Positions 1-64,000 of a stretch of 64,000 nucleotides of DNA are shown here, piece after piece. The notes below the pieces were generated by a model. It was given only the letters and a program-made list of their open reading frames with translations, was not told the DNA's origin and made no database searches. The DNA is from Perkinsela sp. CCAP 1560/9. Lineage: Eukaryota; Protista; Euglenozoa: Kinetoplastea. Both the position numbers and the translations under genes were made by a program. The DNA is taken from the NCBI GenBank assembly GCA_965644495.1, contig CBFFSA010000002.1, forward strand, positions 868,001-932,000. Direction: 5' to 3'. Each line of letters begins with the position of its first letter. The stretch's first letter is position 1.

Positions 1-666
1 CAAACCGAGAAACGAATTATAACAGAATCACTTCAAATTTTACAACTGGATGTCTCCAAGTTGAGAGAACGGGCCATTTATATAGACAGTGAACTTTCAG
101 CACTTCGAGTAGACAACGTAGAGCTAAAGCTAGAGTTGCGTCAGGCTCAGAACACTTTACTCAAAGAGCAGCAATCCAAAGTTCCAATGCATTGCGTTTC
201 CGATAGAAAGGGGAAAAGAGTATGTCCTACAGAATCAGCATCTACAGCATAAGATCAGAGGAAGCGCTCAGAAAAACCCGTTACGAAAAGTTCTCGAGGC
301 TACCATCTTGTACAAATAGCTCCGTTGAAAGATTCAAAGAAAACAAGGAATCTACAAATACATTCGACGGTTTCTCCTAAAAGTGGAAGTAAGGACATGT
401 CGCTTCCTATGGACAGCTCGGATCCGACAAACTCAAATACACGTCCAGGCGATATTGATGTATCACGAGTTGAGCTATCTGGAAAAGATCCGTGCTCTTC
501 GGTAGAGAGTGTGTCAAATATTCACTTCGGAAGCAAAGAAATACACACTACTGCTAAGAGATCGCGTCGTATTTTAACGCTGACTCCGATGAACGAAAAC
601 GAAGACATTTGGACCTCATGGAATAGAGATGTCTCAGGGACGTCTAAATTGACATCTTCAGATTAA
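1..666 (+). CDS. 3' end of a coiled-coil/low-complexity protein entering from upstream; one in-frame TAA at 250-252
   Basis: Frame 1 is open from base 1 to 249 (coiled-coil-like ELSALRVDNVELKLELRQAQ) and again from 253 to the TAA ending at 666. The true stop may be either one. Confidence 0.5.
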
Positions 667-958
667 GGAGAATATATCGTGAGTAAGTCCGCAATAATAC
701 ATGTCATTGAAATATGTTTTTTAAATTTGTTTTTTAATCTTTTCTGTATAATTTCTTTCTTGATTCTTGCCTGGCATTAGTACTTTTCATGCACTCAAAT
801 GCATTCGACGTGAAAAATAAACAATATTTCTGAGCTTCTTGCTGATATGAAAACATTCTCATATAGGAAGTTGTATAGCCACGTTCTTGAAGACACCTTG
901 TAATCGAGTTTGACCCTACATAATTTTCTTGAATTCTTTTTTTAATTTCTTTTGCTGA

Positions 959-3247
959 ATGGCAGGAAGCAAGATCTTGTCCTCTCGTCGAAAGCGTGGA
1001 TCAACTGATGAAAAGTCAGCAATCTCTTCTCGACCTCGCCAACAAAAAAAGATTCCTCGTCAACAGATCTCGTCCTCTTTGAATGTAGAAAACACCACTG
1101 ACATTTCTTTAAACATTGAAAACAACATATTTGAGCACTCAGAAGATGAAGAAAAACCGTCCTTCCTCCTACCTCAACCCCATCCACCCGAAACCGTATC
1201 TCCAACCCACCCAAGCCCCAAAACGACACCCCCACCACCTCCAAAACCGACACAAAAATCTGCCCTCAAAAAGCGCCCCGACCCTATCGAAACCCCCCAA
1301 CCCCCCGGCGCCTCCCTCCCCAAACTCCTGCAAACGTCCCACCACCTCATGTCCCACGCCTCCTCCTCCCGGGTCCAAACCATTGCCGACGAGCACGTCC
1401 TCCCCAGCCCCGTCGCCGTGAGCTCCACCCTCGAGGCCGCCCATGACCGCGCCCACACCCGGGAGCTCGTGTCCCAGGACCTTAAGAAGTGGAACTACTT
1501 TGTGAGTCGTCTGCGCACCGCGGACCACCTCACCTTCCCGCTACGCTCCTCCAAGGACCTGAGCTCCGGTCACAACCTCGCGGCCCTCAGTACCGCACTG
1601 GAGCCCACCACGGAGCTGGAGAAGCGCATGCACGCGGTGTACGCGGCCACAGGGTTGCTGGATAGTGCGGAATCCCCACAAGATGGGGGACGCGAAGATA
1701 TTTTGTTTCAAAAGGGAGATGAGGAAGGGGAGGGGACAAAACTATCTTTTGAAGCTATGAAACATGCGAGTACGAGTATGACAACTCCCGTAGAGGACAC
1801 GACCCGTCCCACAGCCGGGTACCTTGCGAAACTTAAAAGCATCATGTCCCAGAATGTACAAAAACGAAAACGTATGAATCAAATCAAATCGCGTGCCTAC
1901 CACCGTATGAGGCGAAGGGACGAGGAGAAAACGGCCAACGCCGCGTTGCAGCGGTTGCATGAAATCGACCCCGATGCCGCGGCCTTGAAACGGCAGCAGC
2001 GTATGGAGCGGCTGCGTGCGATCGAGAGAGCCACCATGCGACACCGCAACACAAGTAAGTGGGTGAGACATGTGAAGAAGTTCGCGTCGTGGGATGCCAA
2101 CGCCCGGGACGCGATGCATAAAGATGCGAGAAGACATGAGGAGTTAACGCGAAAGTGGGAGCAGGAGGGGGTGCTGCGCTCGGCTGAGTATGAAACAGAG
2201 CGACAGGTGCAGCGAGAGGAGGAGGAGAGTAAACAAACCGACGCGTTGGTGGATGCGTTGCTGGATGGGGAGGGGAGTGACGCGGAGGTTGGGGCAGGAG
2301 GGAGAAAGAAAAAAGGCAAAAGTCTTACGGCTGTGTTGGGGGTGGAATCTTCGTCGGATCCGACGCAGAATGCTAGGGAGGGACTCGCAGGAATGGGGTT
2401 TATGCGCCGAGCACAGCAGCGGAAGGAGATGGAGATGTTGCGCGAGGTGGAGGAACTGGAGCAGCAGGCGATGGAGTGGAAAAATGGTAAACATGGAGAT
2501 GGGGAGGAACAATGTGGTTCCGGGACTCAAAATACAGAACATGACCTCCATGTCACGACCAGTCGAACCGGAGGCCGCAAAAAATTTTCCCGACCTTTAG
2601 TAGACGAGGAAAACGGAAATTTTCCGAAAAGTACGCCCAACACTTCCTCATCAAACACTGCTCAAAACCCTTTATCTTATTCAGCACCCCAAACCACCCG
2701 CTCTTTAAACACCACCCGAATCGCGGCTCCCACCCAGCAGCAACAGCTCATCTCCGCAGCCTTCGCCCCGGACGAGCTGCTGCTGCGTGAGCTTGAAAAA
2801 GAAAAGACTGCGGCACTGCAATCCGACCTCACCCCTCTGGACCCTCAATCCGCTCTCCCGGGGTGGGGGGAGTGGGGAGGGGAAGCTCCGGAGCGTAACC
2901 GAATCCAGCAAGCTCGTCTCTCCCGGTTGAAAGCCAAACAGCAGCTCGAGCTGCGTGTCCTCCAGGCCAAGCGCAGGGATGCGGGTCTCGAGCATGTCTA
3001 CCTTAGCGAGCTCTCGGAGAATGTCTCGGAGAAGTACCGGTTAAATAAGGTGCCGTACCCGTATGAGAGTGAGGAGCAGTACAACCGAGCGATGCGCATG
3101 CCGCTCGGGAGGGAGTGGAATACTGAGATGACGGTGTTCCAGAATACCCGACCTCCGGTAGAGGTAATCCCCGGGTGCGTGATCCGACCGGTGGATCTGG
3201 AGGCTGGGAACCAGAAGAAGACCCCTCAGACGAAATTGCGCAGGTAG
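959..3247 (+). CDS. UTP14: U3 snoRNA-associated protein Utp14 (SSU processome)
   Basis: Utp14 motifs: IKSRAYHR, RAIERATMRHRNTSKW, GMGFMRRA, LPGWGEWGG, KYRLNKVPYPYESEEQYNRAMRMPLGREWNT. Confidence 0.93.
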   Translation: MAGSKILSSRRKRGSTDEKSAISSRPRQQKKIPRQQISSSLNVENTTDISLNIENNIFEHSEDEEKPSFLLPQPHPPETVSPTHPSPKTTPPPPPKPTQKSALKKRPDPIETPQPPGASLPKLLQTSHHLMSHASSSRVQTIADEHVLPSPVAVSSTLEAAHDRAHTRELVSQDLKKWNYFVSRLRTADHLTFPLRSSKDLSSGHNLAALSTALEPTTELEKRMHAVYAATGLLDSAESPQDGGREDILFQKGDEEGEGTKLSFEAMKHASTSMTTPVEDTTRPTAGYLAKLKSIMSQNVQKRKRMNQIKSRAYHRMRRRDEEKTANAALQRLHEIDPDAAALKRQQRMERLRAIERATMRHRNTSKWVRHVKKFASWDANARDAMHKDARRHEELTRKWEQEGVLRSAEYETERQVQREEEESKQTDALVDALLDGEGSDAEVGAGGRKKKGKSLTAVLGVESSSDPTQNAREGLAGMGFMRRAQQRKEMEMLREVEELEQQAMEWKNGKHGDGEEQCGSGTQNTEHDLHVTTSRTGGRKKFSRPLVDEENGNFPKSTPNTSSSNTAQNPLSYSAPQTTRSLNTTRIAAPTQQQQLISAAFAPDELLLRELEKEKTAALQSDLTPLDPQSALPGWGEWGGEAPERNRIQQARLSRLKAKQQLELRVLQAKRRDAGLEHVYLSELSENVSEKYRLNKVPYPYESEEQYNRAMRMPLGREWNTEMTVFQNTRPPVEVIPGCVIRPVDLEAGNQKKTPQTKLRR

Positions 3248-4410
3248 AGTGGCGAGGGGGAGAGTGGGCCTCTTCTCGTGAAGAGGCATTTCAGGTGAGA
3301 AACAAAGACGCAGGGATGCATTTTTGAGGTGTTTGGCGTTGCTATTATCGATGCAGTAAGTTAAGGGGAGTACAACGGGTTTGATGAGGCAAAGAGGGCA
3401 TGTTCTTTGCAAGGAGATGAGGTATCGTTCATGTGGAATCAACGAATAGTAATATTCTCTGTTTTTCCGAATGCTTTATTCATTTACATTCGCACTTTTT
3501 TTGTTTGTTTTCCCGACTGTGATACACTTTTCGTTATTAGAGAAGAATTTTTGTGATACCATTTGTAAGTTTTGCGTACGATGCTGCTGTTCTGCTTCAT
3601 TGGTTTTTTCGTTCACGTTCTAACGTTACACGCAGCAGATGATACACCAACATCTAGCAGTCCTCCAAGGAAACATCGATGCTACGGCTCCAAAACGACT
3701 TCTGCAAGCACCTCAGATGATTATCAAGTGCGAGTCTTTACTCAGTACTTGAAGAATCGTCCTGCGAGTTGGTGCAATGCCTCTGCCCCTGTATGCTCCT
3801 GGGAGGTATGTGACAAGGAGCAAAGGGTAATTGAAATTCTTTTTCATGTGCCTGCAACTTGTGGAAATTTGTCATGGGAGTTCTGTCCACGTCACGTGGT
3901 CAGAATAGCGCGTACATCTTACTTTGGTGTAACGAAATTCGGTGGTCAACTTCCTACCGCTGCATTAAGTCATACTCTAATTAATCTGCGATTAAGTGCA
4001 AATGAACATGTTGGGGCGGTCGATCTGACTACTCTTCCACCGAATATGACTGACTTGTTTATAGATCGCAACGAGTTTAGTGGATCTCTTGACCTAACAA
4101 TGCTTCCTGGCTCCTTGGTAAACTTGGATTTGTGTTTAAATAGATTTGAGAGACCAATAGACCTGGATTGTCATACTCAGTGCACCACCCTTTTGTCATA
4201 CTCAGTGCACCAAAGATACCCAAAAAATCAACCCTTCTGAAATGTCGACATTTTGTCATACTCAGTGCACCAAGAAAAAGCAATGGGCATGTCACCGCGT
4301 ACGAACGTGTGTGCTACTGCTGCATAACACCTGAGAGTGTAAAAGTATAAAAAAGTGCACTTAAAAGTATAAATGTGTTAATTTGAATAATATAGTGTAA
4401 AATTGAATAA

Positions 4411-5310
4411 TTTTTAGGCTCTTCGTTAAACGCGGTGGTTGTTTTCAACTTAGAAGTCACTCATGCTACGCTCTCCGAGTTGAAAACCACCACCGCGTTT
4501 AACGAAGAGCCTAAAAAAGAAAATTTAGCCTGGAAAACGGAAAGATTATAGCCAAAAATAGCCGAATTTCGGGTAAAAATGGGGTCATTTTCGCATATTT
4601 TTGCTCTCAGAGCACTAAATCCGACATTTGCGCGTGGTAAATCACTCGCAGGCATGAATGAAAGCCTACCGAACGTATTGGGTAGAGAATGCGACTCCAA
4701 CCATACCATTCTTTCGACACAAAAATGCCCCTTTAGGTCCGAAAAATACTTTTTCACCTTTTTTAGTCAAAAATGGGTCATTTTGAGGGGCGCACCACGG
4801 TTCGAAGAAGTGATACCTTGCGAAAACAACTGCGTAGAAAGCTAGTGCAGGTCCCAAACTATCAAAATACAATAGGGGAAACGATTTTGGAAAAATATTT
4901 TTTTTGTCATTTTTTTCGCCAAGTTGAATTTTTTTTCAAAATTTTTTTTCCGAAAAAATCCGAACTTGGCGGACCCGTCATGCGGATACGCGGGGGGGTC
5001 ACCCCCGGGTAGGGGGGTGGAAAATGCGCGCCAAGCCCCCGGCTACCCTTTCTGCGGTTTTTTTTCGAAAACTAATTTTTTCGAAAAAAAATTGCTCGAC
5101 CATGCCCCCCCCCCTGGACCCCCCCCCCTGGACCCCCCCCATGGACCCCCCATTTTTTTCAAATTTTTTTTTCAGTTTTGGTCCACCGGAGCCCCCTTTT
5201 ATATTTTTTTCTTCCATTATATTACTGTGTTCCTCTTTATATTTTCACTGTTTTTGTTCACTTTTTTTTCAATAATCGAGTGTAGAGCGGTAGTTTTACA
5301 ACCACCGCAA
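4411..5310 (-). mobile_element. Non-autonomous Helentron-like element, family X
   Basis: Near-identical inverted copy at 47669-48549. The 5' end is TT-GCGGTGGTTGTAAAACTACCGC (subTIR plus inverted repeat). The 3' end is an approximately 100-bp palindrome (about 4414-4513) containing the subTIR. Confidence 0.75.
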
Positions 5311-5405
5311 TAATCTGAGTAATATAGCGTTATTGAATAATATACGGTCCAACTTATCCTTCTGCTCCAACTTATCCTTCTGCTTTTAACTTGTCTTTAC
5401 CTACT

Positions 5406-5909
5406 TCAAAGCAGGAATAACTCTCGAAATTTCTGAGGAATCTCCCAGTTGAGACATTTTCGAGGTCGATTATTCAGCCTGTAGAGCCCTTAGGGGCGCT
5501 TTCCTCTAAAGCGTAGAGCCTTGTGTACGCTACCGCCTGCATCCTTATCCCTTCGGACGAAACGATAAATCGTGGAAGTAGGCGGGGAACCCTGTGAACC
5601 AACGATTAATGTATGGGCCACTTGTTCTGGGATATGAAATTTTTTGAGCCGAGCTTTAACTTTTGCTTCGACGGCTCCACGAATAATCTGAGGCCTCGTC
5701 CCTTTTTTACTCAGGCGATTTCGTGCGACACGATTCGCACGGCCAGCCAAGTAATACTTGCCCGTTTTCTTGCTTCGTACCAACTCTCGGCAAACAGTGC
5801 TGTGAGATTTTTTTATAGAACGGGCAATTTCTCTGCGTGTCGATCCGCTCTCATGCATCGTCTGAATGTCTTGCCTCTCCTGAAGAGTTAATCTTCGATA
5901 TTTAGGCAT
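5406..5909 (-). pseudogene. IS30 transposase remnant: N-terminal HTH joined to the extreme C-terminus, DDE core deleted
   Basis: MPKYRRLTLQERQDIQ...IARSIKKSHSTVCRELVR (HTH_38 type) and PEQVA...STIYRFV. After the TAA at 5490 the same frame reads GLYRLNNRPRKCLNWEIP, the IS30 C-terminal LNxRPRKCL motif. Confidence 0.88.
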
Positions 5910-6490
5910 ATAAAGTGCGAGTTTCGATTAGAAAGAAAAGCTACTAATTATGATAAAATATGTACCTCTTGGTGCACTGAGTATGACAATCCTATAAATT
6001 GTGGTGCACTAAGTATGACAATTTGGTGCACTGACATTGACAATCCACCAGATGTTACAAAGCTTCCCTCGGGGTTGAAGTACCTTAATCTTCATGCCAA
6101 TCGACTCACGGGAGTTGTGGATCTGTGTCATCTCCCAGGAAATTCAAGAGGATTTGAAATATCGTTGCACAACAATGATTTTACAGCATATTTAAGCAAA
6201 CAAAAATATGCTCCTACGGCGTGGATTGAACGCGATGTGCCGCGAATGTCCAAACGTGAATGTGAAAAAAGCTTAAAAACGTAGATTCTGGGCGTCCTGT
6301 TTCTCCATGTATTTTTTCGTGCTTTAGTTAGATGCGCAGTCTTTTCTCTTCTGTGCTTCCTCCCTAGCCAATGTCGGAAACATTCCATAGCGAAGCTGTT
6401 TTTTTATGTGTGTTGAAATCGTGTAAAACCCTTGCAAATACGTTTTTACAAAATCTTTTTTCTATATTTTTACCCTCTTCATACGTAAAA

Positions 6491-7422
6491 ATGAAATCGC
6501 TACACCCCTACTTCACTCGCGCCATCATTCCCCCACCCCACCCTGGCTTCCTCTTTCTCCAAACCCCCAAAACCAAATCTCTCCCTTCCCAAAACCCTTC
6601 CCCCATCCGTTTCTTCTCCACCTCTACCCCCTCCCCACCTTTCCCTCCCCCCTCCCCCCTCCACCCCTCTCCTTTTCTCCGGTCCCCTCCCCCACCCGCT
6701 CCTCCCTTCTCCTTTCCACCCTCCCCAGCGTTATCCCGCAGCACCCGGGGACTACCCTCTTCCCGACCCGCCTCTTTTTTATCTCCCCCCTCTTTTTTAT
6801 CCCCCCCCTCTTTCTTATCCCCCCCTCTTTCTTATCCCCCCCTCTCCTCCACACCCCCGCGCGTGCGCTCATCACCGAGGCCTACGGCCGCATCACCGAC
6901 GAGGACCGCCGCTGGTGGAAGCTCCACCTCGAGGCCCACCATGACGTCACGCTCGGCACCTTCACCGCCTTCCTCGACAGCTGCTCCGTGCACACCCAGA
7001 AGCGTCTCCTCGAGCGCGACCTCTGGACCATCGAGCAGGTCTCCCAGCTGACGGAGGACGAGGTGGAGGAGCTGCGCTATAAGGAGGGCTGCGGGGCCAT
7101 GGAGGTGGTGTGGGAACACGCCCGCGCGATCGCCCCCGAGCTGCGGAAACGGGAGCACGGCGTGGGGCGCGGGGATGAGGAGCTGCAGGAGAGGCTGTTT
7201 GCGCTGAGGAAGAAACGGGAGCTGGAGAGGAGGAAGCAGGAGATTTTGCAAGGCAGGGCGAGGGAGGTGGAGGAGAGGGAAAGCCGGCTGACCGCGATGA
7301 GGGAGGAGATTGAGAAGAGAAAGGAGGCGATGCGGAGGAAGCAAAGGGAGAGGGAGGCGTTGCTGCGAGAGGAGGCGGGGAGAAACCGCGCGTCGGCACG
7401 GACATCAGATGATGGTATATAG
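6491..7422 (+). CDS. Conserved-looking hypothetical protein (possible mitochondrial targeting peptide, C-terminal coiled coil); frame broken in the C-rich tract
   Basis: Frame 1 from about 6841 reads LLHTPARALITEAYGRITDEDRRWWKLHLEAHHDVTLGTFTAFLDSCSVHTQKRLLERDLWTIEQV. The upstream part (QRYPAAPGDYPLPDPPL) lies in another frame, separated by a tandem repeat. Confidence 0.55.
6770..6845. repeat. About four copies of a 17-19-bp CCTCTTTTTTATCCCCC-type minisatellite inside the CDS
   Basis: Visible tandem units between the PDPPL and LLHTP codons. Confidence 0.7.
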
Positions 7423-7592
7423 AGGTAGCCATACATAATTTTTAGGCAAACATCATGTATTTCTATGTGTTTCTATTTTGTGAATAGTGCATTTCTACGC
7501 ATAAAATTCTTTTGTTTTAAAAGAAAGTAGAGAAGAGATTACAAAATGTCTAAGATCGATCGTTTTCTAATAAAATTTGTGATCAAGTCACT

Positions 7593-8171
7593 ATGGACGA
7601 CCAAGTAACGTACGCGGCGCATAAATCCACGCATCTTTCTCTTCCTCAGGAGTATGACCTCGCGCGCTTTATTTCGGGGATTACGAATCCACACCCGTCC
7701 TGGAACACCAGTGTCCCTGCCTGTAAGTGGTTTGGCATCAGCTGCTCGGACTCACTCAATGAAGTCACGGAAATAAACTGGAATGCACTGCCCATTCATG
7801 GAACTCTGCAATGGCATTATCTACCCCGAACCTCGCTACTTGTTAGCGTATTTAAAAATAGTCTTCGGGGCTCTCTTGATCTTTCTGGCTTGCCAACACA
7901 ATTGACATCCTTGCGTTGCTCACGCAACAAATTTTCAAGTTCCATTGATCTTAGCTCTCTTCCCCTTTCTATGCTTCGATTAATCGTGTCCTCCAACGAT
8001 CTTAATGGATACGTGGAGATAGCTACACTGCCACCTTCCCTGGAGTGGCTCTTCTTAAGAGATAATCCAAACCTAAGCGGAATCATTGATTGCTCAAAGT
8101 TTCCTCCCAGTCTTGTTCGCTTTAATTGGTCAGAAACAAAAATTAGGGAAGCGAGCATCTTGGTAACATGA
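7593..8171 (+). CDS. Short LRR protein
   Basis: LPQEYDLARFI...SWN...CKWFGISC cap followed by LPxxLxxLxxxxNxxxGxxDL repeats. Confidence 0.85.
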   Translation: MDDQVTYAAHKSTHLSLPQEYDLARFISGITNPHPSWNTSVPACKWFGISCSDSLNEVTEINWNALPIHGTLQWHYLPRTSLLVSVFKNSLRGSLDLSGLPTQLTSLRCSRNKFSSSIDLSSLPLSMLRLIVSSNDLNGYVEIATLPPSLEWLFLRDNPNLSGIIDCSKFPPSLVRFNWSETKIREASILVT

Positions 8172-8307
8172 AGTTATTCAATGTTTGCATTAAAAAAACC
8201 ATATCGTTAACATGATTGCTTGTACATTTTTCTCATACTACAGGCGGAAAACTTACCGTCGAAGTTTTTATTAACGGGACAAAATTCATTAGAATAAATT
8301 AAAAGTA

Positions 8308-11296
8308 AAGGGGGGCTCGTTTATTGTTAACATTCGTTTATTGTTAACAATGAATTAATTCATTTATTGTTAACATTCGATTATTGTTAACATTCGATTA
8401 TTGTTAACATTCGATTATTGTTAGCAATGAATTAATTTCGGTTTTTTCGTGTGGCTTTCGAATTTTTTTGTTCCTTATGGTCATGTTTTATATCGTTCAT
8501 GATAAGGAAAATGATACGCTTAACGATATGCGAAACAATGCTATTGAAACAACAGACTTTCAGTCGCCCGACGATCGCAGCCTCCAGAGATAAAACGTTG
8601 AGAAGTCAAGTAAACTGTACCTCACCCGACATCGCACTTCGAATCCCATAACTCAGTTTTGGATAAAACTGTATGGCAATTGAAAACTGCGTAGTTCCCT
8701 AAAGAGGTGTCATTGGAGAGTCGTTAGTAGCTCCGGCGATTACCAGTGACCTTCAGCAACCTCCAGAGAGTGCCCAAATACTTCTCATTGTTAACAATAT
8801 TCGAACTTTCATTGCAACTCGTGTAATGTTGACATTGGAGGGTAAAAGTTCGATTATTGTTACAGTGTACACAATTATTAGTGTAACAATAATTAGTAAA
8901 ACAAAAATTAGTAAATTTTTAATTAGTAAAACATTTTGCAAAATTCAGGTTTTACACCTTACATTTTTTTTTTTTTCGGAATTCTATTTTTTTTTACGAA
9001 AAGTTTTCAGATTACTATGTCGCACGACATCGGAGAAATGATATTGCTCAGCAATCTGATAAGTGCTTCGTCTAGCAACACGCCCTCCGGAACTTCCTTA
9101 ACAGATGAGCAAAAGAATTGGTTATTCGAACACACTCGTGGTGTTTTTCGGGGCGAAGATGTTCGACGAAAGTTTGAGCTGAAATTTCATCGAAGTCTCA
9201 GTTCAGCCGCTATCACCAAGTACAAGCGCATTGCGCGTTTGGATGACGTTGGTTCTAGTGGTCGAAAGAGTCTTCTCACGGAAGACGAAGAAGCTCAGTT
9301 GTTAAAAGCTTTTTTGCTGATTCGACGAACTGGCGTTGCCGTCGACGCAGCTCGCGTAGCCAACATTGCGAAAGGTATCAGAGAACAGCGACAGACGGGA
9401 TCTACAGTGCTGAACGGTGGCACGTTGAAGTTTTCGATTTCTTGGGCAAATTCTTGGATGCACCGCAATGGCATTAAGGTGCGACGGGCAACTACAACTC
9501 GAACTGTGACACCTATTGAAGTTGCACAGGCAGCTAATGTATTTTTTTCTCATCTACGTGGCCTAAAATCTTTCGGTGTTCGAAAAGAGCTTGTTTTTAA
9601 CGCGGACGAGTTTTTCGTTGGTCTTTCTCCAGAAGGCTCAAACATGAAGTGGACTTGGGAGCGAATTGACGTCGGAGAAAGTAGAAGTGTTGCAATCCAG
9701 AATCGCAAAGGGGGTTTCACTTGTACGGTGCTAACGAATGCTGCTGGTGATTTGAATCTTCTACAATTCATTTTTCAGGGTACCTCCCGCATGTTTGTCG
9801 ACATTGAACACAACGATCGAGTTCTACAGTGCGCTCGGACAGGATCTCACTTTCAGGATTCAAGCACTTGGGCCGAATTTCTCGAAAGATTTCTTGATAT
9901 TGTTGATGTGGAGAGGAGCAAACTTTCAGACGTTAACACTCCCGCTCTCCTTATCATAGATGGTGCAACACAACACAAAGACTCTGCCCCGGCGCTTTCC
10001 TCCAAAAACTGCAAGTGTGTAGAAATTCCGCCTAAAATGACTCACGTTTTTCAGCCGGCGGATCAGTTTGTGATATCTGGGTTGAAAGTCAAGGCTCGAG
10101 CACTTTTCAATGATTATGTTGCTCGCATTTTTGCCCGTCAAAATGTCGAAGATGCCGTCCATGAAATGGTTATGTCTTCCGCTTCACATCTCCGAACGCA
10201 AAAAGTCACGCTAATTACCAAAGCTATGCGAGAAATTACTCGTGCTCAAGTCATTGCTTCTTGGAAAGTTAGGGGTATAACTGCCGCTCTTTTTGATGAA
10301 ACTGAGATGTGTACTCCGACACGAGCCGACGCGTACGCATCCTTGCTCACCGACAGCGAACGTGAAACAGTCAGCAGACATGGAGATGAGCTACAAGAAA
10401 TGCACGTAAATGTTAACGTTGATGAAATCGAACCCCCCGAAGACCAAGATATTCGACAGGAAAATATTCAGCATATTGTCTCTCTTCAACGCAAGAAACG
10501 AGGTCGTCCTCCCAACCCCAGTCTTTCAGAACGGCTTGAGTCAAATAGAATTGAGAAGGAAAAAAAGAATCAAGCTCGTGAGGAAGGATACAAACTGAAA
10601 GAACAGACAAAAGGCATGAGTCGAGCTCAGAAGAAGTTATTTATTTCTCAAAAGAAGTGTGCAAAACTAGATCTATGGGGTTTCGGGAAGACTTCTTCTG
10701 AAATTGAGACATCCGCCAGTGCAGAAAATACATTTTTCTCTGAAGCTACGTCTATATGCACGCCTATTCGTTCAACTCCTCGAAAGGTCCAGTCAGATAA
10801 ATACAAATGCATGCACAATAATCACATTGACTATAGCAGCGATTATGAAGACAGTTCGGAATTTGAAGGGGAAAGTGAAACGGAAAGCGAGCAAGATTTC
10901 TGTGAGCAATATTTCTATGAGCAAGATTTTTATTAATATTATTTTTTCTGGGTGTTTTTTACTCTGTGCTACAGACACATATTACTTTCCCCGCTCCTGA
11001 TTTTTTTCTGAATCTCTGACTTTCTTGTTCGTTGTATTCCTATTTTTAAAAAACTTTCTTCGCTCCTCGAACGCGAAACATCGCTCTCTTGTATTTAAGA
11101 CATTTTATCAAGTTGGCAAATTTTTTGGGGGCAGCGCAAAAATTAGTAAAACAAAAATTAGTGAATTTTTAATTAGTAAAACTTTTTTATTATTTTACAA
11201 TAAAAGTTTTACTAATTTTTGCGAGCACTGTAACATGCGATTATTGTTAGCAAAAAATGCTCGAAAAATTTGATAACAATAAACGATCCCCCCCTT
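8308..11296 (+). mobile_element. pogo/Tigger-like (Tc1-mariner superfamily) DNA transposon, apparently intact
   Basis: TIRs AAGGGGGG(C/A)TCGTTTATTGTTA at both ends, flanked by TA (8306-8307, 11297-11298). Subterminal TTATTGTTAACATTCG repeats at about 8320-8430. Duplicated AATTAGTAAAACAAAAATTAGT block at about 8891 and 11141. Confidence 0.88.
9017..10936 (+). CDS. pogo-family transposase (CENP-B-like HTH plus DDE_1), AT-hook and acidic tail
   Basis: FSISWANSWMHR, VFNADE, LLIIDGATQH, IPPKMTHVFQPADQ, KKRGRPP. Preceded by a T tract and TTTTCAG (possible trans-splice acceptor). Confidence 0.9.
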   Translation: MSHDIGEMILLSNLISASSSNTPSGTSLTDEQKNWLFEHTRGVFRGEDVRRKFELKFHRSLSSAAITKYKRIARLDDVGSSGRKSLLTEDEEAQLLKAFLLIRRTGVAVDAARVANIAKGIREQRQTGSTVLNGGTLKFSISWANSWMHRNGIKVRRATTTRTVTPIEVAQAANVFFSHLRGLKSFGVRKELVFNADEFFVGLSPEGSNMKWTWERIDVGESRSVAIQNRKGGFTCTVLTNAAGDLNLLQFIFQGTSRMFVDIEHNDRVLQCARTGSHFQDSSTWAEFLERFLDIVDVERSKLSDVNTPALLIIDGATQHKDSAPALSSKNCKCVEIPPKMTHVFQPADQFVISGLKVKARALFNDYVARIFARQNVEDAVHEMVMSSASHLRTQKVTLITKAMREITRAQVIASWKVRGITAALFDETEMCTPTRADAYASLLTDSERETVSRHGDELQEMHVNVNVDEIEPPEDQDIRQENIQHIVSLQRKKRGRPPNPSLSERLESNRIEKEKKNQAREEGYKLKEQTKGMSRAQKKLFISQKKCAKLDLWGFGKTSSEIETSASAENTFFSEATSICTPIRSTPRKVQSDKYKCMHNNHIDYSSDYEDSSEFEGESETESEQDFCEQYFYEQDFY

Positions 11297-11404
11297 TACG
11301 TATGACAAGTCGAAAAAAACAAAATATTTTTGCGAGCAACGGCGGTTGATCTTGTTAAATCTTCCTGGATTCTGCGCCCAATATTTTTTAAATGGTCTTG
11401 TAAA

Positions 11405-12310
11405 ATGATCCTGTTCCTATTTTTTTTATCCTGTGCGGATACGGATACTTCTGTCGTCCGCAGAGGAAAGGTACGCGGATCTGTTTTGCCCGTTCATATG
11501 TATCTTTCCAAATTTGCTTCTGTGTCGAATCCACACGCCACATGGGCTACTTACGAGAACGTCTGTACCTGGTTTGGAGTCAAATGCAATGCACACGAAA
11601 AAGCCATTTCGATAGACTGGTCTCACAAAGGACTCCGTGGCAACATTTCTTGGGAATACACACCGGAAACCCTGCAAGCTCTAATTCTTACCTCAAATGT
11701 ATTGAAAGGAAATATCCAGAGTAGATACTTGGGTCCCGAGTTAAAGAATCTACACGTTTCCAGGAATCTTTTTAGTGGTCCGATGGAATACGATGCTCTC
11801 CCTTTATCCCTCAAGTGTATAGCCATAAGTCACAATCCTATCGGAGGAGAGTCTAGTTTTTCAGCACTACCTCAAGGATTGAAAAGTTTGCTGGCAGCGA
11901 ATATTGGTATACGTGGCCGTCTGGCTGTATCTTCTCTACCTCGCACCCTAGAGTACGTAAATTTGTTTGAAAATAAATTATCCGGTTCACTTGATCTTTC
12001 AGAACTTCCCGTGACTCTTCTTGAGTTCATTGTTGGAAGGAACCACTGTTCTGGTGTTGTTCATCTTGATCGGCTTCCTTCCGGACTTCGGCAACTTAAT
12101 CTTTCTGAAAATGAATTTTATGGAGATCTTGATTTGCGAAATTTGCCAAAACAAATGATTTTTATTCGACTCAATGGAAATATGTTCTCGGGCAAACCAT
12201 ACTTTGGTTCTTTACCTCCAGGGTTAGCAGCTCTACATATTAGCGTGAGTCCGGACCTCGAGCTGCCGCTCGCTGGAAACCATCCTGCCTCAGTACATAT
12301 ACACGTATAA
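11405..12310 (+). CDS. LRR protein
   Basis: CAD...RRGKVRGSVLP leader, CTWFGVKC cap, about nine LP-type LRRs. Confidence 0.88.
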   Translation: MILFLFFLSCADTDTSVVRRGKVRGSVLPVHMYLSKFASVSNPHATWATYENVCTWFGVKCNAHEKAISIDWSHKGLRGNISWEYTPETLQALILTSNVLKGNIQSRYLGPELKNLHVSRNLFSGPMEYDALPLSLKCIAISHNPIGGESSFSALPQGLKSLLAANIGIRGRLAVSSLPRTLEYVNLFENKLSGSLDLSELPVTLLEFIVGRNHCSGVVHLDRLPSGLRQLNLSENEFYGDLDLRNLPKQMIFIRLNGNMFSGKPYFGSLPPGLAALHISVSPDLELPLAGNHPASVHIHV

Positions 12311-12334
12311 AAAACGATAATTTTCCCCTAAAAA

Positions 12335-12505
12335 AAATAGCTAGCTGGCCACCTCGTGGGAAAGTGACCAGGTGGCCATTTTTTTATGCTGTTCCGATTG
12401 ATCTGATACGAAATACAAACTGTGTTTTTGGTAGCCAGCTAACCATTTTTTCTGGAGGTGGCCGGCTAGCCAATTATTTCAGAATGTGGCCAGCTGGCCA
12501 TAAAA
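12335..12505 (-). repeat. Degenerate fragment of the TGGCCAGCTGGCCA-containing element seen at 54.5-58.9 kb
   Basis: GTGGCCAGCTGGCCA near 12487. AATACAAACTGTGTTTTTGGTAGCCAGCTAACCA approximates the reverse complement of 54541-54575. Confidence 0.6.
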
Positions 12506-12821
12506 AGGTGTACTTTTTTTCGTTCATTCGTTATTCCCCCGGTCACTGGAACGCGTTTTGATAAAAACAATGGATCTGGAACTTAGTTATACTAGTTACA
12601 TAGTAAGTTATACTAAGAGCTGAAAAATATTCCTCAAACTCTTAAACAGTTGTGGTTTGTAAATTCGGGGAACAGAATCAATCATTTATTATCAATCATT
12701 TAGAGGGCTGAAATCACCTGGGTTTGCCTAGGTTTGCCTGGGTTTGCTAATTTTCTATATTGTAGTGGTTTCAAAATGTCTTCCCCCCTGCGGAAATTTT
12801 TCGCCTTGTTTATGTAACCCG

Positions 12822-12958
12822 GGGTGCGGATTAATATTTAAATGCGGATTAATATTTAAATTCGCTTTAATCTTTAAATTGCAAGTTAATATTTAAATTT
12901 TATTTAAATATTAACCTGTTTGCACATTAATATTTAAATGCAGATTAATATTTAACCC
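12822..12958. repeat. TTAATATTTAAAT repeats, possible subterminal region of the Merlin element
   Basis: About six direct or inverted copies just downstream of the Merlin ORF. No matching copy was found at the other end. Confidence 0.45.
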
Positions 12959-13091
12959 CCTCTTATACGCAATTTTTTGGCTAAACTGAAGCAAAATTCG
13001 TTTTTTTCGTTTTTTTCATAAATCCGTTCAAAAATTGCTCAAAAAATGTTGAAATATTTAAACTCACAACTTTAGACTTAAAAAGCGGACA

Positions 13092-14069
13092 CTATACGTA
13101 TACGCAAGCGCAGTGCTCTTTTAAATTTTCAAGCACGCGCAACAAAGCATCCCCCCCATTACACTTCAAACTTCCGCTTCCCTGCTCTGCGTAGGCCTGC
13201 ACCCGATCTTCTCTCCGGGCGGCTTTCCGGCCCAACACACCACCTTCACGCTTTGAACGCTTCTTGACGATTGAGTTCGCACATTCCACAGTGTTTGTGT
13301 GCACACCTTCCTCTGTGACCGACTGTCGACGGTGGTTGACGCTTTCCCACTTGTAGTACTGCCCGAGACGAACATTGTGACGAGCGCCGTCTGTTCAAAT
13401 TCTGGTACGTTCTCCTGCGGCTAGTTCTGTAATTCCGGGGACAAGAGAACCAGCAGTGCGATCTGGTACTACTTGCATTAAAATTTCGGATAACTTGTTG
13501 TTTCGAGTCGTCACCGCAACCGTTTGGGCTACTTGCGTACCTTCTGCGCGCACGCGCCTCGAACCGTGACTACCTCGGTGACGTTTCCGAACCGAGAAAA
13601 AAGTTTCATCACCCTGCATCGAGTGGACGCTCCCTCTTTGTCGGGCGCGTCGACGCAAATGACAAGTTGCCATGATGGAATCAATCCACTGACGTAGCGA
13701 TATAATTGTTTTCTCACTGAGCTCCGTCTCTGCAACAGACACCTCATGTTTATTCCCCCGAACGTAAAGTACAATGTACTTCAGTGTTTGTTTAGCGCTT
13801 CGCTGCGCCCTGCCCGGCAACAGTGGACCCGTCTTCTCATATATCCCTTTGCAAGACTTCGTGCACTTCCATTTTTCACCATTCATTTCCATAGTGTGGT
13901 CACTCGTGTGATTTCGCTTGCAACATATGACCTTTTGTGCCACCAACTTATGATCTTGTAGCCACTCCACACACTGCTTTTCAGTCCAAGTTGCAATCTT
14001 ACTTATTGTCAGCTTTCGCCGACAAGAAAACCCAACACACCCCGTGCAAGGCATGGAAAGATAGACCAA
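13092..14069 (-). pseudogene. Merlin (IS1595/ISXO2-like) DDE transposase with one premature TGA
   Basis: N-terminal Cys/His region, then QGDETFFSVRKRHRG, VPDRTAGSLVPGI, RI*TDG, VNH...GVHTNTVE. All are in one frame across the TGA at 13395-13397. Confidence 0.85.
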
Positions 14070-14687
14070 GTAACTGGAAATGGCGAAAAGAATAGCGAAA
14101 AACTCAAGAAAATATGAATACGATCTCTGGAGAAGTATTTTCTACAATCAGAGAATTTGATAGACAAAAGCTGAAAAAAACCGAATTTTGCTTCAGTTTC
14201 ACCAATTTTTTCCACGCTTGTGCACTTCCGAGCCTCGTTCCGAGTCACTTTTTTATTAAACGGGTTCTAAAAACTGCGTACTGTACTCGACTTTTTGATG
14301 CAATACGGAGATTAGTATACGGAGTAGTGAAAAAGACCTGTACTTTCAAAGTAACCTTAGTAGGCGATTTAGTACGCACCGTGTCTCCCTCAATAAAAGA
14401 TCATAGTTACAGTGTATGTCGAATACCTCATGCAGAGGTATTGCGCTAATCTCAGGGGAATGCGCTAAAAAACGTTAATAACACAATAACAAACTTCTTT
14501 TTTTAATCCATTCTCATTTTCAACGCTCTTTTTGAGTTGAACGTTGACACAATAATTTGTCATTCTTGAGATGGTCATTCTTATTTTCGTGACTCTCAGA
14601 TGGGTGACGACAACTGTTCATCAAGGAAAGAGTATCAATTATCACGTCGTCCTCTAGCATCATATTTTACCATATCTCCTATTTTTC

Positions 14688-15932
14688 ATGAAAGCCATCG
14701 TGTTACCGAGAAAAAATCTAGCAAGCAAATACGCTACATTCCGTTTTTATACCTCTCTTGGAACGCCAAAAGAAGCATCAAAAGAACTACTTGCCGAATT
14801 CCTTCGGGAAAAACGAAACGCACTACAGGTAGAAAACATAAAACTTCTGAATTTTATCTCTGAAGCCCGCCGTCGTTCATTGCAGCTACGAAATAACCTG
14901 AATCGCTACCCTTCCGAGAAAAAACAACCTATATCTTCAAACATTCCCACATGTGTCATAAGAAAAAGGTCCTCCCTAGTAGAGGGCAGCGCGATTGTCT
15001 CATTTACAGGTATTGTTGAATCCGTACGCAAAGGTCTGTCCCTCCAACAAGAGACTTCAAATCAAAAAAAACACAAAAATGTCCCTACCTGGGAAATCCC
15101 AGACACCTCTTGTCCATCAGCATCAAATGCTACACCTACGTCTCCAATTCGTCACACTCTCCCCGACGAGTGTTGCATCCTTACCCTACGTATTCCCAGT
15201 TTCCTCCCTGGCTTAGGCACCCCGGACCTCACGTGTGTGCTCCAGGACGCCTACAACACGGGTCACGAACCTCCGAGTCACGCCGTCGACTCTATTTCAC
15301 ATTTTTCTTCTTCATCTTCTCGCCCAAATTTTTCTTTTTCTTCTTTTTCCTTATCTTCTTCTTATGCTTCTTTCACCCCTCCCTCGTGCTACGGTCGAGC
15401 GGAGTATGAAGTAGTCCGCTACGTGGTATATACCTTTGGGGTGTGTGCCAGACTCGCACTCCAGGAGGTGCGTCGCCGGCACGTGGTGAGTGTCACCGGA
15501 AACCTTCACACGGGGATGTACGCACAAACCCACGCACGAGCCCAAGTCAACGCCTATCGAAATTATTGCCTACAAAAGGTAAGGGAAGAAAAAGCGAAGG
15601 GGGGCCAAGAGAATCCAGGGGAAGTCTCCTCCGTGGGAAATACTATAGGAGAGGGACACGCCCCTGCTTATTGTTTTCCAGAAACAGAGCAGGAGATACA
15701 ACAACGGTTGTACTCTCTTCCTCTTGAGTATCCTAAAGAGGGTTTGCCGTTAAGTCTAACAAAAACCGGGGAATTCTACCCCGAGGGGATACAACCCTTG
15801 GATGGGGAAAGCCGCAAACCAGCTCTTCACGAGCGGCATGGTCACGTGATTGTGTCCCACCCCCAGGGATCTGTAATGGTCCTTGGAGGGGTCACGAGGG
15901 AGGAGGAACAGGAGTTAGTGGGAGAGGGTTAG
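14688..15932 (+). CDS. SSB-like OB-fold protein resembling KREPA (editosome) family, with long insertions
   Basis: Basic N-terminal presequence-like segment. IVSFTGIVESVRKG, RYVVYTFG...VRRRHVVSVTGNL and VIVSHPQGSVMVLG resemble the KREPA OB-fold as I recall it. Confidence 0.5.
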   Translation: MKAIVLPRKNLASKYATFRFYTSLGTPKEASKELLAEFLREKRNALQVENIKLLNFISEARRRSLQLRNNLNRYPSEKKQPISSNIPTCVIRKRSSLVEGSAIVSFTGIVESVRKGLSLQQETSNQKKHKNVPTWEIPDTSCPSASNATPTSPIRHTLPDECCILTLRIPSFLPGLGTPDLTCVLQDAYNTGHEPPSHAVDSISHFSSSSSRPNFSFSSFSLSSSYASFTPPSCYGRAEYEVVRYVVYTFGVCARLALQEVRRRHVVSVTGNLHTGMYAQTHARAQVNAYRNYCLQKVREEKAKGGQENPGEVSSVGNTIGEGHAPAYCFPETEQEIQQRLYSLPLEYPKEGLPLSLTKTGEFYPEGIQPLDGESRKPALHERHGHVIVSHPQGSVMVLGGVTREEEQELVGEG

Positions 15933-16134
15933 TTATAGGGTCACGAATGGGTCATACAATTTCCAGAGATTAGTGTCTTAAGTGGTATGTACAGTGTAGC
16001 ATAGAGTATGTGTTGCTTTATTTCGCGACAGTTTCGTTTTATTTCTTGTAGCTTTTCCTTGGTAAAAAAATGAATTTTTCTCTTTCTCTCTTTTGAGTTT
16101 CTTTCCCGACATACATATACATGTATGTATTTCT

Positions 16135-16980
16135 ATGTTTGTCTCGTTAAGTGTACGTTTAACATGTGCAAAGGATCCGTTAGCCAAAGTTGATGCACTG
16201 CATCCTGCGAGGGTTCGTGGGGCTGTTCTTCCTCAAGTGTATGACATGTCTCGGCTTATCGAAAACGCTACATTTGACTCATGCCTCAACTGGAGAATAG
16301 ATGTTGAAGTATGTAAGTGGGACGGCCTCAAGTGCAACAACAGGGGTGAGATAGATTCCATCGCTTGGTCATTTAATGCTCTCAGATTGCTACCAAGTCA
16401 AAGTCTTAAAGGCACAATGAACTTTAAGTGCCTTCCTCGAACCCTAGAGACTGTGGACTTTCAAGAAAATCAATTAACCGGGGAAGTGTGTCTGGTAGAT
16501 CTGCCACCAAACATGCAGGTTTTTGCCCTTAGTAAGAACTGTTTTACCGGTTCAATCGATTTGACGTCTCTTCCGGAGAGTTTGGAACACCTCTATCTGG
16601 ACGAGAATCGTTTTTCTGGTGAAATTTGTTTGAACAAGCTTCCGGCACAAATGGATTTTCTTTGCCTTGGAGGAAACGCTTTAACGGGTCACGTTGATTT
16701 ACGTTCCCTCCCGCAGGGAATGACGAGACTGAATTTGGATAGAAATCAATTTTCAGGGCCACTATTCTTGAATGATCTTCCACCTAATATGGAAGAACTT
16801 CTTCTTGACAATAACGACTTTTCTTCTATTGATTTAAGACGACTTCCATGTAATTTGTGCACGTTCACTTTATCCAATAATAAAGAACTTCGTGGTGAGA
16901 TTCAGAAATCAAATCTTCCAAGGAATTTAAAGCACCTGATGTATACTTCTTTTGGTACCAAGCTTAAATTTATCGATTAA
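16135..16980 (+). CDS. LRR protein
   Basis: CAKDP...RVRGAVLPQ leader, CKWDGLKC cap, about seven LRRs. Confidence 0.88.
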   Translation: MFVSLSVRLTCAKDPLAKVDALHPARVRGAVLPQVYDMSRLIENATFDSCLNWRIDVEVCKWDGLKCNNRGEIDSIAWSFNALRLLPSQSLKGTMNFKCLPRTLETVDFQENQLTGEVCLVDLPPNMQVFALSKNCFTGSIDLTSLPESLEHLYLDENRFSGEICLNKLPAQMDFLCLGGNALTGHVDLRSLPQGMTRLNLDRNQFSGPLFLNDLPPNMEELLLDNNDFSSIDLRRLPCNLCTFTLSNNKELRGEIQKSNLPRNLKHLMYTSFGTKLKFID

Positions 16981-17248
16981 CTATGACTAACCCCCCCCTC
17001 GCTTATACACTTGCTGTATATACACTTACGGTTATAAATCCCTCGACAATAATAAGGCACCCCCCCTTGTTTTACAACACTATATACACTTACACTTATA
17101 TATACACATATTTGCTACCTTTGCTTGTATACACTTACACAAGTGTTTCCGGCATAAGAAAAACAAAGATACGGAGCCACACAGTGTGGGTCACACAGTA
17201 CTTCCACCTTTCCATGTCGGATATTTTTTAATCAAACCAAGTACTCAA

Positions 17249-18178
17249 ATGAACTCCGCAGACTCGGATGATGAGCTTGACAGCGTTTTGGATACTGCCC
17301 TTAACTCCTTTGACATCAAACAACAGGAAGAGAAGGCGAAGAGAGCACAAGCAGCGTCGCACTCCCCTTCTCCCACACTTCCCGGTGAGGAGGAAGAAAT
17401 GCTTCACCTTGTGCAGCAACTTACCACACAGCTACTGCAGAACCCCGATCAGGAACCCGCACTCAGCGCGGCGCAGGAGAAAAGGTTAGAAGCGTACGTT
17501 GCACGTGAGATGCGAAACACTCCGGAGCTTTCAAGCGTCCTTCCCACCGATACCCCTCTTGAGCATATCTCCGAGGAGCAGCTTCTCGCCTCCTTGGAGC
17601 AGCTTCAAAAAATGTGTGACGAAATGGGAGAACCAAAAATAGCGAAAGATAAGATCTCTTCAAAGAAACCAGAGGAGGGCTCAATCAAAACTCTAGAGGG
17701 GCTACATGAGGCAGAAATGGTCTCGGGGACCGAAGACAGTCTCTCGCCTCTTCCAGACGTTTCACCTTCTATTTCAGAAGCTACAGGCTCGGCCACGAAG
17801 TCACAGTACGAACGTTTCGAAAAGAAATTACTCGAAAAAACGATCTCCTTGGATAATTTTGCAATACCGTTTTTACGGCTTCAAAAAGCGTGTGAGCGGT
17901 GGGAGGAGACCCATGCGGGGAGTGCATCCGAAAATGAGGTGATCTGTGTGAATCACCACCGTACGGTGCTGACCCAATTGTGTGAGCTGCTCTCGGGATC
18001 TGCGTCCTCCGTATCGTCTCCTTGCGCAGGTAGTGAGGTAGATGAGGCACGTGTAGCTTCGGCACTGGGGGCACATAGTCCGGAAATTTTTACTGTTTTA
18101 GAGCGACTATATGATAAGGGGGAGCCTCCATCGAGCTTGCTGGATCTTCTTCAGGAAATCGAAAAGGAGGGGCAGTAA
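17249..18178 (+). CDS. PEX19: Peroxin PEX19-like
   Basis: N-terminal DDELDSVLDTALNSFD resembles the Pex3-binding motif; acidic middle; C-terminal LERLYDKGEPPSSLL resembles the G.PP motif. No CaaX. Confidence 0.65.
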   Translation: MNSADSDDELDSVLDTALNSFDIKQQEEKAKRAQAASHSPSPTLPGEEEEMLHLVQQLTTQLLQNPDQEPALSAAQEKRLEAYVAREMRNTPELSSVLPTDTPLEHISEEQLLASLEQLQKMCDEMGEPKIAKDKISSKKPEEGSIKTLEGLHEAEMVSGTEDSLSPLPDVSPSISEATGSATKSQYERFEKKLLEKTISLDNFAIPFLRLQKACERWEETHAGSASENEVICVNHHRTVLTQLCELLSGSASSVSSPCAGSEVDEARVASALGAHSPEIFTVLERLYDKGEPPSSLLDLLQEIEKEGQ

Positions 18179-18345
18179 GCGTTTTTCAGAGTCAAGACGC
18201 GTACAGTATCCATGCATGGAGAGTTTATTATCGTGAAACCTTTAAATTCCATTTTTTTATGGGGAATAGAGTTTGAACCTGCTTCTTCTTCTTCTTCTTT
18301 CACCTCTTCTTTCTTCCACCTTTTCCTTCCCTCCCCCACCCCTCC

Positions 18346-18948
18346 ATGGCCTTCACCCTCCCCCCTCTCCCCTACCCCACCGACGCTCTCGTCCCCAAGG
18401 GCTTCTCCGTCGAGCAGCTCACCTTCCACTACGAAAAGCACCACCGCGGGTACGTCACGAAGCTCAACGCCGCCGCGGCCGCCTCCCCGCCCCTGGCCGC
18501 GCTGGGCTCCGTCGAGGCCGTCATCCGGCACGAGCCCGAGGGGGGCGCGCACTACAACCTCGCGGCCCAGATCTACAACCACACGTTCTACTGGAACGGG
18601 CTGAGTCCCCGCGGCGGGGGGCTCCCGGCCGGGGCGCTCGCGGCCCGCATCGAACACGACTTCGGCTCGTTCGAGGCGTTTCGCGAGAAGTTCACCGCCG
18701 CCGCGACGAGCCACTTTGGCAGCGGATGGGCGTGGCTGGTGCAGGAGAGTGGGGGGAAGACGCTCAAGGTGGTCTCGACCCATGACGCGGGGTGTCCGCT
18801 GTCCCGGGAGGGGATGGTGCCTCTGCTGGCGTGTGATGTGTGGGAACATGCGTATTATATTGATTACCGGAATGACCGGGCGTCGTATATTGAAAGTTTT
18901 TGGAGTGCGGTGAATTGGGATTTCGTGGCGTCGAATTTGTTGAAGTAA
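18346..18948 (+). CDS. SODB: Iron superoxide dismutase
   Basis: [47 protein letters not shown]. The AAQ motif indicates the Fe type. Confidence 0.96.
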   Translation: MAFTLPPLPYPTDALVPKGFSVEQLTFHYEKHHRGYVTKLNAAAAASPPLAALGSVEAVIRHEPEGGAHYNLAAQIYNHTFYWNGLSPRGGGLPAGALAARIEHDFGSFEAFREKFTAAATSHFGSGWAWLVQESGGKTLKVVSTHDAGCPLSREGMVPLLACDVWEHAYYIDYRNDRASYIESFWSAVNWDFVASNLLK

Positions 18949-19422
18949 GGCGAGGTGAGAGGTTGCTTTTTTTGGTGCTGTTTATACAAAGGATTCGCGG
19001 GTGAAAAGTTGGTGTTTAAAGTGGTTGATTGTGTAGCAGAGTAAGAAATTATATTTTATTCGTTTTGCCTTTGCAAAAAAGAAATAAGAACACTTTTGTT
19101 TCGTTTTTATTTTGCCATGCTTGAAAAATAAAGTGATAATTACATGACGTTGAATCAAGTTGCTATTTTTCTTACATTACACGCAATGAATCGATGATTT
19201 ATTAAATACTTTGGCATGGATAGAGACGGAGAGAAATTTTCTTTACAGGATATAGTTTTTTCACCCAGGTGACTCAGCAGTAAAAAGGTCAATAAATTGG
19301 CCATCCAATGAATCGTTGTTTTCCACCACAAACTAAGCGAGCAACATGTAATTTTTCTGTTCAGCATTTTTTCTCTTATTACTGTTTTATTGTCATTGCT
19401 CCAACTCTTTCGAGCCATTACA

Positions 19423-20034
19423 ATGTCACGCAGTGTATCATGCGCAGATCAATCTCCAATAGCCCTGAAACCAGGCAAAATACGTGGCACATCACTACCA
19501 CAGGAGTATTACCTCTCCATTCTAATCCAGCATATGAGTGATAATAGGTGGTTGGGGAAAGAAGGCCACGCCTGCGAATGGAATGGAGTTGGATGCAATG
19601 CTGATCATATCATTACTGATCTGCGGTGGTCGGGATGTGGGCTGCGCGGCACTGTACCTTGGGAACATATACCAGAAACCGTCCTCTCACTAGATTTCGG
19701 TAAGTCGGAATTTGAATTCGGAGAAAAATTTTCTCGTAATAATCTACAGGGAACAGTGAATTGGGGTGCGTTCCCTCGTATGCTACGTGAACTTTCTCTG
19801 TCGCACAACAAGTTTGAGGGCGAAATTCTCTTCGCTGAGCTTCCCGCGACGTTGCGAAAACTAAATTTAAAATCCAACCGCTTCTCCGGGGTTATTTGCT
19901 TTGAAACAATTCCTAAGGATCTCGTTTTTTGTGATTTGACAAAGAACAGGGATCTGAGAGGGAAGCTCGACCAAACTAAACTCGGGGGATCTGTTCGTTT
20001 CAACGTAGCGCACACTATGATTGCTGTACTATAA
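19423..20034 (+). CDS. LRR protein
   Basis: CADQ...PGKIRGTSLPQEYYL leader, CEWNGVGC cap, LRRs. Confidence 0.85.
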   Translation: MSRSVSCADQSPIALKPGKIRGTSLPQEYYLSILIQHMSDNRWLGKEGHACEWNGVGCNADHIITDLRWSGCGLRGTVPWEHIPETVLSLDFGKSEFEFGEKFSRNNLQGTVNWGAFPRMLRELSLSHNKFEGEILFAELPATLRKLNLKSNRFSGVICFETIPKDLVFCDLTKNRDLRGKLDQTKLGGSVRFNVAHTMIAVL

Positions 20035-20900
20035 TCTTTTTTTTACAATTTTCTGTTTCGACTTGATTTTTTTCAAAAATAGGACGAGTATACAATCTAT
20101 GTATGACGCAAGAAATCAATCTTTGGGAGAAGCCTCCGAGCGTTTAGTGATAAAATCAAAAATCTTAAACAGCTCTGCGACAAATCTTGACTGAAGTACG
20201 CAATTTCTGTTTCTCTTTTTAGAACACTCTCAAAACTACAACACTAATTTCATTTACCATACATTTTCTTTGTAAGATAGGGTTGGGCTCGTCGGGGGCT
20301 GACTCAGAATACGATGAGTCGGTCCAAAATGCTGTGCAATATACAAATTTCGTGCGCGAGGAAATATCCAAGTATTCGGGTCATAAGGGATGAATTACAA
20401 AATAGTTAAAACGTTTAAAAACATTACGGCTTCACTTATTTAAAAGAAGAAACACCGAGCTTTTTGAATGTGTGTACTATCCATTTTAATGATGTACATA
20501 CACGCTGTACGCTCGTAGATTTACGTGTTACAAAGCAAAAAACGTATTTTGGGGGATGCTCTTCGTGCTTGATATTTACACTCAACACAATTATTTGTGT
20601 AACAAAAAACAGGAAAACAAAATTTGTGAATTTTTAATTGTACAACATTTTTAAAAATGGAAAACTATTTATCTATTTTTTGCCCGAATTCTAAAAACAA
20701 ACTGTTTTTTAACCTAAACGAGGGTCCGGTTTAGCATACCTGTGAGCTCGTACCATACCGGAGGGGGTTTTTAGCGGTTCTCCCTGGTTCTCTTTAGCAG
20801 TTCTGAATGGTTGTGCCTAAATCCTTTTTTTTTATGTTTAACTTTCTTTTCAAACGTCCTTACCACACGTCCGAATACACGCACATTACTATTCATACCG

Positions 20901-21001
20901 AATTACCCTCATACCATTACTATTCCAAATCTATCTGTGAATGGTCTGGCTTACCAGTGACCGTCCGGAGCAATCCGGAATGATTCGGATTGGATTGGAT
21001 T
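20901..21001 (+). mobile_element. 5'-truncated retroposon 3' end with (GGATT)n tail
   Basis: 11-bp TSD TATTCATACCG at 20890-20900 and 21002-21012. The last ~80 nt match the reverse complement of 61398-61478. Confidence 0.8.
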
Positions 21002-21241
21002 TATTCATACCGCCTACATTTCATGCACTAAAGTTGTCTGTTCAATAACTACCCTCGTGCTAGTTACTATTGTACACCATACAATGTTATGGAATTGTCG
21101 CGCTTTCAATGACGCATTTAATACAAACGATAAATTTTATCGTGTACAACAGATCTGTTGGAATTATAGATGTTCTTTTTGCATTCTTTGTAATTCCAAC
21201 TGTTTATGGACTTCACTGCCAAATTTTAAGGCATTGTTTTA

Positions 21242-22336
21242 ATGCAAGTGTCACCCGCATCTCAAGGTCTGATTCACATTCGCTCACGAGAACCAGGCTA
21301 TGATACAGTTCCAAATATTTTTCCTTTTGAAGGGTCGTTGTGTAACGTTGAATCGCTCCGCAACTTTATTCACAGTTCTCTTCAGCTCTCTACTCATGTG
21401 GAAGTCGTTCTGTACAACACACAGGATCAAATCCTAAGTTATAGTTCAGTTCTTTCATCCTACAGCGTGGTATCGTACGAACTTCGTCGACTAACGCCAG
21501 AGCAATATGCATCAAAGATAGCCAACGAAAACGCTGTTGATTTATCAGCACTACTCATACCCGATTTGGATCTTTTTGGTAAGAATCAAGAGAGACAAAG
21601 CAACTTCAAAATATTCAAAATTTCTGATGCGGCGCGTTTGCTATCAGTTATAAAGTACCAGAGTGCATCCAATTTCAAAACAGGTGAAATTGTGACAATC
21701 GCATCTGAGAAAAGTTTGGAAGACGCGTCACAACCATCAAACACGGTCAGGACATTGTTAGATAAAGATACAAAGGAATCTAGCGAAAAAAAATTAAGTG
21801 TTCCAGATCACTTGCGATGTGAACTATGCACATTTATTTATAGCAACCCACGTCAAACAAATTGCTGCAATTTTTGCGGTTGTGATAGCTGTCTTCTTTT
21901 TAGTTTCGCATATTTTCGACGATGCCCAAAATGTGATACGAAGCAATTTGATTTAAGGTTGCAAGAAGCTCCTTCTGAGTTACAGAAGGAGTTGAAGTCC
22001 TTCACCATTCAAAGTTCTACATGCCTTCAAGAGGACCATCCGGAAAATCTAACTATTAATGCCGCGTGCTCAACAATCTCGAAGGATACTCAAACAACTC
22101 GGAATAGTGTTCAAAAAGAGAGAAACGTCATCGTGTCTCGCGATTTTTTTGACAGTCTTAAATCTTTAGATTATTTGGTTGAATCGCGCAAACGAGTGCG
22201 CGCAGAGAAATCCAACTTCGATTGGTCTGCTGAAGAAACAGCATTGCTCCATCGCGTGCGACAAGCAAAGGAGGGTCGGGCACAGATGCCTGTGTTGAAT
22301 GAATATCAAAGGCGCAAGTTTTCAAAATATCTTTAA
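21242..22336 (+). CDS. DWNN ubiquitin-like plus RING protein (Mpe1/RBBP6-like)
   Basis: IHIRSRE..YDTV..FEG DWNN-like start, and RING VPDHLRCELC...NCCNFCGCDSCL...CPKC. Confidence 0.65.
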   Translation: MQVSPASQGLIHIRSREPGYDTVPNIFPFEGSLCNVESLRNFIHSSLQLSTHVEVVLYNTQDQILSYSSVLSSYSVVSYELRRLTPEQYASKIANENAVDLSALLIPDLDLFGKNQERQSNFKIFKISDAARLLSVIKYQSASNFKTGEIVTIASEKSLEDASQPSNTVRTLLDKDTKESSEKKLSVPDHLRCELCTFIYSNPRQTNCCNFCGCDSCLLFSFAYFRRCPKCDTKQFDLRLQEAPSELQKELKSFTIQSSTCLQEDHPENLTINAACSTISKDTQTTRNSVQKERNVIVSRDFFDSLKSLDYLVESRKRVRAEKSNFDWSAEETALLHRVRQAKEGRAQMPVLNEYQRRKFSKYL

Positions 22337-22552
22337 AAAGAAAATTATTTTGAAACATCCTGAAGAAACGTACTTCCCAAGCTTTCGGCGTTCGCCACAA
22401 TAAAAAAATATTTATTTATCTAAAAGTTTGATAAAGTCTTGAAATGTTAAAGATTGTTTTGTCATCCGTTAAATATTTCCTGTCTTGATATTTCTTCGGC
22501 CAGCTTCTAAATCAATCTTCATCTCTCCTTTTCTAACATCCGCACATCACCC

Positions 22553-24976
22553 ATGGGAAAAGGCCGCGACAAACAAAAGCGGCGCGAAAAAAACAACTTA
22601 GAAAAGGCACAACAGCGGCGCGCGCGCATCGCTTCCAAAGAAGCGAAGCATCAAATAAAACGTTCGGTCTTTGATCCAAGTGAGTCACATCACAACGAGC
22701 TCTCCTCCGAAGAGCTGGACGAGCGTCGACACGAGGCGCAGGAAGCGCAAGCGTTCGCTCGAAAAGTACAACGCATGCTGACGCGCACACAGGAATCGGT
22801 CGGCAAGCTCTCTGCCGTCTCTTCCACATCCTCCGTGTTACGTGTCGTTCCCTGTGCTTTCCCCTCGGCTCGGGTCTCCGCAACTCTCACACCCTATCGC
22901 AGCCGCGAAAACGATCACCTCGTGCTCTTTGGTGGGGAGTACTGGGATGGAAAGCGCACCTCCACCTACGACGACCTTTACGTGTATACCATTTCCACCC
23001 AGGCCTGGTCTCAGGTACTTCAGGAGACGACAACGGGTCAAGGAGCGGTGAGCGCATTTCCCCCGCCTCGAAGTGCCCATCAGGCGGTGGTCTGTGACAC
23101 ATTTTTGATTGTATTCGGTGGGGAGTTCACTTCCCCCAGCCAGAGCTGTTTCTTTCACTATGGCGACACCTGGCGCCTGAGTTGTGAAACGTCCCCTTCC
23201 GTATCCGCTTCCCATGGCAAAGCGGAAACCCCCACAGACTTCATTCGTTTTACGCAATGGGAGCCCATAGCATCGAAGGTTTCCAAATCTGGAAGTCAAA
23301 AAAGTGACAAAGCAACGGAATGCGATTCCTCCTCCACGATTTCACTTCCCCTTGTCCCACTCTCCTCCACACGACATGCCCCGTCCCCTCGCAGTGGCCA
23401 CCGAATGGTCTCCTGGCCTTCCCAGGATGCCGTTGTGTTGTTTGGGGGTTTCTACGACCCCTCAAGCCTACAACCCGGGGCGAAGGCCAATGCTTTACAC
23501 TCCTCCCAGGACACCCCGCTGCAGTACCTGGATGACCTCTGGGTGCTGCTCGAGGCGAACGCCGCACGCCCACAATGGCGTGAGATTCATGTTGGGACCT
23601 TCTCCGAGAGACCCTGCGCGCGCAGTGGTCATGGTCTCGCGCTGTACCAGGATGCGCTGTGGCTGTATGGTGGGTTTAGTCTAACCCCCCAGGGGGGTTC
23701 GGTGATGCACAGTGATTTATGGCAGTTCTCGCTTACGCTTGGGCGATGGCAAAGGATAAAGTGTGAGGGGACTCCTCCTTCCCCGCGTAGTGGCATGGCT
23801 GTGGCGCAGCATGAGGGGAAAATATATTTTTTTGGCGGTGTCCGAGACGGTGACAAAGAAATGTCCACGGATGATGCTTTGCACAACTCTGTAAATGCAG
23901 AAACCCAAGAAGATCCATACAGCAACGCAACTGTGGGCCATTTCTACAACGACTTACACGTCTTCGACTGCACTTCCCAAACATTTTACGCACTACACAT
24001 TCCCGCCGATAGCAACATGAAACGAAGCGACCCCCACACAACACCCTCTCCCACAGAACCCCAAACCTCACCTTCTCCAACCTCCCCACCGCTCACCAAC
24101 CTCCCTACCCCCCACACCCTCCCCTCCAACACCCCACCCCCCCTCTCCCACAACCCTTCCCCTTCTCCCCCACACCCACCCCTCAACCCCTCCACAGAAG
24201 TGTGGTCCCATATTTGTCTTTCTTCTTCTTCTTCTTCTTTTCCTTCTTCTTCTATGCTCTCCTCGGCTGCTGCTGCTGCGTCCTCTCCCCCCGTACTCCC
24301 CTGTGGCCGCATGAACCCCATGGTGGCTGTGTCCACCGCCCTCTGCCCCCTCTCCCTCTCCCTCCTCCCACGGGAGCGCCCCGCCCGTCGCCCCACCCTC
24401 TTCCTCCTCGGCGGGTCCCGGGAGCTCACCCCCACCCGGGAGCTCACCCTCTCGGACCTCTACGCCCTGGACCTGCGACGGGCGCGGGCGTACGCGTTGC
24501 TGGGGCGGATGGACCTCAGCGCCCAGCCGTGGTGGGGGGAAGAGGAGGGGGGAGGGGGAAACGGGGACGGGGGTACGGAGGACTGGGAGACCCAGGTGTC
24601 CCAAGGAGGGGGGGGAGGGGGAGACCTGAGAGAGGGGAGGGGGAGGGGGACGGGGACGGGGATAGGGAAAAGGGTGGGACAGCCTGTGGGGGGTTGTGGG
24701 GGGGAGAAAGGGGGTGGGGGGAGGGAGGGGGTGGGGGTGGATCCGAGAAGGGGGGTAGAGGTAGGGGATGGGGGTGGGGAGGGTACGGAGGGTACGGGTT
24801 CTGTGGGATCTTGTGAAGATTTTTCTTCTGTTGAAAGGAAGGAGGAGAGCCTTTCGGAGGAGGAGTCGGATGATTCCGAGGACTGTCCAAAACTTGTGGA
24901 TGCAAATGCTCCTAGTGCGCTAACCCTGGAGAATTTAAACCTGAAGGCGTCTCGTGAGAGGAGGTTTTTGCGCTAA
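22553..24976 (+). CDS. KLHDC4: Kelch-repeat protein, KLHDC4/Kel3-like
   Basis: MGKG basic start, LFGGEYWDG..TYDDLY, PPPRSAHQ, FGGEFTSPSQ..FHYGDTW, PSPRSGHRM, PSPRSGM, FYNDL, ELTLSDLYALDL. Confidence 0.85.
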   Translation: MGKGRDKQKRREKNNLEKAQQRRARIASKEAKHQIKRSVFDPSESHHNELSSEELDERRHEAQEAQAFARKVQRMLTRTQESVGKLSAVSSTSSVLRVVPCAFPSARVSATLTPYRSRENDHLVLFGGEYWDGKRTSTYDDLYVYTISTQAWSQVLQETTTGQGAVSAFPPPRSAHQAVVCDTFLIVFGGEFTSPSQSCFFHYGDTWRLSCETSPSVSASHGKAETPTDFIRFTQWEPIASKVSKSGSQKSDKATECDSSSTISLPLVPLSSTRHAPSPRSGHRMVSWPSQDAVVLFGGFYDPSSLQPGAKANALHSSQDTPLQYLDDLWVLLEANAARPQWREIHVGTFSERPCARSGHGLALYQDALWLYGGFSLTPQGGSVMHSDLWQFSLTLGRWQRIKCEGTPPSPRSGMAVAQHEGKIYFFGGVRDGDKEMSTDDALHNSVNAETQEDPYSNATVGHFYNDLHVFDCTSQTFYALHIPADSNMKRSDPHTTPSPTEPQTSPSPTSPPLTNLPTPHTLPSNTPPPLSHNPSPSPPHPPLNPSTEVWSHICLSSSSSSFPSSSMLSSAAAAASSPPVLPCGRMNPMVAVSTALCPLSLSLLPRERPARRPTLFLLGGSRELTPTRELTLSDLYALDLRRARAYALLGRMDLSAQPWWGEEEGGGGNGDGGTEDWETQVSQGGGGGGDLREGRGRGTGTGIGKRVGQPVGGCGGEKGGGGREGVGVDPRRGVEVGDGGGEGTEGTGSVGSCEDFSSVERKEESLSEEESDDSEDCPKLVDANAPSALTLENLNLKASRERRFLR

Positions 24977-25147
24977 CGTTTTGGCAGGGTCGAAGGTTCC
25001 TTGTTTGGTGTTTTCTGGCTACTTTGACTCGTTCGAAATAAAAAAGAGTTACAAAAAAATAGTATGCTGTAATCCTTGGCTCAATGTTCACTTCACTCTT
25101 TTGTTTTCTCTTTTCGATTGATAATTTTTTGTTGATAGTTTATTCTG

Positions 25148-28100
25148 ATGAACCGCAGCAACGTGAAGTGGAGACTACTACATGAACGGTCCGGTTATGC
25201 TGTAACCTCTCAACCCAGGAACGCCCTTTTGTCTTCTGCCGTACATGAGAGCGTTTCGCTCACAGGGGAAAAGCACATTATTTCTAGGGTGCGAAGCTGT
25301 TTAAAACTTTCTCGGCCACGCATTGGAAGAATGATGCATTCTTTCGGGGGTTTGCGAGTGACAACGATCCCTCTTTTTCTTGCTTCTGGGCTTAATTCAA
25401 GGCAAACATTCTTGTCTTCTTCACGTCACTGTTCCTCTCATGAAGAAGCTTTCGTTTCGAAGCCTAACACCGTGAGTTCTCATCCAGTAGGGGATGCTGA
25501 AAACTCCGGCGAGGATTCAGCGCAGGGCGAAGCGTCTCGGAAAGGAGAATGTGTAGATTGCGAAACTTCTATGGCAATGATCCGAACCATCTTACAGCAT
25601 CTCACTCACGGGCTTCAAAATGAAATATGCGAGACGTCAAATTTGGGTTCAAAGATGAACGAATTGAATTTCCTTAAAGAAGATAAATCGTTTTCTAGTG
25701 ATATGACAGCATCGGAACCTTTAGTGGCACTCCGCGTTCTGCAGTCACCTCATTCTGACTCAGAAGCGTTAAAAGAGTCGGGTAATAGCGATGATTCGTC
25801 CGCACGCACAGTACTTCTTCCACTGCGAAAACTCGCACACTACCTTCTATCTTGCGTCTCAAATGTTACTTTACAAGCAAGTCGAAAAGAAATTTCTGCT
25901 ACCACCGCTTCCCTACTTTCACTGATTCACCAATTGGATCCTGCAACCCTTCTCGGACATGAAAACCTTTGTACCCTAATAGAAATATTGAATGACACGG
26001 ACCACTTCATGCACGCAGTTTTACCTACCACAAGTGATCCTACGATCGATCAGGAACCGAGAATACTCTCCGCCTCTCGATCCGTATTACAAACGAATGG
26101 TGAGGGCTTCCGTGCCTTGTCGCGGCTACTCACCACGAAGGCCTACCATTTGCTAAAATCGCTTCGTGTTGTGGAACGATTCGCAGAGTGCTCCGTCACT
26201 CCGGCCTCTTCCTGGGTCCCTCTCAAACACATCACTGCAGCACATATCCAGGAAGCTAGTGTTTTCATACATACAATCCGTACGCTACGTCGCCTACAGC
26301 ATAATAATTTGGCCTACAGTATGAAAATAAATGACGCTCGAGATCCGTGTAGCCTACCGGATTTCGTTAACGAAGCTAACTCAGTTGCACTGGCAAAGGT
26401 TCCGCAGTTCACGCAAATAGATTTGCTCCACTCTGCTCTAGTGGAACGACATATGATCCCATTTCTGTTTGAGAAGACTCCTTCGAATACCGCTGCACGC
26501 TCGTTTGCATATTTTCGTGCTATCATTTCCGCCCAACTACTGTCACTCTATGCGCAGTTCCCAGAACTAGGGAAAACGTCTATCCCGCTGCTTCCAAAGT
26601 GTGTGCGCGTGGAGAACTTGGTCCTCATGCGAACGCAGTTACAGGAGAGAGGTCTGGTCAAATCTGGTCAAACGGAAGAGCCAACGCTTACCAGTCACAC
26701 GCTCGTCAGTGCCATTTTTTTACAATACGCATCCAATTTGGACGTCACGGAGGTGGATGCCAGTATTCTTGAAATAGTTTGGTCTCATCTTCCGTCGTTG
26801 ACTTTAGGACTGTCCCGTACTTCGGAGATAGTAGTTCCAGAGACTCTCGCTTCATTGCTTGGGGTTTCCGCTTCGTCGTTGTCCGAAGCTGTTACAAGAG
26901 CAATGGGCAATATTGGTTCTCTGGCAACCCGCTTTGCCAAGCGTATCGTGAAGTCTAGCGATTTTCCATCCAGCAATACCCTTCCTATTGTTTTTTGGCA
27001 TGTGACACAAACACTTGAAGAACTCTCCGGTAGCAAACTTTTTAAAGCGGTCAATCAATCGGAATCGGAATTAACCCCTTCTCAAAACATCTTCTCCGAA
27101 AGTTTTAAACCTTTTACTCAAACTTTGTGCCGGTTTCTGTTATCTCTAACGGTATCTCTGTCGCCCATCGCCAATTCTGAATGCCCTCAACCGTCCACGT
27201 GGTTCGGCGAGTCACGTAATGCCCTCAATTCACTTGGGGTTTCACTTCACCCTTCTAAGAAGAGTGCAGAGCTCTTTCATGTCCACCCTTCTTTGCTACA
27301 ATGTATTCGAAGTATGACCAACCTGATACAATTTCAACCCTTCTTACAGGCATTAAACGTGAAACCTGAATCGGCATCGATTGTTCTGAAACAAACGTGC
27401 GCTCATCTAAAGCGTTATTTAGGTTACGCAAACTCTTTGCCTAAGTCAAGTTCCAATTTAGAATTCATAAAGCTTTCGACCCAGATTCTCGTATCTCTTG
27501 GAAAGGCGGGAGTATGGGTGAAAAAGAATTCCGCCGAGACTTTCGACGAACTCAGTCGTCCAATGGGTGAATTGGCAGAACATATTAGCAGCTGTCTCGC
27601 GGCATCAAGCTGTGCTAAATGCTGGTGGGCAATGACAGACACTAATGCCGACTTTAAAATTATTCTAGGAGACTTAAGCAACGTGCTTCCTGAAATACAG
27701 TCGTTATTTCTTGGAAGCAAACATGTATTCCTAAAAGATTTACAGGAACATCTTGTTGTGAGCTCTGAACCGTCCGACGAGCATTCTTTGACGCTGAATC
27801 AGGTTCTGGAATCTTTCTCCACCGATGACGCAGATGCTACTAATGAGCTCCTAGAGAAACAGTGGGCCCAGCTTCAACCACAACTTACGATACCAATGGT
27901 TCTAAAATCGAACGCGGAGGACGTCTTCTCTCTGATCACTCGACTTCAAAAAATTCACCGTGCGTTAAGTGAGACAGATGAGGGATTTCAGTCTCTCTTC
28001 CAAGGGGTGTTTTGCATTTTTCTAAGGAAAAATTTTGGTGATGTGCTTCTCACTAGTCCCCCTGAGGTTGTTTCGGAGAGCCCCTCTTCGGAGCCCGTCC

Positions 28101-31100
28101 TGCATCAACTTGGACATTTGGTGGAACTTGGAGAGTGCTGTGTTCTTTTTAGAGACCGTTCGCGTTTTCTGCGCTTTATCCTCCCCCGTGTCCTCCGTGG
28201 AGTCTCGACCATCACACTACCGCAGGTAGAGAGCGTGCTTCGTCAGCTCTACCAGCTCGGTATCACGGACGAGGACTTTGCTGGATGCAGCACTCAAGCG
28301 TTGCTCCCCGCCTGTCTCTCCCCTGAACTCACAGAGAATATTGCTGAGAAAACCCCACAGAGTTCGCTTGTGTCCTTTTCTTCCCTTTTACAAACGCAAA
28401 CCACTCAAGAGTGTAACCTCGTGTTGTGTTCCCCTTCGCTCTATCCTGGGGTGGAAGACGTGTTTTGTCAACGACTGCTGGCACTAGGGCAAAGCCTTGG
28501 ACCTTCCTCGGCGCTGGGTCTCCTACTCCATTTTTGTGCGGTGTTTCACAATCGCTTAAGTCTGCCTCGAGAACGTCTGGATGTGATTGCATTGGCTGCG
28601 CTGGAAGTCGTACGTCGTCCCACCGTGTTGGACACCGCACTTGGGGTTCTTCATGAGCGTTTGTGCGCGGCTCGGTTGGGAGAAGGGGGAAAGGTGTCTG
28701 CTTCCTCGTCTGGCGGGTCCACGTCCTCGTCTGATGCTCCCTCCTCACGTGAAAAGCCGCATCAACCGAACGCAGAATTAATTCCGGAGACGGAAGCGGA
28801 GTTAGCGACGATAGCGTATGCCAACCCTCCACGAGCGACGCTTTATGTGTTGTGTCGCGCCGCACTGTCTGATCCTACTGCACTTGCAGAACCCTTTACG
28901 GATCAAATCAGTGAAGGGATAGAAGATAACGACACGAATTCTGCGGGTATTGCACTCTCCGAGTCTCAACTTCGGATTTTAAAAGTGGTGGAATGCGTAA
29001 CACACTTCTACGTGCGTACGGATAAGAGTCTTCTCGAAGCATTGGTGGTGAACCTCGGGGAGAGTCTGGAGGGGCTGGTCGCGGCAAGAAGGTTGGAGGC
29101 ATCGTCCTTGGAAAACGCTCACAGCAAGTTTGTTCCTGCTTTGCGATGGGTACTGACTACGCTGCACGCTGTAACTCACGTCGACACCTCCGCATCTCTG
29201 CACTCCATAGCGCTCCCTGAGGACATTCCCAGTACCACTTGGATTGGATGGAACTACAGCCTCTATTCTCGAGCGCAATCTCTTCTTCCCTCTGATCTAC
29301 GCGCGAGACTCCTTGGGGCGGTTCTACCTTCCCTCGCGAAGGTACTCGTGGAATTTCCTCCCAAAGACACGCACTTCGCGATAGAGACCTTGACCTCTCG
29401 TGAGTGGGTGATGCTGTGTGTGCTGCTAAACTCATATAACCCATGGGAGGCGCTTCCCACTAGAGCATCCTCGGACGACGCTCTATCAGTTTCATTACAC
29501 ACCTCACTGGGCCCCGTGGAGATGAGTCACTTAGCCGAGGCCACGGCGCGGAGTCTTTCTGCGTTACTTGATCGCGGCACCCAACTCACCGGAGACTCCT
29601 CCCACACCCTTTCCCACCTCCACTTTGAGCTCTCCCAGCTTGTTCAGCTCAACCCCTATCTGGCACACTCCATCCTGTACGCTCAACCCACAGGGGCTAC
29701 CCAACCCGCCCACGGTGCCCCCACAACCGCGCCCTCGCTCCTCTCTTGGGCACTCTTCCTCCGAGCTCTCGGACCCTTCTACAAACCCCTCAGCAACCCT
29801 TCCTCCATTCAACCCTCCAAGCCCTTTACCAACGTGTTTCCATCCCCCCCTCCCGAGTCTTCTTCTTCCCTCTCCGCCATCGTCTCCCCGGATTTTCTGG
29901 TACGGCAACTCTGCCACCTCTCCCACCCTCCACCGGTACTCCTGGAGGTCGCCGCGCTGCTGCGTCAGGCGGTTTACGAAGTCCCCCCTCCTGTGTTACT
30001 CCACCTCGCCGCGGCACTCACCCACACAGCGCTGGAGCAACACGCCCCCGCCCTCAGCCCCTCCGGGGAGTGTCCCCAGCCGAGGAGAAAAGAAACAGAG
30101 GTGCTGGGCCGCACGGCGGGGTCAGAGGGAATGGCAAGCCCAACCGGGTCAAAGGATTCCGGGGAGACGGCATCCCGGGAGGGGCAGCTCATGGAAGAGC
30201 GATCTCCGACACAGTCCATGTTTCGCTCTCTCACCTCCGTGGCGCTGGGTAAAACTGCGCAAGAGGATGTGCCTAAGACTGGACAATTCGCCTTTCTTGC
30301 GGGCACCGCACTGGGGTTACTCCAGCCCGGGTCTCGTGCCACCACGCTGTTCTCGGCGTTCCTGGAGGACTGGCTTGATGTGTTTGCTTCGGTAATCGAG
30401 CCCCACCTGGAGGAACTCACCGCAGGGGAGTTTGTCGTCTTTTTACGTGTGATGACGAGTGCACGGATGAGTGACAAGGAGTCGCTCCTTCACGCTGCTG
30501 TGAAAAGTGTGAAACGGCGGTGCCCGACGCACTACGGAGACTATTTCAGGAGAGGTTTCACTTCCAAAGACACCATTCCGGTACGACGGTACACACTTAT
30601 TCCCTCGGAGCTCATTGACGTGTTAAAGTGTCTCACAGAGTTGCGTCAGGAGTGTCATGGTTTGCTACAGACCGCACTGCCAGCGTTACGGGTGGCACTG
30701 CGACTGTCCGTTCCTTCCGAGAACAGAACGAATGTGGGCGGCGGTCCACCGTACTACGCAGCCCCCGCCCTCACCGCGCTCTCCCTGCATAACCTTGAGA
30801 GTTTGCTCTTTGTCGCGCACTGTGCCTCGCTGCGGGATGTCTCTCTTCTGGTCACAGTGATTACCCGTGTAGGAGAGTGGCTCCAAGCTGGTGTCCCGAT
30901 TGCACCTCGTCAAATTACCTACACCCTCTGTTTGCTCGCGAGTAATGCCTCGCTACTGGCCGCATTTACGCGAAAAGTACGTGAACAATCCAACGACCCA
31001 ACCCCCTCGGAAAACGACCCCCACGAGGACGAAAAACAACCCCAGCCCGTCTCCACCCCCCTCACCCCCGAGCAACCCTACCACCCCGACGGCACCCTCG

Positions 31101-32302
31101 CCCCCCACCTCGCCTCCCAGGCCCTCCACAACCTCCAAGGCGCCATCCTCGACCTCCTGGAGTGGCTCACCGACATCGCGGACTCCCTCCAAGCCGACGA
31201 GTCCGTCCTCCTCCTCGACGCCCTGGCCCGGCTCAGCAAAGGCATCGCCACCCTCCTCCACCTCCCCTCCCCCGCGGAGTCCACCCAGGTCATCCAAACC
31301 GCCGTCGAGGCCGTGCTGCGTCGTGTCGAGGCCCTTCTCCCCGTCCTCCCCCCCGCCCCCCTCTCCGCGATCTGCGCCGCCCTCTCCCGGCTCCACCCCC
31401 TAAGGTACGAATCCACCCTGGCCGCCCTCGCGGACCGCATCCTGGAACACCCCGAGGGCTTCGTCCGCGGGCACGACATCGTGCGCGTCCTGCACGCCTT
31501 TGGGCGGCTCCGGGTCCCCCACAAGGGGCTCTTCGCCGTCCTCGCGGACCGGCTGAGGCTGCGCGCGACCCGGGCCTCGTTGAGCCCCACCGACGCGGTG
31601 CTCGCGATCCAGGCCTTCGGGGAGGCCCGGCACCTGGATGAGCCCCGGGTCCGGGAACTCGCCTCGGCGTGTGTGGGGGAGAGGGGGCGGCTGGGGCACG
31701 TGGACGTGTTGGTGGCGCTGACCGCGATGGCCAAGCTGCGGGTGCACCATGAGGGGTTCTTCCGGGCCATGGCGGAGAGGGTGGTGGAGCTGGTTCAGGA
31801 GTTCAGTCTGCCGCAGCTGGCACTGCTGTTGCACGCGTTCGCGAGGATGAATCTGACGCACGGGGAGATGGTGGCGGCGGTGATGGGGAGGATTACGGAG
31901 GAGATGGAGGAGATTGATGGGAAGACGACGGCGAATGTGTTGGTGAGTCTGGGGGAGATTGAGTATGCAAGGATAGAGGTGTGGACGGCGTTGGCGGATC
32001 ATATTAGTTCGTCCCCGGCGAACACCGCGACGTTGACGGTGCGGAATGTGGAGGATTTGTGTACGCTGTGTCAGCGCACGAACTGGTGCCACGAACCGCT
32101 GTTGATGAGTCTCGCAGAGCACTTGGCGAACCTTGCGGAGAATCAGCCGGAGAGCTCCTCGGGGTTGTCGAATATCGTATCCCCGGCGGTGGCGCGGCTG
32201 TTGCTCGACACGTTGGGCATATTCTTGCTGAATCATCCCCACGCGCGTAAGGTGCTGTCCCCGCTGGCCAGCGCGGCCTCGTTAGAGAACAAGGGATTAT
32301 GA
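25148..32302 (+). CDS. Giant (2384 aa) alpha-helical repeat protein, probably a mitochondrial RNA-binding factor
   Basis: Uninterrupted 7.1-kb ORF. C-terminal ~37-aa repeats such as [16 protein letters not shown] and [16 protein letters not shown] (HPR/OPR/RESC-like). Arg/Ser-rich N-terminus. Confidence 0.7.
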
Positions 32303-32585
32303 GTGTAAGAAAAGTGTTATACGGTGTATACGGGTTAGTTTCAAAAATAAATGGAATGAAAAGAGAGTAAGAGGAGCGAATGTTGTCTATTAACTTTACT
32401 AACTAATCACTACTTAAAGTTTACTACGAGTGTACTTACTATGCTCAATCTTCGTCGCTTAAAGGGGGTGTACGAATTTAAATTGTGCATCTTTATTTGT
32501 GGAAGTGTTTCACACGAAAATTATTTTATTCCCCCACAGGCTTTTTTTAAAGTTTTTACACTGTTTTGAGCATCCTATAACCCGT

Positions 32586-33434
32586 ATGTCAGACAATCAA
32601 ACTGTGGGAAAGCATCAACAGGATGTAAGGAGTACATCTGCTCAAAGTTTCAGTAGTAGTCGTCGCGGAAAAGTTTCTCGAGCATCTTTTCCTCCGGAAA
32701 TAGAACTTTTTCGATTTATAGAGGGCTTGACGAATACAGATCCAACTTGGAATGCATCGACGCCTGCTTGCAAATGGTCTGGAATACGTTGCTGTGATCC
32801 AACTCGACCACAGGACGTCACAGACATCGTATGGCAGCGACTTGAGCTTTGCGGGACTCCAAGTTGGAAGTATTTACCCGAATCCGTGCTTTTTCTGAAC
32901 TTGTTTCGAAATGCTTTGACGGGTAACTTACCGCTTAACGTTCTCCCTAGAAAACTTGGGATTCTGTGTTGTGGTGAAAATGAACTCAATGGTGCTTTTG
33001 AAGTAGAGCACATGCCGGATCTCATGGTTCAAGCGTATTTGTTTATAAACAATTTATGTGGGACTCTGGACCTATCTCTTTTCCCTTCAAGTCTTGAAAA
33101 CCTTTCGCTATCTCAAAACCATTTGTTCGGGCCTCTCGATTTTTCTTTGTTAGCAACGAACCTCATAGAGCTGAACTTATCTATCAACAAGTTTACGGGG
33201 ACTATTGATCTAGGTCATCTCCCCTCATCCTTGGTTTCTCTCTATTTGGACAATAATCGCTTTGTGAGTATAAAGGGGCTAAATTCATTGCCCGAAGCCA
33301 TGGTTGTTTTGCACCTGGCATACAATGAGGATCTTAAGGGGGAATTTCGTATCTCATCGTTGCCTTTATCTCTTCGTCGCCTTACAGACATAAATTTTGA
33401 CATACGTGAGACACAAGTAACGTACTTGCCTTAA
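32586..33434 (+). CDS. LRR protein
   Basis: RRGKVSRASFPPEIELFRFI leader, CKWSGIRC cap, about seven LRRs. Confidence 0.88.
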   Translation: MSDNQTVGKHQQDVRSTSAQSFSSSRRGKVSRASFPPEIELFRFIEGLTNTDPTWNASTPACKWSGIRCCDPTRPQDVTDIVWQRLELCGTPSWKYLPESVLFLNLFRNALTGNLPLNVLPRKLGILCCGENELNGAFEVEHMPDLMVQAYLFINNLCGTLDLSLFPSSLENLSLSQNHLFGPLDFSLLATNLIELNLSINKFTGTIDLGHLPSSLVSLYLDNNRFVSIKGLNSLPEAMVVLHLAYNEDLKGEFRISSLPLSLRRLTDINFDIRETQVTYLP

Positions 33435-33589
33435 ATGTGAGAAGACTTTTAAAGGACAGCGTGGTCTTTTTGGTGCTCTTCATGTAAATAGTGAAGTTTT
33501 CGGTTCAATCTTGTGCCATCCTGCACACTTGTATTCATGCACTTTTTGTTTTTTTTTTTTGCGGTAGCTGTATACAAGAAAGCAATTTA

Positions 33590-34291
33590 ATGAGTCGCAT
33601 AGCAAGTGAAGTTCCGTGTGAGACAGAGAATGGCGATTTTCAAACGCATGAAAATAATTCTGAGTATTGTTGTCGAGTATGTGGCTTTATTCTTTTTACA
33701 GAGACACAAGTCGCCTCTCATTCTTACACGTACTGTACAAAGCCACGCTCTTACACTCTGTCGAGCGAAAATAATGAGCGATTTGTTCAGTCCTCTTCTC
33801 AACCTAAAGCATTTCGACATAAACACTATCATCAAGCCCGTGAGTACTCACCAAACTGTAGTTCCATCTTTATTTCATGGAATAATTCTCACGATGAACC
33901 TCCCCGTGCATCAGAAGACCTCCAAATTCAGTCGGACACAGAAACAAACGGATCGACTACCGTTTCTTCAAGCAGAAACTCGGTTTTCGGTGCACCAGAA
34001 AGTGAGAACTGCACAAATTTAGAGCCTTCAGCAATTCTTTCTTGGGTGCGAAATTACGTACACGCGCGTACCTTGAATGGACAACTTATGGGTGATTTGT
34101 ACTGTCCGTCTTCAGCATGCAACTCAATTGTCCCTACTAAAGCCGATGTAAAAAATGGACAACCAGCGCGCTCTTCCGCAGTTAAGGTGGGAAGGTACAA
34201 TTTATGTGGCGCACAATGCTCCTGTGGATACTGGGTGTGTCCTGCCGTCCAGTTTACGCGCTCTCGAATTGAAAAGCGCTGCGTCACGTAG
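33590..34291 (+). CDS. Stand-alone YVH1/DUSP12-type zinc-binding domain protein
   Basis: YCCRVCGFILF...H, CSSIF, W...GDLYCP..C, VGRYNLCGAQCSCGYWVCPAVQFTRSRI. No phosphatase CX5R domain. Confidence 0.8.
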   Translation: MSRIASEVPCETENGDFQTHENNSEYCCRVCGFILFTETQVASHSYTYCTKPRSYTLSSENNERFVQSSSQPKAFRHKHYHQAREYSPNCSSIFISWNNSHDEPPRASEDLQIQSDTETNGSTTVSSSRNSVFGAPESENCTNLEPSAILSWVRNYVHARTLNGQLMGDLYCPSSACNSIVPTKADVKNGQPARSSAVKVGRYNLCGAQCSCGYWVCPAVQFTRSRIEKRCVT

Positions 34292-34683
34292 GTGCTACAG
34301 TGGAGAGACTAGCGTTCTCCTGTATATACAATGTTGCGCGTGGAAAAATCAGACCGTCGGTCAACGAACGAGTCGTTTTATAGAACCTGCACAGCAAGAA
34401 CTCTTTCCTGGGAGAACGTAATGTATTGTAACACAGGCCTGTTTCGTGTCGCTTGTGTTGACAAAAACAACTCTCTTCAACTCTTTTAATCCGCAACCCA
34501 TGAAGTTCGTTAATCGAACGTCGGCTCCAGCGCCTCAAATACTGGACTTTCCTTCGTTTTTCCTCTTTGTTGTATATTCTTCCTTTCCATCGCCATTTCC
34601 CTTTCTTTTCTCTCGCACTCCACTATTCAACTCTCCTTCCTCCCACCTTTCCACACCCTCTCCCCTTCCCCCTCCCCTACCCC

Positions 34684-37600
34684 ATGCCCTCCACCCACCC
34701 CCCTTCTCCTCCCCCCGTCCCCCTCCCCCACAACCCCTCCCCCCCTCCCCCCCACTACACCCTTCCCACCACCTCCACCCACACCCGAACCCGATCCGCC
34801 TCCTCCTCCCGTCCCACAACCACAACCACCACCTCATCACACCGTCCCTCCCGTCCCCTATCCTCTCGTGTCGTCCCAACTCCCCCCACCACAAAACCCA
34901 CCAACCACACCGTCACCTCGACCTCACGGGCAGCAGCAACCACCACAGCAGCAACCACCACAGCAACCACCACCACAGCAGCAACCACCACCACAGCAGC
35001 AACCACCACAGCAGCAACCACCACCACAGCAGCCACCACCACCACAGCAGCAACCACCACCCTACCCCCTTCCCACCCCCCTCACTCTCTCTCCTCTTCC
35101 TCCGTCCCTCCCCTCTTCCCCTCCCCCCCCCTCGCCCCCGACCCCCTCCCCACGGCCTACGACCGCAACACCGCCGCCCACCCCCGCCCCCCGGGCTTCA
35201 CCCCCAGCACCCTCCTCTTCGTCCGCCGCCACGCCCCCCGCCCCCCCCACGAGCTCCCCGCCGCGGCCTACTTCACCGGCACGGGGGTCGTCGACACCCG
35301 CCCCGCCGTCCACGCCAGGGCCATGGCCCTTGTCGGGGACGTCGTGTGGGTCGCGGACCGCACCGGGGCCCTGCGCCTGTACGACTTCGCCACCGGCAAC
35401 CCCCTCCGCACCACCCCGGGGAAGCGCAGCATGTTCGTGCTGTGCCTGCTGGAGGTGGGGGTCCACGTGTGGGCGGGGTTCGCGGACGGCATGGTGCGGG
35501 TGTTCGACCGGAACACGCTGGGGGTGCTGAAGGAGACCCGGGAGCACGCCGAGGGAGGGGGGGTGCAGGTGATGTGCCACGCGCTGCGGGGGAGGTGTGT
35601 GTTTACGGGGAGTTTGGATTTTTTGATCACCATGTGGGATGCGGTGTCGTGTGAGCGGATGAGGATTTTGCAGGGGCATCGGGGGGCGGTGCGCGCGTTG
35701 CAGGTTCACGGGAATGTGCTGTACAGTGGCGGGGATGACTGTAGTATTAAGCTCTGGGATCTGTTCTCCGGGTCCTGTTGTGGGAACTGGGAAGGACATC
35801 GAGGGGCAGTGCGTGCGCTGCTCGGGAGTGGCTCCCAGCTCTGGTCCGCGAGTGAGGATGGTACGGTGCGTATTTGGGATATTGCCACCCCGGATACAGG
35901 CTCCCGCGGAGGGTGTTGTGTGCATCGCATACAGGACCCTCACACGGGGCCTGTGACAGCTCTGCTGCTGGTCGGAAGCAAGGTGTGGAGCGTGTGTCTC
36001 GCGACGGTGTTTTTGTGGGATCTGCGCACGTTTGAGCTCCAAGGCCAGTTTTGCGCCCACACCGGGTATGTCACCGTCTCCGCGGTGATTCACCAAAGTG
36101 TGTGTAGTCGGCTGTGGACCTGTGCGGCCGATGGGGAGCTTAAGGTGTGGAATGCAGAGAGTGCCTGGGGTGGAGCATTGCACGCTGCCACAGACCAACA
36201 TGCTCAGGAGACGGAGCTTCAGCTGGAGCAGAGTTTAGCGCAGTGCGTGGCAATGCGCGACCGTGCAGGGGAACTCGGGACCGAGCTGCAACGCGTGCGC
36301 ACACAGCACGCAGCGTCAGTGGAGGCCGGTCGCCTGTTAGAGAAGGAAAGGAATGCGGCACTGGAAAAGGCAAATACTTTTCATCAAGAATTGACACTGT
36401 TGGGGGGCTTGGAGCAAAAGTCCTCGGAAGCGTTTCAAAAGAAGGAGAACGAATGTAAAAGTTTACAACAGCATTTGGACCGACAACAAAAGGAATTGAA
36501 AAGGTTTCAAAGGGGAGAATTGGTTTTTTCGGAGCATTCTACGCGGTGTTTTCTTGAACAAGAGGAGCAGCGAGCAATGCGTCTCTGTTGGGAAGACTGG
36601 AATAACGGGCTATTGAAAAAATTATGTGATGATCAAAAATTTCACGATGCCTACGTTCGATCTGTTGAAAAGGTTAGACAACATTTGGAAGACGAAAAGC
36701 ACATGAATAAGGAACTGCACAATGTCTGTGAAACGGCGCGTTGCGAAAATACTGAACTTTTAGCAAAGGTAGCGGATGCAGAGCACTCTATTGTCATAAT
36801 GAAAGGTCACAAGGAGGAATGTGAAGGGGTACGTGCCGATTTGAAAAACGTTGAAAAACAATTAGAGGAAAAAAACGTTGAGGCTACCCATTTCAAACAC
36901 GAATGTGAGATCTTTACTATTGAAAGGCATGAGCTTACAGATGCTATACGGAATCTAAAAAATGTTTTGGGCGAGAAACAGAGACTTTTAGATCAGCAAG
37001 AGGCTACAACATCCTCTTTTCTAAAATTAAAAATAGAGCACGGAGAGCAGGCTAGACTCTTCGATAAAACTTTAAAAGAAAATGAGGCATTGCGTGCTGA
37101 AAATACAACACTCCAAACTAAGGCAACAGATTTGCAAGAACTCACAATGACTACGAAGCAAGAATACGATGTAGAGCGGGAAATGTCTCATTCAAAGTTG
37201 ATGGAGTTAAAAAAAGATAATTGTACACTATCGGACACGAAGGGAGTTTTGCAATCGAGAATTAACAATCTTATTGAAGAAAATGAAGAGCAACGCACAT
37301 GTATTGAAGCACTCATGCACACAATCGATGAAGATAAAAAAGAACTCATTGCCCTGAATATAACGAAAGAATCTCAAGATGAAGCTTTGTCAACCGTTTC
37401 AAAAATCGCTGTGCAATATGTTTCTGAAATAAACTCTGGCCGAGATTCCGTTTCCAGTCGCACATTCGATGAGACTGAAGAGCCTTCCGAAGAACAAACG
37501 AAAACAAAGGAAAAGAAAAACAATTTTGGGGACATTGCGATACAACGTGTCACAGAGCTTGTTTCATCCCTATACCTGAGGGGAAACAGCGGCGGCCATG

Positions 37601-40536
37601 CACAAATTTCTCTTTCCCGAAAGAATATCTCGTCCACATCTGTCTCTATTCCTGATGATACAAATAGAATGGATCCCCTTCATACGAAAATTGATACGAT
37701 GGAGACAGACGAACACACGCTTAATGAGTATGGCGCGCCTATAACTGTTGAAGCTATAAAAAACGAACCGAGTGTCTTCGTGACTGAACAGCAACAATCC
37801 ATTCTACCCAATGCGCGCATTTTCACGCAGGGCAGTATTGTTCCACAGTCAGAAATTATGTGTTCTTATCGATTCGAATCAATCTACGACAAACCTCCAA
37901 CACTTGTTTCACAGTCACATGATGGTCTGAAGGCTATATTCAAGCGTGAGAGGCACTTTGATGAATCTCCAATGGATACAAATAGATCTGAACCATCCAC
38001 ATCAAAGCTTACGCATCGAACCTTTCGTCGCGTACGAAAGACGAATGTTACGTCCCTACCCGATTCAAAGGAATCACCCTCCTTGATAATCTCGGATCCC
38101 GGTTCCGAGAACACGAACATTTCAAATGTGCAGCTGCAGGAGAATTCATCGACGAATGCGTCGATTCACGCTTCCTTACTTCAGATTCAAAATCTTCAGC
38201 ACCTACTTTGCTTTGGCCTAAAGCTATGCCACGCCGAAAATAACTCTCTTTCCACATGTATTGATGCAGCGACACAAGAGGGTATGAATTCGTTGCATCA
38301 CTTGACAAAAGCACTACAGGAAGTCTTACATCCAGCTGCTACATCTTCATTACCTTTACAGTCTATTCACTCCCCTTCCGAGCTTCAGCTGCACCTTTCC
38401 GACTCCATTGACATACCAAAACAAGATTTGGAAGACGCGGAGGAACGTCTGGAACGTTTGAGCGCGGAGAACCAAAAACTTATCCGAACCTTAGAACAAC
38501 ACCGAAAGGAGTGGCGCGAAGTCTCTACCCAACGTGGCAGCGAGTCTGCTTATCTTGCACCCCAACCTAAGATTGTCTCCGAGTTGTACAAAGAAATAGA
38601 AAATCTTCGTGCGCAATGCACATCCATTGAATCATTCCTAGAAGGCACAATGAACGGAGCAACACGAAAGCTCCGCGAGGCAGAGGCTCGAGAGCGACAG
38701 TTTTGTCAGCAATTAGAAGCGGCACGCCCGAGATCAGTTTCCACAACGGAAGAGAACAGAAAATTACCATCTCCTTCGCTTGTGCCTACACAAATCGAGA
38801 CTCTCTTCTCGTCGCCTCCTGACGCTTCTCAGGGCGTTGCCCTCCCCTCTGGCTTTGACTCCGTCTCCTTCACGGGTGGGAAGTGGGAAGAGCTCCTCTC
38901 TCAAGATACTTCCTACACTTTATTGCGTGCCTTGCTAAAGGATACCGCACTACGCACCGCACACGCCAGAGAGAAGGCTACCCAAGCGGAGAATGACGTT
39001 TTGCGTACCCAACTTTCCTTGTTGGAACATTCTCACGTCAGTTCTGACGTTTCCTCTGTGTGTTTAAATGCCGCGGGCCGATGCAGACTTGTGCGAAATT
39101 GCATGTATGACCTGACACCCCATGAGGAGAGTGAAGAAAACCTTCCCGGCTCTCCTGAGTTTATCTCTCGCGACTTGGGATTCACCACACCCGATGAGGC
39201 TCTCTCTGAAAGCATGAAGAAAACAAATAAAATTCGTTCCTTAGCTACGCCCTCTAAAATGGAATGGGTCTCCCAGCCTGCTGCTGTCCCCTCTCTTGGG
39301 GGAAAAACCACCCACATTTCGACTCCTCTTAAATCGCTTCACGAAAGCGATACTCACCGCGTGCTCCCGATGCTACCTGAGGCCCAAACAAGTCACGTTC
39401 CCACCCCTAACAAACGATTTGCTACCCGACGTGCTCCCACGCGGCCCGATCTTACCCCCTCCGTGTTACAGCAACAACTCTCCGAGCTTCGGAAGGAGAA
39501 TCAACGGCTAGCACAGGAAATCGACACCCACCGAGCCGCACATGACGCGCAGCTCGCGGAACACAAACAAGCCCTGGAGCACAGCTACGAGCAACGTATT
39601 CAGTTTGTGGAGGAGCATAAAAAGGAGGAAGTTGCTGCGCTGCATAACCTCGTGTCACAGCTGGAGAAGGATTTGACCGCTCAGCGCGTGGGGTCTGAGG
39701 CGACGGCTCAGCTCGTGTCTCGCATCTCACGGATAGAACGTGAACTGCAGATTGAGCGATTTAAAGCGAGTCCAGAGGTTATCGGGGAGGTCAAGATAAC
39801 GCATGGGGAACCACATCATAGCAAAGGGAATACGGCTGCACAATCTACTCAATCATCCAACACGAAACTTTTACCCGCCAATACGGCACATATACAGACG
39901 TTCTATCAGAATCGCGAGGCAAAGTATCAAACTCTGCTGGAGCTAAACCGTGAGTTAGTGTCGCAGCAGCAAGTACAACTCCATCAGACCTCCTTGGAGA
40001 AGACGACAAAACCTTCCCCCGCACACGCTCGCACAGCGCTCTCCAGCACAATGACCGAAACGTTGACCATGGTGAAAAAACTTCGCGCGCTGGTGTACTA
40101 CTTTGAGACCCGCCCCGCTTTGCTGCGTTCAATCTACGAGATTCACCAAAGTCTACGAATGCTTCCGAAGTCGCTACACGCTTTTGCACGCGTCGCCGGA
40201 GTTCGCCCTTTGAGCCGCACCGAGGCACTTTCCCAGATTCAGGAGTTCCAGACTCAGGTGGAAGGAATTCGCCAGGGCTCCTGCTGGGTTCTTGGGAATC
40301 TCTTCACGTCGTACGAGTTGCAGCACATTGGCGCCTCCCCGGCTGTATTTCAGCCACAAGGGTTGCGCCCGACGTGGCGGGATATTACCCTCCCGGAGCG
40401 AGTATCGCGTATGGTGCATCAATCGGTGCTACCCATCGCGCAGTCGGCATCTCAGGCGCACATCTCGGCTCGGAGTGAGCGCAGTGTCAGTACTCAAAGT
40501 GTCCGTAGTCGATCTCACTCGAGTGCGAGGAGATAG
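34684..40536 (+). CDS. WD40-repeat plus long coiled-coil protein
   Basis: GHRGAVRAL...LYSGGDDCSIKLWD, SASEDGTVRIWD, CAADGELKVWN, followed by extended E/K/Q-rich coiled coils. Thr/Ala microsatellite near the N-terminus. Confidence 0.85.
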   Translation: MPSTHPPSPPPVPLPHNPSPPPPHYTLPTTSTHTRTRSASSSRPTTTTTTSSHRPSRPLSSRVVPTPPTTKPTNHTVTSTSRAAATTTAATTTATTTTAATTTTAATTTAATTTTAATTTTAATTTLPPSHPPHSLSSSSVPPLFPSPPLAPDPLPTAYDRNTAAHPRPPGFTPSTLLFVRRHAPRPPHELPAAAYFTGTGVVDTRPAVHARAMALVGDVVWVADRTGALRLYDFATGNPLRTTPGKRSMFVLCLLEVGVHVWAGFADGMVRVFDRNTLGVLKETREHAEGGGVQVMCHALRGRCVFTGSLDFLITMWDAVSCERMRILQGHRGAVRALQVHGNVLYSGGDDCSIKLWDLFSGSCCGNWEGHRGAVRALLGSGSQLWSASEDGTVRIWDIATPDTGSRGGCCVHRIQDPHTGPVTALLLVGSKVWSVCLATVFLWDLRTFELQGQFCAHTGYVTVSAVIHQSVCSRLWTCAADGELKVWNAESAWGGALHAATDQHAQETELQLEQSLAQCVAMRDRAGELGTELQRVRTQHAASVEAGRLLEKERNAALEKANTFHQELTLLGGLEQKSSEAFQKKENECKSLQQHLDRQQKELKRFQRGELVFSEHSTRCFLEQEEQRAMRLCWEDWNNGLLKKLCDDQKFHDAYVRSVEKVRQHLEDEKHMNKELHNVCETARCENTELLAKVADAEHSIVIMKGHKEECEGVRADLKNVEKQLEEKNVEATHFKHECEIFTIERHELTDAIRNLKNVLGEKQRLLDQQEATTSSFLKLKIEHGEQARLFDKTLKENEALRAENTTLQTKATDLQELTMTTKQEYDVEREMSHSKLMELKKDNCTLSDTKGVLQSRINNLIEENEEQRTCIEALMHTIDEDKKELIALNITKESQDEALSTVSKIAVQYVSEINSGRDSVSSRTFDETEEPSEEQTKTKEKKNNFGDIAIQRVTELVSSLYLRGNSGGHAQISLSRKNISSTSVSIPDDTNRMDPLHTKIDTMETDEHTLNEYGAPITVEAIKNEPSVFVTEQQQSILPNARIFTQGSIVPQSEIMCSYRFESIYDKPPTLVSQSHDGLKAIFKRERHFDESPMDTNRSEPSTSKLTHRTFRRVRKTNVTSLPDSKESPSLIISDPGSENTNISNVQLQENSSTNASIHASLLQIQNLQHLLCFGLKLCHAENNSLSTCIDAATQEGMNSLHHLTKALQEVLHPAATSSLPLQSIHSPSELQLHLSDSIDIPKQDLEDAEERLERLSAENQKLIRTLEQHRKEWREVSTQRGSESAYLAPQPKIVSELYKEIENLRAQCTSIESFLEGTMNGATRKLREAEARERQFCQQLEAARPRSVSTTEENRKLPSPSLVPTQIETLFSSPPDASQGVALPSGFDSVSFTGGKWEELLSQDTSYTLLRALLKDTALRTAHAREKATQAENDVLRTQLSLLEHSHVSSDVSSVCLNAAGRCRLVRNCMYDLTPHEESEENLPGSPEFISRDLGFTTPDEALSESMKKTNKIRSLATPSKMEWVSQPAAVPSLGGKTTHISTPLKSLHESDTHRVLPMLPEAQTSHVPTPNKRFATRRAPTRPDLTPSVLQQQLSELRKENQRLAQEIDTHRAAHDAQLAEHKQALEHSYEQRIQFVEEHKKEEVAALHNLVSQLEKDLTAQRVGSEATAQLVSRISRIERELQIERFKASPEVIGEVKITHGEPHHSKGNTAAQSTQSSNTKLLPANTAHIQTFYQNREAKYQTLLELNRELVSQQQVQLHQTSLEKTTKPSPAHARTALSSTMTETLTMVKKLRALVYYFETRPALLRSIYEIHQSLRMLPKSLHAFARVAGVRPLSRTEALSQIQEFQTQVEGIRQGSCWVLGNLFTSYELQHIGASPAVFQPQGLRPTWRDITLPERVSRMVHQSVLPIAQSASQAHISARSERSVSTQSVRSRSHSSARR

Positions 40537-40913
40537 AGGCTGCTTGGGCTTCGTATTTTTTGGGTCGCTTTTCATAATGTTCTAGCAATACGTTTTTAGC
40601 AATAGATACACATGTAGACAAGGAATAGAATAACTTTTTAGAGGCACATATTTTCCTGTGCCGTGTAGGGTCTTACTTGCGTAGAGGTCTCTTGTGATAT
40701 ATTACGTGGTGGTCTATCGTATAGAGTTTTACTGAATCACGTATTTGAGAAAACATGAAGTGGTACGGTTTTTTTTGACCCCCTCCATCTATTAGCGTTG
40801 CTTTTTAGCAAGATCTGGCAACGCTAAGAGGGAAGGATGCCTCTCTTTCTTAACCTCTTCCTCCATCTTCATCTCTCGTTCTACTTATTTTTTTGTAAAA
40901 TACCGCCTATCTA

Positions 40914-41672
40914 ATGCCCCTCCTTGTACGCAGCTCTGATCGCCCTCCCCGACGCTCCGCTCCCAGCCGTGTTGATCGAACGCTCCTCCCCATGGAGATA
41001 CGTCTCGAGGCCCTCATCGCTCCTCTACAAACCCCCCACCCTAGCTGGAAATCAACCACCTCCAAGCTATTCTTTGGCACAGTCCCTGTTTCGATCTGCA
41101 CATGGCATGGTGTGGTTTGTGAATCCGATAAAACCCCGGTCTCCATGGATTGGAGCTTTCTGCAGCTCCAGGGGAACCTCTCTTTGGGTTACCTCCCGCT
41201 GAGCATTCATACACTGTATCTCATGGGAAACGAGCACCTCACCGGGGATATTCCTTGCGCGCAGCTCCCGCCCTCGCTACGGCATCTCGAGGCGGATAAG
41301 TGTGCATTCGTGGGAGAGCTCGATTTGTCGTGTCTTCCACAGTCCTTGGTGAATTTCTCCGTGGAGTGTAATTACCTCTCCGGCACGGTGGTGTTGTCCC
41401 ACCTACCTGTCTCGCTTCGAAGGCTAGTGTTACGAAACAACGAGTTTCACGGTCCCATCTCCCTCGCCCATCTGCCCCCGCACCTTGAGGTTCTCCGTCT
41501 GGACACGAATCACTTCAATGGAGTGGTTGATTTGACTCCACTATTCCGTCGGGGGGCGGTGCGACGGCTTATTTATCTTCACCAGAACAACTTTGCGGGA
41601 TACACCCCAGAACTAGAAGAGCTTCCGGAAGGGGTGTGTTGGAAACCTCAGACGGTGTCCATGTGTACTTGA
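40914..41672 (+). CDS. LRR protein (last gene of the + strand cluster)
   Basis: SRVDRTLLPMEIRL leader, CTWHGVVC cap, LP-type LRRs. Confidence 0.87.
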   Translation: MPLLVRSSDRPPRRSAPSRVDRTLLPMEIRLEALIAPLQTPHPSWKSTTSKLFFGTVPVSICTWHGVVCESDKTPVSMDWSFLQLQGNLSLGYLPLSIHTLYLMGNEHLTGDIPCAQLPPSLRHLEADKCAFVGELDLSCLPQSLVNFSVECNYLSGTVVLSHLPVSLRRLVLRNNEFHGPISLAHLPPHLEVLRLDTNHFNGVVDLTPLFRRGAVRRLIYLHQNNFAGYTPELEELPEGVCWKPQTVSMCT

Positions 41673-41703
41673 CCTACAGTGTGGTCATACAAACTAGTTT
41701 AAA

Positions 41704-41742
41704 TTGAGGGAGATACTACCCCCTCGCTACCGTATATTAATT
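41704..41742 (+). mobile_element. 5' terminus of a family-Y Helentron-like element (3' end not located)
   Basis: TT-GAGGGAGATACTA-C-CCCCTC-GCTACCGTA, nearly the same as at 47630 and 49411. Confidence 0.65.
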
Positions 41743-42293
41743 CACACCCTGGGGGTAAGTGGACTTATTGTTGATGAAAGTAATCAAAGGTGCTATTGCA
41801 ATAAACTAGCTTTTTGTCAAGTCTTCAACTGTTATACCTTATCCTTGATGATGATGAACTGGGCCGTTTGACTCCGAAGAGTTATGGGCCCTCGACTCTC
41901 CAAGTGGGAAGGTCCGATAAATCGGTCGAAGTCAGCCACAGCAAGCTGTGACTGGCGCTCCACTTGGAGAGGAGAAGTTCTTCCCGTAGGGAATCCAATG
42001 AACAAAGCTCGGATAGGTGGGGTTCGCTACTCCCCAACGTGGCTCAAGAAAGTTGAACCACGACCCTGCCTAATATTTTGGCTGTGCATGGATTTTACCC
42101 TAGTTTCTTGGCGTCTTTTTTTGTTGACACCGGGTAACTCCATGCGCGGGAAATACCTCTGCCCTAGTTGTTTAGCACTTTGTTGTGTCGGTGTCGGGCA
42201 GTTTCTTTCCGCGATATTCCTCACACCCTAGTTCTGTAGCGCCTTGTTTTATTGGCGCCGGGTGCGGGAATAAAAGGGCGGGAGGTAACACAA

Positions 42294-42500
42294 GGGGCGG
42301 CACAGAGAGCGCAAGAGAGGGCGGCACAGGGGGCGACGCAGGGAGCGGAAGAGAGGGCGGCACGGGGAGCGGCACAGGGGGGGGAATGTTAAAAAACGCA
42401 TGTCCCATGGCGACGTTTTAGACGGATATAGGCCACTGTGCAAGTTTACCCTCCCTGTGGGTGCCACAGGATGGCACGAAATGGCACAGGATGGCACGAC
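42294..42500. repeat. GGGCGGCACAG-type minisatellite and TGGCACAGGA repeats (the latter also at about 43330-43385)
   Basis: Visible tandem units. Confidence 0.6.
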
Positions 42501-43834
42501 GAGTCTAGTTTTAGGAATCTTCATCCTCCTAAGTAGCATTTTAAATTGGAGTAAATTTTCGGATGCTCTTTTGCACTGTAGTTTTGCATATTGTCTGATA
42601 ATTCATAATTTGGGGGTGTATTTACGTCACGAGTGTGGAGTTAAGTAAGCACAATCTTCCAGCTACCCTAATCTTCTCTTGCGAAAAAAGCGCGGTCGTA
42701 GTGATGATGACCATTTCTACTTAGACCATTTCATTGTTTATGATAAGAATTGTACGGAAAGAACGGCTTCTTCTGATTCTCTTCACCTCACTATCCTCGA
42801 GTCATGAACTCATTTGAACTTATGGGAGAGAAGTAACGTAATATAAAAAAACGTTAACCACCGCGTTTAATGGAGCGACTACAAACTTGTACTGATAGTT
42901 GTTCCTGCTTATGAGTTCCCCCAATTCTGGTGCGCTTATGAGTTCCTTTTTCTAAGGCGAATGTTTTTGTACCCACTTTTCGCGAAGCGATCTTTTTTTT
43001 GCACAGAACCCCAATTCATAAAAATCCCAACAATCGTACGTCAGACTGCTCTACAGACTCGCTCACTGAGCGGATAATCATTTTACCGCCAGCATTATTG
43101 TCAAGGAGAACCCGCGGCGCTTCGCGCCGCGGGCCCGAATTTTCGCTTTTTTATGGCTCGAATTCAAGTCTGGTACGCTTATGAGCTCCTTTTTCTCAAA
43201 ACCGGGGAACTCATAAGCAGGAGGGGTATAGTGCTTGGAACCACCCCGCCTCTTCTTGTAAACGGGTACCAAGATCCACATGAAGGCGAGCGCCAAAGGT
43301 GGTCATTGTGCCAAAAAAAATCGCTTTGGATGGCACAGGATGGCACGAAATGGCACAGGATAGCACCGAATGGCACAGGATAACTGCATAGTGTCCATAC
43401 AGGAAGGGATATGTCAGTACATGGTGCGAGGAGAAACACAGGGGGGAAGACCGAGTACATGCACTTGCCCAGAGGGAAGACTGAAGCAATCGCTGCAAAC
43501 ACCAGTACTTCATTCTTATGAACGAAGTAAGGGTGAACGAAACCGATGAAATTCCGAAAAATGAAACTTTTTTGACGTCGGAACTTAGGTGTTGAGGATA
43601 AACTAGGTAAGCGAAAGCATGTAAAATGGGTGAAAAAACGTTGCAAAGGCACCAGAATATGAATCTGGAGTGAAGAGATGAAAACTATAAAAAAATCAAA
43701 AAAATCGATTTTGGGGTACATTTTCGATGGCATTAATACGAAATATTTTTTCGAATTTTTTGCTTTTCGAAATCGAGTGCAGGGAACTGGTAGAGTAGGC
43801 CGCGGCGATAATTTTCCACCCCCCCCCCCACCTT

Positions 43835-45304
43835 CTAGTGAGAGTCCTTCTAGTGCTTTCAATAGTTTATTGAAATGGTTCTGTAAAATAGCTTCAGTGA
43901 GAGGAGTTTCTTCAGACAAGGAATACCACTGCGAAAAAAATTCTATGCACTCGTTCGCAGTCGTGTCGTACGGGCATACAAGGTCCTCGAGAGCTTTCCC
44001 CAAGTACTTTCCTTTCTTGGCGCTAGGTTTTCCTCCCGAATAAAACAGGTCCGCGAAAGAGTCGCGGAGTTGCATAAAAGGACGTTGACGATAGTGAGCA
44101 AGCGCATCACGAGCAACTAAATTTACTAGGTGACCGAAGCAAGAAAGCTCACGAACGCATGGAACAACAGAACGCACCCCGTTACACAAATGCTCTTTGT
44201 CTGAAGAGTACCTACTTCTTCGTACCGCTCATAAAATTGTTTAAGTGCTTCTTCTGTGGCGGCACGTGCAACATGATTAACTGCGCATCCGTCGACCATC
44301 AAGTACCGCAGCTTTAAGACATCGTCTCCCAAACCTCCTCGTAACATAGTCATAAGGTGTGCAGACATTTCAGCTCCACTAAAGGCCTTTTTTCGCTTAT
44401 GATATACAAGTGGCAACACAAACGAACTTTCTCCGACGTACATTACGCTTACAACTATGTGTTGATGTTTGACATTGTTTATTCCCCCGTCTACAGCTAG
44501 TCCAAAAAATGAGTGCTGCTTCACGGTTGCACGAATCGTTTCCCAAAGTTTACTAGCAACAATTTTTTCCTTCACATGAAAAGTCTTCGGGCAAGGCAAA
44601 TGAGGCAGTATTTCTGCTGGTGGACTGTTTGGACGTATTTCTTCATATGATCGTACGAACGAAAGGAAGGCCCCCGTTGACATGCTGCTCTTAGCGGCCA
44701 AGCATGGGAGGCCTTCATTTATGAAATCAACGCATTTGACAACGTTCGACTGGGTATCCTGCTGTTCTCGGTTATGAAGCACTTTACAGCGTTCGTTCTT
44801 GTGCACATAATAAGTCTGTGTGCAACGGCTGTGAAAAACAGCGCCACAGTACAAACAGATTGCATGACGTCGTTGGTTTGCTGCGTCTTGCAGGTATGTC
44901 CCAATGTCGGTGCGTGTTTCAAGTTCTTTCTGGCACGCGCTGGTAGAATCATTTTCGTTTTCAGAATTAGAGAAATTGCAAAGCTCGTACTTAAAAAACG
45001 AGGATAGCTCTCCGCACCTCAAAGAATCATCCACATTTCCCGTACGTGCTCGTGTTAATTGTCGTGAATTCGGAGTTAACAATCCTGAAGTAGTTACTGC
45101 GGCCTGTGTTGGAGATTCATTCAAACGCTGCCCCAGTGCCCTCGACAATTCCCTGCGCACACGCGCTGAAGGATCAGAACGCTGCTCTTGGGTGACTCTT
45201 GGGGATTCAGGTTCTCCACCCACATCAACAGATTCGCCTCCTCCAGCCACCGATTCAGATTCTCTACTTTTCCGCACGCGCTTCCCCGTACCGCGCCGCA
45301 TCAT
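43835..45304 (-). pseudogene. hAT-superfamily transposase remnant (frameshifted near 44190, 3' truncated)
   Basis: BED-like AICLYC...H..RC, FFGLAVDG, YLMVDGCAVN, and SCFGHLVNLVARDAL (hAT CxxH). Cut off by a family-X-related fragment near 43710-43830. Confidence 0.75.
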
Positions 45305-45499
45305 GACTGAACAATGGAGAGAGTAGAATTTACAAGACTATTGTCATTTCGACCATGAAATACATATATACAACTGTATGTACAACTACAAGGCGGGATA
45401 TAGAATTGGTGATACTCACACTAAATTTTTGGACTAGCAGATAATTACACTGAACAATGTAGTAATCGGTAGTAATTTACCACATCGAATACTCCAGGG

Positions 45500-45612
45500 C
45501 ATGTAAATCCGACATTTGCGTGCGGGAAATCACTCGTAGGTATGAATGAAAGCCTACCGAACGTATTGGGTAGAGAATACGACTCCAACCGCACCATTCT
45601 TTCAACACGAAA
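45500..45612. repeat. Internal fragment of family X
   Basis: Matches about 4617-4725 (GAAAGCCTACCGAACGTATTGGGTAGAGAAT). Confidence 0.75.
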
Positions 45613-45840
45613 AGGCCTTCTTCTCCTAGGGGAAAAGGTCATGATGACACAAATGGCGAAAAGCTTGGGTCCGAGCAAAGCTTCTCGCGAATGGGAAAGA
45701 GTTCATGGTACGTTTCACTCAATTTTCTTTGTGAAATGAGTGACTAAATGAAACTTTTCTTCAATGGGCGTGTTTTTTTAGCAAACAGTAAGAATTGGCA
45801 AAGTTTGGTAAAAAAGTGAACATATGTTGTGGCAACATAC

Positions 45841-45899
45841 GTTGTGTCAACAAAAGTCGTGTTAATCCCAGAAATTAACACGACTTTTGTTGACACAAC
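45841..45899. repeat. Perfect 26-bp-stem hairpin
   Basis: GTTGTGTCAACAAAAGTCGTGTTAAT-cccagaa-ATTAACACGACTTTTGTTGACACAAC. Confidence 0.9.
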
Positions 45900-45902
45900 T
45901 TA

Positions 45903-46943
45903 ATTTCCCCCCTGTATCGCTATTGCGAATGCTGCACTTTCTTTGAAACAAAGAAAGGAAAGAAAAGGGCATGTGTTACCCTCAAGCACAGTGCTAGCAA
46001 GCACAAAAGTGAAGCTCAGATTTACGAGCAATGGCAACATTGTGTTGCTAAAGAAGGTGAATTATACACCTGCAAAGAATGTGCAAAAGCGAGCATTCGG
46101 GTGGGACTGACAGTTCCCCTGATGAAGCGGCACTTACAGGAACATTCAAAAGGATTACACACCATTTGTGAACTTTGTTCCTTTTTTCAAGAATTCATGG
46201 GAAAACCCCCCGTATTGAGCGTACCGTATCACAACAAGTGCGTGAAACACAAGCGTGAAAAAGAAATTTTTGACGCATGGAAAAACCTTCGAATTGAAGG
46301 TGACATTGCCAATGGCTTTCGATGCACAGCATGTGCAGGAACATATGGCGATCAAAACCGTGAGAGTCACATTTTCAAGTATGACGACATGCGTAAACAT
46401 GTTTTAGAACATGGGCGCGGGGATCATTCCCATTGCAAAGAATGCTCCTTCTTCGAGGAGTTGCAAGGGAAACCTCCCATACGATGTACTCGAGATCACC
46501 TCTCTAGTAAGAATCACCTTACCGAGAAGGCATTGTATGACATGTGGATGGACCTTGAGGTGCAAGGTACCATGTCTGCAGGCTCTCAATGCACGAAATG
46601 TGCTACAACACAGGATCGAAACCCTTCGTCATACACGTTTATGTACGACTGCATGCGCAAACATGTTTTCGAACATGGGCGCGGAGACCACGACATTTGT
46701 GAAGCATGCTCCTTTTTCGTGGGTACGCAAGGACAACGTCCTATCTTGAAAACTCGAGATCATATTTCGAGTATCAGCCACGAACACGAACAGCAACTGT
46801 TCGAACTGTGGAACGAGCTTCCCATAGCTCACGCAAGCTCGGGCACGGAAGCCGGTTACAAGTGTCTTGCGGATGCTTGTTCCGGTGAAGTGATGAGCCT
46901 CGGCGCTGCAAGAAAGCACGTCGAAAAAAGCAGGGGTCCCTAA
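45903..46943 (+). CDS. 5'-truncated protein made of ~90-aa Cys/His (zinc-binding) repeats
   Basis: The frame is open from about 45880. Repeated unit CxxC...MRKHVxEHGRGDHxxCxxCSFF...RDHxSSxxHxxExxLxxxW, about three and a half copies. Confidence 0.6.
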   Translation: MSPLYRYCECCTFFETKKGKKRACVTLKHSASKHKSEAQIYEQWQHCVAKEGELYTCKECAKASIRVGLTVPLMKRHLQEHSKGLHTICELCSFFQEFMGKPPVLSVPYHNKCVKHKREKEIFDAWKNLRIEGDIANGFRCTACAGTYGDQNRESHIFKYDDMRKHVLEHGRGDHSHCKECSFFEELQGKPPIRCTRDHLSSKNHLTEKALYDMWMDLEVQGTMSAGSQCTKCATTQDRNPSSYTFMYDCMRKHVFEHGRGDHDICEACSFFVGTQGQRPILKTRDHISSISHEHEQQLFELWNELPIAHASSGTEAGYKCLADACSGEVMSLGAARKHVEKSRGP

Positions 46944-47631
46944 AACTTTAAAAACTTTATTATAGTACTTTTATAGTACTAGAAACTTTTTTAGTCTCTT
47001 CGTTAAACGCGGTGGTTGTTTTCAACTTAGAAGTCACTCATGCTGTGCGCTTCACGTTGAAAACTACCACCGCGTTTAACGAAGAGCCTAAAAAAGAAAA
47101 ATATCCAAAAGATCATGAATAATCTACTTTTTTGGAGGTAAAAGCTCGATTTTTCGGCAAAAATTGCGAAAATTTACACCGAATTTGGGCCATTTTGGAT
47201 GCCTTCCCAGTAGGGGCAGGAGTCGAATCTGTCGATAAAAACGTCGTAGAATGGTAGCTGAGGTCCCAAACTCTTAAAATACGATTTAGGAGTCGATTTG
47301 GGAAAAATAATATTTTTACTTTTTTTGGGTCAAAAAATCTTTTGCGTCAAAAATCTTTTTTGGTCACCCTAAAAATTTCGGAATTTTTGACCTTGTCGGA
47401 CCCCTCCTGCGCGTACCAGGCGGGGGGGGTACCCCCAGGGGGTATGGAAAATTATCGCCGCGGCCTACTCTACCACTTCCCTGCGCTCGATTTTGAAAAG
47501 CAAAAAATTCGAAAAATCCAGGCGCATGCCCATGGACCCCTCCTGGACCCCCCCCCTGGACCCCACATTTTTTTGAATTTTTTTTCAGTTTTGGACCGCC
47601 GGGGCCCTCTTTTGCATTTTTTTCTTCTATT

Positions 47632-49288
47632 GAGGGAGATACTACTCCCTCGCTACCGTAGGTTAATTGCGGTGGTTGTAAAACTACCGCTCTACACTCG
47701 ATTATTGAAAAAAAAGTGAACAAAAACAGTGGAAATATAAAGGGGAACACAGTAATATAATAGAAGAAAAAAATATAAAAGGGGGCTCCGGTGGACCAAA
47801 ACTGAAAAAAAAAATTGAAAAAAATGGGGGGTCCATGGGGGGGGTCCAGTGGGGGTCATGGTCGAGCAAATTTTTTCGAAAAAATTAGTTTTCGAAGAAA
47901 AACCGCAGAAAGGGTAGCCGGGGTCTTGGCGCGCATTTTCCACCCCCCTACCCGGGGGTGACCCCCCCGCGTATCCACAGGACGGGTCCGCCAAGTTCGG
48001 ATTTTTTCGGAAAAAAAAATTTGAAAAAAATTTCAACTTGGCGAAAAAAATGACAAAAAAAAGTATTTTTCCAAAATCGTTTCCCCTATTGTATTTTGAT
48101 AGTTTGGGACCTACACTAGCTTTCTCCGCAGTTGTTTTCGCAAGGTATCCCTTCTTCGAACCGTGGTGCGCCCCTCAAAATGACCCATTTTTGACTAAAA
48201 AAGGTGAAAAAATATTTTTCGGACCTAAAGGGGCATTTTTGTGTCGAAAGAATGGTATGGTTGGAGTCATATTCTCTACCCAATACGTTCGGTAGGCTTC
48301 CATTCATGCCTACGAGTCATTTCCCACGCGCGAATGTCGGATTTCACGCTCTGAAAGCAAAAATACGCGAAAATCACCCCATTTTTACCCGAAATTCGGC
48401 TATTTTTGGCTATAATCTTTCCGTTTTCCAGGCTAAATTTTCTTTTTTAGTCTCTTCGTTAAACGCGGTGGTAGTTTTCAACGCGAAGCGCGCAGCATGA
48501 GCGACTTCTAAGTTGAAAGCAACCACCGCGTTTAACGAAGAGCCTAAAATTCGCCGTGTCCGATTTATGGCCCGATTTCGTGCCCGATTTCATACCCGAT
48601 TTCATGCCCGATTTCGTGCCCGGTGTCGTTTCAGGTGAGTTTTCGAAAAAAATGTTTACAAAGACGTATGAATCGAATTGAGTGACAAGATTACTAGCTT
48701 TTCAACAATTCCGATGGGTACCCCCTGCCCCCCCCCCCTCCCCACCAGGGTGATCATAGCAATTTTTGAAATTTGAAAAAAAAATTGAAAAATTATGTGT
48801 GAAAGTCAAAAAATATATTTTTCCCAAATCAACTCCTAGACCGTTTTTTGAGAATTTGGGGCCTGATATACCTGTATGCGCTTTGATTTCATTCGATATT
48901 TCTTCAGTCTGCCATGGTAATGCACCTTCAAAGTCCAAAATTCACCCGCAAGTGTGTAACACGCAAGGCCTTAGAGGAAGGAGGAGGCGCAAGGCAAAAA
49001 GCAGAAGGCGGAGCCTTCTGTCTTTTTGCCGCGGCGACGCCGACTTCCTCGCGTGGGAAGCTGTAAGATGTCCTAGGGAGCATGTTTCGATGGCTATGCA
49101 ACCCAGCTAAAGTGGACGAGGGAGGTACTAAAGGCACATTTGGCAAACTACCACAAAACTGGAACAGTATCTCCCGTTAAATTCTTGGGTCACATCAGAA
49201 TGCTTAACAAACCGGGGGATACCGTTCCAGTTTTGTGGTAGTTTGCCAAATGTGCCTTTAGTATCTCCCTCGTCCACTTTAGCCTGGG
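47632..49288 (+). mobile_element. Family-Y Helentron-like non-autonomous element inserted at TT
   Basis: 5' subTIR GAGGGAGATACTA plus inverted repeat CTCCCTC. 3' ~185-bp palindrome (about 49103-49287) ending TAGTATCTCCCTC-GTCCACTTTAGCCTGG. TT on both sides. Confidence 0.8.
47669..48549 (+). mobile_element. Family-X element nested in family Y at TT
   Basis: Inverted near-identical copy of 4411-5310, flanked by TT. Removing it restores the Y sequence seen near 49445. Confidence 0.85.
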
Positions 49289-49410
49289 TTATATTACTGT
49301 GTTTCTCTTTACATTTTCACTGTTTTTGTTCACTTTTTTTTTCAATAATCGAGTGTAGAGCGGTAGTTTTACAACCACCGCAACTTTTAAATACTATACA
49401 TAAAACTTTA

Positions 49411-50571
49411 TTGAGGGAGATACTATTCCCTCGCTACCGTAGGTTAATTCGTCGCGCCGGATTTGTGGCCCGATTTCGTGCCCGATATCGTTTCAGGTGA
49501 GTTTTCGAAAAAAATGTTTACAAAGACGTATGAATCGAACTGAGTGACAAGATTACTAGCTTTTCAACAATTCCGATGGGTACCCCCTGCCCCCCCCCCC
49601 TCCCCACCAGGGTGATCATAGCAATTTTTGAAATTTTCAAAAAAAAAAACCAAAAATTTATGGGCGAAAGCGAAAAAATAATTTTTTCCCAAATCAACTC
49701 CTAGACCGTTTTTTGAGAGTTTGGGGCCTGATATACGTGTGTACACTTTGGTTTCATACGATATTTCTCCACCCCGTTCCGGTAATACACCTACAAAGTC
49801 AAAAATTTACCTGGAAGTGTGTGACACGCAAGGCCTTAGAGGAAGGAGGAGGCGCAAGGCAGAAGGCAACGACGACTTCCTCGCGTGGGAAGCTGTAAAG
49901 CGCCATATGGAACATGTTCGGATGGCTATGTAATCCAGGCTAAAAAGTAATCCAGGCTAAAAGTGGACGAGGGAGATACTAAAGGCACCTTTGGAAAACC
50001 ACCTCGAAACTGGAACGGTATCTCCCGTTTGTAGAGCATTCTGATGTGGCAAAAGGGTCTTTAACGGGTGATACCGTTATATACCGAAAAAATAATTTTT
50101 TCCCAAATCAACTCCTAGACCGTTTTTTGAGAGTTTCGGGCCTGATATACGTGTATACGCTTTGGCTTCATTCGATATTTCTCCACCCTGTTCCGATACA
50201 ACCTACATAGTCCAAAATTTACCTGGAAGTGTGTGACACGCAAGGCCTTAGAGGAAGGAGGAGGCGCAAGGGAAAAAGGCAGAAGGCGGAGCCTTCTGCC
50301 TTTTTGCCGCGGCGACGCCGACTTCCTCGCATGGGAAGCTGTAAAGCGCCATAGGGAGCATGTTCGGATGGCTATGTAATCCAGGCTAAAGTGGACGAGG
50401 GAGATACTAAAGGCACCTTTGGAAAACTACCTCGAAACTGGAACGGTATCTCCCGATTTGTAAAGGATTCGGATGGGACAAAAGAATCTTTAACGGGAGA
50501 TACTGTTGCATTTTTGTGGTGGTTTTCCAAAGGTGCCTTTAGTATCTCCCTCGTCCACTTTAGCCTGGATT
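49411..50571 (+). mobile_element. Second family-Y element, with an internal ~400-bp duplication
   Basis: Same 5' hairpin and 3' palindrome (50381-50568). About 49675-50075 is repeated at about 50090-50490. Confidence 0.8.
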
Positions 50572-53500
50572 CTGTGTCCGCCGAGGGCGTTTGCCTTGCG
50601 AGGACAAGCTATGACGTAGATCAGAATCTGTGCGAGGATTGTTTTGTTTGGGAGTGCGTCCTGTGCATGGGTCCAAAAGCGCTGCGCCTGCTTTATCGTT
50701 TACGTCTTGCACGGAGGTAGTAAATCCTTGAGCTTCCAAGGGGTCCCAGTCGTCCATGTCGGCGGCGTGAGCGACAGATGAAACGTATGCTACCGTTGCG
50801 TGCAGTGTAGACGATCTGAGACCGAAGCCTCCGTGGCGCTTCCTGCGTAGTATTTGATCACGTGCGTGGAGGTTCAGGGGAAAAAGTGCCCACTCTACAG
50901 CCGTCATGACAGAGTCGTCTAGTAAAAAGCAAAGATGGGTAAGGGCCTGTGGGGGTGCAGTTAGGAGGGCGTATACCATCTGACAGAACTCCGTGCATTG
51001 ACGGATTAGAGCACTGGCCACTTGGGGGTCTCCTATTAAAACTATGGCGGCTAGGGTCTCACGTGCTGGGTCGATGGCGTGCTGCATCAGGAACTCCGCG
51101 CAGTGCTCGTCCGACCCGATCGGGCTCCCAAGGATACCGAAGGTCCCGTCATGCCGGATTTTCGCCTTTGGGATCTCGGGAAAAAGCGTTGTGAGATGAG
51201 CCGAGGAAGGTGGCGTTATGATTTCACTTTTCGCAGGATTCAAGAAAAGTCCGCACCGGGGGCCAACTTCCGAAAAAACGTCCAACGCCTTTCTGACCTC
51301 CACAGCCTCTCCCATAAGAACCCCATCGTCGATGTACCACAGTTGCGAGTCAAGGTTTGATCGGGATGCTATCTCTTCCGTCACCTCAGAAAGCACTAGA
51401 TAAAGATACAGTTTCTGTACCTTGTTGGTACATTTTTCTAGCCCTTCCTTTCTTTTCCCGGAAACGGGCATATTCTTAATTTTTAAATGCCCGTTTCCGG
51501 CTGACGGCTAGATGGAACTGTCCCTCTTTGTTGCGGAAGTAGGGGAAGCACTTCGCACTCTTCACCCCTCCCCGGCGCGCTCTCTTCGAGTGAGCTTTCT
51601 TCCCTCCCCGGCTCTCTACTTCTCGTGCTTTCTTCTCCCGGGATCTATGCGCCATGGTGGCCTCCTTTGAGGACCACTGGGCGTTCTACAGCGGGAGGAC
51701 ACGTTGTATGCGTGTATAGGGGATGCGAACTTGCACCCCTCTCTCCCTACATGCTGTAGCGAGTGCGGCGGTAACGGACCTCCCCATGATGCATCATGAT
51801 CCACGATAGACCATCTTACCGCCTGAACCCACGGCTTGACCGTGTTGCAGCATGAACCATGGCTATACGTGCTGTAGCATGACCGATGGGCGACTCGTCT
51901 CCTACCTCGCACTCCACTCTCTGTGTGACACCCGTCGTATGCGGGTCATGCGCTGATGGTATCGGCCGTCACACAGAGAGACGTATCTCTGCGCCACGAG
52001 CGTATGATCATAACCGAATAAAATTGGGCCTAAAGGATCACCTTGTTGCACGCCTTCGGCTGAAGGGATGAAATTGTTTCCATACGTGAGGCAAATCGGA
52101 CTTGAGTAGCACGATTCTACCCAGGTCGAAAGTTCCGGAAAATGTAGGCGCGTGAGAAGAGCGAAGACGGGTCTGCTGACGTTGTTAAAAGCGTTTCGCA
52201 GATCAACCTTGCAGAAAATCAGCTTGTCGCTCCCCATGTTGTTGAGCATAGTTTTCCGACAGAGATGAATCACTCGTTCGGCCCCCGCAGATGCGGCAAC
52301 ACCGTATTGGCGTCCACGGAATAACGTTCCCGCCTTCTCCTTTACGGCGAGGCATGCTGCCTTTCTTACTAGGCGCCTTAGGGTTTCGCCCGCCGCAATG
52401 GGCCGTACGTCGTCTTTGCCTTTCTCCAGAGCGCAAAGCCTAGCTCCTGCATAGAACTGCTGAACTTCAGGCGGCGCCTTTCCCTCGAGTAAGTGGTTCA
52501 CGAGGCGTGTGGGAGCTGAGAGAGGATTTACGTTTTTGTCCTCGTGTTCCAAAATAGCCGACTGGAGATGCTCAGGAAGGAGGCCCATTGTACCGGCGGA
52601 AGACCCCCTGTGAAAGCTTTGAACCGCATTCCTGACCTCTGCTTCTTGCCACTGTAGAGGGGCACCCTTAATCGGCGGTGGATCTTCCTCGAGGGGATTT
52701 TCGTGGGGCTCTGGTTGTTTTTCAAACAGCCTGGCAAGGGTCTCCTCGTTGTCCGGGGCCATGGTAGCTGCAGATATGGCGGCCATTCCTCTAGAGAATT
52801 CACCCTGACGCACCAAGAGCTCTGCTCTTATTGCCGCTCTATCTTCGTCACTTTATGGGTTCCTGGGCTTCGAGCGTTTTCTCTCGCCATCCTTCAGGGC
52901 TTGGTCCCAGAGGAGAAGGTAGTCTCCACCGAGCCAGAGCTCCATGCGTTTTTCCACATATGTGGAGTACGATGTGCGCCCTTTACGACCGCCACGGTAA
53001 GGGGCCGGGAGAACGCACTTCGGAAGCATCGCGAGGAGGGTCCAGGCCTGCACCGTGTTTTCTTTGACAGCGGATGTTAAAGCTTCACTCAAAATTCTGG
53101 CCCACAAGAATCTGCAGCAATTGGGGACGTCCTTACAGGTGCTTAAAGGAAGTGAACAAACTGAGATAAGAGGTGGAAGTGGATCAACTGGATGCTCTTC
53201 ATTTATTTTCTCCGAAAAAGACGTCGGCATGGGCGGGGTTAGTGATCGAACGGGTTGGTTTCGTCCTTTACAGTGCTTAAGGTGAGAGTTCTGTTTGATT
53301 TTGTCGTAATGTCGGATGCAATCCTTGCAAAGGAATCTACCTTCCTTTTCCCACCAATCAGTTGAAATATTTTTACCATTTCGGTGAGCTACATAATTGT
53401 AGAACGCTTGCCATTGCTCTCCGTGTGGGGGAGTCTTCCAGGTGCAACCTGCCGCTGGGCATTCACGTTGTATGGCGTATTGTGGAGTGGAATTCGGTGT

Positions 53501-53700
53501 TTTGCGTTTCGGAGTCTTGGTTGCAGGTGAAGCGTTGGTGTCAGGGTTCGCTTGAGGCTGTGTCATGTTTGTTCGTATGACGAGGGAGTGATTCGTCTCC
53601 TCATTGTCTGTTATCTTCCCCGTGTCTGGCGTGGGTTTCTCTCCGTCTATCCTGACAGCTCGTCTTGTCCAGTATTCGGGCACATTCTCGGGAATAGGGG
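50572..53700 (-). mobile_element. CRE/SLACS-clade-like non-LTR retrotransposon (ZnF plus RT), degenerate and 3' truncated
   Basis: Zn fingers CPAAGC and CKDC..H..HC, then LPKCVL, DVRPIAAGETLRRL, KVDLRNAFN, GVQQGDPLGPILF, WYIDDG, GLFLNPAKS, LGSPIGS, GGFGLRS. Confidence 0.85.
51401..52013 (+). other. 613-bp insertion headed by a spliced-leader exon remnant; non-coding and hairpin-rich
   Basis: Removing it restores the RT frame GPILF-G-LVLSEV. It begins (GA)TAAAGATACAGTTTCTGTACCTTGTTG (51399-51427). Confidence 0.8.
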
Positions 53701-53717
53701 TGGTGTAAAGGAGTTCA

Positions 53718-53907
53718 TTGCGGTGGTTGTAAAACTACCGCTCTACACTCGATTATTGAAAACAAAGTGAACAAAAACAGTGAAAATATAAAGAGGAACA
53801 CAGTAATATAATAGAAGAAAAAAATATAAAAGGGGGCTCCGGTGGTCCAAAACTGAAAAAAAAAATTGAAAAAAATGGGGGGTCCAGGGGGGGGGTCCAG
53901 GGGGGGT
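53718..53907 (+). mobile_element. 5' fragment of a family-X element
   Basis: TT-GCGGTGGTTGTAAAACTACCGC..., matching 47667 onward. Confidence 0.8.
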
Positions 53908-54373
53908 GTGCGGGTCGCGCACTGAGAACCTATGCCTGCTACTTCCGCAGGAAATAGCATAGTGTATGCCTGCTACTTCCGCAGGATTGTGTATTTTTGT
54001 CTTATATTGCATCACCTAGTTTACCTGTCTGGAGGCAAGGCTCGACTGCGAGCGAAGCCCACGTCTAGAGGCAAAAGCCCACGTTTGCGAGCAAGGCCCA
54101 ACTGTGAGCGTAGCCCTGCGACAGAATTGAGGGAGATACGGAGTATCTAACTCGCTTACTAAGGTTAATTCCAAAACTTGAAAATGCCCCTCAAAGAAGT
54201 GAGAGATCGAGTTTTTTCAAAATTTTAAAACGTAGCAGTAGCTCATTAGATGAACTCTTTAATACTCGAAGAATCATCTACAACGACCTCATTTCCCAAA
54301 TTGTAGAACACTTTTGGTAAAAAAAGTGCGTCTGCAAAGGTCTGCGATACGACAAACTGGTTGACTAAGGAGA

Positions 54374-54455
54374 GTCCTTTGAGTAGTCCAGTTGGTAAAG
54401 GGGGTCCATTTTGACGCTGGATGTCCGCGGTTCGATTCCCGGCATCGACATTTTT
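54374..54455 (+). pseudogene. tRNA-like Pol III unit (A box, B box, T-run terminator)
   Basis: TAGTCCAGTTGG, anticodon-like stem TCCA...TGGA, GGTTCGATTCCCGG, then TTTTT. The acceptor stem is imperfect. Confidence 0.55.
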
Positions 54456-54629
54456 GAACAAAAAAAATTATATGCTCAAAATCGCGAAAAAAACAAATTC
54501 AGAACGATTTTTTTTTTCAGATTTTTTTTTCTTGAAAAAAGTGGCCAGCTGGCCACCAAAAACACGGTTTGCATTTTGTATATATATAGAGAGAGAAAAA
54601 TAATGTGCAGGTCCGAGTGGTACAGTGTG

Positions 54630-55252
54630 TAGCTACAGTGGCCCTTGAGAGAGTGAGAGCAGTGCCACGTGAGGCAGTGATTGCACAGTGATGCAGTGCA
54701 GCTGCAGTGGCACGTGCGAGAGTAAGAGTAGTGCCACGTGAGGCAGTGACTGCAGTGTAGCTGCAGTGGCACGTGAGAGAGTAAGATTACTGCCACGTGA
54801 GGCAGTGACTGCAGTGATGCAGTGCAGCTGCAGTAGCACGTGAGAGAGTAAGTGTACTACCACGTGAGGCAGTGATTGCAGTGTACATACAGTGGCAGAG
54901 TGACAGGCAGTGCTACGTGAGGCAGTGACTGCAGTGATGCAGTGCAGCTGCAGTAGCACGTGAGAGAGTGAGAGTACTGCCACGTGAGGCAGTGACTGCA
55001 TCGGCACTGTACCTACAGTGGCACGTGAGAGAGTGAGAGCAGTGCCCCGTGAGGCAGTGATGCAGTGCAGCTGCAGTGGCACGTGCGAGAGTAAGAGTAG
55101 TGCCACGTGAGGCAGTGACTGCAGTGATGCAGTGCAGCTGCAGTAGCACGTGAGAGAGTGAGAGTACTGCCACGTAAGGTAGCGACTGCATCGGCACTGT
55201 ACCTACAGTGGCACGTGAGAGAGTCAGAGCACTGCCACGTGGGGCAGTGACT
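54630..55252. repeat. Minisatellite of ~55-65-bp units rich in CACGTG and CTGCAG
   Basis: Variants of GTGAGGCAGTGACTGCAGTGATGCAGTGCAGCTGCAGTGGCACGTGAGAGAGT, about ten units. Confidence 0.85.
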
Positions 55253-55348
55253 CACGTTGAGTGAGTCCACTGAGTGAGTCCCACGGGGGTGGGAGAGTGT
55301 TGTGGAAGAGTGGCCAGCTGGCCATGTTGTGGAAGGGTGGCCAGCTGG

Positions 55349-55690
55349 AATGAATATAAACGCCTCAAGTACAACGCCCTATTACACGAACGACGAACAG
55401 TGCACCCGAACACGTACCTCCTCGTATTCGAAATTGGAGCACGAGGTGGTCTGGTAGCCTCCTCAGCGGATATTAATCGTTTGTTTGGAGGGGACGAAGA
55501 TTTGGGGGCTAAATGTCGGGCGTCACTCTCCCGAGCTGCTATCCGTTCCAGCTTCTTATTATGGCATAAGCGTGATTCCCCGCAATGGAGCGATGCAGAG
55601 ACACTCTCCGCATAAGGGATGCACCCAACAGCGTCATATGCGCAAGTTAGTTACATCCTCAAAATACTCTATCTTAAAAGATATCATCAT
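55349..55690 (+). mobile_element. 5'-truncated 3' end of an RLE-type (R2/NeSL/HERO-like) non-LTR retrotransposon inserted in the satellite
   Basis: KRLKYNAL...VFEIGARG...SRAAIRSSFLLWHKR, then a 3' UTR ending ATCATCAT. 55597-55690 is duplicated at 56321-56414. Confidence 0.7.
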
Positions 55691-58600
55691 GGCCAGCTGG
55701 CCATGTTGTGGAAGTGACCATGTTGTGGAAGTGACCATGTTTTAGAAGTGGCCAATTTGTGGAAGGGTGGCCAGCTGGCCATGTTGTGGAAGGGTGGCCA
55801 GCTGGCCATGTTGTGGAAGGGTGGCCAGCTGGCCATGTTGTGGAAGGGTGGCCAGCTGGCCATGTTGTGGAAGGGTGGCCAGCTGGCCATGTTGTGGAAG
55901 GGTGGCCAGCTGGCCATGTTGTGGAAGGGTGGCCAGCTGGCCATGTTGTGGAAGGGTGGCCAGCTGGCCATGTTGTGGAAGGGTGGCCAGCTGGCCATGT
56001 TGTGGAAGGGTGGCCAGCTGGCCATGTTGTGGAAGGGTGGCCAGCTGGCCATGTTGTGGAAGGGTGGCCAGCTGGCCATGTTGTGGAAGGGTGGCCAGCT
56101 GGCCATGTTGTGGAAGGGTGGCCAGCTGGCCATGTTGTGGAAGGGTGGCCAGCTGGCCATGTTGTGGAAGGGTGGCCAGCTGGCCATGTTGTGGAAGGGT
56201 GGCCAGCTGGCCATGTTGTGGAAGGGTGGCCAGCTGGCCATGTTGTGGAAGGGTGGCCAGCTGGCCATGTTGTGGAAGGGCGGCCAGCTGGCCTAGTTGT
56301 GGAAGGGTGGCCAGCTGGCCAGAGACACTCTCCGCATAAGGGATGCACCCAACAGCGTCATATGCGCAAGTTAGTTACATCCTCAAAATACTCTATCTTA
56401 AAAGATATCATCATGGCCAGCTGGCCATGTTGTGGAAGTGACCATGTTGTGGAAGTGACCATGTTTTAGAAGTGGCCAATTTGTGGAAGGGTGGCCAGCT
56501 GGCCATGTTGTGGAAGGGTGGCCAGCTGGCCATGTTGTGGAAGGGTGGCCAGCTGGCCATGTTGTGGAAGGGTGGCCAGCTGGCCATGTTGTGGAAGGGT
56601 GGCCAGCTGGCCATGTTGTGGAAGGGTGGCCAGCTGGCCATGTTGTGGAAGGGTGGCCAGCTGGCCATGTTGTGGAAGGGTGGCCAGCTGGCCATGTTGT
56701 GGAAGGGTGGCCAGCTGGCCATGTTGTGGAAGGGTGGCCAGCTGGCCATGTTGTGGAAGGGTGGCCAGCTGGCCATGTTGTGGAAGGGTGGCCAGCTGGC
56801 CATGTTGTGGAAGGGTGGCCAGCTGGCCATGTTGTGGAAGGGTGGCCAGCTGGCCATGTTGTGGAAGGGTGGCCAGCTGGCCATGTTGTGGAAGGGTGGC
56901 CAGCTGGCCATGTTGTGGAAGGGTGGCCAGCTGGCCATGTTGTGGAAGGGTGGCCAGCTGGCCATGTTGTGGAAGGGTGGCCAGCTGGCCATGTTGTGGA
57001 AGGGTGGCCAGCTGGCCATGTTGTGGAAGGGTGGCCAGCTGGCCATGTTGTGGAAGGGCGGCCAGCTGGCCTAGTTGTGGAAGGGTGGCCAGCTGGCCAT
57101 GTTGTGGAAGGGTGGCCAGCTGGCCATGTTGTGGAAGGGTGGCCAGCTGGCCATGTTGTGGAAGGGTGGCCAGCTGGCCTAGTTGTGGAAGGGTGGCCAG
57201 CTGGCCATGTTGTGGAAGGGTGGCCAGCTGGCCATGTTGTGGAAGGGTGGCCAGCTGGCCATGTTGTGGAAGGGTGGCCAGCTGGCCATGTTGTGGAAGG
57301 GTGGCCAGCTGGCCATGTTGTGGAAGGGTGGCCAGCTGGCCATGTTGTGGAAGGGTGGCCAGCTGGCCATGTTGTGGAAGGGTGGCCAGCTGGCCATGTT
57401 GTGGAAGGGTGGCCAGCTGGCCATGTTGTGGAAGGGCGGCCAGCTGGCCATGTTGTGGAAGGGTGGCCAGCTGGCCATGTTGTGGAAGGGTGGCCAGCTG
57501 GCCATGTTGTGGAAGGGTGGCCAGCTGGCCATGTTGTGGAAGGGTGGCCAGCTGGCCATGTTGTGGAAGGGTGGCCAGCTGGCCATGTTGTGGAAGGGTG
57601 GCCAGCTGGCCATGTTGTGGAAGGGTGGCCAGCTGGCCATGTTGTGGAAGGGTGGCCAGCTGGCCATGTTGTGGAAGGGTGGCCAGCTGGCCATGTTGTG
57701 GAAGGGTGGCCAGCTGGCCATGTTGTGGAAGGGTGGCCAGCTGGCCATGTTGTGGAAGGGTGGCCAGCTGGCCATGTTGTGGAAGGGTGGCCAGCTGGCC
57801 ATGTTGTGGAAGGGTGGCCAGCTGGCCATGTTGTGGAAGGGTGGCCAGCTGGCCATGTTGTGGAAGGGTGGCCAGCTGGCCTAGTTGTGGAAGGGTGGCC
57901 AGCTGGCCATGTTGTGGAAGGGTGGCCAGCTGGCCATGTTGTGGAAGGGTGGCCAGCTGGCCATGTTGTGGAAGGGTGGCCAGCTGGCCATGTTGTGGAA
58001 GGGTGGCCAGCTGGCCATGTTGTGGAAGGGTGGCCAGCTGGCCATGTTGTGGAAGGGTGGCCAGCTGGCCATGTTGTGGAAGGGTGGCCAGCTGGCCATG
58101 TTGTGGAAGGGTGGCCAGCTGGCCATGTTGTGGAAGGGTGGCCAGCTGGCCATGTTGTGGAAGGGTGGCCAGCTGGCCATGTTGTGGAAGGGCGGCCAGC
58201 TGGCCATGTTGTGGAAGGGTGGCCAGCTGGCCATGTTGTGGAAGGGTGGCCAGCTGGCCATGTTGTGGAAGGGTGGCCAGCTGGCCATGTTGTGGAAGGG
58301 TGGCCAGCTGGCCATGTTGTGGAAGGGTGGCCAGCTGGCCATGTTGTGGAAGGGTGGCCAGCTGGCCATGTTGTGGAAGGGTGGCCAGCTGGCCATGTTG
58401 TGGAAGGGTGGCCAGCTGGCCATGTTGTGGAAGGGTGGCCAGCTGGCCATGTTGTGGAAGGGTGGCCAGCTGGCCATGTTGTGGAAGGGTGGCCAGCTGG
58501 CCATGTTGTGGAAGGGTGGCCAGCTGGCCATGTTGTGGAAGGGTGGCCAGCTGGCCATGTTGTGGAAGGGTGGCCAGCTGGCCATGTTGTGGAAGGGTGG

Positions 58601-58900
58601 CCAGCTGGCCATGTTGTGGAAGGGTGGCCAGCTGGCCATGTTGTGGAAGGGCGGCCAGCTGGCCATGTTGTGGAAGGGTGGCCAGCTGGCCATGTTGTGG
58701 AAGGGTGGCCAGCTGGCCATGTTGTGGAAGGGTGGCCAGCTGGCCATGTTGTGGAAGGGTGGCCAGCTGGCCATGTTGTGGAAGGGTGGCCAGCTGGCCA
58801 TGTTGTGGAAGGGTGGCCAGCTGGCCATGTTGTGGAAGGGTGGCCAGCTGGCCACCAAAAACACGGTTTGTGCTTCGTCGAAAAGTGGCCAGCTGGCCAC
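55690..58900. repeat. 27-bp satellite (GGCCATGTTGTGGAAGGGTGGCCAGCT)n, more than 100 units in two arrays
   Basis: Nearly homogeneous units containing the 14-bp palindrome TGGCCAGCTGGCCA, with a 724-bp higher-order duplication. Confidence 0.97.
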
Positions 58901-59957
58901 CAAAAACACGGTTCGCATTTTGTATATATGTAGAGAAAAAAAAACGAGCAGGGTCATACTATTCTCAGAGAGAGCTATTCTCAGAGAGAGGGTGGGACAG
59001 GAGAGACACAGAGTGAGGATGTGTAGAAAAAGAAGGGCGTGGAAAGGTGGGCGGTAGAAATAAAGGAAAGAGAAAGAGAATCACTCCGGCCAGGGACACT
59101 GCTAGCATACTTTGAAAGCTTTGGTTGATGATTTAGGCTAGTAGTATTGGGGCTTAGCGCACCCCGCCGCCCGAGCTAAGACACTTCACTATAGTGGTAC
59201 AAGTAGGAAATTGAATCATTACTGTATTAGTAATGAAAAAGCCACTTTTGGAGGAAGACTGCCAGGAATTTGAAATTTTGTATGGTTTGACAATGTATGA
59301 AAAGTGAAGTTGGCGTTTACGAGGTTGAAGTGTGTTCAGGTACAGTAATCGAGCGGCATTTCGTGCTAGAGTAATTTCAAACACTTTTTTTATTCCTCTA
59401 GTATGCCGAAAAAGAGACATACCCACCTGTCGTCTCACGAGAGTCAAAAAATACGTTGCAATATTTGCGGATGCTTTAGTTTGCAAAGAAACATGAAGCG
59501 GCACATGCGGGAGAAGCATTGCAAAGATGGTGAGGAAATGTATGATGTTCAGAAAGTAGAAGGGTGCGTTAACGTTGCACTTTACATGTGCGATGTTTGC
59601 AATATTGAAGTAGTGAGAAAGAACGTTCAACGGCATGAGAAAGGGGAATCTCATCAAATTAGAGCCTTCTTAGCAACGTATAACAAATCCCATAGAAAGG
59701 TGCTTTTCTTACCTAGCAGGCGAGTGTTCAGATGCTCCTCCTGCAAATATAGAGGTGCTGCTTCACTGGAAAACGTGAAACTGCATGTTTCCACCCCTGA
59801 ACATAACGTAAAAATTGCCTCTTTGTCTCATGCACGCCAGAGTGAGTCAATTTACCAGAACACGCGTCCTTCCCAGGAATTTGCATTGACGGAAGAAAGC
59901 AATGCCATACAACAGAAGTGGAAACTAGCATCAATTGAAAAGGCAGAAGAATGGGCC

Positions 59958-61349
59958 AGGGGGGGCATTCGATGAAAATTCATCGAACGCACTGCTAGTT
60001 CGATGAATATTCATTGAACGGCGTCCCGTTCGATGACCAGGCGTCCCGTTCGATGAATATTCATCGAACGGGCAGTGCGTTCGATGAATCATTCATCCAA
60101 CGGGCACTTCTGCACGAATTTTTCGTCTCGATTTTTTTTGGGGAATTTGAACATTACCATCTCGTTTACATGTCTGGAGGCAAGGCCCAACTGTCAGCGA
60201 AGCCCAAGTGTGCAAGCAAGGCCCCCGTCTGCGAGCAAGGCCCAACTGTGAGCGTAGCCCGCTTCTGGAGGCAAAAGCCCCCCTTTGCGAGCAAGGCCCA
60301 ACTGTGAGCGTAGCCCTGGGACATAATTATATTTTTTGGCGACCCGCGCGCTCCATGCGGAGGTGGTGGATATTAGCACGGCGGGCGGATGAGTTGGCAT
60401 CACGGCCTTCTTTTTCCATCGGGCACGAGGGAGCGGCAAAATCTCAGGAGCTACTCCTGATTCTTTTGCTTTGGAGCGTGTGAACACTCCCATGAAAGGT
60501 AAAAAAAGTAAATAATCAACAAGGTACAGAAACTGTATCTTTATCGTTAAAGATTATTGTACGTGTGCTTCTCTCTAGATTCGTGGGAAGCAATTTGCGA
60601 AGCCCAACTACCTTGATAACAAATTTTAGTACCCATTTTGGCCGCGCGGGGGCCCCCGCGTGAGCGGGGGTGCGCGCGGCCGCGAAACGGCGAGGGCCCG
60701 CGTGAGCGGGCCTGAGCCGTACCCCGCGTAGGATTCCCCTGTGCGTCGTTAGTGGGAAGCAATTTGCGAAGCTCACTGAATTTCGTAGTTTTCGCTACGC
60801 AGGCGTTGTCAACGTATATAGTGAAGTGTAGGATACTGAACGCACGGAAAATGAAAATTAAAAACAATTCTTGGGTGTTCCACAAAAGTCCTTGACTTGC
60901 ACCGTAAATTTCCGTTCGTTGAGTACTCAACGAAAATCCGGCAGTTCGTTGAGTACAACGAACGTACCCCCAACCCAATATTTTTTGGGTCGCGCACTGA
61001 GGACCTGTGTCTGCCACTTCCGCAGGTTTGTGTATTTGTAAGTTATGATTTTATCTTTGTAAACTTATGAGGCAATAGTTTTAAGAATACTTCCGCTTTT
61101 TGATAACGTTTCGGATTTATTTTTGTCTTACGGATCAAGGTAGCAGCCAGGAGCGTGATGCAGACCGAAACGAGCTTTTTTTTTACAAAAAAAAATTGTT
61201 TTTTCATTCATCGAACAGGAAATCCTGTTCGATGAATGATTCATCGAACGAGTCGTACTGCAATCCATTCATCGAACAGGACATCCTGTTCGATGAATAT
61301 TCATCTAGCGGACAGTACGTTCGATGAATATTCATCGAGTGCCCCCCCT
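59958..61349. mobile_element. Non-autonomous TIR element inserted in the Helentron ORF
   Basis: TIRs AGGGGGGGCA(T/C)TCGATGAA(A/T)ATTCATCGAACG with palindromic TTCGATGAATATTCATCGAA subterminal repeats at both ends. Removing it rejoins EEW-(A)PEECPRS in frame. Confidence 0.85.
60517..60550 (-). other. Spliced-leader exon copy followed by a 23-nt U-rich UTR and an ATG ORF (60493-60194)
   Basis: Minus strand reads TTAACGATAAAGATACAGTTTCTGTACCTTGTTG-attatttactttttttacctttc-ATG. Confidence 0.8.
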
Positions 61350-61397
61350 CCCGAAGAATGCCCTCGATCTGCATCACTAAAATTTTTACAGGGATCA

Positions 61398-61784
61398 AAT
61401 CCAATCCAAATCCAAATCATTCCGGATTGCTCCGGATGGTCACTGGCAAGCCAGACCCTTCACAGACAGATTTGGAAGTTCCGAGGCCGACGTCCTCTAC
61501 CAGTTTCCGCTTGCCCAAGGCGGCACCAACGTGATGTTGCCAACACGCTGCGTCGACGAACTGTACGTCAACACGGCTCACCCAAGAGGTGTAAGCCGTG
61601 TAAGGGAGCTAGTTCCCTGAGGGGAGGGTCCGGGACGGTCCTCCGAGTACTTTGGCCTAGTCGGTTCTCAGCCCAGCCTCTTAGAGTGAGGCCGCCGGGA
61701 ATATTGCGATGAGTGGGTTTGAACTCGCCGTCTGGGCACCATGTGCTTCAAACTTTGAGTTCTTGCCACTCCGCCACCTCCACT
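61398..61784 (-). mobile_element. tRNA-derived SINE (387 bp)
   Basis: 9-bp TSD CAGGGATCA (61389-61397, 61785-61793). Minus-strand head with A box TGGCGGAGTGG and B box GAGTTCAAACC; (GGATT/GGATTT)n tail. Removing it restores the Rep frame LQGS-PMFP. Confidence 0.85.
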
Positions 61785-64000
61785 CAGGGATCACCAATGT
61801 TTCCAAAGGATTGGAAGCAGGAATTGAAGCCTTGCACGTCTGAAGAAAAAGCTGAATGTTTTCATAATTTCCAAAGGAATACAGAGCTTAAAGCTACGTC
61901 GTGTGGCGTGTGTGGGGTTATTGAACCTTCCCATGAGATTTTGGAAGGAATCCCTGTAAAAGACTGTGACATGCTTCGCGCTATCATGGATGCAAACTTA
62001 AAAGGAAAACACACGTCTTCGATAGGTGGAAATCTGTATTGCATAGATTCGGAGGCGGTGTTTGGTACTGAGGTGCGCTCGTGTTCTCGTTGCAGGAAAA
62101 GCGTTAGACTAGGAGGCATCCCATACTTTTCGTTTAAGAACGACTTGGACTTTGGTCTGAATTTAAGAGATCTCCGTTTGCCAACATTGGGAGTTGTCGA
62201 ACGATCGGCCATATGCCGTATTCTGAATTTCCAGACGCTCTGTGAAATTCGTCATGGGCGGAATTTTGAGAAAAAATTTTGAAATCATGTTATTTCATTG
62301 TTTTCAACAGGACCTCAGGACATAGCTCAGATTCTTCCAGCTACTGAACAGAGGGTGTTTGTGACATTTGTCGGTGAACAAACAAAAAGGAAAGCTGAAA
62401 CAGATGCTTCCCTACAGGCATATTTCTCTGTTCGGGCTGACGCTACAAGAGCTTGGCTTTATTTTCTTAAAGAACACAATGTATTCTACTCAGATATTCA
62501 CATATCGGAACAGAGAATAGAGGATTTGGTGAACGAAAGCAAAAGAATACTTGAAGAAGCAACTGTTGTCAACAATGCCATTTCAGTGGCAGCTTCACTA
62601 TTAGCTCATAAACGAAACGCGATAGAAGAAGAAAAGTCGGAGGTAGAAAACGTTTTACTATGTGAACCTCCCCAACGAAATGCTGAGGATGAGATAGTCG
62701 AAAGCCTAACAAACCTCATAAAAGGTAATGACCAAAGAAGGCACCATGCCAGAATTCACGTTACAAGTGCAGCTAAAGAGTTTAACGAGAATGACAAAAT
62801 TTTGGGAACGGGGTTTCCAGATCTTTTTCCAGTTCTTTCTGAAGCGTCTGCCAATCTCCTAAAGCGCCCCCTTACTCCTGACAGCGGCCTGAAGCATTTG
62901 TTGTTGCAAAAAGACCCTCGTTGGTGCAGAAACGGAAATTTTGGTTTCTTACATTGGGATCAAATCAGGCGCCATTCCTGAGCTCGAAGTGTGAGGGTCA
63001 AGCCCAATATGTGGAAAAAAGCAAAGAAACTTTTGGAAAAAGAAAATATAATTGTGCAGTTGAAGGAGGCACAGAAGGACCCTCAACGAAAGGAAAATCG
63101 TAAGCTTCTGTTGGAAGCATGCAATGTCCTGCATATTGTAACTGGTGATGTTCCATTTTCCGACGCAGCTCGGAATGCGTGCTTTAAACAAATGGTGGCA
63201 ATTCATGGGTTCATGGGTCATCCGACACTCTACGCCACCGTATCCCCATGCGATCCAGATATGAAAATTACCCTGGAATACCTATGCGCCTCTTCAAAAA
63301 GCGTGCAAGAGGATTTTCTAATTGACGATGCGTACCAAAGAGTACAAAAAGTGCGAGATCACCCTGCATATGCAGCGCAAACATTTCATTTAATTATTGA
63401 TGCGTTACTTACCACGATATTTGGTGTAGTCCCGCACAAACGATTTAAAAAATCAGGCCAATCGGTCAGTGCTATTTCAGAAGAAATGCCCGTCGGAATT
63501 TTCAAGATTATGAAGGGAATGTTTGGGGTGGTTGAGACACAAGGTAGAGGAAATTTGCATATGCATATTGTTATATGGGGCATCCCTCTCGCTGAGTATG
63601 CTTCCGAAAAGATTCATATGGAATCAGAAAGAAACAGTATAAGCCAATTAGTTTCTGATTGGATGACGGTTTCCGTGCCGTGGGATAAAGGAGATACGAG
63701 AAGCGCCGGGGGAAGAGTGGGGTTAGAGCCATGCCCGCCATTCGATAATCAGAAAGCCATGGATATCAGAGAGCATCGAGTTGCATCAACTGTGCAACAG
63801 CATGTGCATACGGAGAAATGTTTCAAAAATATAGGTGTAGCGCCAACAAAATGCCGATATGCATACCCACGCCAGGTTACGCCATTGAATGCTTTTTATT
63901 TGTTAGAACAATCAAGTTCTACACCAGGAAAAGTAGTGGCAAAAACAGTTTCAGAAAATATGGCGGCCCGTGCTGAAAGTACAGAGCCCTCTTTCTTTGG

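Follow-up and report, generated by a model that had tools for sequence, protein, structure and literature searches.

Why should what looks like the 5' end of a mature mRNA, with an SL exon, a short leader and a start codon, lie inside a DNA element flanked by TIRs? This question is raised by a locus in a 64,000-nt stretch of the genome of the kinetoplastid Perkinsela sp. CCAP 1560/9 (contig CBFFSA010000002.1, positions 868,001 to 932,000), hereafter called the window, in which positions are given with the prefix w. Two answers had been offered in an original prediction made from the letters of the window: either a processed retrocopy was captured by the element, or a mobile element has the SL hard-wired ahead of its own ORF and thereby bypasses trans-splicing. 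The analysis described here makes it likely that the cassette is the 5' fragment of a LINE captured by a non-autonomous Merlin element, where it is most likely an inert passenger.

The SL copy and the SL RNA genes

Read on the minus strand, the sequence ...ACAATAAT is followed by a 36-mer (w60517-60552), a 23-nt U-rich stretch (w60494-60516) and an ATG at w60493, which opens an ORF extending to w60194. The 36-mer matches nt 3-38 of the 38-nt SL RNA gene exon without a mismatch, so that the SL-like 34-mer originally described was real but slightly short; the AAT found just 5' of it is flank sequence and lies outside the SL. The U-rich spacer, the ORF and the missing donor site had been read correctly, and the bases directly after the exon copy are ATT instead of GT.

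The motif is also, as had been supposed, the SL of this very species. Two tandem SL RNA units, 297 bp apart, are found at C1:661.3 kb (locus L061, G000:C1:661312-661660), each made of a 38-nt exon (AA followed by the 36-mer), then GTATGAGAAGC... and a short structured intron that begins GTATGAG, which is the layout of kinetoplastid SL RNA genes; Rfam returned no family match in the window or at these genes. The 21-Mb assembly contains 508 occurrences of the 13-mer core of the SL and one of the reversed control, and the 36-mer has 232 exact occurrences against none for its control, so the SL match is beyond chance. The exon-intron junction is present at only eight loci in the assembly, and the promoter-proximal context of SL genes only at the two tandem units, both of which are uninterrupted. 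Promoter-bearing SL RNA genes therefore number only two, versus 232 exact 36-nt copies and 508 cores; either the assembly underrepresents the SL array, or SL genes are very scarce in this organism, as has been reported for Perkinsela.

Other SL-derived sequences are dispersed in the genome. A family of about 70 copies in two subtypes, with members at window positions 51399-51560 and in L059-L078, has a head that starts at about SL nt 8-12; from there its sequence crosses the end of the exon, goes on into GTACATTTT... and contains a hairpin (CCCGGAAACGGGCAT...ATGCCCGTTTCCGG). Its appearance is that of a SINE-type retroposon whose head derives from the SL, and it differs from the intron of the true SL gene (GTATGAG...). 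In addition, one copy of the cassette itself (L038:1475-1930, G000:C8:687975-688430) carries an insertion of about 450 bp within its SL, after CTTTA, and SL copies in DNA may thus be insertion targets themselves.

With so many SL RNA-derived pieces in the genome, including 80 sites at which the SL is followed by GTA, the cassette could be imagined to be a decayed SL RNA gene that has kept its exon and lost its donor and intron. However, it bears no similarity to the SL intron, the exon being followed by ATT and then by the leader and ORF of a LINE (see below), and the promoter-proximal sequence restricted to the two tandem genes is missing. Alignment of the 250 nt upstream of the cassette with the upstream region of the SL RNA genes gave a local score of 7, versus a shuffle mean of 8.4. 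The two regions are unrelated, and the promoter that the original prediction had proposed to look for by such an alignment is ruled out, as far as an SL-gene promoter is concerned, by this lack of similarity and by the confinement of the SL-gene context to the two tandem genes. The same two observations refute the decayed-gene reading, which is almost certainly wrong.

An ORF made of a LINE 5' end and host-element repeats

The ORF behind the SL (w60194-60493, minus strand) encodes 99 amino acids. A six-frame search of the genome with its first 60 residues gave 148 matches: besides about 30 copies of the cassette, they include open frames of 1,350-1,620 aa, whose N-termini are similar to the first 31-46 residues of the query (mostly 37-38), and ten loci with long LINE ORFs were retrieved from these matches. 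RVT_1 was detected at E ~1e-21 in all four ORFs tested (1,355-1,623 aa), and comparison of the LINE reverse transcriptase (RT) with PDB entries gave weak matches to the RT of LINE-1 ORF2. When six LINE C-termini were aligned (alignment A1), invariant CPGC...H..GC and SGPD...YD.T..HE...RK columns appeared after the RT, which at the motif level is the CCHC and PD-(D/E)xK arrangement of restriction-like endonuclease LINEs; in the ORFs tested, Pfam found neither an APE domain nor Exo_endo_phos. Judged by these motifs, the source LINEs are non-LTR retrotransposons of the R2/CRE/NeSL structural type. In a homology search, the LINE protein found no match other than unnamed proteins from metagenomes or assemblies.

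The LINE copy in L035 is 92% identical to the cassette DNA from the leader to codon ~47, beyond which the cassette DNA is unrelated to it and has no LINE match. The ATG and the following ~46 codons (MGVFTRSKAKESGVAPEILPLP..KKK.., w60356-60493, minus strand) hence derive from a LINE, and the 23-nt stretch at w60494-60516 corresponds to its 5' UTR, the LINE copies having U-rich leaders of 21-46 nt between SL and ATG. The C-terminal half of the ORF lies in repeat families D2/D6, also found in siblings of the host element that lack the cassette, and the 43/55-nt tandem repeats (w60163-60316) are assigned to the host element for the same reason. Since LINE codons are fused to these repeats, the ORF is a chimera, its second half being read-through of host-element sequence. 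By homology, the cassette appears to correspond to the 5'-terminal ~197 nt of a non-LTR retrotransposon, made up of SL nt 3-38, the 23-nt leader and ~46 codons.

The last base of the SL exon is joined to the 5' UTR with neither donor nor intron, which is the junction of an SL-tagged retrocopy, while the cassette stops at codon ~47 and has no poly(A) tail or TSD of its own around it. An A8 run at w60133-60140 is present in both cassette-less siblings, L051 and L053, and is therefore host-element sequence; it was considered, and rejected, as the LINE tail of a RIME-like derivative. An internally deleted, RIME-like LINE with both ends was likewise ruled out, because q1000-1250 matches none of the ten LINE loci, each compared with 0.9-1.5 kb 3' of its ORF included.

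The classical reading of such an SL-tagged layout, for which dinoflagellates provide a precedent (PMC12014239), is a retrocopy of an ordinary host mRNA, here captured by a transposon. This is highly improbable, as the relatives of the ORF are all N-termini of RT-encoding ORFs, and the search for an SL-less, AG-preceded parent gene, which had been proposed as a check, produced no such parent but only 5'-truncated or SL-bearing copies of LINEs. The retrocopy half of the original prediction accordingly survives in modified form: a spliced, reverse-transcribed RNA travelling as a passenger in a DNA transposon still fits the locus, the RNA being that of a LINE and not a host mRNA.

SL remnants at the 5' ends of LINEs

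The SL copy in the window and the SL found on full-length LINE copies share the same starting point within the SL (CTTTAACG). Among 52 LINE 5' ends tabulated, nine carry the 36-nt SL, two a suffix of 32-33 nt, six one of 12-23 nt and five one of 8-9 nt; suffixes of 7 nt (11/52) and 6 nt (10/52) follow, and the remaining nine ends have fewer than 6 nt or none. The suffix sits immediately 5' of a U-rich leader of 21-46 nt (once 90 nt), whose sequence varies by LINE subfamily, the junction being constant at the last base of the SL exon. The flanks 5' of the SL are mutually unrelated. Together with the A-runs of 14-28 at LINE 3' ends, this graded series provides the A-rich 3' end and variable 5' truncation of the R2/CRE/NeSL group, and an exact exon-end junction combined with graded 5' truncation is what is expected from target-primed reverse transcription of an SL-carrying RNA.

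How the LINE RNA would have obtained its SL is suggested by the exact exon-end junction, which points to trans-splicing. No LINE lies behind an SL-gene promoter context in the assembly, which favours trans-splicing over co-transcription from an SL gene; the latter was rejected on this ground, with the reservation that the assembly may not contain the SL arrays in full. No LINE was identified that could be an unspliced master copy with an acceptor site.

Copies whose SL is reduced to its last 6-7 nt (CTTGTTG or TTGTTG) account for 21 of the 52 (L079-L118), have unrelated flanks and are far more numerous than intermediate lengths. This class could stem from a preferred RNA 5' end, from joining at microhomology or from a non-canonical acceptor. 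At the other extreme, the retrocopies of SL-carrying RNAs in L041, L043, L088, L090, L091, L099, L112, L118, L072 and at window 60552 all start at SL nt 3 (CTTTAACG); that of L072 is a retrocopy of unspliced SL RNA and, like the others, lacks the first two A's, as expected if reverse transcription halts at hypermodified cap-proximal nucleotides.

A more speculative view is that the SL in DNA is a working 5' module of the LINEs, its remnant and the U-rich leader serving as an internal start or as a non-canonical (TG) trans-splice acceptor. We regard this as improbable. If true, SL-headed LINE copies would be re-expressed, a TG acceptor regenerating the same SL-leader junction; the excess of 6-7-nt ends would mark a preferred RNA 5' end; and the cassette-bearing Merlin elements would scatter start or acceptor modules through the genome.

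A second SL-headed LINE family was also seen, in which the SL head abuts the poly(A) of another LINE (L040:1090-1420, L044:5800-6100, L046:1170-1440, L009:780-910). Its ORFs start MKSDQS... or MSGISPH... and contain a WDQF..YTTPIP motif and Zn-finger-like CxxC/H motifs. End-to-end template jumping could account for these pairs, as could insertion targeted to SL copies in DNA.

The host element

The cassette is carried, on the minus strand, by an element of 1,399 bp (w59954-61352), slightly longer than the span of 59958-61349 first assigned to it, whose TIRs had rightly been described as intact. The TIR arms are 62 nt long and 85% complementary, both termini begin with GG (GGGAGGGGGGGCAC... and GGCCAGGGGGGGCAT...), and an 8-bp TSD, CATTCTTC on the minus strand, flanks the element on the left (w61353-61360) and on the right (w59946-59953). 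Conserved terminal 5'-GG on the TIRs and a TSD of 8 or 9 bp are the hallmarks of Merlin, and on its GG termini, long TIRs and 8-bp TSDs the host can be classified as Merlin-type. It is non-autonomous, its sole long ORF being the chimeric one. The 5' terminus is shared by a sibling, L055, in which a 552-aa ORF matching DDE_Tnp_IS1595 (PF12762, E 1.2e-11, L055:597-2797) lies ~450 bp further in; a second terminus of L055 was looked for over 5 kb and not found. Genome-wide, DDE_Tnp_IS1595 has 109 matches, many of them in open frames of 300-580 aa.

At least ten near-full copies of the host element exist at 95-97% identity, and of eight full copies, seven are flanked by a distinct 8-bp TSD of their own, which indicates recent cut-and-paste movement. 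Three partial cassette-bearing elements stand in tandem with a spacing of 3,761 bp at G000:C16:200692-209192 (L012-L014), an array that represents segmental or tandem amplification of a truncated copy. In the window, the Merlin element interrupts an ORF that matches a C2H2 zinc finger weakly, below threshold, and that resumes beyond the element (window 59403-59975 and 61713-62981). The downstream ORF carries DUF6570, a domain usually placed at the N-terminus of Helitron proteins. As the Merlin element lies inside this zinc-finger-like ORF, the neighbouring Helitron-like element is its insertion site and not its partner.

A block of ~630 bp and its possible origin

The cassette is kept in all copies of the host element that were examined, so it is not unique to the copy in the window, as the plain-retrocopy version of the original prediction would have had it. 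The 217 nt that follow the SL recur at ≥94% identity at no fewer than 30 loci. By contrast with these copies, the siblings L051 and L053 have the same termini as the host and lack an internal block of ~630 bp (w60353-60986, minus strand). At its start, this block has a motif resembling the terminus of another Merlin subfamily; it stops within the LINE-derived ORF and has GCGCG microhomology at both ends. It also lies within elements with other termini (L024 and L020 types), and hence in at least three TIR subfamilies, a distribution that could reflect retention or merely exchange between related elements.

The part of the block 5' of the LINE junction (w60553-60986, minus strand) includes the region to which promoter activity had been attributed. 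The repeat and GC-rich feature noticed there (60550-60800) is confirmed as a 27-nt direct repeat (w60580-60606 and w60749-60775) with a GC-rich stretch between its copies. At four other loci, C1:665813, C8:164020, C8:169471 and C19:144058, recognized by a 28-nt pattern match, the flank ...ACAATAAT runs on into TGCACGAT in place of the SL; since it continues differently there, SL nt 3 marks the junction precisely, just as it does in full-length LINEs.

From these observations a sequence of events can be proposed. LINE RNAs, of a family with reverse transcriptase and restriction-like endonuclease, would acquire the SL by trans-splicing and then be copied into DNA; being copied from RNAs that already bear the SL, genomic copies would begin with the SL exon. 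One such SL-headed LINE would have inserted into, or next to, Merlin-like sequence, an order of insertion that is suggested by the pattern match at the four 'empty-site' loci. A piece of ~630 bp, comprising flank and LINE 5' end, would then have been taken up, as DNA, by a non-autonomous Merlin-type TIR element, through nested insertion and deletion or through gap-repair template switching at the GCGCG microhomology. Continuation of the LINE frame into the host repeats would have created the 99-aa chimeric ORF, and a transposase acting in trans may have spread the composite element to at least 30 places.

A simpler course would be that a full SL-headed LINE inserted directly into this Merlin element and was later deleted past codon ~47, with no capture of a composite block. 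The 5' junction at SL nt 3 is like that of ordinary insertions, and other repeats do receive LINEs in this genome, as in L040, where the LINE lies inside an RT ORF. Yet what the siblings lack is ~630 bp long and includes ~430 nt 5' of the SL with a terminus-like motif of another subfamily, so that the insertion relative to the siblings is larger than its LINE part; moreover, neither a LINE 3' end nor a TSD follows downstream, q1000-1250 matching none of the ten LINE loci. Direct insertion is therefore unlikely, and capture of a composite block is the preferred account.

Does the cassette function?

The second half of the original prediction was that the DNA-encoded SL and the region upstream of it start a 99-aa protein without trans-splicing. 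In its favour, the mature-mRNA-like layout is found in all of the ≥30 copies, nearly all of these keep the ORF open, and the block occurs in several TIR subfamilies. ORF intactness weighs little either way, however, because the copies are 95-100% identical, and variable sites are evenly sparse across the element interior, a uniformly low variation which means that the cassette is under no special constraint and shows no extra conservation. Against a TIR element that hard-wires the SL before an ORF of its own, the ORF is a LINE-repeat chimera, the upstream sequence resembles nothing upstream of SL genes and stands at four loci without any SL, and siblings transpose without the block, the termini of L051 being intact and its flanking ATAAATAT resembling an 8-bp duplication of its own. 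A DNA-encoded SL would also be without the cap structure (kinetoplastid cap4) that gives the SL its function. A functional hard-wired SL is thus very unlikely, and the captured LINE fragment is probably inert.

Relation to known systems

DNA-encoded SL relics that arose by retroposition are well known in dinoflagellates (PMC12014239, PMC5585692). The locus shares with these retrogenes an SL exon in DNA whose end is joined to a 5' UTR with no donor site. Unlike them, it lies in a kinetoplastid-type genome, the tagged RNA is that of a retrotransposon itself, and the window copy is a 5' fragment without poly(A), with no tandem relic SLs.

CRE, SLACS and CZAR are SL-gene-specific LINEs of trypanosomatids that interrupt the SL exon at a fixed site (PMC12278014). 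The LINEs described here resemble them and NeSL-1 in having a single long ORF with a central RT, a C-terminal CCHC and PD-(D/E)xK-like motif, and an association with the SL. They differ from the CRE clade proper (SLACS/CZAR/CRE1/2) in that no fixed insertion in an SL RNA gene exon is found: SL exon nt 3-38 heads the LINEs, flanks are diverse and the SL genes are uninterrupted. Short derivatives such as RIME (of ingi) and NARTc (of L1Tc) retain the LINE ends and the Pr77 internal promoter (PMC1874656); here too, a short 5' piece of a kinetoplastid LINE persists without RT, but no LINE 3' end is attached to it, a DNA transposase would mobilise it, and its 5' end is the SL and not Pr77.

Merlin elements are defined by GG termini, long TIRs, an 8-bp TSD and a DDE_Tnp_IS1595 transposase (PMC8101967). 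The host shares the first three with Merlin and its non-autonomous derivatives, and an ORF matching the transposase domain is present in a sibling with the same 5' terminus; by carrying foreign (LINE) DNA, the window copy also resembles Pack-MULE-type elements. In kinetoplastids (Bodo saltans, Perkinsela), the Merlin copies on record were without TIRs or TSDs and judged inactive (PMC8101967), in contrast to the present family, with its TIRs, TSDs and young copies.

The published Perkinsela genome paper describes more than 500 SL-like pieces and a single intact SL gene (PMC5601477), and its Supplementary Notes 1.2-1.3 list 24 retrotransposon-SL neighbourhoods as well as an L1Tc-like cDNA with SL; the elements are there called ingi/L1Tc-like, and the retrotransposon-SL link is left open as 'worthy of further investigation'. 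The genome analysed here agrees with what is given there in being that of a kinetoplastid with a 38-nt mini-exon, more than 500 SL-like pieces, few intact SL genes and retrotransposons beside SL pieces. It is not from that strain, as the SL primer given in the paper (PMC5601477) differs from the SL of this genome. No paper on kinetoplastid LINEs with SL-headed genomic copies was found in the literature, nor one that contains a 16-mer of the SL of this genome.

Implications

For the locus itself the result is mostly deflationary: most probably a dead LINE head riding on a DNA transposon, and not a gene that bypasses trans-splicing. Its context is worth more than this ordinary passenger fragment. 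The SL appears as the inherited 5' end of a transposon family, which has left hundreds of SL copies in DNA versus two promoter-bearing SL genes, and in such genomes SL-primed cDNAs or the mapping of SL reads can fall on DNA-encoded SLs, a warning for annotation. Further, a Merlin family that has TIRs and TSDs and has evidently been mobile in recent times is present in a group whose DNA transposons have been reported only as TIR-less relics (PMC8101967, PMC12278014). Finally, the hundreds of SL fragments described near retrotransposons in the Perkinsela genome paper (PMC5601477) may find a concrete explanation in SL-headed LINEs.
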